A DNA stretch of 64,000 nt from Escherichia coli (GTDB lineage: Bacteria; Pseudomonadota; Gammaproteobacteria; Enterobacterales; Enterobacteriaceae). The notes under the pieces are model-generated. The model searched no databases. It saw nothing but the letters and a program-made list of their open reading frames with translations, and had not been told where the DNA came from. Below are positions 1 through 64,000 of the stretch, one piece after another. How positions within the stretch are numbered: the first letter of the stretch is position 1; each line of letters starts with the position of its first letter. The stretch is taken from NCBI RefSeq assembly GCF_003334385.1, contig NZ_QOWN01000016.1; one strand, 5' to 3'. Position numbers and translations under genes: made by a program.

Positions 1-82
1 ATTTGAACAGAACGCGCTGGAAGGTATGCTGGATACGCTGAAGAAAGATATCGCCCTGGGCGAAGAGTTCGTTAATAAGTAA
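1..82 (+). CDS. mdh: malate dehydrogenase, 3' end only (partial at window edge)
   Basis: Frame starting at nt 2 reads ...FEQNALEGMLDTLKKDIALGEEFVNK* with stop at 80-82; matches the Mdh C-terminus; convergent with degS. Confidence 0.85.
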   Translation, partial: FEQNALEGMLDTLKKDIALGEEFVNK

Positions 83-100
83 TTGATTAGCGGATAATAA

Positions 101-129
101 AAAACCGGAGCACAGACTCCGGTTTTTTG
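101..129. terminator. bidirectional rho-independent terminator between convergent mdh and degS
   Basis: AAAAACCGGAGCACAGACTCCGGTTTTTT: GC stem flanked by A-run and T-run. Confidence 0.6.
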
Positions 130-144
130 TTTTGAGCGCACGAC

Positions 145-1212
145 TTAATTGGTTGCCGGATATTCCTGAATGGTGACCTGCAGCGTTAACTGCTTATCAT
201 CACGCATCACTACTACAGGGATCACCGAACCAGGGCGAATTTCCGCCACCTGATCCATCGTCTCCAGAGCAGAGATGGCCGGTTTGTTATCCACCGAAAT
301 AATCAGATCGTTGACCTGAATACCCGCATTCGCCGCCGGGCCGTCAGGTGACACTTCATTAACCACGATCCCTTGCAGTTGATCTATACCACCGCCCTGC
401 GCGTGCAGTGGTGCGATCTCACGTCCGCCGATACCAATGTAGCCGCGGATCACGCGACCATCGCGGATCAGCTTATCCATAATTTTGGTTGCTAACTGGA
501 AAGGAATCGCAAAGCCGATACCTTCCGGCGTTTCGCCATCGTTACTCTTATCAAACGACAGCGTATTAATGCCCATCAGTTCGCCCAGCGAGTTCACCAG
601 CGCGCCGCCAGAGTTACCGTGGTTAATGGAAGCATCGGTTTGGAGGAAGTTTTGCCGCCCGGTCGGGTTCAGACCGATTCGACCCGTGGCACTAATAATC
701 CCCTGGGTAATGGTCTGCCCGAGGTTGTACGGGTTACCGATCGCCAGTACTACGTCGCCAATGTGCGGTACGCGACGTGCATTAATTGGAATGGTAGGTA
801 AACCGCCAGTGGCATTAATTTTAAGTACCGCCAGATCGGTTAGAGAGTCAGATCCCACCAGCAATGCTTCAAATACACGTCCATCCTGTAAGGCGACGAT
901 GATCTGATCGGCGTCGTTGATGACGTGTTTATTGGTGATGATATAACCGTGTTGATCCATGATTACACCGGATCCCAGGGTGCGGATCTCAAGCTGGTTG
1001 TGAGAGTTGGTGTTCAAACCACGGTTGTAAACGTTAACCACCGCTGGCGCGGCGCGGCGAACCGCCAGATTATAGCTGGCAGGCGTCTCATCGGTACTGT
1101 CAAATTGCGGAGTGGAAAGCGGGTTAAGGCTGCGCAGCGAAGGCATGGCAACCAGCAGAATAGCGCCGACAATTAATCCAATCGCAACGGAACGTAAGAG
1201 CTTCACAAACAT
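145..1212 (-). CDS. degS: periplasmic serine endoprotease DegS (RseA site-1 protease)
   Basis: 355-aa ORF; N-terminal membrane anchor, trypsin-like GNSGG motif, C-terminal PDZ; synteny degQ-degS-mdh. Confidence 0.95.
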   Translation of the reverse strand: MFVKLLRSVAIGLIVGAILLVAMPSLRSLNPLSTPQFDSTDETPASYNLAVRRAAPAVVNVYNRGLNTNSHNQLEIRTLGSGVIMDQHGYIITNKHVINDADQIIVALQDGRVFEALLVGSDSLTDLAVLKINATGGLPTIPINARRVPHIGDVVLAIGNPYNLGQTITQGIISATGRIGLNPTGRQNFLQTDASINHGNSGGALVNSLGELMGINTLSFDKSNDGETPEGIGFAIPFQLATKIMDKLIRDGRVIRGYIGIGGREIAPLHAQGGGIDQLQGIVVNEVSPDGPAANAGIQVNDLIISVDNKPAISALETMDQVAEIRPGSVIPVVVMRDDKQLTLQVTIQEYPATN

Positions 1213-1301
1213 GATGGAGGCGTCATTAAAAAAGGGAACGGCAGCAGCATACCACGAGTTAACCGGACATCACACGTAAGCCTGATGCCCGGTTTACGAC
1301 A

Positions 1302-2669
1302 TTAACGCATCAGCAGATAGATGCTTTCATTGCCGCGTACAATTTGCAGGGCGATGATGGCCGGTTTTGCCGCCAGCACTTTACGCATTTCAGCAATCGA
1401 GTTCACCCGATCGCGGTTGACGCCAATGATCACATCGTCTTTTTGCAAGCCAGCCTGAGCAGCTGGGCTTCCTTTGACAACTTCATCGATTTTAATACCT
1501 TTGCCGCCATCTTTTAGCTGACCATCGCTCAACGTTGCACCTTCCAGCGCTGGCGTGATCATTTCAGCGCTGGCCGACGAAGAGGTGCTGGTATCGAGCG
1601 TCACTTCTACTTCCAGTGGTTTGCCGTTACGCAGCAGGCCAAGCTTCACTTTCGTGCCCGGCTCGGTGGTCGCGATACGAGAGCGCAACTCAGCAAAGCT
1701 ATTCAGCGGTTTGCCGTTGAGGCTGGTAATAATATCGCCCGCTTTGACGCCCGCTTTTGCCGAGCCAGAACCTGGCAACACTTCGCTGACAAACGCGCCA
1801 CGCTGCACGTCAAGGTTGAAGGCTTTGGCGATATCGGCACTCATCTCGGTGCCTTTGATGCCTAACAAACCGCGTTTGATTTCACCAAAGTCGATAAGCT
1901 GCTGCGCCAGTGTTCGCGCCATATTACTGGGGATGGCAAATCCAATCCCGACGCTCCCGCCGCCAGGCGCAAGGATTGCAGTGTTGATGCCAATTAACTC
2001 ACCGTTAAGGTTTAATAGTGCACCGCCGGAGTTACCGCGGTTAATGGAAGCATCTGTCTGGATAAAGTTTTCCAGACCTTCAAGATTCAACCCGCTGCGG
2101 CCTAATGCGGAAACAATGCCAGAGGTGGCGGTTTGCCCAAGGCCAAATGGGTTACCGACCGCTACGGCAAAATCACCGACGCGCAATTTATCGGAGTCGG
2201 CAATAGCGATTTGCGTTAATTTGCTCGGGTTTTGAATTTGTAACAGGGCGATATCGCTCTGGTCATCGCTACCAATCAGTTTTGCATCAAACTCGCGCCC
2301 ATCATTGAGCTGAATACTGATTTTCTGTGCCTGATTAATCACATGGTTGTTGGTCAGCACATAGCCTTTACTGGCGTTGATGATGACACCGGAGCCTAAA
2401 CCTTCGAAGGGTTGTGCAGGTTGATCCGGTAAATCATCACCAAAAAACTTTTTGAATTCTTCCGGGATTTTCTGTCCCTGACTGGCCGTTCCTTCCACCC
2501 GTACGCTCACCACTGCCGGAAGCACTTTTTCCAGCATTGGAGCCAGACTGGGGAGAGGGGCCTGATCGGCAACCTGGCCTGGAATCGACGCGACGGCCTG
2601 AAATGACGCCGAGAGAGTTAACCCGACACTTAACGCTAATGCACTCAACAGCTGGGTTTGTTTTTTCAT
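1302..2669 (-). CDS. degQ: periplasmic serine endoprotease DegQ
   Basis: ORF 1302..2711; start set at MKKQTQLLSALALS (signal peptide), 455 aa; HtrA family, GNSGG, two PDZ domains. Confidence 0.95.
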   Translation of the reverse strand: MKKQTQLLSALALSVGLTLSASFQAVASIPGQVADQAPLPSLAPMLEKVLPAVVSVRVEGTASQGQKIPEEFKKFFGDDLPDQPAQPFEGLGSGVIINASKGYVLTNNHVINQAQKISIQLNDGREFDAKLIGSDDQSDIALLQIQNPSKLTQIAIADSDKLRVGDFAVAVGNPFGLGQTATSGIVSALGRSGLNLEGLENFIQTDASINRGNSGGALLNLNGELIGINTAILAPGGGSVGIGFAIPSNMARTLAQQLIDFGEIKRGLLGIKGTEMSADIAKAFNLDVQRGAFVSEVLPGSGSAKAGVKAGDIITSLNGKPLNSFAELRSRIATTEPGTKVKLGLLRNGKPLEVEVTLDTSTSSSASAEMITPALEGATLSDGQLKDGGKGIKIDEVVKGSPAAQAGLQKDDVIIGVNRDRVNSIAEMRKVLAAKPAIIALQIVRGNESIYLLMR

Positions 2670-2822
2670 TATTCCTGCTCTCGTACCTGAATGATAAGAA
2701 AAGAGATTCAAAACAGTTTGATGTTATTGAATTTTCAGACGGCTAACAATGAGACACCAGATTAAATGATAGTCGGGGAGGGAGAGAAGAGGAGGGCGCA
2801 ATGGCTGCGCCCGAAAAATAAA

Positions 2823-3221
2823 TTAGTCGCGCTTCGCGCCAGTACGCAGCAGGCCGGATGCGCCTTCAGAATAGTCGCGAGGCATCTGCACCGGTGCCTG
2901 ATCGTTGCTGGCTTCAGACTCTGCCAGACGATTACGGAACGGGTTTGCTTCAGCAGACAGTTCCGGCAGCAGGCTGCTGGAGCTTTTTGCCATGTGCTGA
3001 TACAGCTGGCGATAGTCGTGCGCCATGGTATCCAGTAATTCCGCGCTGCGGGCAAAGTGGCTAACCAGCTCTTCGCGATACTCGTCCAGTTCAGCTTTAT
3101 TCTTTTCCAGTTCGTACTGCAACGCCTGTTGCTGGCGTAGTTTACGATTACCAAAACGCATGGCCACAGCACCAATAATGATGCCGACGACTAACCCAAT
3201 TAGCGCATATTCCCAGGTCAT
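2823..3221 (-). CDS. zapG: Z-ring associated inner membrane protein ZapG (YhcB)
   Basis: ORF 2823..3227; start at MTWEYALIGLVVG, 132 aa; N-terminal TM helix plus coiled coil. Confidence 0.9.
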   Translation of the reverse strand: MTWEYALIGLVVGIIIGAVAMRFGNRKLRQQQALQYELEKNKAELDEYREELVSHFARSAELLDTMAHDYRQLYQHMAKSSSSLLPELSAEANPFRNRLAESEASNDQAPVQMPRDYSEGASGLLRTGAKRD

Positions 3222-3414
3222 GAACATCTCCCGTTGTCTTTTGTTTCCGTAGGGTGTTGGCTTCAGGCTCCATGCCTGCGGCTGATTATGCCACTATAAC
3301 CGTTAATTCCACAGAAGTGGAATCCCGACTGCATATCGCGTAGTGTAGAACGGCCTTTTTTTCGTCAACCGTGAACAACGGCGCACCGATTATTCAAGGA
3401 ATAACAATAAGATC

Positions 3415-4542
3415 ATGCAAAGCGTTACCCCAACATCGCAATACCTGAAGGCGCTTAATGAAGGCAGCCATCAACCCGACGACGTTCAAAAAGAGGCCGT
3501 CAGCCGCCTGGAAATTATTTATCAGGAACTCATCAATAGCACGCCACCAGCCCCCAGGACGAGTGGGCTAATGGCGCGGGTCGGTAAGCTGTGGGGTAAA
3601 CGCGAAGACATAAAGCATACGCCAGTGCGTGGCTTATATATGTGGGGCGGTGTAGGACGCGGGAAAACCTGGCTGATGGACCTTTTCTATCAAAGCCTGC
3701 CGGGAGAGCGGAAACAGCGCCTGCACTTTCACCGTTTTATGCTGCGGGTGCATGAAGAGCTAACTGCCTTACAGGGGCAGACCGATCCGCTGGAAATTAT
3801 TGCCGATCGCTTTAAAGCCGAAACTGACGTGCTCTGTTTTGACGAATTTTTTGTTTCTGATATTACCGATGCCATGCTACTTGGCGGTCTGATGAAAGCC
3901 CTGTTCGCTCGCGGTATTACCCTGGTAGCGACGTCAAATATTCCGCCGGATGAACTTTATCGAAATGGCCTGCAACGTGCGCGTTTTCTGCCTGCAATCG
4001 ATGCCATTAAACAGCATTGTGATGTAATGAACGTGGACGCTGGTGTTGATTATCGTCTGCGTACACTCACTCAGGCGCATCTGTGGCTTTCGCCACTTCA
4101 CGATGAAACCCGGGCGCAAATGGATAAACTATGGTTGGCGCTGGCGGGGGGGAAACGAGAAAATTCACCGACGTTAGAAATCAACCATCGGCCATTAGCA
4201 ACAATGGGCGTCGAGAACCAGACGCTGGCGGTCTCTTTTACTACGCTGTGCGTCGACGCCCGCAGTCAGCATGACTATATTGCGCTCTCACGTCTCTTTC
4301 ATACGGTCATGTTGTTTGATGTACCAGTTATGACGCGGTTGATGGAGAGCGAAGCGCGGCGCTTTATTGCGCTGGTGGATGAGTTTTACGAGCGCCATGT
4401 CAAATTAGTGGTGAGTGCAGAAGTGCCGCTGTATGAAATTTATCAGGGCGATCGGCTGAAGTTTGAGTTCCAGCGTTGCCTGTCACGTCTGCAAGAGATG
4501 CAAAGCGAAGAGTATCTGAAGCGCGAGCATTTGGCGGGTTAA
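3415..4542 (+). CDS. zapE: cell division ATPase ZapE (YhcM), AFG1-like
   Basis: 375-aa ORF; Walker A GGVGRGKT; conserved position upstream of rplM. Confidence 0.9.
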   Translation: MQSVTPTSQYLKALNEGSHQPDDVQKEAVSRLEIIYQELINSTPPAPRTSGLMARVGKLWGKREDIKHTPVRGLYMWGGVGRGKTWLMDLFYQSLPGERKQRLHFHRFMLRVHEELTALQGQTDPLEIIADRFKAETDVLCFDEFFVSDITDAMLLGGLMKALFARGITLVATSNIPPDELYRNGLQRARFLPAIDAIKQHCDVMNVDAGVDYRLRTLTQAHLWLSPLHDETRAQMDKLWLALAGGKRENSPTLEINHRPLATMGVENQTLAVSFTTLCVDARSQHDYIALSRLFHTVMLFDVPVMTRLMESEARRFIALVDEFYERHVKLVVSAEVPLYEIYQGDRLKFEFQRCLSRLQEMQSEEYLKREHLAG

Positions 4543-4673
4543 AACCTGTCACAAATCACAAAAAGGGGTCGATCTTTGACCCCGACTTCTCTATAATCCT
4601 GCGACCCCACGTTACAAGAAAGTTTTTTTCCCAAAACTTTTTGTGTGCTGGCATAGGCTATTCGAAGGGGTAG

Positions 4674-5189
<516 letters not shown>

Positions 5190-5201
5190 TCGGGATTATA
5201 G

Positions 5202-5597
<396 letters not shown>

Positions 5598-5630
5598 TTG
5601 GCTTCTGCTCCGGCAGAAAACAATTTTCGA

Positions 5631-5657
5631 AAAAACCCGCTTCGGCGGGTTTTTTTA
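5631..5657 (+). terminator. rho-independent terminator of rplM-rpsI operon
   Basis: AAAAAACCCGCTTCGGCGGGTTTTTTTAT: GC hairpin plus T-run. Confidence 0.8.
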
Positions 5658-5991
5658 TAGCTAAAATCTGAATCAGCGTAAAAACTGGAAAGTTGCTTTT
5701 TGCTGCCACCTGACAGACAGGTAAAACAAAAACCACATCGCCAATAAGGGACTAAGTCAACTATTTCAGACTAAAGCGCATCTCTTTTTCCCCATTTCCG
5801 GCATCGACTCACCACAATGGTCGCAAAATCTGGTAAACTATCATCCAATTTTCTGCCCAAATGTCGGGTATTGCTCATTTTTTGTTTGATTTTCGAACAA
5901 AGAGAGTCGTTCCTTATTGGGTAACACAACTTCTGACTGGCCACCTGGTGGCTGGTAGCAGTAAAAATTCTGACTATACCTGGAGGTTTTC

Positions 5992-6630
5992 ATGGCTGTC
6001 GCTGCCAACAAACGTTCGGTAATGACGCTGTTTTCCGGTCCTACTGACATCTATAGCCATCAGGTCCGCATTGTGCTGGCTGAGAAAGGTGTAAGTTTCG
6101 AGATCGAACACGTGGAAAAGGACAATCCGCCTCAGGATCTGATTGACCTCAACCCGAATCAGAGCGTTCCGACCCTGGTGGATCGTGAGCTGACCCTGTG
6201 GGAATCTCGCATCATTATGGAATATCTGGATGAGCGTTTCCCGCATCCGCCACTGATGCCTGTTTACCCGGTAGCTCGCGGTGAAAGCCGTCTGTACATG
6301 CATCGCATCGAAAAAGACTGGTACACGCTGATGAACACCATCATCAACGGTTCAGCTTCTGAAGCAGATGCCGCACGTAAGCAACTGCGCGAAGAACTGC
6401 TGGCGATTGCGCCGGTCTTCGGTCAGAAGCCGTACTTCCTGAGCGATGAGTTCAGCCTGGTCGATTGCTATCTTGCTCCGCTGCTGTGGCGTCTGCCGCA
6501 ACTGGGCATCGAGTTCAGCGGCCCGGGTGCGAAAGAGCTGAAAGGCTATATGACCCGCGTCTTTGAGCGTGACTCTTTCCTTGCTTCTTTAACTGAAGCA
6601 GAACGTGAAATGCGTCTGGGCCGGAGTTAA
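5992..6630 (+). CDS. sspA: stringent starvation protein A (GST-like, RNAP-associated)
   Basis: 212-aa ORF; recognised sequence; operon with sspB. Confidence 0.95.
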   Translation: MAVAANKRSVMTLFSGPTDIYSHQVRIVLAEKGVSFEIEHVEKDNPPQDLIDLNPNQSVPTLVDRELTLWESRIIMEYLDERFPHPPLMPVYPVARGESRLYMHRIEKDWYTLMNTIINGSASEADAARKQLREELLAIAPVFGQKPYFLSDEFSLVDCYLAPLLWRLPQLGIEFSGPGAKELKGYMTRVFERDSFLASLTEAEREMRLGRS

Positions 6631-6635
6631 TCTGT

Positions 6636-7133
6636 ATGGATTTGTCACAGCTAACACCACGTCGTCCCTATCTGCTGCGTGCATTCTATGAGTGGTTGCT
6701 GGATAACCAGCTCACGCCGCACCTGGTGGTGGATGTGACGCTCCCTGGCGTGCAGGTTCCTATGGAATATGCGCGTGACGGGCAAATCGTACTCAACATT
6801 GCGCCGCGTGCTGTCGGCAATCTGGAACTGGCGAATGATGAGGTGCGCTTTAACGCGCGCTTTGGTGGCATTCCGCGTCAGGTTTCTGTGCCGCTGGCTG
6901 CCGTGCTGGCTATCTACGCCCGTGAAAATGGCGCAGGCACGATGTTTGAGCCTGAAGCTGCCTACGATGAAGATACCAACATCATGAATGATGAAGAGGC
7001 ATCGGCAGACAACGAAACCGTTATGTCGGTTATTGATGGCGACAAGCCAGATCACGATGATGACACTCATCCTGACGATGAACCTCCGCAGCCACCACGC
7101 GGTGGTCGACCGGCATTACGCGTTGTGAAGTAA
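6636..7133 (+). CDS. sspB: ClpXP specificity adaptor SspB
   Basis: 165-aa ORF; acidic C-terminal tail ending ...GGRPALRVVK. Confidence 0.95.
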   Translation: MDLSQLTPRRPYLLRAFYEWLLDNQLTPHLVVDVTLPGVQVPMEYARDGQIVLNIAPRAVGNLELANDEVRFNARFGGIPRQVSVPLAAVLAIYARENGAGTMFEPEAAYDEDTNIMNDEEASADNETVMSVIDGDKPDHDDDTHPDDEPPQPPRGGRPALRVVK

Positions 7134-7136
7134 TAC

Positions 7137-7168
7137 AAAACAGGCCCAGGCGGCCTGTTTTGTCTTTT
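7137..7168. terminator. bidirectional terminator between convergent sspB and dcuD
   Basis: AAAACAGGCCCAGGCGGCCTGTTTTGTCTTTTT hairpin with flanking A/T runs. Confidence 0.7.
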
Positions 7169-7175
7169 TAATGAC

Positions 7176-8543
7176 TTAATAAAATAGCGTGATTGTGGCA
7201 ATCATATTCACCACGAAACCGACTGCCATGGGGATCGCTGTCCGCTTCACCACCGCAAAAGGCGAAACGCCTGCAATTCCTGACGTAACGACCACCACCG
7301 CAGTAATCGGCGAAACCGCGCGCGCTAGCGTCGTGGCAAAATGCATCGGCATAATCATTACAACCGCTGGTACATGTAGTCCGGCTGCGATATTCGGAAT
7401 AAGACTGGCAAATGACATAAACGGCGCATTGCCAGAGCCCATCACAATGGCACAAATGGCAATGACCAGCGCCATAATAATCATCACGCCAATACCGCCC
7501 AGACCAGAATGCTCCGCCCCCCTGATAACCGCATCGACAGTGCCAATCGTCGTTAAGCCTTTCGCAAATATTTCACCCGCGACCACCAGCGTTACCACGT
7601 TGGCAAACTGCGTACCCATGCCGTCAAAAAACGCCTGCACATCGTCCATTGTTTCGCGCAAGTTATGCTTGCGGAAGAACTCAACAAACATCGTCACAGT
7701 CAAACTCAGTAACATCACCACCACCAGATGCAGTTCTGACTGCATCAGCCCGACGTGGGCGAGGAACAGCGAGCCGAGCATCAGGATTAACGGCATCACA
7801 GGTAAAATGGCGTAATAGAGCGGCGGGACATTATCGAGAGCTTTTTGCTCTGCCTGTTCGTGATTGATATTTTTATCTTTTTTGTCAAAAGCGCGTTGCA
7901 CGAAAAAGTGGGAGATCGCCACCGAGATAATGACGCAAGAGGCGACCGGAAGCTGGTAGTGGAAGAAGTATGTGGCAATTTTCATTCCCGCTACCTGGGC
8001 AGCAAAAATGGAGTTCGTTTCCAGAATCCCCCACTCAATGGACATCGTGGTTGCGATAACTGCCACCGCAGAGAGACGACTTACTCCCAGACTCACCAGC
8101 GTCGGAAATAAGGTGACCATCAGCAACATACCCAGACCGGAGGCGCTGGTAATAAACTGCGCCATGATTTGGCCGATGACGTAAGTTGCCGACAGAATAA
8201 TATACGGCGAGCGAATGAGTTTTAACGGGCGGCTTAACAAGCTCACCATCGCGCGACTGGCCCCTATGCGCTCCATGTAGCGGGCATAACCGCCCACCGC
8301 CATAATCGACAGCCCCAATCCGGCAATGCGGTTGGACAGCATGCGCAGGATTTCATTATAAATATCGACGATCAAGTAGCCGCTGCTTTTGGTGGGATCG
8401 AGTACACCACCGAACCCTAACCAGACACCGCACATCATCAGGAAGATACCTGCGGCAGCCAGCACCACCTGAGGTTTGTAGTTTTTCAGGATCAAATAGC
8501 CCATCGTAATTAATACGATGACAGATATAATTATGCCGAACAT
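7176..8543 (-). CDS. dcuD: putative C4-dicarboxylate transporter, DcuC family
   Basis: ORF 7176..8561; start at [22 protein letters not shown] with GGAG RBS, 455 aa; polytopic membrane protein. Confidence 0.9.
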
Positions 8544-8922
8544 TGTTGAACTCCGTGTCAAAAGAAAACGGTCAATCCCATAAACGGCAGATTGAAAACA
8601 ACGATGTTATATTTTTTGCAAGGCTATTTATGGTGCGGATGTCGTGTTTTTAATTGTAGGTGAGGTGATTTTTCATTAAAAAATATGCGCTTATGATTAT
8701 TTTGTAAGAACACATTCATAATATTCATAATGCTCGTGAATAGTCTTATAAATAATTCAAACGGGATGTTTTTATCTGCGTTACATTAATTTTTCGCAAT
8801 AGTTAATTATTCCGTTAATTATGGTAATGATGAGGCACAAAGAGAAAACCCTGCCATTTTCCCCTACTTTCAATCCTGTGATAGGATGTCACTGATGATG
8901 TTAATCACACTGACCTTACAGA

Positions 8923-9714
8923 ATGGGCCTTATGAACGCATTTGATTCGCAAACCGAAGATTCTTCACCTGCAATTGGTCGCAACTTGCGTAGCCGCCCG
9001 CTGGCGCGTAAAAAACTCTCCGAAATGGTGGAAGAAGAGCTGGAACAGATGATCCGCCGTCGTGAATTTGGCGAAGGTGAACAATTACCGTCTGAACGCG
9101 AACTGATGGCGTTCTTTAACGTCGGGCGTCCTTCGGTGCGTGAAGCGCTGGCAGCGTTAAAACGCAAAGGTCTGGTGCAAATAAACAACGGCGAACGCGC
9201 TCGCGTCTCGCGTCCTTCTGCGGACACTATCATCGGTGAGCTTTCCGGCATGGCGAAAGATTTCCTTTCTCATCCCGGTGGGATTGCCCATTTCGAACAA
9301 TTACGTCTGTTCTTTGAATCCAGTCTGGTGCGCTATGCGGCTGAACATGCCACCGATGAGCAAATCGATTTGCTGGCAAAAGCACTGGAAATCAACAGTC
9401 AGTCGCTGGATAACAACGCGGCATTCATTCGTTCAGACGTTGATTTCCACCGCGTGCTGGCGGAGATCCCCGGTAACCCAATCTTCATGGCGATCCACGT
9501 TGCCCTGCTCGACTGGCTTATTGCCGCACGCCCAACGGTTACCGATCAGGCACTGCACGAACATAACAACGTTAGTTATCAACAGCATATTGCGATCGTT
9601 GATGCGATCCGCCGTCATGATCCTGACGAAGCCGATCGTGCGTTGCAATCGCATCTCAACAGCGTCTCTGCTACCTGGCACGCTTTCGGTCAGACCACCA
9701 ACAAAAAGAAATAA
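8923..9714 (+). CDS. nanR: sialic acid regulon repressor NanR (GntR/FadR family)
   Basis: 263-aa ORF; N-terminal wHTH; immediately upstream of nanA operator. Confidence 0.92.
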
Positions 9715-9777
9715 TGCCACTTTAGTGAAGCAGATCGCATTATAAGCTTTCTGTATGGGGTGTTGCTTAATTGATCT

Positions 9778-9800
9778 GGTATAACAGGTATAAAGGTATA
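9778..9800 (+). promoter_or_regulatory. NanR operator, three direct GGTATA repeats in nanA promoter
   Basis: GGTATAACAGGTATAAAGGTATA about 36 bp upstream of nanA ATG. Confidence 0.8.
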
Positions 9801-9835
9801 TCGTTTATCAGACAAGCATCACTTCAGAGGTATTT

Positions 9836-10729
9836 ATGGCAACGAATTTACGTGGCGTAATGGCTGCACTCCTGACTCCTTTTGACCAACAACAAGCACT
9901 GGATAAAGCGAGTCTGCGTCGCCTGGTTCAGTTCAATATTCAGCAGGGCATCGACGGTTTATACGTGGGTGGTTCGACCGGCGAGGCCTTTGTACAAAGC
10001 CTTTCCGAGCGTGAACAGGTACTGGAAATCGTCGCCGAAGAGGCGAAAGGTAAGATTAAACTCATCGCCCACGTCGGTTGCGTCAGCACCGCCGAAAGCC
10101 AACAACTTGCGGCATCGGCTAAACGTTATGGCTTCGATGCCGTCTCCGCCGTCACGCCGTTCTACTATCCTTTCAGCTTTGAAGAACACTGCGATCACTA
10201 TCGGGCAATTATTGATTCGGCGGATGGTTTGCCGATGGTGGTGTACAACATTCCAGCCCTGAGTGGGGTAAAACTGACCCTGGATCAGATCAACACACTT
10301 GTTACATTGCCTGGCGTAGGTGCGCTGAAACAGACCTCTGGCGATCTCTATCAGATGGAGCAGATCCGTCGTGAACATCCTGATCTTGTGCTCTATAACG
10401 GTTACGACGAAATCTTCGCCTCTGGTCTGCTGGCGGGCGCTGATGGTGGTATCGGCAGTACCTACAACATCATGGGCTGGCGCTATCAGGGGATCGTTAA
10501 GGCGCTGAAAGAAGGCGATATCCAGACCGCGCAGAAACTGCAAACTGAATGCAATAAAGTCATTGATTTACTGATCAAAACGGGCGTATTCCGCGGCCTG
10601 AAAACTGTCCTCCATTATATGGATGTCGTTTCTGTGCCGCTGTGCCGCAAACCGTTTGGACCGGTAGATGAAAAATATCTGCCAGAACTGAAGGCGCTGG
10701 CCCAGCAGTTGATGCAAGAGCGCGGGTGA
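9836..10729 (+). CDS. nanA: N-acetylneuraminate lyase
   Basis: 297-aa ORF; DapA/NAL family; first gene of nanATEK. Confidence 0.95.
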
Positions 10730-10837
10730 GTTGTTTCCCCTCGCTCGCCCCTACCGGGTGAGGGGAAATAAACGCATCTGTACCCTACAATTTTCATACC
10801 AAAGCGTGTGGGCATCGCCCACCGCGGGAGACTCACA

Positions 10838-12328
10838 ATGAGTACTACAACCCAGAATATCCCGTGGTATCGCCATCTCAACCGTGCACAATGGCGCGCA
10901 TTTTCCGCTGCCTGGTTGGGATATCTGCTTGACGGTTTTGATTTCGTTTTAATCGCCCTGGTACTCACCGAAGTACAAGGTGAATTCGGGCTGACGACGG
11001 TGCAGGCGGCAAGTCTGATCTCTGCAGCCTTTATCTCTCGCTGGTTCGGCGGCCTGATGCTCGGCGCTATGGGTGACCGCTACGGGCGTCGTCTGGCAAT
11101 GGTCACCAGCATCGTTCTCTTCTCGGCCGGGACGCTGGCCTGCGGCTTTGCGCCAGGCTACATCACCATGTTTATCGCTCGTCTGGTCATCGGCATGGGG
11201 ATGGCGGGTGAATACGGTTCCAGCGCCACCTATGTCATTGAAAGCTGGCCAAAACATCTGCGTAACAAAGCCAGTGGTTTTTTGATTTCAGGCTTCTCTG
11301 TGGGGGCCGTCGTTGCCGCTCAGGTCTATAGCCTGGTGGTTCCGGTCTGGGGCTGGCGTGCGCTGTTCTTTATCGGCATTTTGCCAATCATCTTTGCTCT
11401 CTGGCTGCGTAAAAACATCCCGGAAGCGGAAGACTGGAAAGAGAAACACGCAGGTAAAGCACCAGTACGCACAATGGTGGATATTCTCTACCGTGGTGAA
11501 CATCGCATTGCCAATATCGTAATGACACTGGCGGCGGCTACTGCGCTGTGGTTCTGCTTCGCCGGTAACCTGCAAAATGCCGCGATCGTCGCTGTTCTTG
11601 GGCTGTTATGCGCCGCAATCTTTATCAGCTTTATGGTGCAGAGTACAGGCAAACGCTGGCCAACGGGCGTAATGCTGATGGTGGTCGTGTTGTTTGCTTT
11701 CCTCTACTCATGGCCGATTCAGGCGCTGCTGCCAACGTATCTGAAAACCGATCTGGCTTATAACCCGCATACTGTAGCCAATGTGCTGTTCTTTAGTGGC
11801 TTTGGCGCGGCGGTGGGATGCTGCGTAGGTGGCTTCCTCGGTGACTGGCTGGGAACCCGCAAAGCGTACGTTTGTAGCCTGCTGGCCTCGCAGCTGCTGA
11901 TTATTCCGGTATTTGCGATTGGCGGCGCAAACGTCTGGGTGCTCGGTCTGTTACTGTTCTTCCAGCAAATGCTTGGACAAGGGATCGCCGGGATCTTACC
12001 AAAACTGATTGGCGGTTATTTCGATACCGACCAGCGTGCAGCGGGCCTGGGCTTTACCTACAACGTTGGCGCATTGGGCGGTGCACTGGCCCCAATCATC
12101 GGCGCGTTGATCGCTCAACGTCTGGATCTGGGTACTGCGCTGGCATCGCTCTCGTTCAGTCTGACGTTCGTGGTGATCCTGCTGATTGGGCTGGATATGC
12201 CTTCTCGCGTTCAGCGTTGGTTGCGCCCGGAAGCGTTGCGTACTCATGACGCTATCGACGGTAAACCATTCAGCGGTGCCGTGCCGTTTGGCAGCGCCAA
12301 AAACGATTTAGTCAAAACCAAAAGTTAA
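10838..12328 (+). CDS. nanT: sialic acid MFS transporter NanT
   Basis: ORF 10808..12328; start at [15 protein letters not shown], 496 aa; MFS topology. Confidence 0.93.
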
Positions 12329-12375
12329 TCCTGTTGCCCGGTCTATGTACCGGGCCTTTCGCTAAGGGAAGATGT

Positions 12376-13061
12376 ATGTCGTTACTTGCACAACTGGATC
12401 AAAAAATCGCTGCTAACGGTGGCCTGATTGTCTCCTGCCAGCCGGTTCCGGACAGCCCGCTCGATAAACCCGAAATCGTCGCCGCCATGGCATTAGCGGC
12501 AGAACAGGCGGGCGCGGTTGCCATTCGCATTGAAGGTGTGGCAAATCTGCAAGCCACGCGTGCGGTGGTGAGCGTGCCGATTATTGGAATTGTGAAACGC
12601 GATCTGGAGGATTCTCCGGTACGCATCACGGCCTATATTGAAGATGTTGATGCGCTGGCGCAGGCGGGCGCGGACATTATCGCCATTGACGGCACCGACC
12701 GCCCGCGTCCGGTGCCTGTTGAAACGCTGCTGGCACGTATTCACCATCACGGTTTACTGGCGATGACCGACTGCTCAACGCCGGAAGACGGCCTGGCATG
12801 CCAAAAGCTGGGAGCCGAAATTATTGGCACTACGCTTTCTGGCTATACCACGCCTGAAACGCCAGAAGAGCCGGATCTGGCGCTGGTGAAAACGTTGAGC
12901 GACGCCGGATGTCGGGTGATTGCCGAAGGGCGTTACAACACGCCTGCTCAGGCGGCGGATGCGATGCGCCACGGCGCGTGGGCGGTGACGGTCGGTTCTG
13001 CAATCACGCGTCTTGAGCACATTTGTCAGTGGTACAACACAGCGATGAAAAAGGCGGTGCT

Positions 13062-13065
<4 letters not shown>
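12376..13065 (+). CDS. nanE: N-acetylmannosamine-6-phosphate 2-epimerase
   Basis: ORF 12334..13065; start at [16 protein letters not shown], 229 aa. Confidence 0.93.
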
Positions 13066-14398
<1,333 letters not shown>

Positions 14399-14416
14399 AA
14401 CTTAGTTCGTTTTAAA

Positions 14417-14444
14417 GATTCTGCAGACACTGTCTGCAGAATTC
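14417..14444. repeat. 28-bp near-perfect palindrome (solo copy) between convergent yhcH and yhcG
   Basis: GATTCTGCAGACACTGTCTGCAGAATTC; 19 bp after yhcH stop and 13 bp before yhcG stop codon; same family as the copies inside yhcG and after gltD. Confidence 0.8.
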
Positions 14445-14457
14445 GAAACCGCTGAAA

Positions 14458-15585
14458 TTAACGGCGTCTATAGCCTTCCTCTAGCACCGCCTGTGTTCGA
14501 ACGAGTTCATCTGCGAGTCGTTTCTCATCAGGTAGTTGCATCTTATATTCGCTTGCCAGAACGGTGTTAGGCAAACCTGCCAGAGCATAATGCGCTTCTC
14601 CGGCTCCTTTCTCTGCACAGAGAACCAGACCGATGGGCGGATTTTCATCCGGTAGCGTCCAGTGCTCTTTGGCGTAGTTGAGATACATATTCATCTGTCC
14701 GGCATCGCTATAGCTGAATTTGCCCACTTTTAGATCGACGATTAGCAGGCAGCGTAAACGGCGGTGGAAAAACAGCAGATCGACACGAAACCAGTTGTCA
14801 TCAATGCGTAACCTTCGCTGCCGACCAACAAAGGCAAAATCATCCCCAAGTTCCAGCATGAAATCCATCAGGTGGTTGATCAGCGCCTCCTCAAAATCGG
14901 ATTCTGAATATTCATCTTTCAATTCCAGAAATTCGAGCACAAAGGGATCGCGTATCGCCTGTTGCGGAAGAATATGCGTCTCGGCAGGAGCGTGTTGTTG
15001 CAGCATGGCTGATTTGTCATGTGACAGTAGTGTCCGCTCATAAAACTGGGTCGCAATTTGCCGCTCTAGCTGGCGAACAGACCAGCCACAGCGGAGCGTC
15101 TCTTTTTCATAAAAGCTGCGGGCGTCAGCGTTTTTAACGGAAAGTAAACGGACGTAGGTGGACCTGGGCAAGGGGAAAGATTTGGCAGACAGCGTCTGCC
15201 AAATCTTTGCCGATGGGAATTCTGCAGACGGTGTCTGCGGAATTCCCAATGGTGTTAATTCGCCAGACATTGTCTGGCGAATTTCAACATGTTGAAAAAA
15301 GAGGTAAAAAAGCCTCATTTGGCGTAAGTTTTTTGCAGAGAACCCACGCTTATACCTTAGACATAAATCCTTTGATAGTCGCTTGATTAGCTGCGCACCA
15401 TACGCAGCCCTGGCCTCGCCACCTTGTTCAAATTCGACAATTCGTCGGCCAATTTCCTGGTACGTCGCGGTCATTAACGCGTTAACGCTACGTACCGTTT
15501 CCGTCCGGGCGCTATCGACCAGATGAATAATACCGTCGTGGATTTGCTGGTAGCCTGCTGTGGTTCCTTCTGAGAGCGATTCCAT
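14458..15585 (-). CDS. yhcG: DUF1016-family protein with PD-(D/E)xK nuclease-like C-terminal domain
   Basis: 375-aa ORF; C-terminal ...RVDLLFF...LLIVDLKVGK resembles a D...(D/E)xK nuclease core; contains in-frame palindromic repeats. Confidence 0.85.
   Translation of the reverse strand: MESLSEGTTAGYQQIHDGIIHLVDSARTETVRSVNALMTATYQEIGRRIVEFEQGGEARAAYGAQLIKRLSKDLCLRYKRGFSAKNLRQMRLFYLFFQHVEIRQTMSGELTPLGIPQTPSAEFPSAKIWQTLSAKSFPLPRSTYVRLLSVKNADARSFYEKETLRCGWSVRQLERQIATQFYERTLLSHDKSAMLQQHAPAETHILPQQAIRDPFVLEFLELKDEYSESDFEEALINHLMDFMLELGDDFAFVGRQRRLRIDDNWFRVDLLFFHRRLRCLLIVDLKVGKFSYSDAGQMNMYLNYAKEHWTLPDENPPIGLVLCAEKGAGEAHYALAGLPNTVLASEYKMQLPDEKRLADELVRTQAVLEEGYRRR
15180..15283. repeat. three tandem 39-bp units, each with a ~25-33-bp palindrome, in frame within yhcG
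   Basis: ATTTGGCAGACAGCGTCTGCCAAAT (15180-15204), GGGAATTCTGCAGACGGTGTCTGCGGAATTCCC (15215-15247), AATTCGCCAGACATTGTCTGGCGAATT (15257-15283); encode IWQTLSAK / IPQTPSAE / IRQTMSGE on the minus strand. Confidence 0.85.
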
Positions 15586-15769
15586 TATCTGTCCCTTTAT
15601 ATGGAGCTAAGTTGAATAATGGAATGAGCTATACTCTGGGGGGTGAGCACTGAACAATTAAGAACAGCGTATTACATTTACTTTCCCCAAGATATGCGAA
15701 GAGCTTTCCTGAAACATTAACCGATCGTATAAAACGAATGCCTGATAGTACTCCTGTCCGGCATTGTTA

Positions 15770-16486
15770 TCACAAGTAGACTACGCTTATCACAGCTTTC
15801 CCATCAAGTTCGATTTTTTCTGAACCGCCTAAATCATTCGCGATAGATGCGCTCACCTGAAGCGGTATAATGGCGTTCGTTACAGGAGTTGGGGTTGTTT
15901 CACCTGGTTTTACAAAGGTGTAATAATAGCTTTGATCGACTGCAAGCGGATAAGCGGTGAGCGTTTGCCATGCTCTTTTTTGCCCTGTTATGACGGCATC
16001 TGCACCTGCTATTGATACAGCTAACGTCTGGCTACCATTGCTGGCACTAATGTTGTTGCTATCAATTAACACGGCATAACTACCGATATTTTTATTATCT
16101 TTTGTTTTCCCTAAGCCGAATAAGCGCGTTGTCTGGCTAATATAACCTCCGCCATTTAAGGTATATTTTACACCACTCTGACCCCCACTATCTTTTCCGG
16201 TGGTCATACTATCCATTCGTGTATCACGAGCGGTAATCGCAATGCTGGTAGCGGATTCGCAAGTTATAGTCATATTAATATTACGTGTTCCAATCTGTGT
16301 GTAGTGCTGCGTTGAAAGTCTATTGACTGAATGACTACCGAAGTTAACAACTCCGCCGTTGCTTAGTATTGGAGTACAAGCTGCAGCTTCCAGAGTCACC
16401 TTAACGTCAATTGATACTCTATCAGCGGCTTGCGCTGACATGGCAAAAAAGGCACTTCCGGCAATCAGTAATTTTACATTGTTCAT
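15770..16486 (-). CDS. yhcF: fimbrial-like protein (DUF1120 family), secreted
   Basis: 238-aa ORF with signal peptide MNNVKLLIAGSAFFAMSAQA; paralogous to GltF; last gene of the chaperone-usher cluster. Confidence 0.8.
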   Translation of the reverse strand: MNNVKLLIAGSAFFAMSAQAADRVSIDVKVTLEAAACTPILSNGGVVNFGSHSVNRLSTQHYTQIGTRNINMTITCESATSIAITARDTRMDSMTTGKDSGGQSGVKYTLNGGGYISQTTRLFGLGKTKDNKNIGSYAVLIDSNNISASNGSQTLAVSIAGADAVITGQKRAWQTLTAYPLAVDQSYYYTFVKPGETTPTPVTNAIIPLQVSASIANDLGGSEKIELDGKAVISVVYL

Positions 16487-17034
16487 TTTGCCTCCACCAG
16501 GACCGTCAGATTGCCTGTAATATCTGTCATGTCGGTTAGTTCCCCTTCATCCTTAAAAGCTGGAGCCATTGTCAGTGTGAGGCTAACGCTTTTACCGCTA
16601 TCAATTACCACTTCTTGACCATTTTGCATAAACACCAGCCAATTATTGGGGGAAGTACTAATTGATGCTGTTCCTGTGCTGCCCGGATTGTCATTTTTGC
16701 CACTGGCTAACGCCAGGTCGAGATTGTTACTACCTGAAAATGCATCGCTGGCGATCAGATTTAATGAACCATTCGGGCCAAATCCAAATCCGTTGTTGGA
16801 AATATTAGCGGTATTCAACTGAACACGAATATGAGCGTCCTGATCGCATTGCATTACCAGCGTGATTGTTCTGTCTGCTAATTGTGTTGTTTTACCCCGG
16901 TCAACTTGGCGCATGGCAGCACTTCGTTTGCCATAGTCGATATTTTGTATGCTACTGGAGATATTACACTCTGCCTGAGCGGCCATGGCGAAGTTCAGCA
17001 GCAGGCATCCTGTTATTATCCGTTTCATTGGCAC
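16483..17034 (-). CDS. yhcE: fimbrial-like secreted protein, apparently intact
   Basis: 183-aa ORF with signal peptide (..LLLNFAMAAQA); overlaps yhcD stop and yhcF start; no IS sequence present. Confidence 0.75.
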   Translation of the reverse strand: MPMKRIITGCLLLNFAMAAQAECNISSSIQNIDYGKRSAAMRQVDRGKTTQLADRTITLVMQCDQDAHIRVQLNTANISNNGFGFGPNGSLNLIASDAFSGSNNLDLALASGKNDNPGSTGTASISTSPNNWLVFMQNGQEVVIDSGKSVSLTLTMAPAFKDEGELTDMTDITGNLTVLVEAK

Positions 17035-19406
17035 TCTCCTGTTGCTGTCTCATAGAACACATCTTTTGGTGCATCTTCTGGGAATGTAAGGTGAATACGG
17101 CATGATTGCTGCTCATCTTTTATATCTAGCACCATGTCCGGTTTGATGTTATTGAGGAATACAACACCGTCATCCACTGATGTTGTCAGATAGTTGCCTT
17201 CACTATCTTCAATCGCAACGCCTCTGGGCAGTTTTTTGCCGTCGGAAAGTGTGATATTGAGTAATGCACGGCGTTGTGTTATCGCACTGAATCCGACTTT
17301 CCCTACTGCACCACGGCCTTGTTTGATCATTTTTGTGCCGTTACCGATATCGACATTTTTTGGCAAGCTGGCGGTATCGATCTCAACTCCTGATGTTCGC
17401 CACGACTGGATTGATGGAATGACGGCATTACCCCGAAAATCTGTCCATACTGGGCCTGCCTGAGATGTAATTCTGACACCTGCAATATTGTTATCCATTT
17501 TTGCGATGGCGAAAGTGTCATTGATAGTCCACGGTGAAAAGGTCACTCCCTGATCATGTACGGCAATACCACCTGACATCGTACCGTTGTAAGTACGGCT
17601 ATCACTGCCGCTTGCTCCTGCGGCAAGGCTGACTTGGGTGTAATGGAGATTGGAACTGATACTGCCGTTCAAGCTCGTTTCACGTTCGTCGTGATCTCGT
17701 TCAGCATTCACATAGTAGGACATCTCATCTGAGACGACTCCCATGACACCAGTACCATAGTGGGTTTTATGATCGTCATGGCGAGTATACAGTGTGGCGG
17801 TGTTTGATCTGCCAAATGGAATACTGATGTTGACGTAGAACAGATCACCATCGTCTTCATTATTTTCTGAAGCACTAAGTTGATGCTGCCAGTTGACGGA
17901 AACCGTGGCGTGTTTGAACGCTTTGTTCCAGTTAATATTAAGGTTGCTTGAGTCATTGTCACCGTCGTAACTATATGTTTTATAGCCACTGATGTTGAAA
18001 CCACCCAGAATGGAGTTAGACCAGTTTAAACCAAGCGCATAAGTGCTTTTAGTCGGATCGGTATAATCATCATCAATCGCTTCAGACAGTTCGCGATAAT
18101 GGCGATCAGATCGAGTGAGGCTGGTTGTTAGCCCAAGTGAAAATGGGAGATTGTAGTTCGCGTCAAGACGATATTTCTGTCCTTGCAGTGAGTCTTTCGT
18201 ATCCTGCGATGTACTAATTTGGCTGCTCACTGTTAAATCGGGCAGGGGAACCAGACTCGACCGGATTGATGCCGCCTGATAATTTTCTGCTACGATAACG
18301 CCGCCGTTCATTGCACTCCAGCGTGTCAGATTCCATCCGCTCGATGCACTAATTACCCAAGGTGATTCGTCATAGTCATCGTCTACCCGCCCTATCGCGA
18401 AGCGATAACCCTGGAAGCTTTCTACATGCTGATTAAACAGGGTGGAGGGAACAATATAGTTGTGCGAACTACCGTCTGTTTCGACAACGGTGACATTAAG
18501 ATCACTATTACCATTGCGAACAGGTACATCAGGGATAGTGAATGCGCCCGCAGGAACCAGAATGGAATGAATTAAAACTCCTTGTTGACGAATCTCGACA
18601 CGAGCCTGAGAGGTGTTGGCTATACCAGTAACTTGCACACCACTGCCGCTGGTTTGCAATGCGTTGTCCGGTGCGATTTCGATACCGTAAATACTGGCTC
18701 CTTCCAACACGCTATTATTGAGGTTAACTTCACCTGCTCGCATGAGTGTTTTAAGATCTGTAAAGGTACGTTGAAGGTAGGTTGACGAGTTCTGGTTACT
18801 GAATGTGCCATTTGTTTGTGTAAGGAACTGATGGCTGCGTAACATCCAGTCATTAATATTAATCCCGCCTTCAAGTGCAGCCTGGGAGTAGTCCGAACTC
18901 CCATTAGAAAATTCTGCACGGCTGCTCATCAGAGAGTAGTTTAGCAGCGCAGCTGTTCCACCAGTTGCTGCGTTTGTGAGATCCAACCCTATGGGAATGA
19001 TCGCCTGTGGTGAAACGATAATATCTAACGCTTCCTGGTTAGGTAATGGTGTGATTGTGGTACCCGGGTAGGACAATATATAGTCGTAACAGCCATTTTT
19101 TTCTTCAGAAGGAATTTTTAAACCGGCTTGTTGCAGAAATGCCTGATCAAGACAAATGTCGCCATTTTCATCAAAGCGCGTAGCAATGTTGCCTTTTTTT
19201 TCGCCATTTACTGATACTATCAGTGAATATTCACCTGGCAAAAAACGGGCTGAACGGGAAAAATAATGCGATATATTAGGATCTACACCTAGTGATTTTA
19301 ATGTTTCCCGATCAAAATCAACAGCGGCAATCTCTATACCATCTGCATTGGCTGGGGGAGAAAAGGCAAAACCAATGGTGTAGGCCAGTAACGTTTTTTT
19401 TAACAT
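17025..19406 (-). CDS. yhcD: fimbrial outer membrane usher protein
   Basis: ORF 17025..19424 (799 aa); likely start at MLKKTLLAYTIGFAFSPPANA (793 aa); usher-sized, between chaperone and subunit genes. Confidence 0.88.
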   Translation of the reverse strand: MLKKTLLAYTIGFAFSPPANADGIEIAAVDFDRETLKSLGVDPNISHYFSRSARFLPGEYSLIVSVNGEKKGNIATRFDENGDICLDQAFLQQAGLKIPSEEKNGCYDYILSYPGTTITPLPNQEALDIIVSPQAIIPIGLDLTNAATGGTAALLNYSLMSSRAEFSNGSSDYSQAALEGGININDWMLRSHQFLTQTNGTFSNQNSSTYLQRTFTDLKTLMRAGEVNLNNSVLEGASIYGIEIAPDNALQTSGSGVQVTGIANTSQARVEIRQQGVLIHSILVPAGAFTIPDVPVRNGNSDLNVTVVETDGSSHNYIVPSTLFNQHVESFQGYRFAIGRVDDDYDESPWVISASSGWNLTRWSAMNGGVIVAENYQAASIRSSLVPLPDLTVSSQISTSQDTKDSLQGQKYRLDANYNLPFSLGLTTSLTRSDRHYRELSEAIDDDYTDPTKSTYALGLNWSNSILGGFNISGYKTYSYDGDNDSSNLNINWNKAFKHATVSVNWQHQLSASENNEDDGDLFYVNISIPFGRSNTATLYTRHDDHKTHYGTGVMGVVSDEMSYYVNAERDHDERETSLNGSISSNLHYTQVSLAAGASGSDSRTYNGTMSGGIAVHDQGVTFSPWTINDTFAIAKMDNNIAGVRITSQAGPVWTDFRGNAVIPSIQSWRTSGVEIDTASLPKNVDIGNGTKMIKQGRGAVGKVGFSAITQRRALLNITLSDGKKLPRGVAIEDSEGNYLTTSVDDGVVFLNNIKPDMVLDIKDEQQSCRIHLTFPEDAPKDVFYETATGECQ

Positions 19407-19426
19407 CCTTGTCGCTCCAGGCAAAG

Positions 19427-20101
19427 TTATTTTAAGTCAGTGACATATTTATTACCGCGATAACCATATCGGCTGGCTGGGTAAAACTCGACTTTTGTAT
19501 CCGTAGCGTTTGTTAATGCAGTAGTTGTACTGGTGTGTGGTAGAAAATAGGTCTTATTTATAGCCCCCGTTTTTCCTGAAGGGAGCGTTTTAAATTGTAA
19601 GGTCATACGAACGACATAATTACTGGGGTTGCTAATCTCAATTTGGTCGCCATTTTTACGCCATTCCAGGAATTTCCAGGTCTCTCGCTCTTCCGGCAGG
19701 GAAGCCGGGTGGATCAGTACAGGTAGATCCTGACGAATTGAAACAGTAACTCTGCTGCTCTTGTCATCTTTTGGTGGAATACCTTCGAACGTTACGCGTT
19801 TCAGCTCTTCTGATTGCAGAGGAACAGTCGCCTGAAGTAAAAATCGAACCTGTTGTACTTGACCGGCTTCAACACGAATAACGGGCTGAGTCGGGATTAA
19901 ACGAATTGATTTATTGCTTTCAGGCAAATCAACAATGGTGGTGTAAAGCAATGAAGGATGATCATCTGTATTCTTAATATTAATACTAGCTTCACCACGC
20001 TTTTCATCAACCAGCAATACTGATGTTTCAGGAACCATCCCTGTGGCTAAGGTATTCATTGATGTTGTTATAAATACAGTGAATGTAATGTGTCTGAGCA
20101 T
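19427..20101 (-). CDS. yhcA: fimbrial periplasmic chaperone (PapD-like)
   Basis: 224-aa ORF with signal peptide; 2 bp upstream of usher gene. Confidence 0.88.
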   Translation of the reverse strand: MLRHITFTVFITTSMNTLATGMVPETSVLLVDEKRGEASINIKNTDDHPSLLYTTIVDLPESNKSIRLIPTQPVIRVEAGQVQQVRFLLQATVPLQSEELKRVTFEGIPPKDDKSSRVTVSIRQDLPVLIHPASLPEERETWKFLEWRKNGDQIEISNPSNYVVRMTLQFKTLPSGKTGAINKTYFLPHTSTTTALTNATDTKVEFYPASRYGYRGNKYVTDLK

Positions 20102-20272
20102 TTAAATTAAAACTCCTGTAATAATGATAAATAACGCAGAAACATATTGTTAATATATGTTATGCACTGTTTGCGATGAGATTGATTAAGACAGACCATG
20201 TCATAGGGCATAATCTGTCCGAGTTATAGCTAACTGGTTAATGCGTAAAAATAAAAACTGTATTACAAGTTC

Positions 20273-21037
20273 TTATAAATACTGAACGCTGATAGTGACG
20301 TTACCATCCAGTTTGATCGTTTCATCAGAACCAAGAATAGTATTGTCATTTACCGCAGCATCAATCAGTAACGGGAAGGTGACCGCTGTAATGGCAACAG
20401 GTGTCAGTTCCCCTGTTTTTGCAACAGAATAACCGCGCTCGATTGCTGAGCAACTTGTCAGCGAGCAGAATGCGCCATTAGATGAGGCTTTCCATGTGGG
20501 GGTCGCTGCTGACCAGTGGTCAGTTTGAATCAGGTCGACAGGAATTTCACCTGTATCGTCCGCCGCGTGAATCCCACCATTAGACCTGTCAATACCAATG
20601 GATGCAGCGCCAATTTTTTGTCCATTAGGCGCAGAACCTAAACCAAAGGCGTTTTTCGTTCCCTTCATATCTACGAGAGTATCATAAGCTTTTTCAATAT
20701 AGGATGTGTCGTTTAACGCTACAATGGTCGACTGACGGTTATCCTTGGAGGTTACAGCAATTAGCGTTGGTGCTGTGCAGGTTATATTTAATGTGCTGTT
20801 TTTGCGGCCCAGTTGAACCAGTTTATTACTTTTACCGGTCGGATTCAGCGCACTGTTATGATGTTTCCCATAGTCAACAATGCCGCCGCCCGTAACAACT
20901 GGGGTACATGCACCAGGGGTATACTCGCCGATGATAGTTAATTCTGTATCAGTTGAATCTGTTGCCATGGCACTGAATGCTGCAACAGAAAGTGCTGCAC
21001 AAATAGCAGCTGTTGTGAGGTTCTTTTTGAAAAACAT
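20273..21037 (-). CDS. gltF: GltF, periplasmic fimbrial-subunit-like protein (DUF1120)
   Basis: 254-aa ORF with signal peptide MFFKKNLTTAAICAALSVAAFSAMA; paralogous to YhcF; first gene of the chaperone-usher cluster. Confidence 0.85.
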   Translation of the reverse strand: MFFKKNLTTAAICAALSVAAFSAMATDSTDTELTIIGEYTPGACTPVVTGGGIVDYGKHHNSALNPTGKSNKLVQLGRKNSTLNITCTAPTLIAVTSKDNRQSTIVALNDTSYIEKAYDTLVDMKGTKNAFGLGSAPNGQKIGAASIGIDRSNGGIHAADDTGEIPVDLIQTDHWSAATPTWKASSNGAFCSLTSCSAIERGYSVAKTGELTPVAITAVTFPLLIDAAVNDNTILGSDETIKLDGNVTISVQYL

Positions 21038-21555
21038 ATGAACATATCCTTAATAACAAATTTATTTTTTAAAATAAAAAGCTGAAGCAGTATATATATC
21101 TGTTTGTGAATGTAAATAAATAACTCGTTCAGAAATAGCCAACTTGCTGGGATGTATTTATTTAATGAATTTTATAGTTACGATCATGTGAATAATAAGG
21201 TGCTGGTGAGGTGGTTTGTGGTGATAATTATTCATTACATGAATGTTTGCGCTGAAAAATAGGAAAATATATAGATAATTAAGGATAATATATTGGTTTT
21301 TTATATTCATATTTTGTATATTAATATCGAGACAATTTACATGGAATGAAAAGACTGAATAGCTTGCAGAATCGGTATTGTCAGAGGTGTTAACAAGTAA
21401 TTGAGACGGATTGTAAATGAGAAATTGCTTGATGTGCTTCACTCATCAGACTTGGTGAACAAAGCACAATTTATTGAAAATTATCCCTATTATAGGAAAG
21501 GTCAAACGCTCATGCCGCATTTGCCAGAAAACAACGCGCACTTCGTCAGTAATTT

Positions 21556-21583
21556 GATTCGCCAGACACAGTCTGGCGAATTC
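21556..21583. repeat. 28-bp near-perfect palindrome (solo copy) immediately 3' of gltD
   Basis: GATTCGCCAGACACAGTCTGGCGAATTC; ends 13 bp before the gltD stop codon at 21597 (i.e. just downstream on the gltD strand). Confidence 0.8.
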
Positions 21584-21596
21584 ATTGTTACCTCGC

Positions 21597-23027
<1,431 letters not shown>

Positions 23028-26000
23028 TTACTGCGCCTGCACGCGCAACTCAGCTGCGCTACGACTACGGTGACCCAGCAGTGCTTTTACATCACTGGAC
23101 TTCGGTTTAACCAGCGCAAATTTAGTGGCGAAGGTTGACCAGTTCGCCAGAATCTCTTCACCGCGCTGAGAGCCGGTATGCTGCACATGCTCGGTGATAA
23201 GACCACGCAGATGCTCTTCATGGATCGCCAGAGCGTCAACGCTTAAGACCTCGACCAGTTCCGGGTTAACGCGTTTGCGGAAATCGCCGCTTTCATCGAG
23301 AACGTAAGCGAAACCGCCGGTCATGCCCGCACCGAAGTTAACGCCGGTTTTACCCAGAATGCAGACGATACCACCCGTCATATATTCACAACCGTTGTCG
23401 CCAATGCCTTCTACCACGGTGATAGCACCGGAGTTACGCACGCCGAAACGTTCACCCGCGCGGCCTGCGGCATACAGACGACCACCGGTCGCGCCATACA
23501 GGCAGGTGTTGCCGATAATGCTTGCTTCATGGCTGCGGAAGGCGGAACCAACCGGAGGACGAATGGCGATTAAGCCGCCCGCCATGCCTTTACCGACATA
23601 GTCGTTGGCATCACCGGTCAGGTACAGTTCCACGCCGCCCGCGTTCCACACGCCGAAGCTCTGGCCTGCGGTGCCGTTGAAGTACGCTTTGATAGGATCG
23701 GCTGCCAGCCCCTGATCGCCGTGCGTCTGGGCGATATAGCCTGAAAGCGACGCGCCGACAGAACGGTCGGTGTTGCGAATATCGAACCAGAAGGTTTTGC
23801 TCTGGCGCTCATCGACAAACGGTTTCGCCTGTTGCAGCAACTGCGCGTTCAGCAGGCCGTTATCAAACGGCGGGTTGTTTTCGGTGCAGTAGAGTGCCTT
23901 ACCTGGATGCGGTTCGGCAGTCTCCAGCAGCTTCGACAGCGCCAGCTTCTGCTGTTTGGCGGTGAAACCGTCCAGCTCTTTCAGCAGGTCGGTGCGACCA
24001 ATCAGATCCACCAGACGTGTTACGCCAAGCTGTGCCATCAGCTCGCGGGTTTCACGGGCGATAAACTCAAAGTAATTCGTCACCTTGAATGGCAGGCCGT
24101 GATAGTGGTTCTTACGCAGTTTGTCATCCTGAGTTGCTACACCCGTTGCGCAGTTGTTCAGATGGCAAATACGTAGATATTTACAGCCGAGCGCCACCAT
24201 CGGGCCAGTGCCGAAGCCGAAGCTTTCTGCGCCGAGAATCGCCGCCTTGATGATATCGACACCCGTTTTCAGGCCGCCATCGACCTGCAAACGGATCTTG
24301 TGACGCAAGCCGTTAGCAACCAGCGCCTGCTGGGTTTCAACAAGCCCCAGCTCCCACGGACAGCCTGCGTATTTCACCGATGAAAGCGGACTTGCGCCGG
24401 TGCCGCCGTCATAGCCTGCGATGGTGATCAAGTCCGCATAAGCTTTTGCCACGCCAGTCGCGATGGTGCCTACTCCCGGTTCGGAAACCAGCTTCACGGA
24501 GATCATCGCTTTCGGGTTAACCTGCTTGAGGTCGAAAATGAGCTGCGCTAAGTCCTCGATAGAGTAGATATCGTGGTGCGGCGGCGGGGAGATCAGCGTC
24601 ACTCCGGGCACCGAATAGCGCAGTTTGGCGATGTAAGGCGTGACTTTATCACCCGGCAACTGACCGCCTTCGCCTGGCTTCGCGCCCTGGGCGACTTTAA
24701 TCTGAATGACGTCGGCATTGACCAGATACGCCGGAGTAACCCCAAAGCGACCGGAAGCCACCTGCTTGATGCGCGACACTTTGTTGGTGCCGTAGCGCGC
24801 CGGGTCTTCGCCGCCTTCACCGGAGTTCGAATTACCGCCGATGCTGTTCATCGCTTCCGCCAGCGCCTCGTGGGCTTCCGGGCTTAACGCGCCGATAGAC
24901 ATCGCGGCGGTATCAAAGCGTTTAAACAGTTCGCTTGCCGGTTCAACATCAGCAATGTTGACCGCGTTTTCACCCGGCGTAATTGCCAGCAGATCGCGCA
25001 GCGTGGTTGCCGGACGCTCATTAACCAGCTTCGCGTATTCCTGATAGTCGCTGTACTCGCCGCTTTGTACCGCTTGTTGCAGCGTGCGCACCACGTCCGG
25101 GTTGTAGGCGTGGTATTCGCCGCCGTGGACGTATTTCAGCAGACCGCCCTGGCTGATGGGCTTACGCGCCAGCCAGGCACGTTTCGACAGATTCAGCAGA
25201 TCCTGCTGGAAGTCTTCAAAGCTTGCTCCACCAATGCGGCTGACCGCCCCCTGGAAGCACAGGCCCACTACATCATCGTGTAGACCGACCGCTTCAAACA
25301 GTTTCGAGCAGCGGTAAGAGGCGATGGTGGAGATGCCCATTTTGGACATGATTTTGTACAAGCCTTTGTTGATGCCGTTACGGTAGTTGAGCATCACGGT
25401 ACGATAATCTTTGGCAATCGCATGGGTGTCTACCAGGCGGCCCAGCGTTTCATAGGCAAGGTATGGATAAATAGCCGTCGCGCCGAAGCCCAGCAACACG
25501 GCGAAGTGGTGCGGATCGCGGGCGCTGGCGGTTTCGACGATGATGTTGGCATCGCAACGCAGGCTTTGATCGACCAGACGGGTCTGGATCGCGCCAACCG
25601 CCATCGGGGCTGGAACCGGCAGGCGATCTTTAGCGATATTCCGGTCGGAGAGCACCAGCAGCACGGTGCCGCTACGTACCATTTTTTCGGCTTTGTCGCA
25701 CAGCTCTTTGACTGTCGCTTCGAGCGTGGTTTTAGTGACGTCAAAGGTGATATCCAGCGTATCTGCGCGGTAGTGCTCCTCTTTCATCGTCGTGAGCTGT
25801 TTGAAATCGGAGTAGAGCAGAATCGGCGATTTAAAGCTTAAACGGTGCGCCTGGCCCTCTGCTTCGCAAAAGACGTTCATTTCACGACCGATACTGGTGG
25901 CGAGCGACATAACATGCGCTTCACGCAGCGGGTCGATTGGCGGGTTAGTCACCTGGGCAAACTGCTGGCGGAAGTAGTCGTAAATAATGCGCGGCTGACT

Positions 26001-27488
26001 GGAGAGCACGGCGAATGGGGTATCATCGCCCATCGAACCGACCGCTTCCTGACCGTTTTCGCCCAGTACGCGAATTACGGAGTCCAGCTCTTCCGCGCTG
26101 TAGTTAAACTGTTTCTGGTAGCTGGCAAGCGTGTCGTCGTCCAGTTCGCGGCTACCCACTTCTTCATCGGGCAGATCTTCAAACGGTACCAGTCGGCGGA
26201 CGTTTTTCTCCATCCACTCTTTATATGGATGGCGGCTTTTCAGATCGTCATCGGTTTCTGCCGAGTGCAGAATACGCCCACTGCGGGTGTCGATAACCAT
26301 CAGTTCGCCTGGCCCGACGCGGCCTTTTTCGACCACTTCGTCAGGCTGGTAATCCCAGATACCGACTTCAGAGGCGCAGGTGATGAGCTTATCTTTGGTG
26401 ATGACGTAGCGCGCCGGACGCAGACCGTTACGGTCGAGGTTACAGGCGGCAAAACGACCGTCGGACATCACGATGCCCGCCGGGCCATCCCACGGCTCCA
26501 TATGCATGGAGTTAAAGTCAAAGAAGGCACGCAGTTCCGGGTCCATATCCGGGTTGTTCTGCCAGGCGGGTGGTACTAATAGACGCATGGCGCGGATGAT
26601 ATCCATCCCGCCTGCCAGCAGCAGTTCCAGCATGTTATCCATCGAACTGGAGTCAGAGCCGGTTTCGTTGACGAACGGTGCGGCGTCGTGCAGGTCAGGG
26701 ATAAGCGGTGTCTGGAATTTATAAGTACGCGCACGCGCCCATTGGCGGTTACCGGTGATGGTGTTGATTTCACCGTTATGCGCCAGATAGCGGAACGGTT
26801 GCGCCAGCGGCCAGCGCGGTACGGTGTTAGTGGAGAAGCGCTGGTGGAACAGGCAAATGGCCGATTCCAGACGCAGGTCCGCAAGATCCAGATAAAAGCG
26901 CGGCAGATCCGTCGGCATACACAGACCTTTATAGATGTTCACCAGATTCGACAGGCTACAGACGTAGAAGTCTTTGTCGGCTTCGAGACGCTTTTCAATG
27001 CGGCGGCGGGCGATAAACAGACGGCGCTCCATATCGCGTGGACGCCAGCCTGCCGGGGCGTTCACAAAAATTTGCTCAATGCGTGGCAGAGAGGAGAGGG
27101 CGATTTCACCCAGCACGCCTTCGTTAGTGGGGACATCACGCCAGCCCACAATCGACAAGGTTTCGCGTTGCAGTTCTTCTTCAACGATGCGGCGTGCGGC
27201 AGCGGCGAGTTCAGGATCTTTATTCAGGAAGAGCATCCCGACAGCGTAGTTTTTTGCTAAACGCCAGCCGCGCTCCTGCGCAACGATGCGAAAAAAGCGA
27301 TCCGGTTTTTGTAACAGCAAGCCGCAACCGTCGCCGGTTTTACCATCGGCGAGAATCGCGCCACGGTGCTGCATGCGGGCCAGTGCGTGTATTGCAGTAC
27401 GCACTACCTTGTGGCTAGGTTCGCCTTCTATGTGGGCGATCAGGCCGAAACCACAGTTATCCCTCTCAAGGGATTTATCGTACAACAT
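23028..27488 (-). CDS. gltB: glutamate synthase (NADPH) large subunit
   Basis: ORF extends to 27596, but GGAGG RBS plus ATG at 27488 gives [16 protein letters not shown]... with the Ntn-hydrolase Cys after a short propeptide; 1486 aa. Confidence 0.95.
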
Positions 27489-28162
27489 ATCGTGAACCTC
27501 CCCCAGGCTCTGCGGGAACCCCACTTCCGAACCGCTGCGCACGGGCACAGAAAGAGCGTGGCGACGGGGTTTGCGTGTCATACGCGCGCCTCGCATTCGC
27601 CCCCTTGTTGTCCTTTTCGCATCGGTTAATACGGTGAAGAGGGGATCTCAATTACTGCATAAATATGATGAGCAGGCTGCTCATCCAGAAAGCTTCCAGC
27701 GGATTTCCAACTTATCGGGAAAGCTGATACAGGTCAAATGGCAAGCTTATTGGTACAGAAATGTGCTTTAGCGCAAAATTCTTTATTAAATGACTGAAAT
27801 TAAAATGGATTTTATCTTTAAGGCTAAAAGGGAAGTCGTTAGAGAAACAGTCAATTCCTGACTGTCATAAAGGTGTGTTAACCCTTATCCTGCCTTGAAC
27901 TGACGACAAAACCAGCATTTTATACTGCCTTAATTGGTAATGACGTTTCATGCTACTGTTTTTGCCTAAAATCCATCAGGAGATAAAAAAATCTGACACA
28001 AGATAAGCAAAAGTGATTTATGTGATTATGCATGAAATTTCGGTAATTTTGATTGATTATGCAGTTGATAAAAGCAGGCCGGGACGATTGATCCAGGTCA
28101 TCGCCGAATTGAGCTAAAAATGGCAGGCTTTGGCCTCTTTTCAAGGCGCGGTCTATCAGATT

Positions 28163-29092
28163 ATGCAGTTACAGAAATTAGTCAATATGTTTGGTGGTGA
28201 TCTCACCCGTCGTTATGGGCAAAAGGTGCATAAGCTGACGCTGCACGGCGGTTTTAGCTGCCCTAACCGTGACGGTACCATCGGGCGTGGTGGCTGCACA
28301 TTCTGTAATGTTGCCTCGTTTGCCGATGAAGCGCAGCAGCATCGTTCCATTGCCGAGCAACTGGCGCACCAGGCGAATTTAGTTAACCGCGCTAAACGCT
28401 ATCTGGCCTACTTTCAGGCGTATACCAGCACCTTTGCGGAAGTTCAGGTGCTGCGTTCTATGTATCAGCAGGCGGTGAGCCAGGCCAATATTGTCGGTTT
28501 GTGTGTGGGTACCCGCCCGGACTGCGTGCCGGATGCGGTGCTGGATCTGCTTTGCGAATATAAGGACCAGGGTTACGAAGTGTGGCTGGAGCTGGGGCTA
28601 CAAACCGCCCACGACAAAACACTGCATCGCATCAACCGCGGCCATGATTTTGCCTGTTATCAGCGTACAACCCAGCTGGCACGTCAGCGCGGGCTGAAGG
28701 TGTGTTCCCACTTAATTGTCGGCCTGCCTGGCGAAGGGCAGGCTGAATGTTTGCAAACGCTGGAGCGAGTGGTTGAAACCGGCGTGGACGGCATAAAGCT
28801 GCATCCGCTGCATATTGTGAAAGGCAGCATTATGGCGAAAGCCTGGGAAGCGGGGCGTTTGAACGGTATTGAACTGGAGGATTACACGCTCACTGCCGGA
28901 GAAATGATTCGCCATACGCCACCGGAAGTGATCTACCACCGCATTTCCGCCAGCGCCCGTCGCCCGACGCTGCTTGCTCCGCTGTGGTGCGAAAATCGAT
29001 GGACGGGAATGGTCGAGCTGGATCGCTATCTGAATGAACATGGCGTACAGGGATCGGCGCTGGGACGTCCGTGGCTACCTCCAACGGAGTAG
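28163..29092 (+). CDS. yhcC: radical SAM family protein YhcC
   Basis: ORF 28130..29092; start at MQLQKLVNMFGGDLTRRYGQ, 309 aa; cysteine motif CPNRDGTIGRGGCTFC. Confidence 0.85.
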   Translation: MQLQKLVNMFGGDLTRRYGQKVHKLTLHGGFSCPNRDGTIGRGGCTFCNVASFADEAQQHRSIAEQLAHQANLVNRAKRYLAYFQAYTSTFAEVQVLRSMYQQAVSQANIVGLCVGTRPDCVPDAVLDLLCEYKDQGYEVWLELGLQTAHDKTLHRINRGHDFACYQRTTQLARQRGLKVCSHLIVGLPGEGQAECLQTLERVVETGVDGIKLHPLHIVKGSIMAKAWEAGRLNGIELEDYTLTAGEMIRHTPPEVIYHRISASARRPTLLAPLWCENRWTGMVELDRYLNEHGVQGSALGRPWLPPTE

Positions 29093-29187
29093 GTCGTTGA
29101 GGGGAATTCCGCATTTCTCACACAATTTATAACGTAACTGTCAGAATTGGGTATTATTGGGGCAGGTTGTCGTGAAGGAATTCCCTA

Positions 29188-31524
29188 ATGAAGCAAATTC
29201 GTCTGCTGGCGCAGTATTATGTTGACCTGATGATGAAGTTAGGTCTGGTGCGCTTCTCAATGTTGCTGGCGCTGGCCCTCGTCGTTCTTGCCATTGTGGT
29301 ACAAATGGCGGTAACCATGGTGCTGCATGGTCAGGTCGAAAGCATTGATGTTATTCGTTCTATCTTCTTTGGTTTGCTGATTACGCCGTGGGCGGTCTAC
29401 TTTCTATCGGTGGTCGTCGAGCAACTGGAGGAGTCACGACAACGTCTGTCACGGCTGGTGCAAAAACTGGAGGAGATGCGCGAGCGCGATTTGAGCCTCA
29501 ACGTTCAGTTAAAAGATAATATTGCCCAGCTAAATCAGGAAATTGCCGTTCGTGAAAAAGCGGAAGCAGAACTGCAGGAAACCTTCGGCCAACTGAAAAT
29601 TGAAATCAAAGAGCGCGAAGAGACACAAATTCAGCTCGAGCAGCAATCCTCATTCTTACGTTCCTTCCTTGATGCTTCACCCGACCTGGTTTTTTATCGT
29701 AACGAAGATAAAGAGTTTTCCGGCTGTAACCGCGCGATGGAGCTGCTGACCGGAAAAAGCGAAAAACAACTGGTTCACCTGAAACCTGCTGATGTTTACT
29801 CACCGGAAGCCGCCGCAAAAGTCATTGAAACCGATGAAAAAGTGTTCCGTCATAATGTGTCACTGACCTATGAACAGTGGCTGGATTACCCGGACGGGCG
29901 CAAAGCCTGCTTTGAAATCCGTAAAGTGCCGTACTACGACCGCGTGGGTAAACGTCACGGTTTGATGGGCTTTGGTCGCGACATTACCGAGCGTAAGCGG
30001 TATCAGGATGCGCTTGAACGGGCCAGCCGCGACAAAACGACGTTTATCTCCACCATCAGTCACGAATTGCGTACACCGCTGAACGGTATCGTCGGTCTGA
30101 GCCGCATTCTGCTGGATACCGAACTCACCGCCGAGCAGGAAAAATATCTCAAGACCATCCATGTTTCGGCCGTCACGCTGGGGAATATCTTTAACGATAT
30201 TATCGACATGGATAAGATGGAACGGCGCAAGGTCCAGCTTGATAATCAACCGGTTGATTTCACCAGCTTCCTTGCCGATCTGGAAAATCTCTCCGCATTG
30301 CAGGCGCAACAAAAAGGATTGCGCTTTAACCTGGAGCCGACGCTGCCATTACCGCATCAGGTCATTACCGACGGGACGCGTTTACGGCAGATCCTGTGGA
30401 ACCTCATCAGTAACGCCGTCAAATTCACCCAGCAAGGCCAGGTTACCGTGCGCGTGCGCTACGATGAAGGCGATATGCTGCATTTTGAAGTGGAAGACTC
30501 TGGTATCGGCATTCCGCAGGATGAGCTGGATAAAATTTTCGCCATGTATTACCAGGTGAAAGACAGTCATGGCGGTAAACCTGCCACCGGCACCGGTATT
30601 GGTCTGGCCGTTTCTCGTCGTCTGGCGAAAAATATGGGCGGCGATATTACGGTTACCAGCGAACAGGGCAAAGGTTCAACCTTTACGTTGACGATCCACG
30701 CACCGTCGGTAGCAGAAGAGGTCGATGATGCGTTTGATGAAGACGATATGCCTTTACCGGCGCTGAATGTGCTGCTGGTGGAAGACATTGAACTGAACGT
30801 GATTGTTGCGCGTTCTGTGCTGGAAAAATTAGGTAACAGCGTTGATGTCGCCATGACCGGCAAGGCGGCGCTGGAGATGTTTAAACCGGGCGAATACGAC
30901 CTGGTGTTGCTGGATATTCAGTTGCCAGATATGACCGGGCTGGATATCTCTCGTGAACTGACGAAACGTTATCCGCGCGAGGATTTACCGCCGCTGGTGG
31001 CCTTAACCGCTAACGTGCTGAAAGACAAACAAGAGTACCTCAATGCTGGAATGGATGATGTGCTGAGTAAGCCGCTTTCTGTTCCGGCGCTAACCGCGAT
31101 GATCAAGAAATTCTGGGATACCCAGGATGATGAGGAGAGTACGGTGACGACAGAAGAGAACAGTAAATCAGAAGCATTGCTCGATATTCCCATGCTGGAA
31201 CAGTATCTCGAACTTGTAGGACCGAAGCTGATCACCGACGGGTTAGCGGTGTTTGAGAAGATGATGCCGGGCTATGTCAGCGTGCTGGAGTCGAATCTGA
31301 CGGCGCAGGATAAAAAAGGCATTGTTGAGGAAGGACATAAAATTAAAGGTGCGGCGGGGTCAGTGGGGTTACGCCATCTGCAACAGCTGGGTCAGCAAAT
31401 TCAGTCTCCTGACCTTCCGGCCTGGGAAGATAACGTCGGTGAATGGATTGAAGAGATGAAAGAAGAGTGGCGTCACGACGTAGAAGTGCTGAAAGCGTGG
31501 GTGGCAAAAGCCACTAAAAAATGA
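29188..31524 (+). CDS. arcB: aerobic respiration control sensor histidine kinase ArcB
   Basis: 778-aa ORF; TM-PAS-HisKA-HATPase-receiver-HPt architecture. Confidence 0.95.
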   Translation: MKQIRLLAQYYVDLMMKLGLVRFSMLLALALVVLAIVVQMAVTMVLHGQVESIDVIRSIFFGLLITPWAVYFLSVVVEQLEESRQRLSRLVQKLEEMRERDLSLNVQLKDNIAQLNQEIAVREKAEAELQETFGQLKIEIKEREETQIQLEQQSSFLRSFLDASPDLVFYRNEDKEFSGCNRAMELLTGKSEKQLVHLKPADVYSPEAAAKVIETDEKVFRHNVSLTYEQWLDYPDGRKACFEIRKVPYYDRVGKRHGLMGFGRDITERKRYQDALERASRDKTTFISTISHELRTPLNGIVGLSRILLDTELTAEQEKYLKTIHVSAVTLGNIFNDIIDMDKMERRKVQLDNQPVDFTSFLADLENLSALQAQQKGLRFNLEPTLPLPHQVITDGTRLRQILWNLISNAVKFTQQGQVTVRVRYDEGDMLHFEVEDSGIGIPQDELDKIFAMYYQVKDSHGGKPATGTGIGLAVSRRLAKNMGGDITVTSEQGKGSTFTLTIHAPSVAEEVDDAFDEDDMPLPALNVLLVEDIELNVIVARSVLEKLGNSVDVAMTGKAALEMFKPGEYDLVLLDIQLPDMTGLDISRELTKRYPREDLPPLVALTANVLKDKQEYLNAGMDDVLSKPLSVPALTAMIKKFWDTQDDEESTVTTEENSKSEALLDIPMLEQYLELVGPKLITDGLAVFEKMMPGYVSVLESNLTAQDKKGIVEEGHKIKGAAGSVGLRHLQQLGQQIQSPDLPAWEDNVGEWIEEMKEEWRHDVEVLKAWVAKATKK

Positions 31525-31636
31525 CCCCGGCTAGACCGGGGTGCGCGAATACTGCGCCAACACCAGGGAAATCTTGGCTGCGCCGTAAATTATTATGATG
31601 AGTTACAAGGGCACAGCACTGTTTTTCAGGCCGCAC
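31516..31636 (-). ncRNA. arcZ: ArcZ small RNA (Hfq-dependent), convergent with arcB
   Basis: Minus strand reads GTGCGGCCTGAAAAACAGTGCTGTGCCC...GCGCACCCCGGTCTAGCCGGGGTCATTTTTT, matching the ArcZ sequence I recall (121 nt); T-run overlaps the arcB stop codon. Confidence 0.85.
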
Positions 31637-31753
31637 GCAGTTAAGATAGCAAAACTTAAATGATTTGTTACATGAATCAGTTAAATGTGTGATGCGTACC
31701 ATTTTTATTAAAAAAATTAATGTGTTTCAGTCAATTGCGAAAGGATGATCACA

Positions 31754-32407
31754 ATGAAGAAAATTGGCGTAATTCTGAGCGGATGCGGCGTCTATGACGG
31801 TTCTGAAATTCATGAAGCGGTGTTGACGTTGTTAGCTATTTCACGCAGCGGTGCGCAGGCGGTCTGCTTTGCACCGGATAAGCAGCAGGTTGATGTTATC
31901 AACCATTTAACTGGCGAAGCGATGACGGAAACGCGCAATGTGCTGATTGAAGCGGCACGAATAACGCGCGGTGAAATCCGTCCTCTGGCCCAGGCCGATG
32001 CCGCTGAACTGGATGCGTTGATTGTGCCGGGGGGGTTTGGCGCGGCGAAGAATTTAAGCAATTTTGCCAGTCTTGGTAGCGAATGCACCGTTGACCGTGA
32101 ATTAAAGGCGCTGGCACAAGCGATGCATCAGGCCGGAAAACCGCTTGGTTTTATGTGTATTGCCCCGGCGATGCTGCCGAAAATTTTCGATTTCCCGCTG
32201 CGTTTGACCATCGGTACTGATATCGATACCGCAGAAGTGCTGGAAGAGATGGGCGCGGAGCATGTGCCGTGTCCTGTCGATGATATCGTGGTTGATGAAG
32301 ACAATAAGATTGTCACCACCCCAGCATATATGCTGGCGCAGAACATTGCAGAAGCGGCGAGCGGCATTGATAAGCTGGTTTCCCGCGTGCTGGTTCTGGC
32401 TGAATGA
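31754..32407 (+). CDS. elbB: DJ-1/PfpI-family protein ElbB
   Basis: ORF 31745..32407; start at [22 protein letters not shown], 217 aa. Confidence 0.85.
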
Positions 32408-33132
32408 GTAAAAGCCGCTTAACGGTGTTTAGTTTCGTTCGCCGTTTTCTTTTGCGGTTAATGGTTGTCCTCGCCGTTTTCTGGGGCGGGGGCATCGCGT
32501 TGTTTAGCGTTGCGCCTGTTCCCTTCTCAGCGGTAATGGTCGAGCGACAGGTCAGCGCCTGGCTGCATGGCAATTTTCGTTACGTGGCACATTCTGACTG
32601 GGTCAGTATGGATCAAATCTCGCCGTGGATGGGACTGGCGGTGATTGCCGCAGAAGATCAGAAATTTCCTGAGCACTGGGGCTTTGATGTCGCTTCCATT
32701 GAGAAAGCCCTGGCGCACAACGAGCGCAATGAAAACCGTATTCGCGGTGCTTCAACGATTTCTCAACAGACAGCCAAAAATCTCTTTTTATGGGATGGGC
32801 GTAGCTGGGTTCGAAAAGGGCTGGAAGCCGGATTAACGCTGGGGATAGAAACGGTCTGGAGCAAAAAGCGTATCCTGACGGTTTACCTGAATATCGCCGA
32901 ATTTGGCGACGGTGTGTTTGGCGTCGAAGCTGCGGCACAACGTTATTTCCACAAACCCGCGAGCAAACTTACCCGGTCGGAAGCTGCATTACTGGCAGCT
33001 GTATTACCTAATCCACTTCGTTTCAAAGTCTCCTCGCCATCGGGCTACGTGCGTAGCCGTCAGGCGTGGATTTTACGGCAGATGTATCAGTTAGGCGGTG
33101 AGCCGTTTATGCAACAACACCAGCTGGATTAA
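32404..33132 (+). CDS. mtgA: monofunctional peptidoglycan glycosyltransferase
   Basis: 242-aa ORF; N-terminal TM helix and GT51 transglycosylase motifs. Confidence 0.9.
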
Positions 33133-33761
33133 GCTTCGCGCGAAGTGAGGGCCAGCGTTTTGCTCTCACGAGGTTGCAGATCTTTCTGCAGGGCAATAGC
33201 CAGCGCCGGTTGGGCGATAAATCGTTTCCATAACCGCTCTTGCTTACGCAGACAACACCACTTCGACCAGGTCGCCAGTGGAATCAATGTGCTTTCACCA
33301 ATGTTGTCGCAGACGACCGGGATAACCTCTGACTCACTGATGCGGTGACAGAGGATATTCTGCGGCTTCAGCGACATCGTCACGATACGGTTATCCTGCA
33401 AATAACGCTTCAGCTGTTTCAGTAGCTGGCGCAGTTGTGCAATGTCTTCTTCGTAACGGCATTGTTCAGCAAATTCGGTCAGCGTAATGGAAGGCTTGCC
33501 GTCAAAATCTGCAATCACATCGTAGACATAACCGGTTCCGCAATCCGTCTCAACGGTACCGTGATAGCGCGGTATTCCACTCCAGTCTTTTAACCGGCGA
33601 CCAAGATGCGCGTAGTACTTTAACTCACGGCGGATCTCTTTATCGCCACCATCGCCACGATGGTAGACAATCTTGATACAGCGTTGGGCATCTTCCGGAT
33701 GCGCATAACATTTCCGATGTCTTCCGGTGCCCAGGGGACTTTGTTCAGATAAGCGAATCAT
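33129..33761 (-). CDS. yrbL: YrbL (PhoP-regulon protein of unknown function)
   Basis: ORF 33129..33818; start at [22 protein letters not shown], 210 aa; 4-bp convergent overlap with mtgA. Confidence 0.8.
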
Positions 33762-33974
33762 GCCATCTCCTGGAAATATTTTCTGACGATCTCCAGTATG
33801 GTCGATTAACTTAAACAAAACCTAAACAATGCCTCTTAAGGTTTTCTTAAGGTTCTTCTGAAAGTGAAAAGCGCACAAAATGTACAAATGACGTTGATTG
33901 AGAACGATTTCAGTACGTGATTTTCTTATTGTCGGGGGGAGTTTGAAGGGAGTTGTATGTCAAAGTGATGAAGA

Positions 33975-34247
33975 TTAATCTTCATCAAAACCAGAATTAA
34001 AGAGGGCGATAACGGCGGCCAGTGCTTCCTCTTCCTGTGGACCGGTCGCTTCAACTTCAATCTGCCGTCCTTTGGCAGAATCCAACATCAGCAGCGCAAT
34101 AACGCTGTTGGCTTCAGCCTCGGTGCCTTCGTCATTACGTAAGAGCACTTCAGCGTCAAAACCCTGCATTAATTCAAACAGCTTCATTGCAGGCCGGGCA
34201 TGCATGCCCAGCTTGTTTGTGATTTCAACAGTTTGCTTGACGGTCAT
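33975..34247 (-). CDS. npr: nitrogen-related phosphocarrier protein NPr
   Basis: 90-aa HPr-like ORF; last gene of the rpoN operon. Confidence 0.9.
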
Positions 34248-35098
34248 GGTTTACGTTTTTCCAGCGTACGATGGCGTGACTGGACGTTTTTACCGCGCGA
34301 GCGGAAGTAGTCTGCCAGTTGCTCTGCAATATACACCGAACGGTGCTTCCCGCCGGTACAACCAATGGCGACCGTCAAGTAGCTACGGTTGTTGGTTTCC
34401 AGCATAGGTAACCATAGCTCAAGATAGCTTCGCGTCTGGTAGATAAAATTGTGTACTTCTGTGTGGCGGTCGAGGAACGCGGCGACAGGTTTATCAAGAC
34501 CTGTCATTGGACGCAGTTTCGGATCCCAGTGCGGGTTCGGCAAGAAGCGCACGTCAAAGACGTAATCTGCATCGATAGGGATACCGTGTTTGAAGCCGAA
34601 AGACTCAAAGACCATGGTCAGTTCGCGTTCACGTTTACCCAGCAGACGGGTACGCAGCATTTCAGCCAGCTCGTGAACGGACATTTCTGAGGTATCGACA
34701 ATCAGATCCGCTCGCGAACGCAGAGGCTCCAGCAAATCGCTTTCTTTGTCGATAGCACTTTCCAGCGACAGGTTTTTGCTGGAAAGCGGATGCAGTCGGC
34801 GCGTGTCACTGTAACGACGAATTAAGGTATTACGGTCGGCATCCAGGAACAGGAGTTGCGGTGAGAAAGCGTCAGGCAGGTTACTCATCGCCTGTTCGAA
34901 TATTTCTGGTGACTCCGGCATATTACGAACATCAATGCTGACGGCGGCAGAAATCTCGCGATCGGCCAGGGTTCGAGCCAGATCGGGTAACAACACTACG
35001 GGAAGGTTATCCACGCAGTAAAAACCCATATCTTCCAGCGCACGCAGGGCGACAGATTTACCTGAACCTGAACGTCCGCTGACGATCATCAGTACCAT
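34244..35098 (-). CDS. rapZ: RNase adaptor protein RapZ (P-loop NTPase)
   Basis: 284-aa ORF; Walker A GRSGSGKS; ATGA overlap with npr. Confidence 0.93.
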
Positions 35099-35143
35099 GT
35101 ACTGTTTCTCCTCACAACGTCTAAAAGAGACATTACCGAATAA

Positions 35144-35635
35144 CTACGCTTCATCCGGAGTACCTTCGGTATCCGTAATGATTTGATACAGCTCTTCATC
35201 GCTCTGGGCTGCGCGTAAACGGCGGCAGATGGTTTTGTCCGCCAGACGTTTCGCCACCAGCGACAGAGTATGCAGGTGCGTTTTAGTTTGGTCTGCCGGC
35301 ACCAGCAGGGCAAAAAGTAAGTCCACCGGTTGGTTGTCGATGGCATCGAAAGCTATAGGCGTTTCGAGCTGAACGAAAACGCCAACGGCGCGCAGAGTAT
35401 CTTCTTCCAGTTTGCCATGCGGAATGGCAATACCATTGCCGATACCGGTACTGCCCATTTTTTCCCGCGTCAGGATAGCTTCAAAAACCACCTGAGGCGG
35501 CAGGCTAAGTTGTTTCGCCGCCAGCTCGCTGATGATTTCCAGGGCGCGTTTTTTGCTCTGACAGTGGACGCGGCTTCGCGTACATTCCCTGTTAAGAACA
35601 CTGCTAAGCTGTAGAGTTGTATCATTATTTGTCAT
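35144..35635 (-). CDS. ptsN: nitrogen PTS enzyme IIA-Ntr
   Basis: ORF 35144..35659; start at MTNNDTTLQLSSVL, 163 aa. Confidence 0.9.
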   Translation of the reverse strand: MTNNDTTLQLSSVLNRECTRSRVHCQSKKRALEIISELAAKQLSLPPQVVFEAILTREKMGSTGIGNGIAIPHGKLEEDTLRAVGVFVQLETPIAFDAIDNQPVDLLFALLVPADQTKTHLHTLSLVAKRLADKTICRRLRAAQSDEELYQIITDTEGTPDEA

Positions 35636-35752
35636 AATTTCACCTAAGAACCTGCCCACTCAAACAGTGGAACAGGCTCGGAGCATTAACCGTACAAATG
35701 GCCCGTTGTGCCGCACAACAGACCGCCATGCACATGCTAATTGCCCGGACAA

Positions 35753-36040
35753 TTAGTGTTGTTTCAGTTTATCTTTATGTTTGGTCAACTGGCGTGCCAG
35801 CTTATCAATTAAGCCATCAATGGCAGCGTACATGTCCTGACCTTCCGCGCTGGCATGAATTTCACCACCGTTTACATGCAGTGTTGCATCTGAGGTGTGG
35901 GTGACTTTCTCCACTTTCAGAACAACATAGACCTGGTTGATTCGGTCAAAATATTGCTCAAGTTTGGCAAATTTGGCTGTAACAAATTCGCGCAGTGCCT
36001 CGGTGATCTCGACGTTATTTCCGGTAATGTTGAGCTGCAT
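35753..36040 (-). CDS. hpf: ribosome hibernation promoting factor
   Basis: ORF 35753..36124; start at MQLNITGNNVEITEALREF, 95 aa. Confidence 0.9.
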   Translation of the reverse strand: MQLNITGNNVEITEALREFVTAKFAKLEQYFDRINQVYVVLKVEKVTHTSDATLHVNGGEIHASAEGQDMYAAIDGLIDKLARQLTKHKDKLKQH

Positions 36041-36062
36041 AGTGTCTTCCTTATCGGTTGGG

Positions 36063-37496
36063 TCAAACGAGTTGTTTACGCTGGTTTGACGGCGGAATGG
36101 ATAAAGACTCTCGGTACTTCGCAACAGTGCGGCGTGCCACCATGATACCTTGTTCCGACAGCAAAGAGGTTAACTTGCTGTCGCTCAACGGTTTCGCTGG
36201 GTTTTCCGCCGCGATTAATTTCTTCACCAGCGCACGAATCGCCGTGGAGGAAGCTTCGCCGCCGCCCTCGGTATTGACGTGACTGGAAAAGAAATACTTC
36301 AGTTCAAAAATGCCTCGTGGACTATGCAGGTATTTTTGCGTGGTCACGCGAGATATCGTCGATTCATGCATTTCGACAGCCTGGGCGATATCGGCCAGTA
36401 CCATCGGTTTCATATATTCTTCACCTTGCTCAAAGAAGGCTTGCTGCTGTTCAACGATACAGCGACTCACGCGCAGTAGCGTATCGTTACGGCTTTCCAG
36501 ACTCTTGATCAACCATTTGGCATCCTGCAGATTGCTGCGGATAAACTGGCTGTCACCATCGTTGCGCGCGTTATTGCACATCGAGGCGTAGTGCTGGTTG
36601 ATTTGCAGACGCGGAATGCTGTCACTGTTGAGTTCTACCGTCCAGTGACCGTTATGCTTACGCACCAGCACATCTGGAATGACATACTCAGGTTCGCCAG
36701 TCTGGATCGACTGCCCGGGGCGCGGATCGAGCGACTGGATCAGATTGACGGCTTCTTTCAGCACATCTTCTTTCAGACGCGTGACGCGCATTAAAGTGCG
36801 GAAGTCGTGATTGGCTAACAGATCGAGATGATCGCTAATGATCAGTCTGGCCTCTTCCAGCCACGGCGTGGTCTTATCGAATTGGGAGAGTTGGATCAGC
36901 AGACAGTCACGCAGATCTTTTGCCGCCACACCGACCGGATCAAACCGTTGGATCCGCTTAAGGACGGCTTCAACTTCGTCGATGTCGATCTCTTCATCGC
37001 CTATACTTTCGAGAATATCTTCCAGCGGGACAGTCAGATAACCGGTTTCATCAACGGCATCGACGATAGAGGTAGCAATAGCGCGGTCAGTGTCGGAAAA
37101 CGGTGTCAGCTCAACCTGCCACATCAGGTAATCCTGCAAGGTCTGCGTCGTTTCGCCCTGGTAGACCGGCAGCTCGTCGTCAATGTAGTCACCGCTGGTG
37201 CCGGATGGTGTACCAGCGGTGTAAATGGTGTCCCAACTGGCATCGAGCGGCAGCTCTTCCGGCATCTCTTTTTGTTCGAGCGCGTCGGCGGTGTCCAGCG
37301 TTTCACTGTCTTGCGTTTCGCGGGTGTCGATTTCTTCATGAGTGTCGATTTGCTCAAGCAGCGGATTACTCTCCAGCGCCTGCTGTAGCTCCTGCTGAAG
37401 TTCCAGCGTCGACAACTGCAACAGACGAATTGCCTGTTGGAGCTGTGGCGTCATCGCCAGTTGTTGGCTAAGCCTGAGTTGCAAACCTTGCTTCAT
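36063..37496 (-). CDS. rpoN: RNA polymerase sigma-54 factor
   Basis: 477-aa ORF; Gln-rich N-terminus, acidic region, C-terminal RpoN-box [10 protein letters not shown]. Confidence 0.96.
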
Positions 37497-37543
37497 GTTC
37501 AGAATCGTACTCTCCTGCTAAAACGTCGCAAACTTCTACCCTA

Positions 37544-38269
37544 TCAGAGTCTGAAGTCTTCCCCAAGGTATACACGCTTAACGTGTTCGTCTTGTAAGAT
37601 TTCTGTAGGCGTGCCGTGGGCGATCAAATGCCCCTGACTGACGATATAAGCGCGTTCACAAACCGCCAGTGTTTCACGCACGTTGTGGTCAGTGATCAGC
37701 ACGCCCAGGCCGCTGTCGCGCAGGTGCTCAATGATGCGTTTAATGTCGATAACCGAGATCGGGTCAACCCCGGCAAACGGTTCGTCGAGCAGAATAAATT
37801 TCGGATTCGCAGCCAGTGCGCGGGCAATTTCTACACGGCGACGTTCACCCCCGGAGAGTGACTGCCCCATGCTGTCACGCAGGTGCTCAATGTGAAACTC
37901 TTCCATCAACTCGTTCGCGCGGTCTTCACGTTGTTCAGCAGACAAGTCGTCACGAATTTGCAGTACCGCCATCAGGTTATCGTAAACGCTGAGGCGACGG
38001 AAAATGGAGGCTTCCTGTGGCAGATAGCCGATACCGCGGCGCGCGCGTGCATGCAGAGGCAGCAGACTGATATCGTCATCATCAATAATGATGTTGCCCG
38101 CATCGCGCGGCACAATGCCTACAACCATGTAGAAAGTGGTGGTCTTACCGGCACCGTTTGGCCCCAGCAGACCGACAATTTCCCCGGAGTTGACGGTCAG
38201 GCTGACGTCTTCTACCACGCGACGGCCTTTATAGGCTTTTGCAAGGTTCTTTGCAGTTAATGTTGCCAT
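37544..38269 (-). CDS. lptB: LPS export ABC transporter ATPase LptB
   Basis: 241-aa ORF; Walker [10 protein letters not shown] and ABC signature LSGGERRR. Confidence 0.95.
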
Positions 38270-38275
38270 AACGAA

Positions 38276-38833
38276 TTAATTACCCTTCTTCTGTGCCGGG
38301 GTCTGGCCTTTGTTGTTTTTGTCCTGCAGCTGCGACGGCACCAGAACGGTTGTTACGCGCTTGCCTTTGTCGCTGAAAGCCTGCATTTTCTGCTCTTTCA
38401 CCAGGTAAGTGATCTTATCGCCCTTAATGTTGCTATCGACCTGCTGCAGATAAGCATTACCCGTCAGAACGACAAAATCTTTTGCCAGTTCGTAGTGCAT
38501 CTGGGAAGCGTGACCTTCAACGGGTTTACCGTTGTCCTGCATCTGGTAGAACGTTGCCGGTTTACCGTAGCCGTCAATCACTTCTTTACCTTGTTCGCCG
38601 CCCGGACGGGTAACGACCACTTTGTCGGCATTAATTTTGATGGTGCCCTGGGTGACGATGACATTACCGGTAAAGGTAACCACGTTGCCTTGCATATCAA
38701 GAGATTGCTGGTCCGATTCAATGTGGATCGGCTGATCAGTGTCTCCGGTTACGGCAAATGCCGGAATGCTGGCGGCCAGAAGTGAGCTGGCAAGCACAAG
38801 ATTAAGGCTGAGTTTGTTTGTTTTGAATTTCAT
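38276..38833 (-). CDS. lptA: periplasmic LPS transport protein LptA
   Basis: ORF 38276..38854; start at MKFKTNKLSLNLVLASSLLAASIPAFA (signal peptide), 185 aa. Confidence 0.9.
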   Translation of the reverse strand: MKFKTNKLSLNLVLASSLLAASIPAFAVTGDTDQPIHIESDQQSLDMQGNVVTFTGNVIVTQGTIKINADKVVVTRPGGEQGKEVIDGYGKPATFYQMQDNGKPVEGHASQMHYELAKDFVVLTGNAYLQQVDSNIKGDKITYLVKEQKMQAFSDKGKRVTTVLVPSQLQDKNNKGQTPAQKKGN

Positions 38834-39377
38834 AGGATGTTCTAACCTTTTCAATCAGCTCGGCGTTCTTGCTGCGTAAGTTGCCGCGCATTTTCAGACC
38901 GCTGGAGTTAAATGTTGTTCCGTATAACGTGACGAGGTCTTCAGAGGTAACATCCTGCGTCACCAGATTGATCTGCGCGTTATCCGTCGTGATTCTGCGA
39001 AGTTGAGAGTCTGGCACAAGTGCGTTGACTTCAACGTGTCCATATAAATAGAGCATCCGGTCATTGGTCAGCTTGGCTTTATCTGCTTTTACGGACCATG
39101 TCGGGATTTTATCCTTATCAAACGTGGTAAGTACCGGCTGCGTAAACCACGAAACGGCCTGATCGGAATAATATTCAACGTGTTGAGCAATCAATCGATA
39201 GCTTAGTGCCCCTTCTGGGTTATAGACGAGCGTGTCCGTATGCTCGCTTTTATAGGTGGGATCATTGTTGTTGACGACCACCTGGGCGGTATCGTCTTTT
39301 TCGGCCATATTAATGCCGATCATCACCAGAACCGCCAGTGATAGCACAATGATAACCCAACGTCTGGCTTTACTCAT
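38802..39377 (-). CDS. lptC: LPS export inner-membrane protein LptC
   Basis: 191-aa ORF with N-terminal TM anchor; 32-bp overlap with lptA. Confidence 0.9.
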   Translation of the reverse strand: MSKARRWVIIVLSLAVLVMIGINMAEKDDTAQVVVNNNDPTYKSEHTDTLVYNPEGALSYRLIAQHVEYYSDQAVSWFTQPVLTTFDKDKIPTWSVKADKAKLTNDRMLYLYGHVEVNALVPDSQLRRITTDNAQINLVTQDVTSEDLVTLYGTTFNSSGLKMRGNLRSKNAELIEKVRTSYEIQNKQTQP

Positions 39378-39940
39378 ATCGATTGCCCTTTGGCTTCATC
39401 CAGTTTGCCCTGCGCCAGGAGTAATAAGTCGCAAACTTCGCGCACTGCGCCACGACCGCCAGCAATGCGCGTCACGTAATCGGCGCGCGGGATCAACAGT
39501 GGATGCGCATCGGCCACGGCGACGCTTAAACCCACTTTTTCCATTACCGGCCAGTCGATGAGATCATCGCCGACATAAGCCACATTTTCCGGGGCAATCG
39601 CCAGTTTTTCCAGCAGATCGCTAAAGGCGATCAGTTTGTTTGACTGCCCCTGATACAAGTGAGTGATCCCCAATGTGGCACAACGATCTTCTACCAGTTT
39701 AGCCTTTCGCCCGGTAATGATAGCGACTTCAATATCAGAGGTGAGCGCACAACGAATGCCATAACCGTCACGAACATTGAACGCTTTCAGCTCTTCGCCA
39801 TTATTGCCCATATAAATCAGGCCATCTGACAGTACGCCATCGACATCGAGGATCAGCAGACGAATGTTCTCTGCTTTTGCTATAACGTCGGCGCTGACAG
39901 GGCCGTAACAGGTCGCAAGCGACGCACCTGCTTTGCTCAT
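39374..39940 (-). CDS. kdsC: KDO-8-phosphate phosphatase
   Basis: 188-aa ORF; HAD-family motif DVDGVL. Confidence 0.92.
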   Translation of the reverse strand: MSKAGASLATCYGPVSADVIAKAENIRLLILDVDGVLSDGLIYMGNNGEELKAFNVRDGYGIRCALTSDIEVAIITGRKAKLVEDRCATLGITHLYQGQSNKLIAFSDLLEKLAIAPENVAYVGDDLIDWPVMEKVGLSVAVADAHPLLIPRADYVTRIAGGRGAVREVCDLLLLAQGKLDEAKGQSI

Positions 39941-39960
39941 TGTTGTTTATCCTTGAATCT

Positions 39961-40947
39961 TTACACTACGCCTGCACGCAGTAAATCATGCATATGTAAC
40001 ACACCGAGTAAATGGTCGCCATCGGCAACCATCACGGAGGTGATATGGCGGGACTGCATTAAGTTCAGTGCCTCAACGGCCAGAATGCCAGGGCGCACAC
40101 GTATTCCCCCCGGCGTCATCACATCGGCAATACTTAACTGACGAACATCCACGCCCATATCGAAGACACGGCGTAAATCACCGTCGGTAAAGATGCCTTC
40201 AATCATCATATTGTCATCGCAAATGACAGTCATACCAAGATTTTTGCGGGTAACTTCCAGCAACGCGTCACGCAGACTGGCCGTTTTCTTAACATGCGGG
40301 ATCTCATCGCCCGTATGCATAATATCGTTTACGCGCAGCAGAAGTTTACGACCCAGTGCGCCGCCTGGGTGTGAGAGCGCAAAATCTTCAGCAGTAAAGC
40401 CGCGTGCTTTTAACAGCGCGACAGCGAGGGCATCGCCCATAACCAGCGTGGCGGTGGTGCTGCTGGTCGGTGCCAGCCCTAACGGACAGGCTTCTTTCGC
40501 TACTTTAACACACAGATGCACATCTGCGGCGCGCGCCATGCTGCTCTCCGGGCGACCGGTGATGCAGATTAACGGTACGTGAAGACGCTTAAGCACTGGA
40601 ATTAAGGCCGTGATTTCGCTGGATTCACCAGAGTTAGAGATAGCAATCACCACATCCTGTGGGGTAACCATGCCTAAATCACCATGCGCGGCTTCACCAG
40701 GATGGACGAAAAATGAAGGTGTACCGGTGCTGGCAAACGTTGCCGCCATTTTTCGCCCAATATGCCCCGATTTTCCCATCCCCATGACGACAACTTTCCC
40801 TTTACACCAGAACATCTTTTCACAGGCAAGCGTGAAATTCTGATTGATGTATTGATCAAGCTCCGCCAGGCATTCACGTTCAATCGCCAGGACTTCTTTA
40901 CCTGCTTGCTGAAAGTCAAAACCCGGTTGTAACTCTACGTGCGACAT
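39961..40947 (-). CDS. kdsD: D-arabinose 5-phosphate isomerase
   Basis: ORF 39961..40968; start at MSHVELQPGFDFQQAGK, 328 aa; SIS domain plus tandem CBS domains. Confidence 0.92.
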   Translation of the reverse strand: MSHVELQPGFDFQQAGKEVLAIERECLAELDQYINQNFTLACEKMFWCKGKVVVMGMGKSGHIGRKMAATFASTGTPSFFVHPGEAAHGDLGMVTPQDVVIAISNSGESSEITALIPVLKRLHVPLICITGRPESSMARAADVHLCVKVAKEACPLGLAPTSSTTATLVMGDALAVALLKARGFTAEDFALSHPGGALGRKLLLRVNDIMHTGDEIPHVKKTASLRDALLEVTRKNLGMTVICDDNMMIEGIFTDGDLRRVFDMGVDVRQLSIADVMTPGGIRVRPGILAVEALNLMQSRHITSVMVADGDHLLGVLHMHDLLRAGVV

Positions 40948-40960
40948 AATGCGTTTCCAG

Positions 40961-41938
40961 TTATTCAACGAGTATTGGCGATAACCAGTACAACATCGCC
41001 AGCCATACGATAAATCCGCCAGTTAATAATACCCCTACACCACGGCCCGGTTGCGGGGAGCGCCGCCAGCACAGCAACGCAAAAATAATGCTCACCAGCA
41101 ACATCACGCTGTAGTCACGACTGTACGCCAGTGGATCAATCTCTCCTGGCGTTATCAGCGCGGGTAAACCCAACACGATGACAATATTAAAAATGTTTGC
41201 GCCAATGATATTTCCGACAGCAATGTCGTTTTCACCTTTGCGAACCCCCGCTATTGCGGTTGCCAGTTCCGGCAGGCTGGTTCCGATAGCAATTGCCGTC
41301 AGACCCATCGTCAACTCGCTGATGGCAAAGTAATTCGCCAGCACCGTGGCGTTATCAACCACCATCCGCGTGGCCACTGGCATGATGATAAGCGCAATGC
41401 CGAGCCATAAAAACGCGACGGGCAATCCGCCGTCACGCGGCAGCTCTGCAAGCTGCTCTCTGGTCAGGCTGTCAGTCCCCTGACGTTCAGCCTGACGTGC
41501 AAGTTTAACAATGAACAGCAGCCATAGCACAGCCAGAAAGAGGAGAAAGATACCATCGCTGCGACTAAGTTGTCCGTCATAGAGTACGGAACCGGCCACC
41601 ACGCTGACCAACAACATTAAGGGTAATTCACGGCGTAGAACATCAGAATGGACGGTAAAAGGACGAACCAGCGCAGCCAGACCGAGGATCAGCAATATAT
41701 TGATAATGTTTGAGCCGAGGGCTGTACCAACGGCTAAATCGCGTTGTTCGTGCAGAGACGCGGCAAGCGAGACGATGACTTCTGGTAACGATGTACCAAT
41801 ACTGACCACCGTCATGCCGATGATCAGCGGCGGGATGCCAAAGGTTCGGCAAAGAATAGACGCGGCAAAAACCAGGCGGTCGGCACTGTAAACGACCAAA
41901 AGTAAACCAACAATTAACAGTGCCGTAGCTAAAAGCAT
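40961..41938 (-). CDS. yrbG: putative Ca2+/Na+ antiporter (CaCA family)
   Basis: 325-aa polytopic membrane ORF, internally duplicated; upstream of kdsD. Confidence 0.88.
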   Translation of the reverse strand: MLLATALLIVGLLLVVYSADRLVFAASILCRTFGIPPLIIGMTVVSIGTSLPEVIVSLAASLHEQRDLAVGTALGSNIINILLILGLAALVRPFTVHSDVLRRELPLMLLVSVVAGSVLYDGQLSRSDGIFLLFLAVLWLLFIVKLARQAERQGTDSLTREQLAELPRDGGLPVAFLWLGIALIIMPVATRMVVDNATVLANYFAISELTMGLTAIAIGTSLPELATAIAGVRKGENDIAVGNIIGANIFNIVIVLGLPALITPGEIDPLAYSRDYSVMLLVSIIFALLCWRRSPQPGRGVGVLLTGGFIVWLAMLYWLSPILVE

Positions 41939-42147
41939 CTAACGTCCTTTCTTCAGGTATACTCGCCGGTCCGCTGAAGATTTTCAGAAAGCCGTAACGG
42001 ATGCTTAATTTTGACTTTATGCGGCTAAAAAGTAAAACAAATGCCAGCTTTCGCTAACCACGGCGGGTAATATTCTGTAAATATGTTGGGTTCAAGGTTA
42101 AATTGAGCGCCATGCTTAGAAAATCAACGCAAGACGAAGGGTGAATT

Positions 42148-43747
<1,600 letters not shown>

Positions 43748-43751
43748 GTTC

Positions 43752-44303
43752 ATGCAAACGAAAAAAAATGAAATTTGGGTGGGTATCTTTTTATTAGCAG
43801 CACTGCTGGCGGCGCTGTTTGTTTGCCTGAAGGCGGCGAACGTGACGTCCATACGTACTGAACCGACCTACACGCTTTATGCGACGTTCGATAACATTGG
43901 CGGCCTGAAAGCGCGCTCTCCGGTCAGTATTGGTGGCGTTGTTGTGGGTCGGGTGGCGGATATTACGCTGGACCCGAAAACCTATCTGCCGCGCGTAACG
44001 CTGGAAATTGAACAACGTTATAACCACATTCCAGATACCAGTTCGCTGAGCATTCGTACTTCCGGCCTGCTGGGGGAACAATATCTGGCATTAAACGTCG
44101 GTTTTGAAGACCCGGAACTGGGGACTGCTATCCTGAAGGATGGCGATACAATTCAGGACACTAAGTCTGCGATGGTGCTGGAAGATCTCATTGGTCAGTT
44201 CCTTTACGGTAGTAAAGGCGATGACAATAAGAATAGTGGCGATGCGCCAGCTGCTGCGCCAGGTAATAATGAAACCACTGAACCTGTGGGTACAACGAAA
44301 TAA
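43752..44303 (+). CDS. mlaD: MCE-domain phospholipid-binding protein MlaD
   Basis: ORF 43737..44303; start at MQTKKNEIWVGIFLLAALLAALF, 183 aa. Confidence 0.92.
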   Translation: MQTKKNEIWVGIFLLAALLAALFVCLKAANVTSIRTEPTYTLYATFDNIGGLKARSPVSIGGVVVGRVADITLDPKTYLPRVTLEIEQRYNHIPDTSSLSIRTSGLLGEQYLALNVGFEDPELGTAILKDGDTIQDTKSAMVLEDLIGQFLYGSKGDDNKNSGDAPAAAPGNNETTEPVGTTK

Positions 44304-44956
<653 letters not shown>

Positions 44957-44957
<1 letters not shown>

Positions 44958-45250
44958 TGAGCGAGTCACTGAGCTGGATGCAGACGGGTGACACGCTGGC
45001 GTTATCCGGAGAGCTGGATCAGGACGTTTTGCTACCGCTTTGGGAAATGCGTGAGGAAGCGGTGAAGGGGATTACCTGCATCGATCTTAGCCGTGTCTCC
45101 CGCGTGGATACGGGGGGACTGGCACTGCTGCTCCATCTTATCGATCTGGCGAAAAAGCAGGGCAACAATGTGACGCTTCAGGGGGTAAACGACAAAGTGT
45201 ATACCCTGGCGAAATTGTATAATTTGCCTGCTGATGTTCTGCCTCGTTAA
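44957..45250 (+). CDS. mlaB: STAS-domain protein MlaB
   Basis: ORF 44861..45250; start at MSESLSWMQTGDTLALSG, 97 aa; TAATG overlap with mlaC stop. Confidence 0.88.
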
Positions 45251-45409
45251 ATTTTTTCAGGCCGGATATGGCGTTAACCGCCTGTCCGGCAAACCTGCCT
45301 GCAAGTCGAGCCTTGTCTGATTTATCAGCGAGGCTTTTTGCTTATTTATGCCAGCGCAACTTTGCTCTAAGATGTTTCGCTGGTTTATTAACTGATGATT
45401 GAAGATCCC

Positions 45410-45664
45410 ATGGAAAATAATGAAATTCAGAGCGTGTTGATGAACGCTCTCTCCCTCCAGGAAGTCCACGTTTCCGGCGATGGCAGCCACTTTCAGGTTA
45501 TTGCCGTGGGTGAGTTGTTTGACGGCATGAGTCGGGTTAAAAAACAGCAGACGGTCTATGGTCCGCTGATGGAATATATTGCGGATAACCGCATTCATGC
45601 TGTGTCGATCAAAGCGTATACCCCTGCGGAGTGGGCGCGCGATCGCAAACTGAACGGCTTTTGA
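45410..45664 (+). CDS. ibaG: BolA-family acid stress protein IbaG
   Basis: ORF 45395..45664; start at [29 protein letters not shown], 84 aa. Confidence 0.88.
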
Positions 45665-45718
45665 GCTATGGGCGATTCGCCGGTAGCGGATATGAATTGT
45701 TAACTGAGAACAAACTAA

Positions 45719-46978
<1,260 letters not shown>

Positions 46979-47025
46979 TCGTCTGAGAGCTGGCAGCCCC
47001 GTTCGCGGGGCTACCGCCAGACCAC

Positions 47026-47304
47026 TCATTTTTTCGGTTTAGTGTAGCTACGCATCAACTGCGTTCTGTCGATAAACTCATGGGTCTGCGGATCATGGTA
47101 GCGTGATGGCCAGATAACCCAGGGGTCAGTTCCCAGGGCTTTCGCAATAATCATCTCTCCTTTCGGCCATGGGCGCGATAATGCATTCGCCAGCGTTGAG
47201 GAACTCAAACCATTTCTGCGAGATTCCGCCGCCATTGACGTTCCCTTCTTGCGCAAACCCGCAATGATGTCAGCGGGATGCCAGTCAATGAAATTACTTT
47301 CCAT
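47026..47304 (-). CDS. sfsB: Ner-like DNA-binding regulator SfsB (Nlp)
   Basis: 92-aa ORF; Ner-family HTH (..WHPADIIAGLRKKGTSMAAESRRNGLSSSTLANAL..). Confidence 0.85.
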   Translation of the reverse strand: MESNFIDWHPADIIAGLRKKGTSMAAESRRNGLSSSTLANALSRPWPKGEMIIAKALGTDPWVIWPSRYHDPQTHEFIDRTQLMRSYTKPKK

Positions 47305-47531
47305 TTTTCCTCACTCCTTAAGTTAGTCGCTTTCATTCAGAACACTTCTTCTGTCGAGTATCACTATACTCCTGATGGCCTATTGCTCTAAAAAGTTCCT
47401 GTAAAGAGTGTGAATATTCAGAATATATAAAGATGCACATCCCTATTTTTCAGGTGTTATAGAGCTGAATAAGTGTTTTTATGGAACTTACTGGAACCAT
47501 CCCGCGCGCTGCGCGGGATGAGGGGAGGGGA

Positions 47532-48503
47532 TTAACGATCGCGTTGAACAGCGATGTGCGCGAGGCCGATGAGTGCTTCTCGCCAAGGGGTGTCCGGGAG
47601 CACCTGTAACGCTGCGATGGCTTTGTCTGCTTCTTCCTCGGCACGCTGACGCGTCCATTCAAGAGATCCACAAGCGTTCATTGCTTCCAGAACCGGTTCC
47701 AGAAGATGGCGACCGTTACCCTGTTCGATGGCGGTACGGATCATCTGTGCCTGTTCTGGTGTGCCATGATGCATCGCATGCAGCAGCGGCAGCGTCGGTT
47801 TACCTTCGTTCAGATCGTCGCCGACATTTTTACCTAACTGTTCGCCATCGGCATTGTAATCGAGTAAATCGTCGATCAACTGGAAAGCAGTGCCGAGATA
47901 GCGCCCATAATCCTGCAGGCCTTTCTCCTCCTCCGGCGTACAGCCAGCCAGAATCCCGGAACACTGCGCGGCAGCCTCAAACAGACGCGCGGTTTTGCTA
48001 TAGATAACGCGCATGTAGTTTTCTTCAGTGATGTCCGGATCGTTAACGTTCATCAGTTGCAGAACTTCACCTTCTGCGATGACGTTTACGGCTTCTGACA
48101 TGACTTCCAGCACTTTGAGCGAACCGAGGCTGGTCATCATCTGGAAAGCGCGGGTATAAATAAAATCGCCTACCAGCACGCTGGCGGCATTGCCAAATGC
48201 GGCGTTGGCGGTAGCTTTACCCCTGCGCATATCTGATTCATCCACAACGTCGTCGTGTAGCAGAGTCGCCGTGTGGATAAACTCGATCAGGGCAGCAATG
48301 GTGACATGCGCATTTCCCTCATAGCCAACAGCTCGTGCAGCCAGTACAGCAATCATCGGACGAATACGTTTACCGCCGCCGCTGACGATGTAATAGCCTA
48401 ACTGATTGATCAGTTGGACGTCGGAATTAAGCTGCTCAAGGATTGCCGCATTAACACCCGCCATATCTTGCGCGGTTAACTCATTGATTTTTTCTAAATT
48501 CAT
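47532..48503 (-). CDS. ispB: octaprenyl diphosphate synthase
   Basis: 323-aa ORF; polyprenyl synthase DDxxD motifs (LLHDDVVDESD, DDLLD). Confidence 0.94.
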   Translation of the reverse strand: MNLEKINELTAQDMAGVNAAILEQLNSDVQLINQLGYYIVSGGGKRIRPMIAVLAARAVGYEGNAHVTIAALIEFIHTATLLHDDVVDESDMRRGKATANAAFGNAASVLVGDFIYTRAFQMMTSLGSLKVLEVMSEAVNVIAEGEVLQLMNVNDPDITEENYMRVIYSKTARLFEAAAQCSGILAGCTPEEEKGLQDYGRYLGTAFQLIDDLLDYNADGEQLGKNVGDDLNEGKPTLPLLHAMHHGTPEQAQMIRTAIEQGNGRHLLEPVLEAMNACGSLEWTRQRAEEEADKAIAALQVLPDTPWREALIGLAHIAVQRDR

Positions 48504-48725
48504 CGCAAAAGCCGGGCTTTTCGCCCCGATTACCTTACTGTGAACAAAGGCAACTTAGGGTTTATGGTTAGGAATATAGGGTGATTGTACTGAAAAAATG
48601 GCACAGATAAACGTTACCGTACAAGTTGTGTTTTTTTTCTTCGTGTATTGACTGTAGCACTTGTCAAAGGCGTGCGTTTTGCGTAATATTCGCGCCCTAT
48701 TGTGAATATTTATAGCGCACTCTGA

Positions 48726-49351
<626 letters not shown>

Positions 49352-49377
49352 GTTTTTCGCGTCCCGGTAACGGATGA

Positions 49378-49407
49378 AAGCCCCGCAACACGTTGCGGGG
49401 CTTTTTA
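49378..49407 (+). terminator. rho-independent terminator after rpmA
   Basis: AAAGCCCCGCAACACGTTGCGGGGCTTTTT. Confidence 0.8.
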
Positions 49408-49477
49408 CATTCGATAACCGGTAAAAATGCGCATGGTGCGACGTTAATCCGCAAATGCGCTTTGCAGGGAATACGGT

Positions 49478-50443
49478 ATGAAGCAGCAGGCAGGCATTGG
49501 CATTCTTTTGGCGCTCACCACAGCAATTTGCTGGGGGGCGTTGCCAATCGCAATGAAGCAGGTGCTGGAGGTGATGGAACCTCCGACAATCGTGTTTTAC
49601 CGTTTCTTGATGGCGAGTATTGGCCTGGGTGCCATTCTTGCGGTGAAGAAGAGGTTGCCGCCATTACGCGTGTTTCGTAAGCCACTCTGGTTGATTTTGT
49701 TGGCAGTGGCGACCGCCGGGCTGTTTGGGAACTTCATCCTGTTCAGCTCATCCTTGCAATACCTGAGTCCGACCGCTTCGCAGGTGATTGGGCAACTCTC
49801 GCCAGTTGGCATGATGGTTGCCAGCGTATTTATCCTCAAAGAGAAAATGCGCAGCACTCAGGTTGTAGGGGCATTGATGCTCCTGAGCGGCCTGGTGATG
49901 TTTTTTAACACCAGTCTGGTCGAGATATTTACAAAGCTCACCGATTACACCTGGGGAGTTATCTTTGGGGTCGGTGCGGCGACGGTTTGGGTGAGTTATG
50001 GCGTGGCGCAAAAGGTTTTATTGCGTCGGCTGGCCTCACCGCAGATCCTGTTTTTACTGTACACTTTATGTACAATTGCGCTCTTCCCTCTGGCAAAGCC
50101 TGGAGTGATAGCGCAGCTTAGCCACTGGCAGCTCGCATGTTTAATTTTTTGCGGACTGAATACCTTGGTAGGATATGGCGCCCTGGCGGAAGCGATGGCT
50201 CGCTGGCAGGCAGCGCAGGTGAGCGCGATCATCACGCTCACCCCACTGTTTACGCTGTTTTTTTCAGATCTTTTATCACTGGCCTGGCCCGATTTCTTCG
50301 CCAGACCGATGTTAAACCTTTTAGGTTATCTCGGTGCGTTTGTCGTGGTTGCGGGCGCGATGTATTCCGCCATTGGTCATCGTATTTGGGGCGGATTACG
50401 TAAGCATACAACGGTGGTATCGCAACCCCGCGCAGGCGAATGA
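49478..50443 (+). CDS. yhbE: EamA/DMT-family inner membrane transporter YhbE
   Basis: 321-aa polytopic membrane ORF; conserved position between rpmA and obgE. Confidence 0.85.
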   Translation: MKQQAGIGILLALTTAICWGALPIAMKQVLEVMEPPTIVFYRFLMASIGLGAILAVKKRLPPLRVFRKPLWLILLAVATAGLFGNFILFSSSLQYLSPTASQVIGQLSPVGMMVASVFILKEKMRSTQVVGALMLLSGLVMFFNTSLVEIFTKLTDYTWGVIFGVGAATVWVSYGVAQKVLLRRLASPQILFLLYTLCTIALFPLAKPGVIAQLSHWQLACLIFCGLNTLVGYGALAEAMARWQAAQVSAIITLTPLFTLFFSDLLSLAWPDFFARPMLNLLGYLGAFVVVAGAMYSAIGHRIWGGLRKHTTVVSQPRAGE

Positions 50444-51631
<1,188 letters not shown>

Positions 51632-51655
51632 TCACTGATGATAAACGCCAAATCA

Positions 51656-51753
<98 letters not shown>

Positions 51754-51785
51754 ATAAACAAAGCGCACTTTGTCAATAATCTGAA

Positions 51786-51815
51786 GCCCCGGCCATGTGC
51801 CGGGGTTTCTTTTTG
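51786..51815. terminator. terminator hairpin between convergent obgE and dacB
   Basis: GCCCCGGCCATGTGCCGGGGTTTCTTTTTG. Confidence 0.7.
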
Positions 51816-51816
51816 A

Positions 51817-53250
51817 CTAATTGTTCTGATAAATATCTTTATACAAACGGCTTTCAAAACGCACTAACGGAATACGGCGATTACGCTGATCCGCAGGTTC
51901 TACTGCATAGCCAGAAAGATATTGCACAAACGCCATTCGTTGCCCGCTCGCTGTGGTAATGAATCCCGCCAGGTTATATACCCCCTGCAACGAACCGGTT
52001 TTCGCTGAGACTTTTCCATCCACGCCCGCCTGATGCAGACCTGCACGGTACTGCAAAGAGCCGTCATAGCCCGCCAGCGGCAGCATGGAGATAAAGTTAA
52101 GTTCATTGTCGTGTTGGACAATGTATTGCAGCACCTGCATCATGGTGGCGGGGGCAATCAGGTTATGCCGCGAAAGCCCTGAACCATCGGCAATAATGGT
52201 GTTTCCAATATCGACACCGGCTTGCTGGCGCAGGATCTGACGCACGGCGTCCGACCCGGCCCGCCATGTTCCAGGCACATTGAAGCGCGCATGGCCTATC
52301 ATGCGGAAAACCGTATCGGCGATCATGTTGTCCGACTTTTTCAGCATAATCTTAAGCAGATCGTGCAGCGGGGCCGACTGTTTACTGGCAACTACCGTTC
52401 CAGGTTCGTTAACCTGAGTCTGGCGCAGCAGTGTTCCGCTCCAGGTGATACCCGCCTGTTTTAACTCATCTTTCAGAATTGCACCGGCATAGCTGGCTCC
52501 ATCCTGCACGGCAAAAGCCAACGGGAGCGGCTCAGAACGTTGTGGCAGGCATCCCGTCAGCGTAAAGCGGTTCAGGTCGCCTGGCACCACATCCAGTTCG
52601 CAGTATTGCGCTTCGGCAGAACCACGGGGGAGGGTGCGTACCTGGCTGAACATCGTAACGGGGTAATAAGATGCCACGCGTATAAAAGCCATATCACCAG
52701 GCTTTGGGGCACTGTAGAGCGAGACGGAGAAACAGTTGCGGTCAACTATGGCGGCGGCAGGCGGAGCGCTAAAGCATTGTGTCATGTCATTCCATGGCCA
52801 GCCGGGGGCTTTATCGTGGCTGGCGAAAATGGAGGTATCTATCAACACATTGCCATCGATTTGGTTGACGCCAGATTTTTTCAAAGTCGCGACCATATTG
52901 CGAATATCCTGACGTTTTAACGTCGGATCGGCACCAAATCGCGCCACTAAGTCACCCTTAAGTACGCCGTTTTCCACATTGCCTTTGGTTTCAAGCGTCG
53001 TGGTAAAACGAAAATCGGGGCCGAGTTGAATCAACGCCGCCAGCGCAGTAATCACTTTCTGGGTACTGGCAGGCAGCGCCATCTGCTGACTGTGGTAATC
53101 AATAGCGGGGGCCGACGCGCCGACTTTTTGCACCATCAGGGCAAGGTTGGCACCAGCGGGGAGTTGAGTAATGTACTCATCAACATTTGCGGCCTGAACA
53201 CTGAACGCTATACAGCTGGTCAATCCGATGATAAATCTGGAAAATCGCAT
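51817..53250 (-). CDS. dacB: D-alanyl-D-alanine carboxypeptidase/endopeptidase PBP4
   Basis: 477-aa ORF with signal peptide; STQK active-site motif. Confidence 0.94.
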   Translation of the reverse strand: MRFSRFIIGLTSCIAFSVQAANVDEYITQLPAGANLALMVQKVGASAPAIDYHSQQMALPASTQKVITALAALIQLGPDFRFTTTLETKGNVENGVLKGDLVARFGADPTLKRQDIRNMVATLKKSGVNQIDGNVLIDTSIFASHDKAPGWPWNDMTQCFSAPPAAAIVDRNCFSVSLYSAPKPGDMAFIRVASYYPVTMFSQVRTLPRGSAEAQYCELDVVPGDLNRFTLTGCLPQRSEPLPLAFAVQDGASYAGAILKDELKQAGITWSGTLLRQTQVNEPGTVVASKQSAPLHDLLKIMLKKSDNMIADTVFRMIGHARFNVPGTWRAGSDAVRQILRQQAGVDIGNTIIADGSGLSRHNLIAPATMMQVLQYIVQHDNELNFISMLPLAGYDGSLQYRAGLHQAGVDGKVSAKTGSLQGVYNLAGFITTASGQRMAFVQYLSGYAVEPADQRNRRIPLVRFESRLYKDIYQNN

Positions 53251-53350
53251 AATCTCGCGCTAACAACCTGGAATCGAGCCGTCATACTACGGCGCAACGC
53301 CCTATAAAGTAAACGATGACCCTTCGGGAACTTCAGGGTAAAATGACTAT

Positions 53351-53403
53351 CAAAATGTGAATTGTAGCTGACCTGGGACTTGTACCCGGGTCGGTATTTT
53401 TTT
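53351..53403 (+). ncRNA. graL: greA leader transcript with intrinsic terminator (GraL-like attenuator)
   Basis: Candidate -10 TAAAAT near 53339-53344; hairpin GACCUGGG...CCCGGGUC followed by a T-run at 53395-53403, about 95 bp upstream of greA ATG. Confidence 0.5.
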
Positions 53404-53497
53404 GCTTCTGGCCCCGGTAAGGAGTTATGCCGGGCAGGCCGAACAGCCGGGGTGGGTGAAGACTTGCCCTATCAGGAATATTCAAGAGGTATAACAA

Positions 53498-53974
<477 letters not shown>

Positions 53975-54017
53975 GAATTACCCAATACTCAAGATGTTGA
54001 TGTATTGTAAAGAAAGG

Positions 54018-54045
54018 AAAAAGGCCGCTATGCGGCCTTTTATCA
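54018..54045. terminator. terminator between convergent greA and yhbY
   Basis: AAAAAGGCCGCTATGCGGCCTTTTATC. Confidence 0.75.
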
Positions 54046-54129
54046 ACGAACAGAGCGTGGCATTTTGCTCTCCTGCCTGCGGAAAACCCCTCGTTTTACA
54101 CAGCAAATGTGTGTAACTTTAGGATAATC

Positions 54130-54423
54130 TTAGCGTGGCAGCGAGATTTTACGTTCTTTAGTTGGGCGATAAAGCACCAGCGTTTTACCGATGACCTGTA
54201 CATTACAGGCGCCGGTTTCGCGCACGATAGCTTCCACGATCAAGGTTTTAGTTTCGCGATCTTCGGTGGCGATTTTCACCTTGATGAGTTCATGGTGCTC
54301 TAACGCTTGTTCAATCTCGGCCAGCACCCCTTCGGTCAAACCATTACTGCCAAGCAGAACAACTGGCTTGAGCGGATGTGCCAGACCTTTCAGGTGCTGT
54401 TTTTGTTTAGTACTCAGATTCAT
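54130..54423 (-). CDS. yhbY: CRS1/YhbY-family RNA-binding protein
   Basis: 97-aa ORF MNLSTKQKQHLKGLAHPLKPVV. Confidence 0.9.
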   Translation of the reverse strand: MNLSTKQKQHLKGLAHPLKPVVLLGSNGLTEGVLAEIEQALEHHELIKVKIATEDRETKTLIVEAIVRETGACNVQVIGKTLVLYRPTKERKISLPR

Positions 54424-54548
54424 CGTATTTTTTGCTTACGTTGGGATTGAAAACGGGTCATTCTACCGCCATCTCCCATATATCACCAAATAGGCGCGTA
54501 AAAATTTACGCAATTGGTTACGATGAGTTATCCCCATGGGAAAGTTAA

Positions 54549-55178
54549 ATGACAGGTAAGAAGCGTTCTGCCAGCTCCAGCCGCTGGCTTCAGGAACACT
54601 TTAGCGATAAATATGTTCAACAGGCACAGAAAAAGGGGTTACGTTCCCGTGCCTGGTTTAAACTTGATGAAATACAGCAAAGTGACAAACTCTTTAAACC
54701 GGGAATGACGGTTGTCGACCTTGGTGCTGCTCCGGGTGGTTGGTCACAATATGTGGTCACCCAAATTGGCGGCAAAGGCCGCATCATCGCTTGCGATCTT
54801 TTACCTATGGATCCTATCGTTGGTGTGGACTTTCTTCAGGGCGATTTTCGTGATGAACTGGTGATGAAAGCACTGCTGGAGCGCGTTGGCGACAGCAAAG
54901 TCCAGGTTGTCATGTCCGATATGGCACCAAACATGAGCGGAACACCGGCGGTGGATATCCCCCGTGCCATGTATCTGGTGGAACTGGCGCTAGAAATGTG
55001 TCGTGATGTATTAGCGCCAGGTGGCAGTTTTGTAGTGAAGGTGTTCCAGGGCGAAGGTTTCGATGAGTATCTAAGGGAAATTCGCTCCCTGTTTACGAAG
55101 GTCAAAGTTCGTAAGCCGGACTCTTCTCGTGCACGTTCGCGGGAAGTGTATATTGTAGCGACCGGGCGTAAACCCTAA
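54549..55178 (+). CDS. rlmE: 23S rRNA U2552 2'-O-methyltransferase RlmE (FtsJ)
   Basis: 209-aa ORF; SAM-binding motif [13 protein letters not shown]. Confidence 0.95.
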
Positions 55179-55277
55179 CCGGGAGATTTCAGACGAAAGT
55201 TTGAAAGATGCTGGATATAGAGTATCCTGACGCTGTTTTTAACACAGTTGTAATAAGAGGTTAATCCCTTGAGTGAC

Positions 55278-57212
55278 ATGGCGAAAAACCTAATACTCTG
55301 GCTGGTCATTGCCGTTGTGCTGATGTCAGTATTCCAGAGCTTTGGGCCCAGCGAGTCTAATGGCCGTAAGGTGGATTACTCTACCTTCCTACAAGAGGTC
55401 AATAACGACCAGGTTCGTGAAGCGCGTATCAACGGACGTGAAATCAACGTTACCAAGAAAGATAGTAACCGTTATACCACTTACATTCCGGTTCAGGATC
55501 CGAAATTACTGGATAACCTGTTGACCAAGAACGTCAAGGTTGTCGGTGAACCGCCTGAAGAACCAAGCCTGCTGGCTTCTATCTTCATCTCCTGGTTCCC
55601 GATGCTGTTGCTGATTGGTGTCTGGATCTTCTTCATGCGTCAAATGCAGGGCGGCGGTGGCAAAGGTGCCATGTCGTTTGGTAAGAGCAAAGCGCGCATG
55701 CTGACGGAAGATCAGATCAAAACGACCTTTGCTGACGTTGCGGGCTGCGACGAAGCAAAAGAAGAAGTTGCTGAACTGGTTGAGTATCTGCGCGAGCCGA
55801 GCCGCTTCCAGAAACTCGGCGGTAAGATCCCGAAAGGCGTCTTGATGGTCGGTCCTCCGGGTACCGGTAAAACGCTGCTGGCGAAAGCGATTGCAGGCGA
55901 AGCGAAAGTTCCGTTCTTTACTATCTCCGGTTCTGACTTCGTAGAAATGTTCGTCGGTGTGGGTGCATCCCGTGTTCGTGACATGTTCGAACAGGCGAAG
56001 AAAGCGGCACCGTGCATCATCTTTATCGATGAAATCGACGCCGTAGGCCGCCAGCGTGGCGCTGGTCTGGGCGGTGGTCACGATGAACGTGAACAGACTC
56101 TGAACCAGATGCTGGTTGAGATGGATGGCTTCGAAGGTAACGAAGGTATCATCGTTATCGCCGCGACTAACCGTCCGGACGTTCTCGACCCGGCCCTGCT
56201 GCGTCCTGGCCGTTTCGACCGTCAGGTTGTGGTCGGCTTGCCAGATGTTCGCGGTCGTGAGCAGATCCTGAAAGTTCACATGCGTCGCGTACCATTGGCA
56301 CCCGATATCGACGCGGCAATCATTGCCCGTGGTACTCCTGGTTTCTCCGGTGCTGACCTGGCGAACCTGGTGAACGAAGCGGCACTGTTCGCTGCTCGTG
56401 GCAACAAACGCGTTGTGTCGATGGTTGAGTTCGAGAAAGCGAAAGACAAAATCATGATGGGTGCGGAACGTCGCTCCATGGTGATGACGGAAGCGCAGAA
56501 AGAATCGACGGCTTACCACGAAGCGGGTCATGCGATTATCGGTCGCCTGGTGCCGGAACACGATCCGGTGCACAAAGTGACGATTATCCCACGCGGTCGT
56601 GCGCTGGGTGTGACTTTCTTCTTGCCTGAGGGCGACGCAATCAGCGCCAGCCGTCAGAAACTGGAAAGCCAGATTTCTACGCTGTACGGTGGTCGTCTGG
56701 CAGAAGAGATCATCTACGGGCCGGAACATGTATCTACCGGTGCGTCCAACGATATTAAAGTTGCGACCAACCTGGCACGTAACATGGTGACTCAGTGGGG
56801 CTTCTCTGAGAAATTGGGTCCACTGCTGTACGCGGAAGAAGAAGGTGAAGTGTTCCTCGGCCGTAGCGTAGCGAAAGCGAAACATATGTCCGATGAAACT
56901 GCACGTATCATCGACCAGGAAGTGAAAGCACTGATTGAGCGTAACTATAATCGTGCGCGTCAGCTTCTGACCGACAATATGGATATTCTGCATGCGATGA
57001 AAGATGCTCTCATGAAATATGAGACTATCGACGCACCGCAGATTGATGACCTGATGGCACGTCGCGATGTACGTCCGCCAGCGGGCTGGGAAGAACCAGG
57101 CGCTTCTAACAATTCTGGCGACAATGGTAGTCCAAAGGCTCCTCGTCCGGTTGATGAACCGCGTACGCCGAACCCGGGTAACACCATGTCAGAGCAGTTA
57201 GGCGACAAGTAA
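55278..57212 (+). CDS. ftsH: ATP-dependent zinc metalloprotease FtsH
   Basis: ORF 55269..57212; start at [19 protein letters not shown], 644 aa; Walker [14 protein letters not shown] zinc motif. Confidence 0.96.
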
Positions 57213-57244
57213 GTTCCCGCATCAGATGACTGTATTTGTACCGA

Positions 57245-57274
57245 AAACCCCGGGGCGTGCTCCGGGGTTTTTTC
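57245..57274 (+). terminator. hairpin/terminator between ftsH and folP
   Basis: AAAACCCCGGGGCGTGCTCCGGGGTTTTTTC. Confidence 0.75.
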
Positions 57275-57301
57275 TTATCAATTCATACCAGGGATAACAT
57301 C

Positions 57302-58150
57302 ATGAAACTCTTTGCCCAGGGTACTTCACTGGACCTTAGCCATCCTCACGTAATGGGGATCCTCAACGTCACGCCTGATTCCTTTTCGGATGGTGGCACG
57401 CATAACTCGCTGATAGATGCGGTGAAACATGCGAATCTGATGATCAACGCTGGCGCGACGATCATTGACGTTGGTGGCGAGTCCACGCGCCCAGGGGCGG
57501 CGGAAGTTAGCGTTGAAGAAGAGTTGCAACGTGTTATTCCTGTGGTTGAGGCAATTGCTCAACGCTTCGAAGTCTGGATCTCAGTCGATACATCCAAACC
57601 AGAAGTCATCCGTGAGTCAGCGAAAGTTGGCGCTCACATTATTAATGATATCCGCTCCCTTTCCGAACCTGGCGCTCTGGAGGCGGCTGCAGAAACCGGT
57701 TTACCGGTTTGTCTGATGCATATGCAGGGAAATCCAAAAACCATGCAGGAAGCTCCGAAGTATGACGATGTCTTTGCAGAAGTGAATCGCTACTTTATTG
57801 AGCAAATAGCACGTTGCGAGCAGGCGGGTATCGCAAAAGAGAAATTGTTGCTCGACCCCGGATTCGGTTTCGGTAAAAATCTCTCCCATAACTATTCATT
57901 ACTGGCGCGCCTGGCTGAATTTCACCATTTCAACCTGCCGCTGTTGGTGGGTATGTCACGAAAATCGATGATTGGGCAGCTGCTGAACGTGGGGCCGTCC
58001 GAGCGCCTGAGCGGTAGTCTGGCCTGTGCGGTCATTGCCGCAATGCAAGGCGCGCACATCATTCGTGTTCATGACGTCAAAGAAACCGTAGAAGCGATGC
58101 GGGTGGTGGAAGCCACTCTGTCTGCAAAGGAAAACAAACGCTATGAGTAA
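57302..58150 (+). CDS. folP: dihydropteroate synthase
   Basis: ORF 57236..58150; start at [28 protein letters not shown], 282 aa. Confidence 0.94.
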
Positions 58151-59480
58151 TCGTAAATATTTCGGTACCGATGGGATTCGTGGTCGTGTAGGGGATGCGC
58201 CGATCACACCTGATTTTGTGCTTAAGCTGGGTTGGGCCGCGGGTAAAGTGCTGGCGCGCCACGGCTCCCGTAAGATTATTATTGGTAAAGACACGCGTAT
58301 TTCTGGCTATATGCTGGAGTCAGCACTGGAAGCGGGTCTGGCGGCAGCGGGCCTTTCCGCACTCTTCACTGGCCCGATGCCAACACCGGCCGTGGCTTAT
58401 CTGACGCGTACCTTCCGCGCAGAGGCCGGAATTGTGATATCTGCATCGCATAACCCGTTCTACGATAATGGCATTAAATTCTTCTCTATCGACGGCACCA
58501 AACTGCCGGATGCGGTAGAAGAGGCCATCGAAGCGGAAATGGAAAAGGAGATCAGCTGCGTTGATTCGGCAGAACTGGGTAAAGCCAGCCGTATCGTTGA
58601 TGCCGCGGGTCGCTATATCGAGTTTTGCAAAGCCACGTTCCCGAACGAACTTAGCCTCAGTGAACTGAAGATTGTGGTGGATTGTGCAAACGGTGCGACT
58701 TATCACATCGCGCCGAACGTGCTGCGCGAACTGGGGGCGAACGTTATCGCTATCGGTTGTGAGCCAAACGGTGTAAACATCAATGCCGAAGTGGGGGCTA
58801 CCGACGTTCGCGCGCTCCAGGCTCGTGTGCTGGCTGAAAAAGCGGATCTCGGTATTGCCTTCGACGGCGATGGCGATCGCGTGATTATGGTTGACCATGA
58901 AGGCAATAAAGTCGATGGCGATCAGATCATGTATATCATCGCGCGTGAAGGTCTTCGTCAGGGCCAGCTGCGTGGTGGCGCTGTGGGTACATTGATGAGC
59001 AACATGGGGCTTGAACTGGCGCTGAAACAGTTAGGAATTCCATTTGCGCGCGCGAAAGTGGGTGACCGCTACGTACTGGAAAAAATGCAGGAGAAAGGCT
59101 GGCGTATCGGTGCAGAGAATTCCGGTCATGTGATCCTGCTGGATAAAACTACTACCGGTGACGGCATCGTTGCTGGCTTGCAGGTGCTGGCGGCGATGGC
59201 ACGTAACCATATGAGCCTGCACGACCTTTGCAGCGGCATGAAAATGTTCCCGCAGATTCTGGTTAACGTACGTTACACCGCAGGTAGCGGCGATCCACTT
59301 GAGCATGAGTCAGTTAAAGCCGTGACCGCAGAGGTTGAAGCTGCGCTGGGCAACCGTGGACGCGTGTTGCTGCGTAAATCCGGCACCGAACCGTTAATTC
59401 GCGTGATGGTGGAAGGCGAAGACGAAGCGCAGGTGACTGAATTTGCACACCGCATCGCCGATGCAGTAAAAGCCGTTTAA
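58143..59480 (+). CDS. glmM: phosphoglucosamine mutase
   Basis: 445-aa ORF; active-site SASHNP motif; 8-bp overlap with folP. Confidence 0.95.
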
Positions 59481-59499
59481 AGCGTTAGATAACTGGCTA

Positions 59500-59527
59500 A
59501 AAAGGCGGCGATTGTCGCCTTTTTTCT
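59500..59527 (+). terminator. rho-independent terminator after glmM
   Basis: AAAAAGGCGGCGATTGTCGCCTTTTTTCTC. Confidence 0.8.
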
Positions 59528-59707
59528 CAGCGAACACATCGGTTTTGCTGTTTTTTTCCGCAGTTGATACAATGCGATAAAATTGCCCTTGCGAAGGTCA
59601 TTCGCTTTGGTTAGTATTCACACCCGCTTCAGTGGGAAAGATTAAAAACTCCCGCTTTATTGGTTGAAGCATTGGTACGCGGCAACTCCGCAAGGAACAG
59701 GTTGATT

Positions 59708-60040
59708 ATGTATGAAGCTCTTTTAGTAGTTTTCCTTATTGTGGCAATTGGCCTTGTTGGTCTGATCATGCTGCAGCAAGGTAAAGGCGCTGATATGGGA
59801 GCCTCCTTCGGAGCAGGCGCTTCCGCTACGCTGTTTGGTTCAAGTGGTTCTGGTAACTTCATGACCCGCATGACGGCGCTGCTGGCAACGTTATTCTTCA
59901 TCATCAGTCTGGTGCTGGGTAACATCAATAGCAACAAAACCAATAAAGGTAGCGAATGGGAAAATCTGAGTGCACCGGCGAAAACCGAACAAACTCAGCC
60001 AGCTGCTCCGGCTAAGCCGACCAGCGATATCCCGAACTAA
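59708..60040 (+). CDS. secG: protein translocase subunit SecG
   Basis: ORF 59660..60040; start at MYEALLVVFLIVAIGLVGLIMLQQGKGADMG, 110 aa. Confidence 0.95.
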   Translation: MYEALLVVFLIVAIGLVGLIMLQQGKGADMGASFGAGASATLFGSSGSGNFMTRMTALLATLFFIISLVLGNINSNKTNKGSEWENLSAPAKTEQTQPAAPAKPTSDIPN

Positions 60041-60054
60041 AAAGTAGTATCCGT

Positions 60055-60141
60055 GCCGAGGTGGTGGAATTGGTAGACACGCTACCTTGAGGTGGTAGTG
60101 CCCAATAGGGCTTACGGGTTCAAGTCCCGTCCTCGGTACCA
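60055..60141 (+). tRNA. leuU: tRNA-Leu (anticodon GAG)
   Basis: GCCGAGGTGGTGGAATTGGTAGACACGCTACCTTGAGGTGGTAG...GGGTTCAAGTCCCGTCCTCGGTACCA; long variable arm, 3' CCA; co-transcribed with secG. Confidence 0.95.
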
Positions 60142-60149
60142 AATTCCAG

Positions 60150-60178
60150 AAAAGAGACGCTGAAAAGCGTCTTTTTTC
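60150..60178 (+). terminator. rho-independent terminator after leuU
   Basis: AAAAGAGACGCTGAAAAGCGTCTTTTTTCG. Confidence 0.8.
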
Positions 60179-60599
60179 GTTTTGGTCCTGGTCTGAGGAA
60201 TGGTTGTCAGGTATCTGTATCTCGTCCAGTTGCTTTACTCGTAGCTGGTACCTTGAAACGATGGTGCCGGTACGCCTTAGTTATAAATTTTTCCCTTCTA
60301 CTGACATAATTGGCACTTTATTGTGTCAACTCCAGTTCCGGTACGAATACGGATATGTTTACTTCTCGATAAACCATCCTGCTCCTGTCAGTATAACGAC
60401 TGATGGCTACGTTCTGCGTAATGTTTAGAGACGCATTGATAATGTTATTTAATTACTGAGAACGCAATGGCCGCATCATTTAAAAAGAAAAAACTAACAG
60501 TGTTTCGTTCTGATATGGATCAGAGTTGAAAAACATGTCTGATATAAAATTAAACATTGTTGATAATTGTTTATATTGGTTGTGAACTTGGATTTCTGG

Positions 60600-62225
60600 A
60601 TGACAGTATTCAACAAATTTGCTAGAACTTTTAAATCTCATTGGTTGTTGTATCTTTGTGTTATTGTTTTTGGTATTACGAACTTAGTCGCTTCTTCCGG
60701 AGCGCATATGGTTCAGCGCTTGCTGTTCTTCGTTCTGACCATCCTGGTTGTAAAACGTATATCATCCCTTCCGCTTCGCCTGCTTGTTACCGCACCATTT
60801 GTGTTACTGACTGCGGCAGACATGAGTATTAGCCTCTATTCATGGTGTACCTTTGGTACAACTTTCAATGATGGATTTGCGATTAGTGTGCTCCAGAGTG
60901 ATCCGGATGAAGTTGTCAAAATGCTGGGGATGTATATCCCTTATCTATGTGCCTTTGCTTTTTTATCCCTTCTTTTTTTGGCAGTAATAATAAAATATGA
61001 TGTTTCCTTGCCGACAAAAAAAGTGACAGGAATATTATTGCTGATTGTCATTTCGGGCAGTTTATTTTCCGCTTGTCAATTTGCTTATAAAGATGCAAAA
61101 AATAAAAAAGCGTTCAGTCCATATATACTAGCGTCGCGATTTGCTACCTATACGCCGTTTTTCAATCTCAACTATTTTGCTTTAGCAGCGAAAGAGCATC
61201 AAAGATTACTCTCAATTGCAAACACGGTGCCGTATTTTCAATTATCAGTCAGGGATACAGGTATTGATACCTACGTGTTGATTGTGGGGGAGTCTGTACG
61301 TGTCGACAATATGTCTTTGTATGGATATACACGCTCTACGACACCGCAAGTTGAAGCACAAAGAAAACAGATCAAACTGTTTAATCAAGCAATAAGCGGC
61401 GCACCTTACACTGCGCTGTCGGTTCCCCTTTCTTTAACTGCTGATTCTGTTTTGAGTCATGACATTCATAATTACCCCGACAACATTATTAATATGGCTA
61501 ATCAAGCAGGATTTCAGACTTTCTGGCTAAGCTCGCAATCCGCTTTTCGGCAGAATGGTACAGCAGTTACCAGTATCGCCATGCGCGCCATGGAAACAGT
61601 TTATGTCAGAGGATTTGATGAATTGTTGTTGCCGCATTTATCGCAAGCATTACAGCAAAATACGCAGCAAAAGAAACTGATTGTTCTTCATTTAAATGGA
61701 AGCCATGAACCGGCTTGTAGCGCCTATCCGCAATCCAGCGCCGTGTTTCAACCGCAGGACGATCAGGATGCCTGCTATGACAACTCCATTCATTACACAG
61801 ATAGTTTGCTAGGTCAGGTTTTTGAATTATTAAAAGATCGCCGCGCCTCGGTCATGTATTTTGCCGACCACGGCCTGGAACGTGACCCTACGAAGAAGAA
61901 CGTCTATTTTCATGGAGGCAGGGAGGCTAGCCAGCAGGCATATCATGTCCCGATGTTTATCTGGTATAGCCCCGTTCTTGGGGATGGCGTGGATCGCACA
62001 ACGGAAAACAACATCTTTTCGACAGCTTACAATAATTACCTTATTAATGCGTGGATGGGGGTAACAAAGCCGGAACAGCCGCAAACGCTTGAGGAAGTGA
62101 TTGCACACTATAAAGGAGACTCACGGGTTGTGGATGCAAACCATGATGTTTTCGATTATGTGATGCTCAGAAAGGAGTTTACAGAGGATAAGCAAGGTAA
62201 CCCCACCCCTGAAGGGCAGGGTTGA
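60600..62225 (+). CDS. yhbX: inner-membrane sulfatase / phosphoethanolamine-transferase-like protein (EptA paralog family)
   Basis: ORF 60567..62225 (the ORF track's M at 60567 is probably a TTG); annotated start is the in-frame internal ATG giving MTVFNKFARTFKSHWLLYL, 541 aa; N-terminal TM helices plus C-terminal sulfatase-like domain; AT-rich. Confidence 0.85.
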   Translation: MTVFNKFARTFKSHWLLYLCVIVFGITNLVASSGAHMVQRLLFFVLTILVVKRISSLPLRLLVTAPFVLLTAADMSISLYSWCTFGTTFNDGFAISVLQSDPDEVVKMLGMYIPYLCAFAFLSLLFLAVIIKYDVSLPTKKVTGILLLIVISGSLFSACQFAYKDAKNKKAFSPYILASRFATYTPFFNLNYFALAAKEHQRLLSIANTVPYFQLSVRDTGIDTYVLIVGESVRVDNMSLYGYTRSTTPQVEAQRKQIKLFNQAISGAPYTALSVPLSLTADSVLSHDIHNYPDNIINMANQAGFQTFWLSSQSAFRQNGTAVTSIAMRAMETVYVRGFDELLLPHLSQALQQNTQQKKLIVLHLNGSHEPACSAYPQSSAVFQPQDDQDACYDNSIHYTDSLLGQVFELLKDRRASVMYFADHGLERDPTKKNVYFHGGREASQQAYHVPMFIWYSPVLGDGVDRTTENNIFSTAYNNYLINAWMGVTKPEQPQTLEEVIAHYKGDSRVVDANHDVFDYVMLRKEFTEDKQGNPTPEGQG

Positions 62226-62232
62226 TGTCGAA

Positions 62233-63591
<1,359 letters not shown>

Positions 63592-63627
63592 TTAATTAAC
63601 TGATGATGAGCCTGTATTTCCGCTCTC

Positions 63628-63666
63628 ACTGAATTTTTATGCAAAATAAATGAGTTTTCATTTAAT
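63628..63666. promoter_or_regulatory. candidate ArgR operator (tandem ARG boxes) upstream of argG
   Basis: ACTGAATTTTTATGCAAA and ATAAATGAGTTTTCATTT resemble the TGAAT-N-ATTCA ARG-box consensus; 50-90 bp upstream of argG start. Confidence 0.4.
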
Positions 63667-63801
63667 CATCTTTTATCGGAGACAGGAAGAGTTTAGTGTG
63701 TTTTTTGTAAAATAATGCGCTTAAGGGAGAGCAGGAGAAGGCAAAAGTATTCAACAAATGAAAGTGAACTGGATATTCATTCACATGATTAGCAATAAAC
63801 G

Positions 63802-63908
63802 TTGACAAAATGTGGCGTGGATCACTATAATGCCTGCAGATTTTACGTCCCGTCTCGGTACACCAAATCCCAGCAGTATTTGCATTTTTTACCCAAAACG
63901 AGTAGAAT
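63802..63908 (+). promoter_or_regulatory. metY tRNA promoter region (two sigma-70-like promoters)
   Basis: TTGACA (63802-63807), 18-bp spacer, TATAAT (63826-63831); TTGCAT (63880-63885), 17-bp spacer, TAGAAT (63903-63908), the latter about 15 bp upstream of the tRNA 5' end. Confidence 0.6.
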
Positions 63909-63923
63909 TTGCCACGTTTCAGG

Positions 63924-64000
<77 letters not shown>

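Follow-up and report, generated by a model that had tools for sequence, protein, structure and literature searches.

The nanQ-yhcG Gap and Its Palindrome

The stretch of DNA analyzed here (the "window", 64,000 nucleotides of the Escherichia coli contig NZ_QOWN01000016.1) carries nanQ, the current name of yhcH, and yhcG as convergent genes, and the 59 bp gap between their ORF ends at 14398 (nanQ/yhcH-like, + strand) and 14458 (yhcG, − strand) contains a perfect palindrome (Table 1). A palindrome in this gap had been described in a first-pass annotation of the sequence, and our analysis confirms it as follows: the element at 14417-14444 (GATTCTGCAGACACTGTCTGCAGAATTC) has 18 nt of the gap to its left and 13 nt to its right, and its exact unit, 14418-14442, lies 19 nt past the nanQ/yhcH stop codon and 15 nt past that of yhcG. 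The parallel that had been drawn with a copy after gltD is also real, and with three more copies inside yhcG the palindrome family has five members at this locus (solo, three in yhcG and the gltD twin).

Table 1. Positions of the palindromes, genes and transcript features in the window.
Feature	Coordinates	Strand	Description
nanQ (yhcH)	13934..14398	+	Last gene of the nan operon (ORF and annotation); its transcript runs into the palindrome
Solo palindrome	14418..14442	none	ATTCTGCAGACA-C-TGTCTGCAGAAT, perfect 12+1+12
Segment between the two solo palindromes	14443..21556	none	7.1 kb: yhcG, yhcF-A fimbrial genes, gltF
yhcG	14458..15585	-	DUF1016_N plus YhcG_C PD-(D/E)XK nuclease; PADLOC candidate defence gene PDC-S02
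Rho-termination region	14831..14831	+	About 390 nt beyond the solo palindrome on the nan-sense strand; antisense to yhcG
In-gene copy 1	15180..15204	-	ATTTGGCAGAC...GTCTGCCAAAT, peptide IWQTLSAK
In-gene copy 2	15219..15243	-	Peptide IPQTPSAE
In-gene copy 3	15258..15282	-	ATTCGCCAGACA.TGTCTGGCGAAT, peptide IRQTMSGE
gltD mRNA 3' end	21553..21553	-	PMC7815308 supplement 1, mapped to the window
Twin solo palindrome	21557..21581	none	15 nt past the gltD stop, ATTCGCCAGACACAGTCTGGCGAAT

As RNA, the + strand of the solo palindrome forms 11 Watson-Crick pairs and one G.U with a 3-nt loop and the − strand forms 11 pairs. Folding energies for the 59-nt gap are −22.7 kcal/mol (z = −5.5) for the + strand and −16.6 kcal/mol for the − strand. 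There is no T-run after the stem on either strand, the tails 3' of the stem (UCGAAACC on the + strand and CUUUAAAA on the − strand) contain no U tract, and a terminator scan finds no site at the solo palindrome in K-12. Among the features of an intrinsic terminator, the stable G+C-containing stem-loop (11-12 bp stem) is therefore present and the adjacent U tract is absent; the stable fold and the empty scan bear out the annotation's reading of a hairpin on both transcripts that is not a classical intrinsic terminator. The annotation's alternative of a protein-binding site is possible and finds no support in these data.

Chance is excluded as the source of the solo palindrome, since matches to its sequence exceed expectation: at up to 3 mismatches the 25-mer matches only here and at 15219 (0.00 expected), and at up to 2 mismatches its 15-nt core has 8 matches where 2.4 are expected, a number that 0 of 100 shuffles reach. 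A known RNA family was considered and rejected, as an Rfam search of 13800-15800 at a permissive threshold gave a best match of E = 0.14 and 23.6 bits against a gathering score of 80, and its matches are sub-threshold microRNA-type noise only. BLAST of a 34-mer found a median of 3 and a maximum of 6 places per genome, with all the listed matches at the yhcG locus and no copies on plasmids. The strain itself is K-12-like but not MG1655 in this region, because its yhcE region (window ~16500-21500) lacks the IS5R insertion that splits MG1655 yhcE; between the yhcF and gltD stops there are 5827 bp here and 7026 bp in NC_000913.3.

Copies of the Hairpin inside yhcG

The three in-gene copies of yhcG are arranged in tandem and in frame with a period of 39 bp, and yhcG alleles of 349, 362 and 375 amino acids differ by steps of whole 13-aa (39 bp) units. 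The arms of the three copies differ from one another and yet are complementary (CGC/GCG, CCG/CAG with one mismatch, and TGG/CCA), and as RNA the three units together give −67 kcal/mol (z = −12). A CRISPR-like or tandem-repeat reading was rejected, there being 3 units of 39 bp that are all in frame within one ORF. Copy 2 at 15219 is the nearest in-gene relative of the solo copy within this strain (89%), and the flanking GAATTC that had been thought common to the solo and intragenic copies is one that the solo copy has in common with copy 2 only. The arms of copy 3 are the same as those of the gltD-side copy and of the copy in strain CFT073. The homology between the solo flanks and the in-gene spacers (9/15 flank bases) is too weak to support the copying of a full 39 bp unit to the solo site.

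Read from their first base, both strands of the solo palindrome encode I-L-Q-T-L/V-S-A-E (codons ATT CTG CAG ACA C/GTG TCT GCA GAA). On the − strand this reading frame is the frame of the yhcG stop codon, and in P0021 (391 aa), a natural yhcG stop-loss variant, the solo palindrome is translated in frame (window 14399-14460) and 21 residues are added; we give this placement little weight, because chance alone would produce it in 1 of 3 cases. In some E. coli yhcG is annotated as a pseudogene with an internal stop (L004 1858-2985; L250 2620-3747), and the solo palindrome of those strains, a CTCCAG/CTGGAG variant, is still perfect. A compensatory variant of the solo palindrome, ATTCTCCAGACAGTGTCTGGAGAAT, is present in other E. 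coli.

A Hairpin Common to DUF1016 Genes

The in-gene palindromes belong to a family with a 25-nt pattern, ATT-N5-GACAnTGTC-N5-AAT, in which the arms are complementary. We used an 11-sequence alignment to retrieve 79 DUF1016 loci from GTDB genomes (Proteobacteria, Acidobacteria, Chloroflexota, Planctomycetota, Cyanobacteria, Bacteroidota, Nitrospirae, Methanoperedens and a nanoarchaeon) and scored each 25-nt window in them as a palindrome when at least 10 of its 12 pairs were complementary. By this measure a palindrome in frame 0, located 60-450 nt from the start of the gene, is present once or more in 67 of the 79 loci, and the density is 1.19 per kb within the genes (99 in 83 kb) versus 0.18 per kb in the flanks (95 in 540 kb). 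Requiring perfect arms of at least 9 nt reduces the loci with an in-gene palindrome to 13, and E. coli locus L007, whose in-gene copies are imperfect, is not among them. The family consensus is ATT nnn CAG ACA nTG TCT Gnn nAA T. YhcG has 21,241 cluster representatives at E ≤ 0.001, and its distant members (37-47% identity) carry from 1 to about 7 like motifs in the same place, for example IGQTLSDQ, ICQTLSGK, IRQPVAAE and ISETLSRK. We found no published description of a family-wide DUF1016/YhcG hairpin in the open-access literature.

The solo palindrome fits this pattern with 12/12 pairs and aligns without gaps to 90 in-gene copies; its location differs, as it starts 15 nt past the stop codon and not in the linker between DUF1016_N and YhcG_C. 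It is a copy, lying outside any gene, of the in-frame hairpin of DUF1016 genes.

The arms of the family covary. In an ungapped alignment of the 90 in-gene copies (from 67 loci) and the three E. coli solo types, changes on both sides are seen in 12 of 13 pairs, and there are 223 double-change cells compared with 70.9 ± 7.7 in shuffled alignments and 22-51 when the partner position is slid; the copies were picked by palindromicity, which inflates the paired percentage, and the independent evidence is the enrichment at one position in the gene. Pairing fixes synonymous codons in the DUF1016 palindromes, those of high-GC genomes included. In the 90 copies, T occupies position 3 of the unit in 74 and C in a single one, and C never occurs at position 12, nor G at position 24. 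Amino acids also shift to preserve pairing, with Q replaced by E, S, A, P or Y and a matched change at S-x-K/E. About 93% of the copies have C or G as their centre base, the pattern that loop inversion would produce. When the apical pair is excluded, the sense-strand mismatches of the in-gene copies comprise 22 A.C versus 11 G.T, and because they display no tolerance of sense-RNA wobble the constraint looks to be at the DNA level or two-stranded.

What does this constraint mean for the protein? In the AlphaFold model the peptide encoded by the palindromes (residues 105-130) is coil with pLDDT below 50, the helical N domain spans residues 7-96 and the nuclease domain residues 141-374, so the palindrome is predicted to sit in a disordered interdomain linker of DUF1016 proteins. 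The sequence of this linker is dictated by a DNA palindrome, its codons being fixed against genomic GC bias. A nucleic-acid constraint is thus exposed in a very large uncharacterised nuclease family that PADLOC lists as a candidate defence gene, and it offers a first concrete handle on what YhcG proteins may recognise. The family-wide coding hairpin, the frame shared with the yhcG stop, and the borders of a 7 kb polymorphism and the restriction to Escherichia described below all go beyond what the first-pass annotation contained.

Transcript 3' Ends at the Locus

Term-seq data contain a "primary" gltD 3' end at MG1655 3360660 (+) (Adams et al. 2021, PMC7815308 supplement 1). We calibrated the 61-nt context given in the Term-seq rows on the row for the ArcZ terminator and on the gltD stop at 3360616, which puts this RNA end 4 nt beyond the twin's stem; its tail is CAAA and there is no U tract (PMC7815308). 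It has been reported that in E. coli the mRNAs terminated by Rho have their ends just beyond stable stem-loops without U tracts, that such structures protect against PNPase and RNase II, and that rut sites lie downstream (Dar and Sorek 2018, PMC6061677). By its anatomy the 3' end at the twin has the signature of a protective 3' stem-loop, and the twin fits the Dar and Sorek class.

For yhcH and yhcG no 3' end is listed in PMC7815308 supplement 1, which covers growth in LB or M63-glucose with no added sialic acid. The solo palindrome is itself a stable stem-loop without a U tract just past a coding sequence. The nan operon, we assume, was uninduced in those LB and M63-glucose cultures. On the nan-sense strand a Rho-termination region is recorded at MG1655 3368581 (−) with a Rho score of 4.39 (PMC7815308 supplement 2), its read counts being 215 then 21 in untreated cells and 147 then 63 with bicyclomycin (PMC7815308), so Rho-dependent termination occurs downstream of the solo palindrome at the coarse resolution of 800 nt read windows. 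In anatomy and context the solo copy would thus fit the protective stem-loop class, and the Term-seq end at the twin together with this downstream Rho region makes a 3'-end protective role for it plausible; against this, the Rho region could reflect termination that is unrelated to the hairpin.

The noncoding RNA G0-10703 (window 15586-15771, +), which is divergent from yhcG, has a very strong Term-seq 3' end at MG1655 3367641 (−), about window 15771 (PMC7815308 supplement 1). It is reported to overlap the yhcG 5' UTR by 128 bp and to be induced in stationary phase (PMC7815308 supplement 1; PMC7967276).

History of the Locus in Escherichia and Its Relatives

The order gltB-gltD-yhcG, convergent with nanQ-nanK-nanE-nanT, is found in Citrobacter koseri, Pseudocitrobacter and the cryptic Escherichia clade, and because this synteny is kept in three relatives yhcG is an old resident of the locus. 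The solo palindrome past the yhcG stop is found in Escherichia only among the genera compared: the same gap holds REP-like or T-run hairpins in Citrobacter and Pseudocitrobacter, where the REP-like hairpin of Pseudocitrobacter occupies the orthologous gap, and neither in Salmonella. The Pseudocitrobacter yhcG gene has two in-gene units that are 25/25 identical to two of the E. coli solo types, one of them matching the solo copy of the present strain (25/25, read in the yhcG sense) and the other being the gltD/CFT073 solo type.

Within E. coli we distinguish four configurations of the locus. CFT073 has nanQ > PAL < gltD (configuration A, PAL being the palindrome); K-12 has nanQ > PAL < yhcG < yhcFEDA < gltF, PAL < gltD (B); in Ec387 yhcG breaks off precisely at the first base of in-gene copy 1, where a 470 bp insert takes over (C); and O157 has nanQ > PAL < yhcG < gltD (D). 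Presence of the element at the same position in other strains, which had been posed as a check on the original observation, is borne out by 3,705 of 5,426 complete genomes that have the yhcG 3' end with the solo copy; 946 have configuration A, and the K-12 gltF-PAL-gltD junction occurs in 1,233 of the 5,426.

The 946 configuration A genomes lack a 7.1 kb segment and have one palindrome left between nanQ and gltD. CFT073 matches the nanQ side of K-12 up to the palindrome and the gltD side of K-12 from the palindrome on; homology between K-12 and CFT073/Nissle begins exactly at the twin palindrome of gltD, and the only sequence common to all three junctions is the palindrome. We regard configuration A as the probable product of a palindrome-to-palindrome deletion from a B-like ancestor, because the gltD flank gcgaggtaacaat is present in A and B and not in D; that the 7 kb event was a deletion, and not a gain, is read from just this shared flank. 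The work accounts in this way for the loss of yhcG, the yhc fimbrial genes and gltF from B2-type E. coli.

Across seven Escherichia genomes all the variation in the 59 bp gap is inside the palindrome, and it consists of one compensatory pair (G-C to C-G), the centre base (C/G) and one apical base. In the B2 strains, whose locus has no yhcG, the palindrome that separates nanQ from gltD is perfect and measures 14+1+14. The CFT073 stem has the partly U-rich sequences TTTTATA and TTTATTGTT on its flanks, and a terminator scan of that genome finds no site at the palindrome.

Two further observations concern these junctions. The Ec387-type insert (L002 4150-4621; also in L003) takes the place of the solo palindrome and of the 3' two-thirds of yhcG, and it contains a 101-aa ORF that is annotated as "transposase" (WP_000639208.1) and has no Pfam, NCBIfam or PADLOC match, so that the ORF could not be tied to a hairpin-using transposase. 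Where no palindrome follows gltD (L006 4210-4255, L090 and L089; configuration D and its relatives), another hairpin comes after the stop, CAGCGCCG...CGGCGCTG with AAATTC behind it, so the structure at the gltD 3' end has been swapped between lineages.

Solo Copies in Other Taxa

We scanned viral and metagenome contigs for exact matches to the pattern ATTNNNCAGACNNNGTCTGNNNAAT. The viral contigs contain 41 sites, of which 23 are inside DUF1016 ORFs and 18 are outside in total (with adjacent sites not separated), and 120 metagenome loci contain 135 sites, 89 of them inside DUF1016 ORFs, 6 adjacent to one and 40 in loci with no DUF1016 ORF. Complementarity at the unspecified N positions is 3/3 in 88 of the metagenome sites and 2/3 in 34, and because 3/3 would arise by chance with a frequency of 1/64, nearly all of the metagenome matches are true family members. 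Leaving out sites 25 nt or less from a locus end, we count 173 pooled sites, and 64 of them fall outside any detectable DUF1016 ORF. T- or A-runs are found beside 5 of these 64 solo copies, and the 3' ends of genes are not a consistent location for them. Some solo copies are in tandem, and some are much longer perfect palindromes (49 nt in L131).

In three metagenome loci (L211, L152 and L147) fragments of DUF1016 genes stop at or beside the palindrome. In the viral contig IMG/VR 2534681820_000001 (L126), identical palindrome-bearing stretches at 4740-4764 and 6062-6086 bracket a 1.3 kb cassette of two overlapping small ORFs of 176 and 126 amino acids. Judged by sequence, the 176-aa ORF looks Panacea/SocA-like and an ORF downstream looks like a tyrosine integrase; there is no DUF1016 gene within the fetched locus. 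A 9 kb high-GC locus of the uncultured bacterium Loclat_bin-10883 (L064) has six family-type palindromes outside its two DUF1016 paralogues (at 1372, 2577, 3267, 3579, 6226 and 7697), which include identical pairs as well as copies about 300-400 nt upstream of each paralogue.

Interpretation of the Solo Palindrome

Our preferred explanation, in which we have moderate confidence, is that the solo palindrome is a displaced copy of the yhcG hairpin that serves as an RNA 3'-end stem-loop and is at the same time the recombination-prone DNA palindrome behind the 7 kb loss. One palindrome unit, without recognisable flanking homology, would have reached the nanQ-yhcG gap in the Escherichia lineage. 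In transcripts of the nan operon and of yhcG it would fold into a stem of 11-12 bp without a U tract; transcription would pass through it and be stopped downstream, at least partly by Rho, and 3'-to-5' exonucleases would then trim the RNA back to the stem, so that the mRNA 3' end would be both defined and protected. In DNA, exchange with the twin after gltD would have cost about 950 genomes their yhcG, yhc fimbrial genes and gltF. We infer a stabilizing role at the solo copy from, among the above, its occupying the site of a terminator-like or REP hairpin in other genera, and for the recombination mechanism we point to the Ec387-type gene and the three metagenome DUF1016 genes that are truncated at or next to the palindrome. 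If correct, this would offer a case open to experiment in which a coding hairpin has been put to new use as an mRNA 3' cap, and it would explain an unannotated element at the end of a sialic-acid operon. Against this explanation stand the lack of a listed 3' end at this copy in PMC7815308, the mismatch pattern of the in-gene copies and the inconsistent placement of solo copies in other taxa. The outer ATT/AAT and inner GACAnTGTC are conserved across phyla and are not needed for a generic block to exonucleases, which suggests that a specific factor recognises the element, and the compensatory changes could stem from quasi-palindrome template switching instead of selection.

Both of these points have their counterpart in other explanations. 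The factor might be YhcG itself, with the element its putative cognate cis site, a hairpin or cruciform in DNA or RNA that DUF1016 proteins recognise; in-gene copies would then serve autoregulation or self-marking, and solo copies would be target or boundary sites for the gain, loss and exchange of cassettes. Conservation of ATT and GACAnTGTC across phyla while the middle 5 bp covary freely is a combination of sequence and structure that resembles a recognition element, and the co-occurrence with one gene family (89/135 metagenome and 23/41 viral sites inside DUF1016 ORFs), the solo copies that border variable segments (the E. coli 7 kb and the two-gene cassette of L126), the DUF1016 fragments broken at the palindrome and the missing sense-RNA wobble bias all agree with it. 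However, 946 E. coli genomes keep a perfect solo palindrome with yhcG absent from the locus, and no close copy was found at the nanQ end elsewhere; moreover, for 40 of 135 metagenome sites the fetched locus contains no DUF1016 ORF, and the nuclease would need to accept three different middle sequences in one gene. We therefore think it unlikely that the element is the cognate site of YhcG in this sense. A broader proposal, which we put forward tentatively as slightly less doubtful than the cognate site, is that of a cis element that spans phyla, has not been described before and co-evolves with DUF1016/YhcG (PDC-S02): a hairpin or cruciform read by sequence and structure alike, present in 1 to about 7 in-frame copies in the gene's own disordered linker and also solo, on which the nuclease or a partner would act. 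If it is true, solo copies like 14418-14442 would function as targets or boundaries, in autoregulation, self-marking or the gain and loss of nearby cassettes, over and above any capping of RNA 3' ends.

The template-switching point leads to the opposite view, namely that the solo palindrome is a functionless scrap of the yhcG repeat that a local rearrangement left behind and whose symmetry is maintained by quasi-palindrome template-switch "correction" as the DNA is replicated. The E. coli copies keep to the locus, with no more than 6 BLAST places in any genome and no plasmid among them; Citrobacter, Salmonella and Pseudocitrobacter all lack the solo copy; and the gap varies within the palindrome alone, centre C/G flips and a symmetric double change included. 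A mutational hotspot with self-templated repair would give variation of this kind, and quasi-palindrome mutagenesis is an established mechanism. A scrap would not be expected to coincide, as the twin does, with a mapped RNA 3' end, to persist from the cryptic Escherichia clade through E. coli (3705/5426 genomes), to stand where other genera have a REP-like or T-run hairpin, or to be kept and even extended as it is in B2 strains, and we consider this explanation improbable too. A classical bidirectional intrinsic (Rho-independent) terminator common to the convergent genes is by far the least probable of the explanations weighed here. The stem is stable, contains G+C and stands between convergent stop codons, and its flanks in CFT073 are partly U-rich; but K-12 has no T-run on either strand, the scan is negative in both K-12 and CFT073, the tail at the mapped 3' end of the twin is CAAA, read-through to the Rho region about 390 nt downstream is on record, and T- or A-runs accompany just 5 of 64 solo copies elsewhere.

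Comparison with Known Elements

The 3' stem-loops of Dar and Sorek (PMC6061677) are the nearest parallel to the preferred role in RNA: like them the palindrome is stable, lies past a stop codon without a U tract and has a Rho signal downstream, and its twin has a precise transcript end. Those stem-loops are mutually unrelated in sequence, whereas this one is a copy of a neighbouring gene's coding hairpin and a perfect DNA palindrome that recurs at the locus and at recombination junctions. REP/BIME elements are likewise extragenic palindromes found in convergent gaps, and they can stabilise upstream mRNA. REP elements number hundreds per genome, and this palindrome, which has no such high copy number, occupies at most 6 places per genome and has parent copies in frame inside a gene; it is also not known to resemble the REP consensus.

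Rickettsia palindromic elements offer a precedent for palindromic DNA that is tolerated in frame in coding sequence and encodes a structurally minor peptide. They are about 100-150 bp long and scattered through many unrelated genes of one genus; in contrast, the present unit has 25 nt, one conserved position, arm covariation and a single gene family across phyla, and the listed E. coli copies are at one locus and not dispersed as insertions in unrelated genes. Quasi-palindrome template-switch mutagenesis would explain the symmetric double changes and the centre flips without selection, but it is a process and not an element, and it leaves the retention at one position in about 21,000 clusters unexplained. 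In dif/pdif modules and integron attC sites, too, short inverted-repeat sites border accessory segments and loss of the segment leaves one site. Unlike those sites, the palindrome has a centre of 1-3 nt and not 6-8 bp and no similarity to dif or attC, and there is no recombinase gene, tyrosine recombinases included, at the E. coli locus. The conserved core GAC-NNN-GTC is built like an interrupted type II restriction site, such as the Tth111I-type GACNNNGTC, and this resemblance may be a coincidence.

Follow-up and report, generated by a model that had tools for sequence, protein, structure and literature searches.

A coding palindrome, triplicated in Escherichia coli yhcG, that appears to be ancestral to the DUF1016/YhcG family of predicted nucleases

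The gene yhcG lies in the stretch of Escherichia coli DNA analysed here (64,000 nucleotides in all, termed the window), where RefSeq labels it 'yhcG: PDDEXK nuclease domain-containing protein'. Its product belongs to the DUF1016/YhcG family by both Pfam domains, N- and C-terminal: residues 19-184 match DUF1016_N (PF17761, E 1.3e-36) and residues 208-360 match YhcG_C (PF06250, E 1.6e-56). The first of these matches takes up 166 residues over 136 model positions, the surplus corresponding to extra repeat units. NCBIfam provided no model for YhcG. Residues 9-370 match the PADLOC profile PDC-S02 (PDLC04807, E 2.8e-131), and YhcG/PDC-S02 is accordingly a candidate single-gene phage defence; the literature naming PDC-S02 or DUF1016 lists it as a candidate only and reports no functional test. 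The family is large, at ~58,000 clusters at 50% identity, and is found across many bacterial phyla, plasmids and phages.

A sequence search for a solved structure of a YhcG relative found none. Foldseek matches, which cover the nuclease domain only, were to NucS/EndoMS, Can2 and Bax1, the best being NucS/EndoMS (2vld, 5gke), and YhcG_C has been related to DUF91, YraN and the archaeal Holliday-junction resolvases (PMC1189080). The product is probably a dimeric PD-(D/E)XK nuclease, as predicted, with a catalytic domain that appears closest in likeness to NucS/EndoMS and the archaeal resolvases. The gene, the three palindromes within it and two further copies outside are set out in Table 1.

Table 1. 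Position of yhcG and of the palindrome copies in the window
Feature	Position	Strand	Description
yhcG CDS, 375 aa	14458..15585	minus	From the ORF list; DUF1016_N helical domain + YhcG_C PD-(D/E)XK nuclease domain
Palindrome unit 1, first in gene order	15257..15283	minus	AATTCGCCAGAC-A-T-T-GTCTGGCGAATT; 13-nt arms, perfect; encodes (E)IRQTMSGEL
Palindrome unit 2	15214..15248	minus	TGGGAATTCTGCAGAC-GGT-GTCTGCGGAATTCCCA; 16-nt arms, 1 mismatch; encodes LGIPQTPSAEFP
Palindrome unit 3	15173..15211	minus	GGGAAAGATTTGGCAGAC-AGC-GTCTGCCAAATCTTTGCC; 18-nt arms, 1 mismatch; encodes (A)KIWQTLSAKSFP
Bare palindrome copy 1	14417..14443	.	GATTCTGCAGAC-ACT-GTCTGCAGAATT; 15 nt past the yhcG stop, between convergent nanQ and yhcG; no T tract
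Bare palindrome copy 2	21556..21582	.	GATTCGCCAGAC-ACA-GTCTGGCGAATT; 15 nt past the gltD stop (3' side), on the border of the yhc fimbrial island that faces gltD

All three units lie inside the minus-strand yhcG frame, where they are read as IRQTMSGEL, IPQTPSAEF and IWQTLSAKS. A palindrome scan centred them at 15192, 15231 and 15270, and a repeat finder grouped them in one family (D1: 15179-15205, 15218-15244, 15257-15283) with spacings of 39 and 39; both agree with direct reading of the sequence and with the three in-frame palindromes 39 bp apart noted in a preliminary description of this DNA. Tandem Repeats Finder reported no array, because the units are only ~70-78% alike. The palindrome core, CAGACNNNGTCTG, has five occurrences in the window where 0.08 would be expected, a number reached by none of 100 shuffles; the preliminary description had allowed for a motif no commoner than chance, and locally it stands far above that level. 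Unit 3, predicted by AlphaFold2 to form a helix (residues 126-136), adjoins the conserved LPW(S)xY motif, while units 1 and 2 of the K-12 protein fall in low-confidence coil of the predicted structure. The common K-12 allele keeps the three units and has LPRSTY in place of LPWSTY, an Arg replacing the nearly invariant Trp.

Folded as single-stranded DNA, the 131-nt stretch holding the three units forms three hairpins (-45.4 kcal/mol, z = -12.3), and the mRNA fold, a check proposed in the preliminary description, is likewise stable (-67.6 kcal/mol, z = -11.4). The best Rfam match, to a microRNA model and typical of a generic hairpin, scored 23.6 bits, short of the gathering score of 80, so that no Rfam family is assigned. 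Intrinsic terminators were rejected: the window palindromes are absent from the terminator listing, and the sequences following their stems (CTTTGCC, CAATGG, TCAACA, CGAAAC) provide no T tract after a G+C-rich hairpin.

The palindrome is not peculiar to E. coli. Alignment of orthologues and inspection of each locus showed the unit 1 position to be still palindromic in the single-copy genes of Salmonella, Citrobacter and Kluyvera. We extended the comparison to 159 homologues of 28-98% identity, from more than 10 phyla and phage contigs, retrieving loci by peptide patterns unrelated to the palindrome and placing a linker interval of ~111 nt by the alignment columns that bracket it; the linker is longer in the YhcG-like subfamily. 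In 140 of the 159 the strongest palindrome of the gene lies in this interval (12 ties, 7 lower), with a median of 12 paired bases vs 8 elsewhere in the gene; as background, palindromes of 10 or more paired bases turn up once every 7.8 kb. It has arms of ~11-13 bp (up to 17) about a single central base and directly precedes the conserved Trp in the 'LxW(S/G/T)H' motif, usually with its centre 18 nt before the Trp codon and, in 138 of 145 cases, at codon position 1. It is not indispensable, since 17 of 150 distinct genes have no palindrome of at least 9 paired bases. These comparisons give us high confidence that the coding palindrome would be ancestral to the whole DUF1016/YhcG family, only the triplication being lineage-specific. 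The literature searched on yhcG, DUF1016 and PDC-S02 yielded no account of it, and a conserved coding palindrome in YhcG nuclease genes appears to be new.

Does the palindrome merely reflect the codons of a conserved peptide? The peptide motif I-x-Q-T-x-S is indeed conserved in Enterobacteriaceae, and a pure protein repeat with fortuitous palindromy would account for that; its probability is nevertheless negligible, as palindromy is retained with quite different peptides (ILESAIPES, IVNTRVHNL and NVPQPVGHL, for example), divergent cores such as GGAATC..GATTCC, GTATC..GATAC and GCCCGAC..GTCGGGC encoding different ones. When synonymous codons were resampled, 5.9 of 12 pairs formed on average vs 10.9 observed (p <= 0.01 in 133 of 143 genes). 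Across the sampled genes 94.7% of palindrome cells are paired, and at each of the 11 pairs both arms have undergone changes, so that all of them covary: compensatory cells number 255 vs 61 in shuffles, and the covariation score, 0.634, exceeds those of shuffles (0.128) and of slid controls (0.04-0.14). A protein-level repeat is thus ruled out by covariation and synonymous resampling together, and the distant orthologues, which the preliminary description had imagined might keep the peptide repeats free of any DNA palindromy, carry the palindromy. In all 51 of the GC-rich genes, moreover, GC3 is lower in the palindrome codons (0.46 vs 0.79).

The mismatches that do occur bear on which nucleic acid is involved. 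Among 1560 arm pairs there are 21 of G.T, 28 of A.C and 31 of transversion type, so that the choice between DNA and RNA is argued from ~80 mismatches; G-U cells amount to ~0.6% and the mismatches show no G-U bias. The centre of the palindrome reads R-N-Y, with Watson-Crick pairing at +/-1 in 56% vs 25% by chance. Covariation, the lack of G-U bias, the overriding of codon bias and the resampling gap together argue for a constraint on nucleotides, and the constrained molecule is probably DNA. The preliminary description had proposed such a constraint on top of that on the protein, and this has held up well: on the strength of these alignments we are confident that the palindrome is maintained by what appears to be selection on nucleotides, and equally that the peptide I-x-Q-T-x-S-(A/G)-(E/K/Q) would be a by-product of an in-frame palindrome.

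Both palindrome copies reported outside the gene are real. The likeness of copy 1 to yhcG is confined to the palindrome, of 25-29 nt, and its surroundings are not terminator-like; a post-stop copy is also present in four Escherichia loci (L005, L006, L015, L021), its arms matching the in-gene unit of the same strain. Copy 2 is missing from strains without the fimbrial island, in which yhcG lies ~184 bp from gltD, and its flanks give no DUF1016 signal. Relics of yhcG-like gene fragments were considered as a source of the outside copies and rejected, since the homology extends over 25-29 nt only and no HMM signal accompanies it. Matching bare copies occur at gene ends in at least four unrelated lineages: in addition to that after the Escherichia stop codon, one abuts the stop (locus L167), one lies 12 nt past the stop (L060), and one follows a promoter-like site and precedes the ribosome-binding site (L148).

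From these outside copies the preliminary description had argued for a dispersed DNA element, and among its possible explanations was a mini-element that colonised the frame and was then duplicated. Five copies in the window, two of them outside the gene and consisting of bare palindromes, would suit a mobile palindromic element of the REP, MITE or RPE kind, as would the viral contigs, where 17 of 41 motif matches are not in DUF1016 genes. But the palindrome is found at one codon position, and in one phase, in homologues from more than 10 phyla, down to 28% identity, and therefore predates E. coli, which refutes a mobile element as the origin of the in-gene copies. Nor is the family dispersed: each E. 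coli genome has the palindrome at 1-4 places, the listed hits all being in yhcG or an unannotated stretch; the outside copies are local, with flanks lacking yhcG homology; and no other gene of the window carries it. We consider this explanation very improbable, and the earlier interpretation as a whole to be partly supported.

The number of units varies between strains, as the preliminary description had suggested it might. E. coli alleles of 375 aa have three units, those of 370 aa and that of locus L005 two, and those of 349 aa one; the alleles differ by in-frame deletions of 39 nt and 78 nt, unit 2 being the one missing from two-unit alleles such as L005 (39-nt deletion), and O157 has an 80-nt deletion that shifts the frame. 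With in-frame units of strain-variable number the triplet is a coding variable-number tandem repeat, a term that describes its behaviour and not the origin of the palindrome. Tandem amplification is recurrent in the family: 30 of 150 genes have at least two copies, usually spaced by 39 nt.

Breakpoints also gather here. E. coli yhcG alleles are mosaic around the palindromes; IS1 sits within unit 3 in strain L73; yhcG is truncated in 711 E. coli genomes with the junction exactly at the outer edge of unit 3; and of 14 split family genes, 4 or 5 break at profile positions 92-109. An ORF of 101 aa annotated as a transposase beside the truncated allele was rejected as an explanation of the junction: it has no match in Pfam or NCBIfam, is single-copy in the genome and is not an active IS. 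In loci L210 and L113 a two-gene cassette is flanked by 179-nt repeats, each of which begins at a palindrome; this arrangement, with palindrome-bearing repeats, represents one phage-contig case. Breakpoints at the palindrome edge could alternatively stem from cleavage by host SbcCD or from replication slippage, with no part played by the gene's own nuclease.

Our best explanation, which we hold tentatively, joins an ancient coding palindrome to an action of the protein on it. Its first part we regard as well supported: the palindrome came down with the family and was triplicated in tandem specifically in the E. coli lineage; because the protein stretch that it occupies tolerates insertions, in-frame duplications, usually with a period of 39 nt, recur there, and extra copies later decay or disappear, giving the one-, two- and three-unit alleles of E. 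coli. In the second part the palindrome itself would act in cis as a structured DNA site, folding into a hairpin or cruciform that the putative nuclease encoded by the same gene recognises, and binding or cutting by YhcG at this 'self-site' would bring about autoregulation or self-targeted breakage. Such an action would leave matching bare copies right at the gene ends and breakpoints at the outer edge of the palindrome, that is, at the base of the cruciform, and would make copy-number change, IS insertion and gene disruption concentrate at the site. Against it, a length of 12 bp per arm is close to the lower limit for cruciform extrusion, 17 of 150 genes do without the palindrome, the K-12 allele retains its three units beside an altered Trp motif, and 5,426 E. 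coli genomes show no inversion between the in-gene and post-stop copies. We see this self-site mechanism as possible but doubtful; a cruciform or protein-binding site, one of the options of the preliminary description, stays the best reading as a candidate.

A hairpin in the mRNA would offer a different basis for the constraint: it could cause ribosome pausing, affect stability or processing of the message, or be bound or cleaved as RNA by the encoded protein, the outer copies serving as hairpins at the 3' and 5' ends of the transcript. The RNA fold is very stable, the gene-adjacent matching copies are all at positions likely to be co-transcribed with the gene, so that post-stop and 5' UTR copies, being in the same transcript, fit this model equally well, and covariation alone fails to separate RNA from DNA. 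What counts against it is the absence of G-U tolerance, G.T mismatches not exceeding A.C, and the extension of pairing toward the central base, which an RNA hairpin does not need; furthermore the K-12 palindromes lack a T tract and hence are not intrinsic terminators. This makes an RNA site unlikely in our estimation. More improbable again is a functionless fossil, in which intrastrand template switching, through quasi-palindrome correction, preserves the complementarity of an ancestral palindrome in a tolerant protein segment, so that it perpetuates itself neutrally. Template switching, said from work by Ripley in 1982 and by the Lovett laboratory to perfect quasi-palindromes, is an established mutational route, the encoded peptide is free to vary, K-12 units 1 and 2 are in low-confidence coil, and amplification and decay are frequent. 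In Burkholderiaceae, however, the upstream copy is paired at 12 of 12 positions while its neighbour at +39 has two transversion mismatches that are shared by many species; since these persist beside a perfect copy, correction is not automatic and one copy is selectively maintained. A neutral fossil also sits poorly with retention of one codon position, against codon bias, down to 28% identity, and with the recurrence of matching gene-end copies in unrelated lineages.

Several observations would be expected of a recombination site on which some other enzyme, whether Xer-like, integrase or invertase, acts for exchange or capture of modules at a boundary inside DUF1016 genes. Breakpoints do fall at the palindromes, E. 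coli alleles are mosaic around them, DUF1016 genes are often found beside recombinases and in Type I R-M, BREX or CRISPR islands, and DUF1016 is 17-fold enriched beside the targets of programmed inversion (PMC9881135). Against this, no recombinase gene is consistently linked to the family and none is present at the chromosomal E. coli locus; the palindrome sequence diverges freely between genes; and an inversion switch of the shufflon type between the post-stop and in-gene copies was rejected, as the predicted junction was found in 0 of 5,426 E. coli genomes. The geometry also fits poorly. Tyrosine recombinases have spacers of 6-8 bp and serine recombinases a 2-bp crossover, but the dyad here pivots on one base and has its conserved cores 3 nt apart. 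Set beside integron attC and Xer dif-like sites, the single central base does not fit, while the phage-contig cassette flanked by palindrome-bearing repeats recalls them. We consider a site of this kind improbable.

Known systems resemble the yhcG palindrome in part. REPtrons, pairs of REP and RAYT, are reported to place short hairpin palindromes on the flanks of a matching gene (a picture associated with Nunvar 2010 and Ton-Hoang 2012). As there, the hairpin palindromes are of ~25-35 nt, have a sequence specific to a nearby nuclease-type gene, flank that gene, and are able to arise as bare copies at new nearby sites; but REPs lie outside genes, in tens to hundreds of copies per genome, whereas the main yhcG copy is in frame with 1-5 local copies, and the REP partner is an HUH Y1 transposase, not a PD-(D/E)XK nuclease. 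REP/BIME identity was rejected on both grounds: E. coli genomes have 1-4 places, with the main copies intragenic, rather than many dispersed extragenic ones, and the linked gene is no RAYT, the ORFs neighbouring yhcG yielding no transposase family. Rickettsia palindromic elements, reportedly inserted in frame into genes (Ogata, in 2000, is the name attached to this), likewise place translated palindromic DNA in an insertion-tolerant protein segment; they are, however, of 100-150 bp and occur in one lineage in many unrelated genes, while the yhcG palindrome is ~25 bp long, was inherited with a single gene family and keeps its position and phase from phylum to phylum. In-frame insertion of an RPE- or MITE-like element was accordingly rejected, given the orthologous position shared across phyla and the absence of the palindrome from other genes of the window.

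The site can also be set beside the C-boxes of restriction-modification controllers, which share with it a dyad-symmetric sequence linked to the control of a nuclease gene that could be toxic, and which the L148 copy recalls in its placement between promoter-like and ribosome-binding sites. C-boxes, though, lie upstream, have conserved half-sites and answer to a separate controller protein, whereas the yhcG site is intragenic and preserves complementarity even where its sequence varies within a genome, something that an operator does not need. Likeness to a Holliday-junction resolvase substrate is seen in the arms of ~12-13 bp, similar to those of classic extruding palindromes, in breakpoints at the outer edge, which is the base of a cruciform, and in the resemblance of the YhcG catalytic domain to NucS and archaeal resolvases; the local slippage and copy-number change at yhcG are those of a quasi-palindrome hot spot. 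We know of no resolvase or NucS gene with a conserved substrate within its own coding sequence. Perfect inverted repeats with both arms translated are described, with an acknowledgement of their rarity, in mitochondrial genes of Nematomorpha; they are up to 284 bp, numerous and spread over many genes of few species, whereas the yhcG palindrome is a single orthologous position retained throughout its family (PMC6649704).

A DNA-level signal conserved within coding sequence across a family of ~58,000 clusters is rare. It explains the length polymorphism, frameshifts, IS insertions and split gene calls that collect at one spot, and it means that one 'conserved protein motif' of the family is a translated palindrome, which affects the reading of profile HMMs, conservation scores and structure predictions. 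More speculatively, and rather less likely in our view, DUF1016/YhcG genes may form a new class of 'self-site' elements, each carrying in frame a structured DNA target of its own nuclease. The nuclease would then regulate the gene and break and rejoin DNA at the palindrome, so that bare copies would be seeded at gene ends, the unit amplified, and neighbouring defence-island modules captured or exchanged. DUF1016 is a widespread family of candidate anti-phage nucleases, found in the neighbourhood of Type I R-M, BREX, Shedu and CRISPR systems, and the palindrome offers a first concrete, testable approach to the targets of these proteins and to their control.

Three palindromic units at 39-bp spacing, as in the preliminary description, are confirmed by the window sequence and by a repeat finder. 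All three lie in one 375-aa minus-strand ORF (14458-15585), which translates them in frame as IRQTMSGEL, IPQTPSAEF and IWQTLSAKS. The feature is real and non-random: the core CAGACNNNGTCTG is present in 5 copies in the 64-kb window, where 0.08 would be expected, and single-strand folding of the units yields three hairpins with z of about -12 as DNA and about -11 as RNA, the RNA fold being a check proposed at the outset. Comparison with Rfam gave no family matching the palindromes, and a terminator search did not class them as intrinsic terminators. The two copies placed outside the gene do exist, but the only stretch they have in common with yhcG is the 25-29-nt palindrome itself; since their flanks show neither yhcG homology nor a DUF1016 profile signal, they are bare palindromes, not gene fragments. 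A 72-aa plus-strand ORF (21401-21619) crosses the gltD-side palindrome, and includes IRQTQSGEF because the palindrome reads the same on both strands; it gives no DUF1016 profile signal and was rejected as evidence of a gene.

Palindromes in the window, and bare copies matching in-gene arms at the ends of family genes
Feature	Position or source	Context	Arms (palindrome scan)
Palindrome unit 1	15257-15283	minus-strand ORF yhcG	13 nt, perfect
Palindrome unit 2	15214-15248	minus-strand ORF yhcG	16 nt, one mismatch
Palindrome unit 3	15173-15211	minus-strand ORF yhcG	18 nt, one mismatch
Bare copy	14417-14443	15 nt past yhcG stop codon, between convergent nanQ and yhcG	
Bare copy	21556-21582	15 nt past gltD stop codon	
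Matching bare copy	Escherichia	past stop codon	
Matching bare copy	comparison locus L167	abuts stop	
Matching bare copy	comparison locus L060	12 nt past stop	
Matching bare copy	comparison locus L148	between promoter-like site and ribosome-binding site	

The ORF is yhcG; it combines DUF1016_N with YhcG_C, a PD-(D/E)XK nuclease domain, and its product matches PADLOC PDC-S02, a candidate defence gene. An AlphaFold2 model (mean pLDDT 82) predicts a coil of low confidence for units 1 and 2 (residues about 97-125) and, for unit 3, a short helix (126-136) preceding the conserved LPW(S)xY segment. No homologue of solved structure was detectable by sequence; by predicted structure comparison the nuclease domain lies closest to NucS/EndoMS, in agreement with an older profile analysis (PMC1189080) that tied the domain to DUF91, YraN and archaeal Holliday-junction resolvases. 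The K-12-type allele, the commonest E. coli cluster, has Arg in place of a nearly invariant Trp at residue 141 (window 15150-15170). Its FPLPRSTY corresponds to FPLPWSTY in Salmonella, Citrobacter and others as well as in the 370-aa alleles of E. coli; through this substitution the laboratory yhcG allele may be functionally impaired.

Homologues were retrieved by peptide patterns far from the repeat region. The sample consisted of 80 loci at 53-98% identity on one-genome-per-species contigs (including Enterobacteriaceae, Burkholderiaceae, Actinomycetota, Acidobacteriota, Planctomycetota, Verrucomicrobiota, Cyanobacteriota, Chloroflexota and Bacteroidota), to which were added 14 genes from plasmids (28-40% identity) and 80 viral contigs. 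The palindrome occupies the same place in nearly every homologous gene sampled, and its proposed origin as a mini-element that colonised the ORF is rejected. In 140 of 159 genes a linker of ~111 nt, 11% of the gene's length, contains the gene's strongest palindrome, and 12 further genes are ties; the median number of paired bases is 12 in the linker vs 8 elsewhere in the gene, and flanking DNA holds one such palindrome per 7.8 kb. Its centre is at codon position 1 in 138/145 cases and, in canonical members, precedes the nearly invariant Trp codon by 18 nt. Two or more copies are present in 30 of 150 distinct genes, mostly 39 nt apart (20/32 intervals; the remainder 30-105 nt), so that the K-12 triplet is one case of recurrent in-frame amplification. 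The family numbers 58,029 clusters at 50% identity (E <= 0.001), and the feature is therefore widespread.

YhcG-like proteins (loci L016-L084) are 53-65% identical among Enterobacteriaceae, Burkholderiaceae, Actinomycetota, Acidobacteriota, Planctomycetota, Verrucomicrobiota and Cyanobacteriota, far above the expectation from vertical descent, which would imply extensive horizontal transfer. Distant members on plasmids (L085, L087, L088, L092, L215) occur in defence contexts: among hsdM, hsdS and hsdR within Type I R-M operons, within a type I-D CRISPR-cas locus, and with BREX pglX on one side and a Shedu nuclease gene on the other. They often overlap neighbouring coding sequences by 4 nt.

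That a nucleic-acid constraint is superimposed on the protein, as first proposed, is borne out by the family alignment. Among 101 distinct sequences both sides have changed at all 11 arm pairs, with 255 compensatory cells vs 61 in shuffles and a covariation score of 0.634 vs 0.128 (slid controls 0.04-0.14). Whole cores differ (CAGAC/GTCTG, GGAATC/GATTCC, GTATC/GATAC, CCAAC/GTTGG, GCCCGAC/GTCGGGC) and the peptides track them (IxQTxSxE, ILESAIPES, IVVSLIREL, IVQQAVGQL, EICPTPSGK). When the peptide was held fixed and synonymous codons redrawn according to the gene's own usage, pairing fell from 10.9 to 5.9 of 12 pairs, and for 133 of 143 genes no more than 1% of the redrawn sequences attained the observed pairing. 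The palindrome also overrides codon bias: its nine codons are lower in GC3 (0.46 vs 0.79) in 51/51 genes with GC3 >= 0.70. By these comparisons the constraint acts on nucleotides, the peptide alone being insufficient, and the well-known family motif before LPWGH/LSWSH is the translation of a palindrome.

The locus is present in about 4,470 of 5,426 complete E. coli genomes, and copy number varies between strains, as had been suspected. The three-unit allele (375 aa) forms the commonest cluster; two-unit alleles are of two kinds, one of 370 aa in which the spacing is 36 nt and the third unit has decayed, the other K-12-like with unit 2 removed by a 39-nt deletion; the one-unit allele (349 aa) has a 78-nt in-frame deletion, and the O157 allele a frame-shifting deletion of 80 nt. 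In 711-726 genomes a unique 471-bp segment replaces the C-terminal two-thirds of yhcG, its junction coinciding exactly with the outer edge of unit 3. This segment (L001 2030-2500, E. coli strain 64), carried by B-lineage strains among others, also replaces the post-stop palindrome; it encodes a 101-aa protein annotated as a transposase, which is single-copy in the genome and gave no Pfam or NCBIfam match. Strain L73 has IS1 within unit 3, then a fragment of a MobH relaxase and another IS1 (L002 3301-5374); it has lost the remainder of yhcG together with the fimbrial genes, but keeps the gltD-side palindrome. A 39-nt probe found only 1-4 places per E. coli genome, the matches listed all lying in yhcG or an unannotated stretch; the dispersed element envisaged earlier is therefore rejected. 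The gltD-side copy marks one edge of the yhc fimbrial island, and strains lacking the island lack this copy too. That cluster (window 15770-21400) is an insertion relative to many strains (compared with L003 and L004), in which yhcG starts about 184 bp from the gltD stop and a different, G+C-rich inverted repeat follows gltD. The inversion junction expected from recombination between post-stop and in-gene copies was found in 0 of the 5,426 genomes.

Bare copies with the arms of the in-gene palindrome lie at gene ends in at least four unrelated lineages, and breakpoints fall at palindrome edges in the E. coli truncation and in phage contigs L210 and L113. In these contigs (L210 4704-6240, L113 91-2478) 179-nt direct repeats, 94% identical, flank a two-gene cassette resembling a toxin-antitoxin pair (176-190 aa and 126 aa); the repeats begin about 5 nt before the palindrome GTCAGAC-ACT-GTCTGAC, and include a second DUF1016-type palindrome and a short DUF1016 remnant. 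In L113 an intact DUF1016 gene forms the right-hand partner, and in L210 the neighbours include a tyrosine integrase and a PD-(D/E)XK/AAA-like gene. Of 14 split genes, 4 or 5 break at the palindrome, and many PADLOC fragment models have one end at its position, residues about 100-115, which suggests that genes are often truly disrupted at the hairpin, or that assembly or gene calling errs there. The database proteins P0248, P0249 and P0267 are family fragments with the same limits. Across all viral contigs the YhcG-type pattern ATTNNNCAGACNNNGTCTGNNNAAT has 41 exact matches, 24 of them in or beside DUF1016 genes; 17 have no DUF1016 gene within 1.3 kb, 11 of these being perfect 25-nt palindromes, mostly intergenic. 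These non-DUF1016 matches (L175, L181, L183, L189, L190, L195, L197-L200, L203, L206) include two adjoining palindromes 23 nt apart in L195, and at three loci the arms are identical to the Burkholderia in-gene type.

The end copies, the edge breakpoints and the resolvase-like catalytic domain point to a structured DNA site at which a matching factor, most simply the gene's own nuclease, would act. We rank such a self-recognised hairpin or cruciform, which the nuclease would bind or cleave, ahead of the other readings, while holding it only tentatively; host hairpin processing could produce the breakpoints as well. A hairpin in the mRNA is rather doubtful. An RNA helix is expected to tolerate G-U far better than A-C, yet the arm mismatches among 1560 pairs are 21 G.T, 28 A.C and 31 of transversion type, with G-U cells at about 0.6%; and a hairpin loop needs no complementarity near its centre, yet the bases flanking the single central base are Watson-Crick paired in 56%, nearly all others being transition mismatches. 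We read the palindrome, from these small numbers of mismatches, as a probable DNA-level dyad.

A neutral fossil that maintains itself is improbable, for the arms are not corrected automatically: in Burkholderiaceae, which have two copies 39 nt apart, the upstream one is paired at 12/12, and across many species the downstream one has two transversion mismatches that do not change. One perfect copy is maintained as the spare decays, a pattern found again in the 370-aa alleles of E. coli. Least probable of these readings, by a little, is a site for a separate recombinase.

In the literature searched for yhcG, DUF1016 and PDC-S02 in connection with a palindrome, only predictions of the fold, statistics on gene context and listings as candidate defence genes were found, and no account of the palindrome. 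The nearest analogues are REP/RAYT pairs, the in-frame Rickettsia palindromic elements, the coding palindromes of Nematomorpha mitochondria (PMC6649704), controller-protein operators and the cruciform substrates, all of which depart from it in some defining feature. The palindrome is an ancient, family-wide part of the gene, of which K-12 has three copies and two local spin-offs.

Follow-up and report, generated by a model that had tools for sequence, protein, structure and literature searches.

An uninterrupted copy of the Escherichia coli gltF-yhcADEF ('Yhc') chaperone-usher fimbrial operon

The gltF-yhcADEF genes of E. coli are listed as the beta-class 'Yhc' fimbrial operon in published surveys (Wurpel et al. 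2013, PMC3559732; Del Canto et al. 2017, PMC5216030), and the K-12 YhcD usher serves as a beta-clade representative in PMC3559732, PMC3032704 and PMC5216030. GltF is already treated as a putative pilin in published fimbrial surveys, where the IS5 insertion in K-12 yhcE (IS5::yhcE) is also on record, and IS-free Yhc loci were described in phylogroup A ETEC strains (PMC5216030). No beta-class fibre had been characterised experimentally as of the 2017 survey, and deletion of yhc in an ETEC strain left adherence to Caco-2 cells unchanged (PMC5216030).

The Yhc operon shares with the classical pili (type 1 Fim, P pili Pap and F1 antigen Caf) an usher made of an N-terminal domain, a barrel and a C-terminal domain, a PapD-like chaperone, subunits with a predicted pilin fold, an N-terminal extension and a penultimate C-terminal Tyr, and a probable major-subunit gene in first place followed by a stem-loop. 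It differs from them in that its subunits belong to DUF1120 and not to Pfam Fimbrial (PF00419), in that Val replaces Arg8 and Pro replaces Lys112 in its chaperone YhcA, and in the absence of a recognisable two-domain adhesin, the sole tip candidate being the single-domain YhcE. Four Salmonella models (NCBIfam PRK15301-PRK15304) were also related to the operon. YhcD passed PRK15304 as a subfamily member, while YhcE, YhcF and GltF matched PRK15301, PRK15302 and PRK15303 (E 1e-15 to 1e-31) with scores far under the equivalog cutoffs, so that these subunits are relatives and not orthologues. At the profile level, these matches indicate a homologous operon in Salmonella.

The region studied here lies in a window of 64,000 nt of E. 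coli DNA, the whole stretch that was analysed, and is the known gltF-yhcADEF operon in its uninterrupted form. The locus had the same place, gene order and flanks (gltD and yhcG) as the K-12 Yhc locus, from which it differed by the lack of IS5 in yhcE. The features were as follows.

15770..16486, minus strand: yhcF, 238-aa DUF1120 pilin-like subunit (open reading frame (ORF) list; identical RefSeq locus named yhcF, DUF1120)
16483..17028, minus strand: yhcE, 181 aa, uninterrupted (ORF list; RefSeq 'YhcE family protein')
17025..19406, minus strand: yhcD, 793-aa outer-membrane usher (NCBIfam PRK15304, Pfam)
19427..20101, minus strand: yhcA, 224-aa PapD-like periplasmic chaperone (NCBIfam PRK09918, Pfam PapD_N)
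20273..21037, minus strand: gltF, 254-aa DUF1120 pilin-like subunit, first gene of the operon (ORF list, Pfam)
16658..16661, no strand assigned: CTAA, the IS5 target site duplicated in K-12 yhcE, single and unoccupied here
20189..20220, minus strand: 12-bp stem-loop in the gltF-yhcA spacer (RNA fold and E. albertii alignment)
21038..21553, minus strand: AT-rich spacer upstream of gltF (GC 0.29 over 21000-21499)
21555..21582, no strand assigned: palindromic hairpin right after the gltD stop codon (dG -22.6 kcal/mol, z -5.6, no U-tract)
15715..21594, no strand assigned: segment missing in O111-type E. coli genomes, in which yhcG abuts gltD (window compared by BLAST with L003; annotation of L003)

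A preliminary description, made from the sequence alone, had reported five co-oriented minus-strand genes with every frame open, and the ORF list agreed with it. It had allowed for an overlooked inactivating change, and none was found, with 0 internal stops in all five ORFs. In the ORF list, yhcE extended over 16483-17034 (183 aa from GTG) and yhcD over 17025-19424 (799 aa from TTG), while the RefSeq starts were ATG codons at 17028 (181 aa) and 19406 (793 aa), respectively. The yhcF/yhcE and yhcE/yhcD junctions overlapped by 4 nt each, and gaps of 20 nt and 171 nt separated yhcD from yhcA and yhcA from gltF. All five genes were full length and retained signal peptides, and the protein lengths were equal to those of the E. 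albertii orthologues (254, 224, 793 and 181 aa), except for YhcF (238 vs 240 aa). GltF and YhcA were identical to the K-12 proteins, whereas YhcF and YhcD each differed from them by one residue (G81S and P668S, respectively), both missense differences affecting positions that vary among homologues. The region was contiguous with IS-free E. coli genomes; strain 298, for instance, showed only 2 mismatches over 6101 nt.

Split BLAST matches at the CTAA site in yhcE overlapped at query 119-122, and relative to a K-12-like genome the window had exactly 1199 nt fewer, which equals IS5 plus one CTAA copy; in the K-12-like locus this insert is flanked by CTAA. The preliminary description had stated that MG1655 yhcE is a pseudogene split by IS5; this split was seen in K-12-type genomes, and the window had a continuous yhcE ORF without the junction. 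yhcE was unbroken at the K-12 site in 785 of the 1141 carrier genomes, the split copies among the matches listed came from K-12 laboratory derivatives only, and RefSeq annotations of several hundred genomes show the IS-free form. The interruption of yhcE by IS5 is damage that belongs to the K-12 lineage and does not typify the species, and the uninterrupted operon is the usual state in carrier strains. As the majority of carriers and the orthologous loci of E. albertii and Enterobacter are likewise uninterrupted, it is reasonable to call this the ancestral uninterrupted state, as had been suggested. Published work and routine annotation already cover this locus, the class to which it belongs, the IS5 lesion of K-12 and the existence of intact copies; the finding is accurate but unexceptional.

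Profile-HMM searches upheld the proposed chaperone and usher assignments, YhcA and YhcD both scoring above curated NCBIfam cutoffs. YhcD matched PRK15304 along the entire model (positions 1-801 of 801) at 1271 bits, the cutoff being 723, and possessed a complete usher architecture in Pfam, consisting of PapC_N (E 2e-9), the Usher barrel (E 4e-150, model 2-549 of 549) and PapC_C (E 8e-12). Being the K-12 YhcD except for P668S, it is an usher of the beta clade (Yhc type). YhcA, a PapD-like chaperone with a short F1-G1 loop, reached 319.7 bits against PRK09918 (cutoff 183), with Pfam PapD_N at E 1e-23. Pfam PapD_C was not detected in YhcA itself but was present in some homologues, and the YhcA profile, which matched Caf1M, CupB2, FimC and PapD in the PDB, aligned with Caf1M, FimC and PapD through both domains, to residue ~205.

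In classical chaperone-usher systems, Arg8 and Lys112 anchor the C-terminal carboxylate of the subunit. These invariant cleft residues (PapD numbering) were looked for in YhcA by alignment and neither was found: V28 occupied the Arg8 position, which held V/I/L in 18 homologues of the family alignment, and P127 occupied the Lys112 position, an invariant Pro with which Caf1M K139 aligned. The residue mapping relied on alignments to CupB2, Caf1M and PapD, the PapD sequence having been entered by hand, together with the family alignment. Because the replacement is family-wide, across many genera, and is accompanied by invariant GMVPET (first strand) and R-Q-D-x-P (G1 strand) motifs, it appears to be a conserved alternative and not a sign of decay. 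These two motifs may replace the Arg8/Lys112 clamp, and without Arg8 and Lys112 in YhcA the classical mechanism may not transfer unchanged.

Among the subunits, GltF matched Pfam DUF1120 with E 1.8e-45 and proved, as the preliminary description had it, to be a YhcF paralogue within this family (30% identity, BLASTP E 5e-26); Pfam Fimbrial was found in none of the subunits, with DUF1120 in its stead. The GltF signal peptide ended at SAMA|TDST and its C-terminus was SVQYL, and the corresponding sequences of YhcF were SAQA|ADRV and SVVYL. YhcF possessed a 15-residue N-terminal extension before the conserved Cys, such an extension was present in the YhcF/GltF family alignment, and an N-terminal strand was predicted at residues 23-34 in the AF2 model of YhcF (pLDDT 84), for which the best PDB fold matches were self-complemented FimA monomers (E 1e-7). 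The mature form of YhcE, by comparison, begins one residue ahead of the conserved Cys and so has no donor strand; the extension was absent across 34 YhcE-family members. YhcE also lacked the penultimate Tyr and the C-terminal V-x-Y-L motif kept in GltF and YhcF. No significant match between YhcE and DUF1120 came from direct BLASTP and Pfam searches (E 0.012 and 0.12), whereas hhalign of the YhcE family, with a profile built from a search of 1.8 billion proteins, against the DUF1120 family gave a probability of 95.8% (E 6.6e-9) over 158 columns. The AF2 model of YhcE (pLDDT 91.8) best matched, in the PDB, the CS20 pilin and N-terminally truncated pilins, PapE, FimG and the PapG pilin domain among them. 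The pilin fold matches (AF2 and Foldseek) had a probability of 1.00 but modest TM-scores of 0.3-0.58, and when the GltF and YhcE sequences were searched against every PDB chain, no related structure emerged, the only matches being chance ones with E of at least 0.0015. At the nucleotide level, yhcE (63%) and yhcF (66%) were the fastest-diverging genes relative to E. albertii, yhcE most of all, compared to 94% identity for gltD, as expected if the subunits are exposed. We infer that YhcE, a shortened and remote relative among the DUF1120-type pilins that lacks the N-terminal donor strand, is a candidate tip or initiator subunit, GltF being the probable major subunit.

Gene identities, intactness, the absence of IS5, distribution and synteny were observed, and established chaperone-usher biology supplied the model of assembly. 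It is very probable that the region is a beta-class (Nuccio-Baumler) Yhc operon, uninterrupted, whose products would assemble along the following lines. GltF, from the first gene, and YhcF would be exported as pilins by the Sec pathway, bound by the chaperone YhcA on reaching the periplasm and then delivered to the YhcD usher, where they would polymerise by donor-strand exchange through N-terminal extensions of 15-18 residues. Lacking a donor strand, YhcE could enter only as the first, distal subunit, that is, as tip or initiator. A promoter of its own, located in the AT-rich region between gltD and gltF, would probably drive the operon, which is likely not expressed under laboratory conditions, as is the case for other cryptic fimbrial operons of E. 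coli. A wider reading, in which beta-class systems combine a non-canonical chaperone-subunit interface with fibre initiation by a donor-strand-less single-domain YhcE and no two-domain adhesin, is speculative, with the balance of probability clearly against it. If it were true, the intact operon would offer a tractable E. coli model for a clade never characterised as of the 2017 survey (PMC5216030).

Several other readings of these data bear on what the operon builds. About 79% of complete E. coli genomes did not carry it, carriers showed independent IS5 and IS3 insertions, and ETEC strains have been described with shortened forms of yhcF and with a premature stop codon in yhcD, along with the deletion that lacked an adherence phenotype (PMC5216030). 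This absence and these lesions fit weak selection and, with the missing canonical Arg8/Lys112 of YhcA, could point to a decaying, unexpressed relic with intact ORFs that builds no surface structure. That is unlikely, however, in view of five full-length genes with signal peptides and E. albertii-like lengths, a chaperone replacement that is family-wide alongside invariant GMVPET and RQDxP, a gltF-yhcA spacer hairpin maintained by compensatory changes, and the persistence of the same architecture in Enterobacter, Citrobacter, Klebsiella and Leclercia. Within an assembling fibre, YhcE could be another accessory (periplasmic assembly factor, terminator or anchor) instead of the tip pilin, a role that we regard as less probable though worth keeping in mind. 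The authors of PMC5216030 called its function unclear, it lacks the C-terminal motif of GltF and YhcF, and a monomer modelled so confidently without a donor strand may have a self-sufficient fold. Nonetheless, its profile homology to DUF1120 pilins is full length and joined to a pilin-like fold, its gene diverges fastest in the operon, and terminators of classical systems have the N-terminal donor strand that YhcE lacks; in the related operon L010, moreover, its position is held by a 375-aa two-domain protein, the usual form of tip adhesins. A tip or initiator role for YhcE is preferred.

The remaining alternatives concern the place of gltF and the origin of the segment. The name 'gltBDF' persists in the literature and in RegulonDB-derived lists, gltF is on the same strand as gltBD, and the hairpin behind gltD lacks a U-tract, which leaves room for read-through from gltD into gltF. 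That gltF is, as first proposed, the third gltBDF gene with a role in nitrogen regulation and only incidental fimbrial neighbours is nevertheless highly improbable. GltF is a YhcF paralogue that carries a signal peptide and a pilin-like DUF1120 domain; the gltD-gltF spacer measures 559 nt, is mostly AT-rich and has its own promoter-like site; and the roughly 79% of complete E. coli genomes without the operon have gltBD without gltF. Constant linkage and co-orientation with gltBD, as for a cytoplasmic regulator, was not observed: the operon of Enterobacter roggenkampii has the opposite orientation with respect to gltBD and converges on gltD, its leading, gltF-like DUF1120 genes lying at the far end, and the more distant operon L010 has the same gene order without any glt genes nearby. 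Synteny therefore places gltF in the fimbrial operon, as the preliminary description had argued. Later genetic studies (Grassl et al. 1999; Goss et al. 2001) reportedly placed GltF in the periplasm and showed nitrogen regulation to be independent of it. A study of gltBDF regulation (PMC1784095) contained nothing on gltF itself. As for origin, about 1140 of 5426 complete E. coli genomes carried the operon, and this patchy distribution, a GC content of 0.38-0.48 compared to 0.55-0.60 in the flanks, a divergence from E. albertii far above that of flanking gltD, and 91% identity between carriers and non-carriers in the adjacent 5' part of yhcG (98% in the flanks) would suit recent horizontal acquisition by phylogroup A E. 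coli. We regard this as improbable and prefer an ancestral locus that other lineages have lost. E. albertii has a homologous operon in the same place beside gltD, and Enterobacter has an inverted one, the order of subunit(s), chaperone, usher and YhcE-like subunit being kept in both and in the distant operon; fimbrial genes typically have a low GC content and diverge quickly; and at least two empty-site structures, O111-type and ST131-type, suggest repeated loss. An origin by an integrative element was discarded, since the O111-type boundaries showed neither an integrase nor a tRNA nor any direct repeat.

The genomic significance of the uninterrupted locus is small, and its residual value is practical: the copy is intact and two residues off K-12, and K-12 genetics are available. 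The operon would be a convenient starting point for studying fibre formation by DUF1120 subunits, the holding of subunits without Arg8/Lys112 and the role of YhcE.

Regarding the spacers, the stem-loop at 20189..20220 was retained in E. albertii through about four double substitutions, and probably serves, downstream of the putative major-subunit gene gltF, as an intercistronic attenuator or stabiliser. The AT-rich spacer at 21038..21553 is the probable promoter and silencing region of the operon; it contained a sigma-70-like site (TTTACA-16-TATACT at 21116-21089), which is a lead only, as the promoter/terminator scan did not exceed shuffled sequence (10 vs 13.8 expected and 5 vs 4.9). No known RNA family was found by Rfam over 13000-23000 of the window (E <= 1), and the spacers accordingly have no described sRNA or riboswitch. 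A 94-aa ORF in the AT-rich spacer (21158-21442) was of low complexity and looked spurious. Finally, members of the palindrome family represented at 21555..21582 also followed nanQ and occurred in three copies inside yhcG.

The five co-oriented minus-strand ORFs from gltF to yhcF were found exactly at the positions given in the preliminary description, and all five frames, which it had called open, were free of internal stops:

15770-16486, minus strand: yhcF, ORF of 238 aa
16483-17034, minus strand: yhcE, ORF of 183 aa from GTG (RefSeq start ATG at 17028, 181 aa)
17025-19424, minus strand: yhcD, ORF of 799 aa from TTG (RefSeq start ATG at 19406, 793 aa)
19427-20101, minus strand: yhcA, ORF of 224 aa
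20273-21037, minus strand: gltF, ORF of 254 aa

Two of the gene junctions were 4-nt overlaps and the other two were gaps of 20 and 171 nt. Gene lengths equalled or approximated those of the Escherichia albertii orthologues. Operon GC was 0.38-0.48 compared to 0.55-0.60 in the flanks, dropping to 0.29 in the gltD-gltF spacer. Within this 29%-GC spacer upstream of gltF, a 94-aa GTG-started ORF (21158-21442, minus strand) had a low-complexity, AT-driven sequence, which suggests that it is no gene.

All five proteins start with a typical signal peptide, read directly from the sequence. The chaperone and usher assignments were borne out, as YhcA scored 319.7 bits against the fimbrial chaperone subfamily PRK09918 (NCBIfam, curated cutoff 183) and YhcD 1271 bits against the usher subfamily PRK15304 (cutoff 723; model positions 1-801 of 801), with Pfam domains PapD_N in the former and PapC_N, Usher and PapC_C in the latter. 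With curated cutoffs passed and no internal stops, neither a failed chaperone or usher search nor an inactivating ORF change was found. GltF, described earlier as a fimbrial-like paralogue of YhcF, indeed contained DUF1120 (E = 1.8e-45) and shared 30% identity with YhcF over almost its full length (E = 5e-26). The locus is an ordinary accessory fimbrial operon, correctly read in that description.

The preliminary description had called yhcE uninterrupted compared to K-12. In JME66, a K-12-like genome, the annotated yhcE consists of two partial genes flanking an IS5 transposase. Deleting a 1199-nt insert from JME66, made up of IS5 (ends GGAAGGTGCGAA...TTCGCACCTTCC) and one copy of the duplicated CTAA, restored the window sequence with 3 SNPs in the operon, and the unoccupied target CTAA lies at 16658-16661. 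The residue differences from the K-12 alleles (YhcF G81S, YhcD P668S) fall at positions variable among homologues. A 261-nt probe spanning the CTAA site found matches in 1141 of the 5426 complete E. coli genomes, and 785 of these had it unbroken. Among 40 of the 1141 matching genomes, taken at even spacing, all 13 split matches shared one breakpoint and came from MG1655/K-12-type laboratory strains or other isolates of K-12-like genome size (4.54-4.68 Mb). The uninterrupted yhcE is therefore the normal state among carriers, and IS5::yhcE is a lesion of the K-12 lineage.

The observation is thus confirmed and its interpretation supported, and the finding is already known in the literature. K-12 is listed as 'gltF-yhcF, beta, IS5::yhcE' (Archer et al. 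2011, PMC3032704), Yhc was described as a sporadic beta-clade type with no intact representatives in the dataset (Wurpel et al. 2013, PMC3559732), gltF-yhcADEF is counted among 12 chaperone-usher operons of MG1655 (Qiao et al. 2021, PMC8174762), and adhesiomeR lists the genes as Yhc fimbriae (PMC11184843). Complete IS-free loci were reported in phylogroup A ETEC, with GltF and YhcF as putative subunits, YhcE of unclear function, 353 database hits for the full-length YhcE, and Caco-2 adherence unaltered by yhc deletion (Del Canto et al. 2017, PMC5216030). RefSeq annotates an identical locus with the same reading. The residual interest is modest: the beta class was without experimental characterisation as of the 2017 survey (PMC5216030), and the present analysis noted two features, namely that the chaperone has no Arg8/Lys112 clamp and that YhcE is predicted to be a pilin lacking a donor strand.

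In classical PapD-like chaperones, Arg8 and Lys112 clamp the subunit C-terminal carboxylate, whereas across 18 aligned YhcA homologues (Escherichia, Citrobacter, Kluyvera, Enterobacter, Leclercia, Klebsiella, Hafnia) the counterparts were V/I/L (V28 in YhcA) and an invariant Pro (P127). This mapping agreed in three alignments, namely CupB2 ('tRvvf' opposite 'sVllv' of the family), Caf1M (K139 opposite P) and PapD (K112 opposite P127, V10 opposite L30), the last using a PapD sequence whose numbering reproduces R8 and K112. What the family keeps instead is G-M-V-P-E-T at the start of the mature protein and R-Q-D-x-P on strand G1; the pattern looks like a conserved alternative rather than decay, and the classical mechanism may not carry over unchanged to this family.

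Direct searches with YhcE gave scarcely any connection to known proteins. When an Escherichia YhcE profile was run against 1.84 billion representative proteins, 112 relatives came up, mostly secreted, of 175-200 aa, with a common Cys pair and a D-Y-G motif, and profile-profile comparison linked this family to YhcF/GltF over nearly its full length (probability 95.8%, E = 6.6e-9, 158 columns). When the confident AlphaFold2 model of YhcE (pLDDT 91.8) was compared with solved structures, the top hits were all chaperone-usher pilins (E = 5e-5 to 1e-4, TM-scores 0.33-0.56), including the CS20 pilin and N-terminally truncated PapE, FimG and the PapG pilin domain. The YhcF model (pLDDT 84.3), with an N-terminal strand at residues 23-34, best matched full-length self-complemented FimA monomers (E = 1e-7). 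In the alignments, 15-18 residues separate the cleavage site from the conserved Cys in YhcF and GltF, compared to a few residues at most throughout the YhcE family, and the ..V-x-Y-L C-terminus of GltF and YhcF is absent from YhcE. Since donor-strand exchange, the established mechanism of chaperone-usher pili, lets a subunit without donor strand enter only first, at the distal end, we propose YhcE as a candidate minimal tip or initiator subunit. In a more distant related operon (L010), the product of the gene after the usher (7001-8128) is 375 aa long and has two YhcE/DUF1120-like domains, as would be expected of a tip adhesin of the two-domain kind; the YhcE profile search also gave several other proteins of 374-398 aa.

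The complete operon was present in 1121 of 5426 E. coli genomes, and the empty site takes two or more forms. In O111:H8, yhcG adjoins gltD and ~53 nt of unrelated sequence replace the counterpart of 15715-21594; ST131 has neither yhcG nor the operon, and there nanQ and gltD are convergent neighbours. E. albertii has the order gltB-gltD-gltF-yhcA-yhcD-yhcE-yhcF-nanQ without yhcG, with 94% identity to E. coli in gltD and 63-80% in the operon, where yhcE (63%) and yhcF (66%) are most divergent. In Enterobacter roggenkampii (CP032291.1; L006 6316-12312), a homologous operon lies between sspB and gltD, inverted relative to gltBD and converging on gltD, headed by two tandem gltF-like DUF1120 genes followed by a chaperone, an usher, a 176-aa gene in the yhcE position and a third DUF1120 gene; in L010 the gene order is kept away from any glt genes. 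These comparisons show the gltF-type gene to be linked to the chaperone and usher genes and not to glutamate synthase, in line with the earlier doubt about the glt affiliation of gltF. A regulator role is said to have been proposed for GltF by Castano et al. in 1992 and to have been contradicted by Grassl et al. in 1999 and Goss et al. in 2001. Recent acquisition of the operon is possible, and the empty sites together with the synteny across relatives favour an old resident locus, probably lost repeatedly in E. coli.

Directly 3' of the gltD stop lies a strong hairpin (dG -22.6 kcal/mol, z -5.6) without a U-tract, followed by ~520 nt of AT-rich DNA up to a candidate sigma-70-like site (TTTACA-16-TATACT) ~50 nt 5' of the start codon of gltF. 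This site is a lead only; in the promoter/terminator-type scan, the number of sites overall was not above that of shuffled sequence, and no Rfam family matched in 13000-23000. The gltF-yhcA spacer, in which laboratory evolution of K-12 fixed IS5 insertions (PMC8403718), holds one further element:

20189-20220, minus strand: stem-loop, 12 bp

E. albertii retains this stem-loop by way of some four double (compensatory) substitutions, and it resembles intercistronic hairpins after major-subunit genes of other fimbrial operons, again as a lead only. A palindrome family of 26-29 nt (AATTCGCCAGACAnnGTCTGGCGAATT) was also found:

14415-14443: palindrome following the nanQ stop
15177-15205, 15216-15244, 15255-15283: three palindromes inside the yhcG coding sequence
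21554-21582: palindrome following the gltD stop

The yhcG copies have an exact 39-nt (13-codon) spacing and encode the repeat EIRQTMSGELTPL / GIPQTPSAEFPSA / KIWQTLSAKSFPL. As copies follow nanQ and gltD and ST131 has one between these genes (L004 5999-6027), the 7.1-kb yhcG-to-gltF segment is bracketed by hairpin copies, with a single copy in the empty site.

Over 15251-15714, which takes in the 5' portion of yhcG and the spacer between it and yhcF, identity to O111:H8 was 91% compared to 98% in both flanks, and the O111 yhcG is frameshifted within this counterpart; the variable segment may reach into yhcG. Local damage differed among other operon carriers: in strain 298 (L001 236-2586), a fragment of IS3 and the reverse transcriptase of a group II intron lie beside a truncated yhcG, and in strains 300709 and LCP17S3_I1, IS3-family transposases are annotated inside the span of the operon match.

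Follow-up and report, generated by a model that had tools for sequence, protein, structure and literature searches.

Which of its two neighbours owns the long AT-rich interval between gltD and gltF in Escherichia coli, and what, if anything, does this interval do? The gene order by itself allows the gap to be read either as a spacer trailing the glutamate synthase genes gltB and gltD or as the upstream region of the genes that follow. We addressed the question for a stretch of 64,000 nucleotides of an E. coli contig, hereafter the window, in the coordinates of which all positions are given unless stated otherwise. A preliminary description of the locus had presented the gap as a long, non-coding, strongly AT-rich region upstream of a fimbrial operon, resembling H-NS-silenced promoters and possibly holding phase-variation or other regulatory sites.

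Extent and composition of the gap

Read as reverse complements, 21035-21037 is the gltF ATG and 21597-21599 the gltD TAA; the gap is therefore exactly 21038-21596, 559 bp, as originally delimited (Table 1). Its length and AT-richness are real, with a GC content of 0.320 against 0.508 for the 64-kb window, and the two AT runs singled out beforehand are both present (21093-21107 and 21299-21329). Equally low GC is found in just 0.23% of the 559-bp windows along the 64 kb, every one of which overlaps the gap site, and the lowest-GC stretch of the entire 64 kb is overlapped by the gap. The bias is graded, with GC of 0.21-0.33 over 21038-21337, 0.37-0.39 over 21338-21537 and 0.475 over the last 59 bp, on the gltD side. 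The gap had been contrasted with surrounding core genes; the contrast holds for the window at large but has to be qualified on one side, where gltF, with a GC content of 0.455, is an accessory rather than a core gene.

The RefSeq annotation of MG1655 shows no feature over the gap, and an Rfam scan of 19500-23000 at E<=1 yielded no match. The folding of 21390-21500 was the same as that of shuffles, and the hairpin next to gltD is the only structure in the gap that is stable beyond shuffles. The distal part of the gap (21331-21556) could not be aligned with other Escherichia alleles, and a distant blastn search of plasmids gave no match to it. The single open reading frame of note, 94 codons long with a product rich in Ile, Asn and Lys, does exist and had been dismissed as AT-driven, a judgement that we share: its frame is kept in no other allele, no open reading frame of similar length or position is found in the diverged alleles, it has no NCBIfam match and is unannotated in RefSeq and in K-12, and its composition is what AT-rich DNA yields. 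By these comparisons, it is an accident of composition.

Within E. coli, the gap is nearly invariant: 16 of the 20 sampled full-length records are 100% identical, and one more differs solely by an IS1 insertion. Among other strains, three independent IS1 events in the gap were noted, at 21100-21108, ~21431 and ~21504: an insertion within the spacer of the predicted promoter in strain CFS3246, an IS1-bounded inversion in strain Res13-Lact-PEB14-36 and an IS1-mediated deletion extending from the gap into yhcG in strain YZ22PE244.

On its other side, the gap abuts an operon of the expected kind, being non-coding and directly 5' of the first gene of a chaperone-usher operon. This islet, gltF-yhcADEF, has an overall GC content of 0.43 and is known in the literature as 'yhc', the only chaperone-usher locus of the beta class in E. 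coli and one of the 12 chaperone-usher operons counted in MG1655. It is described as confined to phylogroup A (PMC5216030), with IS5 interrupting it in K-12 and intact copies in some ETEC strains. The gene that carries IS5 in MG1655 is yhcE, which is intact in the window; the window is thus not MG1655, for all that the gap is the same in both. Because of this interruption in K-12, yhc has mostly been omitted from functional work. The spacer between gltF and yhcA (20102-20272; 171 bp, GC 0.30) is likewise AT-rich, and an IS5 insertion in it was seen in a laboratory-evolution study.

Table 1. Features of the gltB-yhcG region and of related loci (window coordinates unless a locus is named)
Feature	Position	Strand	Remarks
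gltB	23028-27596	-	
gltD	21597-23015	-	
gltD-gltF gap	21038-21596	-	559 bp, GC 0.320; 100% identical to MG1655 3,360,617-3,361,175
gltD 3' trailer	21557-21596	-	40 bp, common to B2-type strains
Perfect 11-bp-stem hairpin in gltD trailer	21557-21581		fold z = -3.1, no U-tract
Distal part of gap	21331-21556	-	226 bp, GC about 0.38; specific to the E. coli allele
94-codon ORF, judged non-coding	21158-21442	-	GTG start, 94 aa
Proximal AT-rich core	21038-21330	-	GC about 0.25; alignable with diverged Escherichia alleles, 46-56% identity
Conserved 12-mer TTTTCCTATTTT	21256-21267	-	candidate regulator site
Palindrome ATTCAT-N3-ATGAAT	21230-21244	-	candidate operator
C-rich, G-poor stretch (sense RNA)	21148-21225	-	23 C, 3 G
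Sigma-70-like promoter (predicted)	21089-21116	-	TTTACA-16-TATACT; from conservation and position
-35 TTTACA	21116-21111	-	
-10 TATACT	21094-21089	-	16-bp spacer from -35
9-bp target duplication of IS1A insertion, strain CFS3246	21100-21108	.	inside predicted promoter spacer
Shine-Dalgarno AAGGA	21047-21051	-	9 nt before gltF ATG
Operon gltF, yhcA, yhcD, yhcE, yhcF	15770-21037	-	downstream of gap; GC 0.42-0.46
gltF (DUF1120 subunit)	20273-21037	-	GC 0.455
yhcA (fimbrial chaperone)	19427-20101	-	NCBIfam PRK09918, 320 bits, above cut-off
yhcD (usher)	17025-19424	-	NCBIfam PRK15304, 1271 bits, above cut-off
yhcE	16483-17034	-	
yhcF (DUF1120)	15770-16486	-	
yhcG (DUF1016/PDDEXK)	14458-15585	-	
Inverted homologous operons	L009 7493-15126; L010 8453-14130; L011		DUF1120-chaperone-usher-YhcE-DUF1120 between sspB and gltD

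Distribution in Escherichia coli and ownership of the gap

The region downstream of gltD varies among the 5426 complete E. coli genomes surveyed. In the K-12 type, which accounts for about 1149 of these genomes (about 21%), the full 559-bp gap is present at an identity of at least 99.4% and is followed by gltF-yhcADEF. In the B2 type, exemplified by ATCC 25922, UTI89 and Nissle, gltD leads directly into nanQ, and the match to the gap is confined to the last 37-42 bp (21555/21557-21596; about 1090 of 5426 genomes). The remaining genomes, of the Sakai type, carry unrelated sequence from the gltD stop on, and then yhcG. In about 79% of the complete E. coli genomes, gltBD is not accompanied by gltF. 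The gene beyond the operon, yhcG, is itself variable, being present in the K-12 and Sakai types, absent from B2-type strains and cut down to a fragment in other Escherichia alleles.

This distribution divides the gap. The last 40 bp, hairpin included, are common to strains that lack the operon and are therefore the core gltD trailer, whereas the remaining ~520 bp are present or absent together with the fimbrial genes. Judged by presence and absence, those ~520 bp are assignable to the gltF-yhcADEF islet and the 40 bp to the core gltBD unit. The initial view of the whole gap as a single AT-rich element thus stands for the ~520 bp but not for the 40 bp nearest gltD.

Diverged alleles in other lineages and genera

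Relatives of GltF, at 78%, 61%, 60%, 54%, 49% and 48% identity, were obtained by protein search followed by contig look-up; a scan of genome contigs for GltF confirmed no relative. In four Escherichia alleles (L004-L008), the operon occupies the same place, between gltD and nanQ. The gltD genes of these loci are 92-94% identical in nucleotides to that of the window, and GltB and GltD are 97-99% identical as proteins, against just 58-86% for the fimbrial proteins. When two of these alleles (L004 and L005) were compared by megablast with the complete E. coli genomes, gltD was the sole match; they are therefore alleles of other Escherichia lineages, not variants segregating within E. coli.

In Kluyvera (L009) and Enterobacter mori (L010 and L011), where GltD is 94% identical to that of the window, the homologous operon is inverted, lying after sspB and running towards gltD. 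Ahead of the chaperone gene, Kluyvera has three DUF1120 genes in tandem. In all nine related loci examined, a gap of 342-548 bp with a GC content of 0.26-0.32 lies upstream of the operon, in loci with GC of 0.48-0.53 overall, and it persists whatever the upstream neighbour or orientation, down to 48% GltF identity. An AT-rich gap before the first subunit gene in every allele is thus a conserved attribute of the operon, independent of gltD. Of all the evidence gathered here, this conserved leader argues most strongly that the gap would be the operon's own control region.

Predicted promoter and conserved blocks

The suggestion that the gap contains regulatory sites gains substance from the same comparison, in which Escherichia alleles share a promoter-like element and a block farther upstream. 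The putative sigma-70 promoter would place the transcription start near 21082, with a 5' UTR of about 45 nt. Its hexamers are conserved at 11-12 of 12 positions in L005 and L008, the spacer at only 8 of 16. The -10 element reads TATACT in L008 and TACACT in L005-L007, the distance between the hexamers is unchanged in L005-L008, and ATTTATTTACA (21121-21111), which contains the -35 TTTACA, is the same in the window as in L005 and L008. When promoter candidates were scored with a composition-corrected matrix, every allele had one among its top three that ends 51-77 nt upstream of the ATG; this ATG-proximal candidate has the top rank in five of the seven alleles, is second for the window and third for Kluyvera. 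A scan of the gap with the promoter consensus gave 2 matches against 3.3 expected in shuffles and hence no excess, so that the promoter call is drawn from conservation and position. RpoD genomic SELEX reports no peak with gltF as a flanking gene, and gltF is unmentioned in PMC3946193. The predicted 5' UTR folds no differently from shuffles. The Shine-Dalgarno sequence is kept as AAGGA in the four Escherichia alleles and takes the form AGGGA in the related locus L012.

Farther upstream, the 12-mer TTTTCCTATTTT is identical in the window, L005 and L008, lying 149-150 nt upstream of the -35 element in all three lineages; L012 has it as well, and L004 has a copy with one mismatch. The ATTC-N7-GAAT core of the neighbouring palindrome is present in full in L008 and as one half in L005 and L004. 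Both are candidate sites for a regulator.

Possible silencing by H-NS, and other regulators

The AT content of the gap is far above average (about 0.25 GC over 21038-21337, compared with 0.43 for the islet and 0.508 for the window), and the locus has an accessory distribution, occurring in about 21% of the complete E. coli genomes. Composition and distribution both fit an H-NS-silenced locus, and we infer that H-NS probably occupies the gap and silences it. Table 1 of PMC10294691, citing Kahramanoglou 2011, assigns a PhoB site at 3,362,763 (yhcA/yhcD) to a region bound by H-NS; this site is within the operon, 1.6 kb downstream of the gap. The H-NS nucleation motif TCGATAAATT is not enriched: 63.5 matches are expected in the window and 72 occur, two of them in the gap, a count so close to expectation that the scan is uninformative. 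The yhc literature that we searched contained no report of H-NS dependence or promoter mapping and nothing on gltF expression in hns mutants. From the expression literature, RNA-seq counts for gltF are low (about 350-640), and in an rpoZ mutant both RNA polymerase and transcript increase at yhcD, alongside prophage and other AT-rich genes.

Among other regulators, over-expressed CsiR gives a ChIP-seq peak at U00096.2 3,358,941, 257 bp upstream of the gltF ATG (PMC5217608). The peak maps to ~21294, in the AT-rich core; proteins, then, do bind the gap in vivo. Upon CsiR induction, gltF rose 2.5-fold and was listed with the cryptic fimbrial genes yehD and yfcV (PMC5217608). No IHF consensus occurs in the gap, and its one match to the Lrp consensus (21088-21102, two mismatches), which overlaps the -10 element, is not conserved. 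The Lrp scan has a positive control in the gltB-yhcC gap upstream of gltB, where a palindromic match with one mismatch (27913-27927) fits the known Lrp-dependent activation of gltB.

A probable control region of the fimbrial operon and the alternatives

Taken together, these observations lead us to a reading to which we attach a probability of roughly 70%: the ~520 bp would be the own promoter and regulatory region of gltF-yhcADEF, with a predicted sigma-70 start and, by inference, silencing by H-NS. Transcription of gltF would begin about 45 nt before the ATG, from the predicted promoter (21116-21089); the candidate regulator sites would lie in the ~290-bp core next to gltF, with about 25% GC; and H-NS would coat this AT-rich core, keeping the operon silent under laboratory conditions, as with other cryptic fimbrial operons.

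The main alternative takes the gap for an intercistronic spacer of gltBDF, in which case gltF would owe most of its expression to read-through from the gltB promoter, which Lrp activates. The three genes are indeed co-directional, regulon lists in the literature still group gltF with gltBD as an Lrp target, and the Lrp consensus scan does recover a site upstream of gltB. Moreover, the hairpin after gltD has no U-tract and hence is not a canonical intrinsic terminator, so that some read-through from gltBD is possible. Against this, gltBD dispenses with gltF in about four of every five E. coli genomes, the homologous operon of Kluyvera and Enterobacter runs towards gltD, the AT-rich leader is conserved independently of gltD, and gltF encodes a subunit of the fimbrial type, with the genes for its own chaperone and usher behind it. 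Reportedly, gltF also has no role in nitrogen regulation. A further obstacle may be the length and composition of the untranslated spacer itself, 559 nt with a C-rich, G-poor stretch that makes it a likely Rho substrate. Resembling a Rho utilisation site, 21148-21225 is the most C-over-G-skewed 78-mer on either strand of the window, and so extreme a skew makes Rho-dependent termination plausible; given that the stretch is not conserved in other alleles, however, such termination is put forward only as conjecture. On balance, we regard expression of gltF mainly by read-through as unlikely.

A more specific extension of the preferred reading, namely that the ~520 bp are the control region of the fimbrial operon, can be formulated from the same elements. 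The conserved block TTTTCCTATTTT and ATTC-N7-GAAT, about 115-150 nt upstream of the -35 element, could form the operator of an anti-silencer or activator specific to Escherichia beta-class fimbriae, and the C-rich stretch (21225-21148), specific to E. coli, could insulate the fimbrial operon, in a Rho-dependent way, from the strongly expressed gltBD genes. We offer this proposal tentatively, as a speculation that may well turn out to be wrong.

Rather improbable is the notion that everything beyond a minimal promoter is functionless filler at the islet junction, AT-rich by mutational bias alone. The distal 226 bp are allele-specific and unalignable, and IS1 insertions, an inversion and a deletion have been tolerated in the gap, all of which would be expected of filler; yet the length and AT-richness of the gap are kept down to 48% GltF identity and in a different orientation, and specific blocks are conserved at fixed spacing.

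That the gap is a phase-variation switch, whether by fimS-like inversion, by a pap-like Dam/Lrp mechanism or by slipped-strand repeats, is very improbable, and this part of the preliminary description is largely refuted. What could be cited in its favour is an imperfect inverted repeat (24 nt, 79%) at 21045-21068 and 21264-21287 that brackets the predicted promoter and includes a perfect 10-bp core (TATCCTTAAT/ATTAAGGATA), together with a short (AT)4 run at the -10 element and the one Lrp-like match overlapping it. However, about 0.5 perfect 10-bp inverted repeats are expected by chance in 559 bp of this composition, by our estimate; the 24-nt repeat is at chance level and absent from other alleles. 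There is one GATC in the gap (21182) and none or one in every other allele, no recombinase gene is annotated between arcB and nanK, and no papI or papB gene is found nearby. Nor does the population of sequences speak for switching: the gap is nearly invariant across sampled records, and in the 2239 matching records it has 2241 placements, with a second place in just 2 of the 2239. The one second placement examined is an IS1-bounded rearrangement, so that internal inversion is essentially unseen in about 1149 genomes.

Just as remote is the idea that the gap has a product of its own, for although an open frame of 94 codons exists and the sense strand would be transcribed given read-through from gltBD, that frame has no NCBIfam match, annotation or counterpart in the diverged alleles, and nothing suggests a small RNA in a gap with no Rfam match at E<=1 and no structure beyond shuffles besides the gltD hairpin.

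Implications and comparison with known systems

These findings are of use chiefly for annotation, where gltF is to be separated from glutamate synthase. The historical 'gltBDF operon' that survives in regulon lists consists of the same three co-directional genes, but both distribution and orientation place gltF in the fimbrial module instead, and because gltF and its gap belong to this accessory module, there is good reason not to regard 'gltBDF' as a single functional operon. In addition, many phylogroup A and ETEC strains have the uncharacterised yhc fimbriae of the beta class intact, and work aimed at activating these can start from the coordinates of the predicted promoter, the conserved blocks and the C-rich stretch.

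Like fimS of the type 1 fimbriae, the gap is AT-rich, precedes a fimbrial subunit gene and bears a promoter, here a predicted one bracketed by a weak inverted repeat; it differs in that recombinase genes of the fimB/fimE type are missing, the repeat is unconserved and the inverted allele is unseen in about 1149 genomes. The resemblance to the pap-type region consists in length, a probable regulatory role, the position ahead of a fimbrial operon and one Lrp-like match, whereas pap is characterised by two GATC sites, spaced by about 100 bp and located in Lrp sites, and by papI/papB-type regulators; neither this GATC pair nor such regulators are present here. The closest likeness appears to be to the cryptic chaperone-usher operons of K-12, which have a long AT-rich non-coding region before the major-subunit gene and are poorly expressed, and among which yad, yeh, ycb/elf, sfm, yra, ybg and yfc are reportedly repressed by H-NS. 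From these, yhc differs as the only beta-class member; in other respects, the gap is an ordinary example of a well-known kind, with no new mechanism.

Follow-up and report, generated by a model that had tools for sequence, protein, structure and literature searches.

Introduction

Several described systems resemble the element studied here in one respect or another. REP/BIME repeats are expected in hundreds of dispersed extragenic copies and together with a RAYT (HUH Y1) transposase. ERIC/IRU is an imperfect palindrome of ~127 bp, and integron attC sites are imperfect palindromes of 57-141 bp with conserved R/L boxes, accompanied by an intI integrase and an attI site. Xer sites (dif/pdif) have 11-bp arms around a centre of 6-8 bp. 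Rickettsia palindromic elements (RPE) are ~100-150 bp long and are scattered in many unrelated genes of one genus.

Here we describe a palindrome of 25-29 bp that lies just past gltD in Escherichia coli and compare it with these systems. The DNA that was analysed, called the window below, is a stretch of 64,000 nt from contig NZ_QOWN01000016.1. Four relatives of the palindrome lie in and beside yhcG, a gene of the DUF1016 family. DUF1016/YhcG is a very widespread family of uncharacterised nucleases, found in defence islands, restriction-modification loci, conjugative elements and prophages. With confidence that is about even, we read the element past gltD as a copy, outside the gene, of a DNA palindrome that has its home in YhcG/DUF1016 genes and can form a hairpin or cruciform; breakage at such palindromes would yield the extragenic copies.

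Results

A palindrome past gltD and its relatives in the window

A sequence-only reading of this DNA had pointed to a solo copy of a yhcG palindrome 13 bp past the gltD stop codon. It is indeed there. Window positions 21556-21583 read GATTCGCCAGACACAGTCTGGCGAATTC, in which 21557-21581 form a perfect palindrome with an 11-bp stem and a 3-nt loop, ACA, and an extra G-T pair is added at 21556/21582. A gap of 13 nt (21584-21596) separates it from the gltD stop. We call this element palR, and the features around it are as follows.

13934-14398, plus strand: nanQ (yhcH), convergent to yhcG; forms the second fixed boundary of the variable segment
14415-14443, no strand: palL, extragenic palindrome, ATTCTGCAGAC-ACT-GTCTGCAGAAT, 14 nt past the yhcG stop, between the convergent nanQ (yhcH) and yhcG
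14444-21553, no strand: segment between palL and palR (yhcG, yhcF, yhcE, yhcD, yhcA, gltF)
14458-15585, minus strand: yhcG, DUF1016_N and YhcG_C PD-(D/E)XK domains, PADLOC candidate defence gene PDC-S02; its palindromes encode linker residues ~101-139
15177-15205, minus strand: yhcG internal copy 3, codons KIWQTLSAKS, 15-bp stem; its outer edge, 15180, is the breakpoint of a common truncated allele
15216-15244, minus strand: yhcG internal copy 2, codons GIPQTPSAEF, one C-A mismatch on the sense strand
15255-15283, minus strand: yhcG internal copy 1, codons EIRQTMSGEL, same subtype as palR
21554-21582, no strand: palR, solo extragenic palindrome, core 21557-21581, ATTCGCCAGAC-ACA-GTCTGGCGAAT, 13 nt past the gltD stop
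21597-23015, minus strand: gltD, whose 3' untranslated region carries palR

The near-identity to an intragenic yhcG palindrome that had been noticed is complete in the stem, as both arms of palR are identical to those of the internal copy at 15258-15282. When the window is searched for the exact arms, only palR and 15259-15281 inside yhcG match. With a looser consensus, ATTYNGCAGACNNNGTCTGCNRAAT, and up to 3 mismatches, exactly five sites are found in the window (14418, 15180, 15219, 15258 and 21557), and shuffles give 0.00. A repeat search returns the same five-copy family within 7 kb, with start-to-start spacings of 762, 39, 39 and 6299 nt, so the family size that was first read from the letters holds. 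Three of the five copies lie inside the yhcG ORF and only two directly past a stop codon.

Folded as single-stranded DNA and compared with shuffles, single copies reach z = -5 to -7, and the triple in yhcG reaches -12 to -13. The inner triplet varies among the window copies (CGC/GCG, CTG/CAG, TGG/CCA) and is self-complementary in each. palR shares the 11-bp stem, the 3-nt loop, the A/T-rich outer end and the in-gene subtype of the DUF1016-associated palindromes described below.

The three yhcG copies, 39 nt apart, encode the 13-residue units EIRQTMSGELTPL, GIPQTPSAEFPSA and KIWQTLSAKSFPL. Owing to the symmetry of the palindrome, I-x-Q-T-x-S-x-E/K can be read from both strands in one and the same frame. 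Similar peptides can be read from the extragenic copies. Continued in the yhcG frame, the sequence past the yhcG stop reads FQRFRILQTVSAES across palL, and a read-through yhcG allele (P0021, 391 aa) translates palL as ILQTLSGE. In the gltD frame, the sequence past the gltD stop reads A R (stop) Q (stop) IRQTVSGES across palR.

The interval between gltF and palR (21038-21553) holds a 94-aa ORF on the minus strand, at 21158-21442. Among the candidates of a published screen is a small RNA in cis-antisense to the gltBDF operon (PMC3175480).

Known repeat classes

The sequence-only reading could not assign the palindrome to a named E. coli repeat class, and we could not either. At E ≤ 1, Rfam has 0 matches in window positions 14000-22000. 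In the curated record of MG1655, neither palR nor palL carries a repeat annotation or any other feature. Literature on yhcG, its protein families and the palindrome itself was searched, and the element was not found described there. The palindrome family tied to DUF1016 genes is, as far as we could find, previously undescribed.

Searched with a 38-nt stretch around palR, 5,387 E. coli genomes have 1-4 matching places each (median 2), and the matches that were inspected are either the gltD-proximal site or inside yhcG/DUF1016 genes. With so few places per genome, the element is not a dispersed repeat like REP, and the gene associated with it encodes a DUF1016_N + YhcG_C PD-(D/E)XK nuclease in place of the RAYT transposase that REP/BIME would bring. 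ERIC/IRU is rejected by length, 25-29 bp against ~127 bp. CRISPR is rejected as well, as there are three tandem copies only, with a 39-nt period and 13-14 nt spacers, placed in-frame within an ORF; an array would have direct repeats of ~28-37 nt and unique spacers about as long as the repeats. Thus, copy number, length and spacers bear out the initial exclusion of these three classes. The genes around the copies are nan, fimbrial and glt genes; CRISPR arrays usually have cas genes nearby.

Two classes of recombination site were also tried and rejected. Integron attC sites, with their imperfect palindromes and R/L boxes, differ from the element in size and in its perfect symmetry, and the ORFs at 12-29 kb of the window, examined for the attC/intI test, are nan, fimbrial and glt genes. 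The 11-bp arms would suit a Xer site, but the 3-nt centre, shortened to 0-1 nt in some homologues, falls short of the 6-8 bp of such sites.

Structural variation between nanQ and gltD

We compared the region past gltD across 5,410 E. coli genomes. It comes in three arrangements.

Class A (window and K-12; 1,225 genomes): nanQ forward, palL, then yhcG, yhcFEDA and gltF in reverse, palR, gltD in reverse
Class B (~1,000 genomes): nanQ forward, one palindrome, gltD in reverse; without yhcG and without the gltF cluster
Class C (the majority of genomes): nanQ forward, palL, yhcG in reverse, gltD in reverse; without palR

Class C is probably ancestral, since its gltD-yhcG adjacency is common to Salmonella and Pseudocitrobacter. 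The homology between classes A and B breaks at 21557, the outer edge of palR. The class B palindrome is a perfect one of the GC type with loop ACT, and it is not the chimera expected from a simple crossover of palL and palR between extant alleles. One Pseudocitrobacter genome has a class B-like empty site with a solo palindrome and a ~45-nt flank homologous to the K-12 palR flank. These ~45 nt, on the gltF side of palR, are thus conserved in a Pseudocitrobacter genome that has neither yhcG nor gltF.

Breakpoints inside yhcG fall on the palindromes too. In the E. coli B lineage, and in others too, a common truncated allele retains only the N-terminal part and the palindromes, and its junction is exactly 15180. 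Here the 3' two-thirds of yhcG and palL (window 14399-15179) are replaced by ~470 bp of foreign DNA (L192 1955-2426, and L193). The replacement carries a 101-aa ORF annotated "transposase" in RefSeq, and searches of Pfam and PHROG gave no match for it; with no such match, the ORF identifies no mobilising enzyme. One strain has a further IS1 in the same spot.

In the Escherichia albertii type strain (L054 3417-3480), an internal copy is joined to palL by a deletion, which leaves the chimera ATTGGCAGAC-ACT-GTCTGCAGAAT and a yhcG of 125 codons. A 307-residue allele has a deletion from the start of copy 1. The 39-nt unit also varies in number, from 1 to 3. In E. coli and Escherichia, the lengths of the yhcG alleles (349, 362 and 375 residues) are set apart by whole units of 13 residues. 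A single unit is present in Salmonella and Citrobacter, and three are present in Pseudocitrobacter.

The internal copies are not always accompanied by external ones. yhcG of Salmonella and Pseudocitrobacter has internal copies and no extragenic ones, so the flanking copies are not a required part of the system. A Christensenellaceae MAG (L079 1148-2358) has a complete DUF1016 gene between direct repeats of ~50 nt, each with a perfect palindrome, ATTTGCCAGACAGTGTCTGGCAAAT, and the internal site of this gene is degenerate (8 of 11 pairs). From its sequence, this locus looks like a cassette bounded by duplicated sites. Truncation or splitting affects 18 of 83 genes that bear the palindrome, and in about half of these 18 the break comes no more than ~40 residues past it.

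Two further observations concern the same interval. In class C genomes (L002 11960-12000, L054 2935-2975), where palR is absent, another G+C-rich inverted repeat, CAGCGCCG...CGGCGCTG, lies past the gltD stop, and Pseudocitrobacter has a relative of it. MG1655 carries an IS5 in yhcE (L198 6186-7930), and the window (yhcE region 16483-17034) has no IS5 there; strains other than MG1655 match it best, at 100% identity. The window is thus like K-12 in structure without being MG1655.

Linkage to DUF1016 genes across prokaryotes

A loose pattern, ATTYNNCAGACNNNGTCTGNNRAAT, in which the inner bases are free and pairing is not required, was scanned in one genome per species, 100,044 species in all. At least 120 loci were found, and chance expects ~1. 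The matches listed come from Proteobacteria, Firmicutes, Bacteroidota, Acidobacteriota, Verrucomicrobiota, Planctomycetota, Myxococcota, Chlorobi and many candidate phyla, and archaea are among them (Methanoregula, Woesearchaeota, Altiarchaeales).

Among the matches listed, 86 of 132 copies are inside the aligned region of a YhcG/DUF1016 homologue and 12 are within 3.3 kb of one, 9 of these within 100 nt; the loci of the other 34 have no detectable YhcG homologue. The family, first noticed in the neighbourhood of yhcG and glt, is therefore not peculiar to it, as DUF1016 genes across prokaryotes carry such palindromes.

The position in the gene is fixed. Of the copies listed that lie inside phmmer-detected ORFs, 84 of 89 occupy frame 0, and they share one place in the protein, immediately ahead of the LSWSHY motif. 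A general bias towards gene 3' ends is not seen, as most copies listed are in-frame inside DUF1016 genes.

Free positions 4, 5 and 6 are paired in 84, 81 and 93% of the copies listed, against 50, 25 and 25% by chance. The residue pairs that are encoded (L/A, F/G, Q/V, R/D, W/A) are those expected of reverse-complementary codons and make no sense as protein chemistry. In 66% of the copies listed the loop reads A-S-T, and the core is symmetric through the centre; a pairing association between loop positions 1 and 3 was looked for, and none was found. In the scanned loci, paralogues that lack the exact motif have perfect palindromes of other sequence at the same spot, for example ATTGTGCAACG-GGG-CGTTGCACAAT, which encodes IVQRGVAQ.

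Solo copies in other taxa are mostly intergenic and often near gene ends, among the matches listed. Among the genes next to them are hsdR, a MobF/TraI relaxase, an integrase and defence genes of SIR2-like and MADS type, as well as housekeeping genes. Among the matches listed, the free positions are paired in 82/68/82% of the solo copies versus 85/86/97% of the gene-linked copies, and this weaker pairing fits relics, judged by sequence. Extragenic copies are a minority and look like by-products of rearrangement.

Some loci have more complex arrangements. In a Clostridiales MAG (L081 3739 and 4685), two non-identical family palindromes flank a 255-aa ORF directly downstream of a type I hsdR, and no DUF1016 gene is found in the surrounding 7 kb. 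In a Legionellales MAG (L008 4089-4136), two family palindromes overlap, 23 nt apart, and in a Myxococcales MAG (L017 5721-5769) the palindrome extends to ~23 bp per arm.

Covariation in genes chosen without the motif

Because the motif scan selects for the motif, a sample chosen without it is needed. We fetched 69 viral-contig loci by two peptide patterns of the C-terminal nuclease domain only. The best 11+3+11 palindrome in these genes is almost always in frame 0, at about nt 250-370, and the stems are quite different, such as AAATCCGAGAC-AGT-GTCTCGGATTT, ATTGTGTCATT-TCA-AATGACACAAT and ATCATGTACGC-ATT-GCGTACACAAT.

The palindrome column was then set from the protein alignment and not from a palindrome score. 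At this column, 33 of 40 distinct viral-contig genes have 8-11 of 11 pairs. The background elsewhere in the same genes is 0.03% of windows with at least 9 pairs (0.0003 per window). All 11 pairs change on both sides in this alignment. The share of paired cells is 85.9%. In shuffles it is 59.3%, and none of 500 comes as high; with slid partners it is 24-45%. For covariation, the score is 0.59 versus 0.13. G-U accounts for only 7 of 383 cells in this modest sample, which is unlike a typical conserved RNA helix.

At the same site, some viral-contig homologues carry a palindrome of 24 nt whose even centre leaves no spacer, such as ATTGTGAACACG|CGTGTTCACAAT, so the length of the centre is not fixed at 3 nt. 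Mismatches on the sense strand are 5 G-T versus 19 A-C. A structure of the antisense strand was considered from this asymmetry and rejected, as synonymous third-position transitions give A-C at 4 of 5 fixed sites, the same 4:1 ratio. The strand asymmetry is uninformative either way, since synonymous transitions alone predict it.

With 11 covarying pairs, rare G·U and a disordered encoded linker, the alignment indicates that the conserved object is a base-paired nucleic acid rather than a protein, with the peptide as its by-product.

RNA, duplex DNA or folded DNA

A base-paired element could act in RNA. The hairpins of palR and palL would then end or stabilise the gltBD, yhcG and nanQ transcripts, the class B copy would be a bidirectional terminator, and the intragenic copies would be regulatory mRNA hairpins for pausing, processing or protein binding. 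The places of palR and palL, 13 and 14 nt past stop codons, agree with this, as do the strength of the hairpins against shuffles and the mostly intergenic solo copies elsewhere, often near gene ends. The class B copy also does, as it lies between the convergent nanQ and gltD with moderately T-rich flanks, TTTATTGTT on one strand and TTTATAAAA on the other.

However, an intrinsic terminator is rejected for the window, where a promoter/terminator scan picks none of the five copies. On the gltD strand, the K-12-type stem is followed by CAAATTACTG. As no T-run follows the stem, the window copies are not terminator-like, and the terminator that had been implied for gltBD finds no support in the sequence. 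gltF is regarded as a member of a gltBDF operon (PMC1784095), and this would imply read-through past palR. The element also occurs inside ORFs of both bacteria and archaea, whose termination machineries differ, and its G-U pairs are rare. An RNA role for the family is thus unlikely in our estimate. As a 3' stem-loop or terminator, the element is plausible only for the class B allele, and its intragenic conservation would be left unexplained.

Alternatively, the element could be an operator read as duplex DNA. A dimeric protein, either the N-terminal helical domain of YhcG or another regulator, would bind ATT...CAGAC-A-S-T-GTCTG...AAT, so that copies repress or loop yhcG and strays control their neighbours. 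The conserved core, symmetric through its centre, and the frequent A-S-T loop suit such a protein. In three loci (L027, L048, L099), a copy lies directly upstream of the RBS of a DUF1016 gene that has an internal copy too, as operator pairs with an intragenic site do. On the other hand, inner triplets differ within one genome, each being self-complementary, in L007 and L009 as in the window. If the protein ignored the inner bases, they would not stay complementary, and no single protein could recognise every version of them. Moreover, most DUF1016 genes have the internal copy only. We regard the operator as quite improbable.

Folded DNA, which is the form assumed in our preferred reading, is favoured over RNA because G-U is rare, the core is symmetric through the centre and the element is common to bacteria and archaea.

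The YhcG protein at the palindrome

Precomputed Pfam assignments on close YhcG homologues are PF17761 and PF06250, and YhcG matches the PADLOC family PDC-S02, a candidate single-gene defence family, with E 2.8e-131. The predicted nuclease core of YhcG matches NucS and restriction-type folds. A YhcG sequence search of solved structures and of NCBIfam returned nothing informative.

In an AlphaFold model built on 44 homologues, residues 103-131 have pLDDT <50 and lie between confident helices. The peptide that the palindrome encodes is accordingly a predicted disordered linker, and it is highly variable among homologues. Many PDC-S02 models are N-terminal fragments ending at residues 100-113, which is at the palindrome.

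DUF1016 is reported to be enriched beside genes undergoing programmed inversion (PMC9881135), and for this reason the palindrome was tested as a crossover point of N- and C-terminal modules. Module swapping is rejected. The identities of the N and C parts are correlated with r = 0.81 (0.83 for C halves), and no chimeras were found.

Discussion

palR is a member of a palindrome family that covaries and is linked to DUF1016 genes, and breakpoints at the nanQ-gltD locus coincide with palindromes of this family. The reading that we prefer, at roughly even odds, joins these observations as follows. The primary home of the palindrome would be one fixed in-frame spot, the DUF1016 linker before LSWSHY. 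It may act there as DNA, in the form of an intrastrand hairpin or an extruded cruciform. The likely partner would be the YhcG nuclease itself, the predicted core of which is like those of junction- and structure-specific nucleases. Cutting or stalling at the base or the centre of the structure could then make the site a hotspot of insertion, deletion and duplication. Extragenic copies such as palR and palL would arise from breakage and rejoining at palindromes and take part in it. With palL and palR bounding the yhcG-gltF segment, loss of the segment would leave the single palindrome seen between nanQ and gltD. palR itself is most likely a junction relic. Its stem-loop, in the 3' untranslated region of gltD, may incidentally protect the transcript end.

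Some considerations restrain this reading. Any repeated short palindrome can be a rearrangement hotspot, and the coincidence of breakpoints does not by itself show that a nuclease is involved. A palindrome of 25 bp extrudes poorly in vivo. If a gene keeps the substrate of its own nuclease, some protection or regulation is needed, and this counts against our preferred reading.

It is very doubtful that the palindrome is functionless and self-perpetuating, an ancient inverted duplication in a tolerant linker that is maintained by arm-to-arm correction in the hairpin and sheds decaying extragenic debris. In its favour are the disorder and high variability of the encoded peptide, the weaker pairing of solo copies and the ease with which units duplicate, as the three local copies and the unit-number variants show. 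Against it, most family members in bacteria, archaea and viral contigs keep the one position with all 11 pairs turned over, and palindromes, being prone to deletion as at the nanQ-gltD locus, are hard to sustain without selection. The subfamily core CAGAC...GTCTG is conserved across phyla as well.

Returning to the folded DNA palindrome of DUF1016 genes, we tentatively consider a stronger form of it, which is possible but less than likely. The palindrome could be the cognate cis-acting substrate of the YhcG family, taken as junction-resolvase-like nucleases that recognise it in and around their own genes. If so, this would be a new nuclease-palindrome partnership with a logic comparable to that of RAYT and REP, and DUF1016 genes could be self-mobilising or homing cassettes. 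Alternatively, a widespread candidate anti-phage nuclease might have its activity gated by a structure in the DNA or mRNA of its own gene. Solo copies such as palR would then be footprints or targets of a YhcG-family nuclease.

A base-paired element at one in-frame position is the first concrete handle on what YhcG-family proteins may recognise, and it suggests a specific candidate substrate for a candidate defence nuclease family. It explains why family members are frequently annotated as N-terminal fragments. It also explains a common nan-glt polymorphism of E. coli, in which yhcG and the gltF-yhcADEF fimbrial cluster are present or absent. Furthermore, it is a clear case of a protein linker whose peptide sequence is set by selection on the structure of DNA or RNA.

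Among known systems, Holliday-junction resolvases resemble the proposed partner. The nuclease core of YhcG is predicted to be of the same structural class as Hjc, T7 endonuclease I and NucS-like PD-(D/E)XK resolvases (PMC1189080). Like the substrates of resolvases, a perfect palindrome can extrude a four-way junction, and breakpoints lie at the palindrome base. YhcG is compared with these enzymes through its predicted fold, and the resemblance is a lead rather than a test.

Intrinsic and bidirectional terminators share with the element a G+C-containing stem-loop just past a stop codon and, for the class B copy, a place between convergent genes with T-rich flanks. Unlike them, K-12-type copies have no T-run, copies occur inside ORFs and the core is conserved across phyla including archaea.

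In attC arrays and pdif modules, as here, imperfect or perfect palindromes delimit a stretch of gene size that some strains have and others lack. attC sites work in the form of a folded single strand, and the palindrome would resemble them in this. Here, however, neither an integron integrase nor a Xer-type architecture was noticed at the loci, and the key copy is intragenic.

REP/REPIN with RAYT (TnpA_REP) is similar in that a short hairpin palindrome is tied to one nuclease or transposase gene, with copies that flank the partner gene, extragenic solos near gene ends and rearrangement hotspots. The differences are that the partner here is a PD-(D/E)XK nuclease, that the main copy is in-frame inside the ORF at a fixed position, that E. 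coli genomes have at most 4 places instead of hundreds and that the palindrome sequence is unrelated to REP.

Finally, RPE are also palindromic DNA placed in-frame within protein genes and tolerated as an extra peptide segment. The element described here is shorter, 25-29 bp, and instead of being spread over unrelated genes of one genus, it occupies one conserved site in one gene family across prokaryotes.

Follow-up and report, generated by a model that had tools for sequence, protein, structure and literature searches.

The window analysed here is a 64,000-nt stretch of an Escherichia coli contig (NZ_QOWN01000016.1). Its plus strand carries arcB (29188..31524), which encodes a sensor kinase of 778 aa and is matched over its full length by the ArcB equivalog model NCBIfam NF008302 (1483 bits vs a cutoff of 838), followed by the ORFs of ElbB (31745..32407) and MtgA (32404..33132), both assigned by equivalog models. 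Convergently with arcB, the minus strand reads from 31636 to 31516 as GUGCGGCCUGAAAAACAGUGCUGUGCCCUUGUAACUCAUCAUAAUAAUUUACGGCGCAGCCAAGAUUUCCCUGGUGUUGGCGCAGUAUUCGCGCACCCCGGUCUAGCCGGGGUCAUUUUUU, a 121-nt RNA which starts at G31636 with GUGCGGCCUGAAAAAC and has its 3' end, CCCCGGUCUAGCCGGGGUCAUUUUUU, at 31516. This interval (31516..31636, minus strand) is identical in 121 of 121 positions to the curated arcZ gene of E. coli K-12 (b4450, NC_000913.3 3350577..3350697), annotated in that record as "ncRNA arcZ, b4450, small regulatory RNA ArcZ", and the flanking 1501 nt around arcZ are also identical between the window and NC_000913.3. The whole window was scanned with Rfam release 15, and four matches exceeded their gathering scores, among them ArcZ (RF00081), which matched the minus strand at 31529..31636 with model positions 1-106 of 106, a score of 120.8 bits against a gathering score of 66 bits and E = 4.1e-27. 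This E value, taken together with the K-12 identity, places the ArcZ match far beyond chance. The 3' boundary given by Rfam, 31529, lies 13 nt before the true end of ArcZ because the model stops inside the terminator loop. A megablast search with 31400..31760 as the query recovered the arcZ locus in 5417 of 5426 complete E. coli genomes, and in K-12 MG1655 and many other E. coli strains the locus was 100% identical. With virtual certainty, what lies here is arcZ, a gene once named sraH/ryhA, which has its own promoter and a terminator U-run complementary to the end of arcB. An earlier note, made from the letters alone, had already read a 121-nt ArcZ on the minus strand; the covariance-model match and the complete identity to b4450 bear this out, the coordinates it proposed are exactly those of the K-12 reference annotation, and the Rfam scan, which it had named beforehand as the refuting test, returned ArcZ well above the gathering score.

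The 3' end of ArcZ is formed by a Rho-independent terminator, the hairpin of which, ACCCCGGU-CUA-GCCGGGGU (31524..31542, minus strand), was located by a terminator scan. Its stem, running from 31542 to 31524, comprises 8 pairs, 6 of them G-C, around a loop of 3 and is followed by CATTTTTT; it is the only intrinsic-terminator-like site which the scan found in 31300..31900. The UCAUUUUUU tail (31516..31524, minus strand) contains the U-run, is the expected Hfq-binding 3' end and is the complement of arcB AAA AAA TGA. The 3' end of arcB reads ...GCC ACT AAA AAA TGA, with the TGA stop at 31522..31524, and the overlap of the two genes amounts to 9 nt (31516..31524, AAAAAATGA), which correspond to Lys777-Lys778-stop. 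The overlap in the K-12 reference is likewise 9 nt, as arcZ extends to 3350697 and arcB (3350689..3353025) starts from 3350689. The convergence of ArcZ with arcB and the overlap between its terminator and the arcB stop codon, both claimed in the earlier note, were confirmed by the plus-strand position of the ArcB equivalog and by the 9 nt shared with a minus-strand terminator. The claim that a GC hairpin and a U-run together cover the last arcB codons is correct for the U-run and UCA, of which the overlap is made, and needs amendment for the hairpin, which lies just downstream of the arcB stop with only its last base (31524) inside the stop codon.

Neither the terminator scan nor inspection found an intrinsic terminator on the plus strand between the arcB stop and the elbB start. 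Read on this strand, the hairpin is preceded by an A-run and followed by UGCGCG, and it therefore does not qualify as a canonical arcB terminator. A weak arcB terminator composed of the antisense of the ArcZ 5' stem and ACUGUUUUU (UUUUU, 31622..31626, plus strand) was considered and not adopted; it is non-canonical, with a loop of about 26 nt and a U-run beginning 4 nt past the stem, and the ArcZ A-run behind it lacks conservation between genera. No report of bidirectional termination at arcZ/arcB emerged from a literature search. Since no plus-strand terminator precedes elbB, polymerases transcribing arcB probably cross the arcZ gene and its promoter, and therefore both antisense RNA effects and occlusion of the arcZ promoter are possible.

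Within ArcZ, consensus sites of RNase E (RN↓WUU) occur at nt 63-68 (AGAUU, GAUUU), and their predicted 3' products of 57 and 56 nt agree with the published active form of 56 nt. This processed form (…CCAAGA↓UUUCCCUGG…; 31516..31571, minus strand), placed by the RNase E consensus sites and by PMC11331407, is predicted from folding to contain a single-stranded 5' seed, a short 4-bp GCGC/GCGC hairpin and the terminator. Directly after the RNase E site lies the conserved core CCCUGGUGUUGGCGCA (ArcZ nt 69-84; 31553..31568, minus strand), described as the seed, or target-pairing region, and as the determinant of unique RNase E cleavage (PMC11331407). Upstream of the processed form, a 5' stem-loop with the arms GCUGUGCC/GGCGCAGC around an A/U-rich loop (31573..31618, minus strand) is given by the structure line of the Rfam alignment; that it masks the seed until cleavage is a hypothesis from PMC11331407. 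The predicted folding energy of full-length ArcZ is -42.3 kcal/mol, with a modest z of -2.7 vs shuffles.

Conservation was assessed with the 16-mer CCCUGGUGUUGGCGCA, which was scanned against one genome per species in the GTDB collection (298 Gb) and was found at a minimum of 120 loci. Many of these belong to unrelated phyla and are chance matches, which a 16-mer is bound to give in a collection of this size. Among the matches listed, 56 loci were linked to arcB, all of them in other species of Enterobacterales; their genera include Escherichia, Citrobacter, Enterobacter, Kosakonia, Serratia, Yersinia, Dickeya, Erwinia, Pantoea, Photorhabdus, Xenorhabdus, Proteus, Providencia, Morganella, Edwardsiella, Hafnia and others. 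The C-terminus of ArcB follows directly after the 16-mer on the opposite strand in 56 of 56 of the matches listed. The extent of the overlap varies among these listed matches: the ArcZ U-run and arcB share 9-11 nt in 43 of 56 species, where ArcB ends in Lys-Lys-stop and the UCA or UUA that follows the hairpin is complementary to the stop codon (TGA or TAA); 3 of 56 have a 2-nt overlap; and 9 of 56 (several Pantoea, a Tatumella, Mixta, Rosenbergiella, Hafnia and Pluralibacter) have none and are still convergent. An apparent 23-nt overlap in Pantoea sp. 1.19 is not reliable, being based on a partial match. The usual overlap of the ArcZ and arcB 3' ends has been given as ten bases, with exceptions (PMC11331407), and the sizes observed here match this statement. 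As a side observation, ArcB Lys-Lys-stop coincides with the ArcZ U-tail in those 43 species with a 9-11-nt overlap, and most of the listed species without such an overlap have different ArcB C-termini.

For 55 sequences, an alignment was built from 150 nt upstream of the 16-mer and 58 nt from its start onward. The 3' 56 nt are nearly invariant in these 55 sequences, partly owing to the selection of the loci by the 16-mer, and the 5' half of ArcZ is highly variable. Pairing holds in 99.5% of the cells of the terminator stem (55 sequences, among the matches listed), and two stem positions show double changes from G-C to A-U, in 13 and 12 of the listed species; pairing of the scored terminator pairs falls to about 38% once the partner is slid by one column. 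The 5' stem of the orthologues has 7-12 bp in the same place and is made of unrelated sequences in most genera, for example UUUACUCGCC/GGCGAGUAAA in Photorhabdus, AACCUGC/GCAGGUU in Serratia and UUUUACUCACCA/UGGUGAGUAAAA in Arsenophonus. As far as the aligned sequences indicate, such a rebuilt stem represents strong qualitative covariation despite the modest per-sequence z-scores, the median folding z-score of the orthologue 5' halves being -1. Judging from this alignment, compensatory changes preserve the pairing in both the terminator and the 5' stem. The GCGC hairpin shows no variation in the alignment and is therefore uninformative on covariation. When 17 syntenic loci from other genera were scored with the Rfam model, only 5 reached its gathering score, and therefore a miss by this model would be unsafe as a refutation of ArcZ outside Escherichia and its close relatives.

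The arcZ promoter region (31637..31692, minus strand) was delimited by inspection of hexamers and by the alignment. It contains an extended -10 element, TGcTATCTT, at -15..-7 from G31636, and a -35-like GTAACA separated by a 17-bp spacer. A scan for consensus sigma-70 promoters found none at arcZ, because 8 of the 12 hexamer positions match and the scanner needs 9. In the 55 sequences among the matches listed, TTGCTAT is invariant and the upstream block CACACATTTnAnTGAnTCnTGTAACAA is conserved at a level of at least 90%. This block is a candidate operator for ArcA-P, as a repressor such as ArcA-P would be expected there, and binding of ArcA-P to the arcZ promoter has been described (PMC11331407). 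When the upstream block was inspected visually for a canonical ArcA box, in which two TGTTA-type repeats are spaced by 11 bp, only imperfect half-sites with a spacing of 12-13 bp were seen. The U6 3' tail and the nearly invariant promoter-proximal block are consistent with both Hfq dependence and repression by ArcA-P.

These features suggest the following course of events. Transcription of arcZ would begin at G31636 on the minus strand, driven by the gene's own sigma-70 extended -10 promoter, and would stop at the Rho-independent terminator at 31516. ArcZ is known to bind Hfq and to yield its active form of 56 nt on cleavage by RNase E (PMC11331407); in the strain studied here, the 121-nt primary transcript bound by Hfq would be cleaved just 5' of UUUCCCUGG, leaving a stable 3' fragment whose single-stranded, near-invariant 5' end (CCCUGGUGUUGGCGCA) would pair with targets. 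By pairing with positions -91..-63 of the rpoS leader, ArcZ opens the hairpin in which the RBS is sequestered and prevents premature termination by Rho (PMC11331407), and by this route the 56-nt ArcZ would raise the translation of rpoS. When duplexes with the rpoS leader were computed for -140..-40, the best one lay at -88..-52 and overlapped the published site, an optimum that is equalled by 130-371 of 1000 shuffled seeds and is not significant; over the whole 567-nt leader, the best duplex was placed near -426, where the leader is GC-rich, and was equalled by shuffled seeds in 479 of 500 cases. These duplex energies speak neither for nor against the rpoS interaction, for which the support is published genetics (PMC11331407). 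The same fragment would repress flhDC, mutS, tpx, sdaC and eptB, all of which are described as repressed by ArcZ, and would act against the sRNA CyaR, the degradation of which is triggered by ArcZ (PMC11331407). At low oxygen, phosphorylated ArcA would repress arcZ transcription, as reported for ArcA-P (PMC11331407). The identity and boundaries of ArcZ, its terminator, the overlap, the conserved promoter, the conserved convergence with arcB and the structural covariation were determined in this analysis; Hfq binding, RNase E processing, the targets, the control by ArcA and the feedback with arcB are derived from the literature.

Two other readings of the interval were weighed against an independent sRNA gene. 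The hairpin stands directly after the arcB stop codon, and the interval might thus be taken for the 3' UTR and terminator of arcB only, with no RNA gene of its own. The U-run, however, follows the hairpin on the minus strand only, the plus strand having UGCGCG there; the promoter with its invariant extended -10 is conserved on the minus strand, where the covariance-model match is also found; and the curated K-12 annotation, together with published 5'RACE and Northern data, defines an independent transcript, so that we attach almost no probability to this reading. A small protein encoded on the minus strand is just as hard to credit, either as a 62-aa ORF at 31514..31702 or as a GUG-initiated leaderless frame spanning ArcZ. 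An ORF is mechanically present, and the frame is open from G31636 to a stop just past the terminator U-run, but the ATG of the 62-aa ORF (31702) precedes the site where transcription begins, the RNA extends no further than the stop codon, and no NCBIfam match was found. Moreover, the 5' halves of the orthologues show non-triplet indels as well as compensatory changes in pairs, as is typical of an RNA stem, and in the 3' part it is the nucleotides that are conserved, with no exception for third codon positions. The interval is best read as arcZ.

The work cited as the source for the mutual regulation of ArcZ and arcB is reportedly that of Mandin and Gottesman from 2010. In PMC11331407 and PMC3937726, ArcZ and arcB mRNA are described as regulating each other negatively in a feedback loop, and the effect is presented in terms of a destabilization of the antisense arcB mRNA and of an antisense role of that mRNA; in the strain studied here, ArcZ and arcB mRNA would accordingly be expected to repress each other and so close the loop. 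The overlap could instead act mainly by transcriptional interference, arcZ and arcB polymerases colliding or occluding each other and thereby lowering transcription directly. The two units do converge with 9 bp in common, no plus-strand intrinsic terminator was found before elbB, so that polymerases leaving arcB probably traverse arcZ and its promoter, and the reported mutual negative regulation (PMC11331407) would fit such a mechanism. Against this, polymerases transcribing ArcZ stop only 9 bp into the very end of arcB and cannot block a full-length arcB coding transcript, PMC11331407 and PMC3937726 describe a post-transcriptional antisense effect and not polymerase collision, and the 9 of 56 species without overlap, among the matches listed, are still convergent. 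Transcriptional interference with arcB is plausible, then, but published work favours antisense post-transcriptional effects, and we consider it unlikely to be the main way in which the overlap acts. An arcB transcript which reads through arcZ would be a perfect complement to ArcZ, seed included. We suggest, tentatively and as something short of an even chance, that arcB transcripts read through arcZ, that their 3' UTR acts as a cis-antisense sponge setting a threshold for ArcZ, and that the need for a U-tail holds the Lys-Lys of ArcB in place. The antisense idea has already been speculated upon in the literature, and novelty would be limited to two details, namely read-through for want of a terminator and the dual-coding constraint.

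As a major regulator dependent on Hfq, ArcZ connects the sensing of oxygen (ArcAB) with motility, mutagenesis and the general stress response (RpoS), and the understanding of it is unchanged by the present results. Their importance is one of annotation only. The expectation in the earlier note that a protein-only annotation would miss ArcZ holds, as the PGAP RefSeq records of E. coli, another MG1655 assembly included, show arcB and elbB only, and arcZ is present only in the curated K-12 record; in thousands of E. coli genomes annotated by PGAP, these two genes are likewise the only ones at this place. Where the sRNA is recognised, the spacer between arcB and elbB is not mistaken for empty. Deletion or tagging of the arcB 3' end will damage ArcZ, and vice versa. 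Two small by-products emerged alongside, namely the coincidence of ArcB Lys-Lys with the ArcZ U-tail and an arcB gene without an intrinsic terminator of its own before elbB.

Summarizing, the RNA encoded at arcB is an already known, textbook sRNA at its expected locus. Compared with ArcZ as known (SraH/RyhA, RF00081, K-12 b4450), the sequence, length, strand, terminator and 9-nt overlap are all the same and no difference was found; the neighbours are equal too, with arcB convergent and elbB divergent. DsrA and RprA resemble ArcZ as Hfq-dependent activators of rpoS that open the inhibitory leader hairpin and oppose Rho (PMC11331407). They differ from it in that their sequences are unrelated, their inputs are low temperature and the Rcs phosphorelay, respectively, they are active without RNase E processing, and they are not antisense to the gene of their own regulator. 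The sRNAs matured by RNase E, such as MicL, share with ArcZ an active 3' fragment carrying the terminator and the Hfq-binding tail (PMC11331407). Unlike sRNAs of the MicL type, ArcZ has its own intergenic promoter and is not cut from an mRNA, and its 3' end overlaps a convergent coding sequence.

The ArcB protein ends in Lys-Lys-stop in all 43 species in which arcB and arcZ overlap by 9-11 nt (56 related loci among the matches listed), and the terminal AAA AAA codons are the complement of the ArcZ U-tail (window 31516..31524). In species lacking such an overlap, however, the ArcB C-termini are mostly different (RQ, RR, KP, GK, QS, QR, KQ, DK, and EK). This pattern suggests a dual-coding constraint where the Lys-Lys end of ArcB coincides with the U-tail of ArcZ.

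On the + strand, a canonical intrinsic terminator was not found in the spacer that separates arcB from elbB (31525..31744), so that arcB transcripts would have to cross arcZ in the antisense direction, and this read-through would possibly continue into elbB-mtgA. At approximately 31583..31626 (+), a hairpin of non-canonical form precedes a UUUUU run. On the opposite strand, mechanical ORF calling gave a 62-aa frame (31514..31702, -) that covers both ArcZ and its promoter; from the GUG at ArcZ +1 onward, this reading frame is open across the entire RNA. As a gene, this ORF was judged spurious, with no NCBIfam match and with non-triplet indels in the orthologues.

Outside Escherichia, the Rfam ArcZ model (RF00081), applied at its gathering score, missed 12 of the 17 loci from other genera, namely L005, L006, L029, L056, L057, L073, L087, L090, L091, L099, L121, and L122, which belong to Yersinia, Photorhabdus, Dickeya, Moellerella, Arsenophonus, Tatumella, Mixta, Erwinia, Xenorhabdus, Proteus, Edwardsiella, and Hafnia. 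The invariant 3' region of ArcZ, the terminator, and the convergent arcB are nevertheless present in all 12 missed loci, and the model appears to be too narrow in the variable 5' half of the RNA. The arcZ promoter block, which is conserved elsewhere, aligns with the Yersinia artesiana locus but not with the promoter region of the Yersinia aldovae locus (L005), where an insertion or rearrangement may have taken place upstream of arcZ. A second copy of CCCTGGTGTTGGCGCA, the conserved 16-nt ArcZ core, occurs away from arcB in Serratia oryzae (L050), Pantoea sp. 1.19 (L069), and Mixta sp. (L086). The Rfam ArcZ model gave no hit at gathering score at these second sites, which are probably chance or coding matches.

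Other RNAs are also present in the window. An Rfam greA leader (RF01769; 53281..53402, +) was matched at 127.5 bits, where the gathering score is 60, and its 3' end forms a terminator-like hairpin with a U-run, with the greA gene expected downstream. The tRNA-Leu (anticodon GAG; 60055..60141, +) and the tRNA-Met (anticodon CAT; 63924..64000, +), which reaches the last base of the window, presumably correspond to leuU and metY, in agreement with the K-12 gene order.
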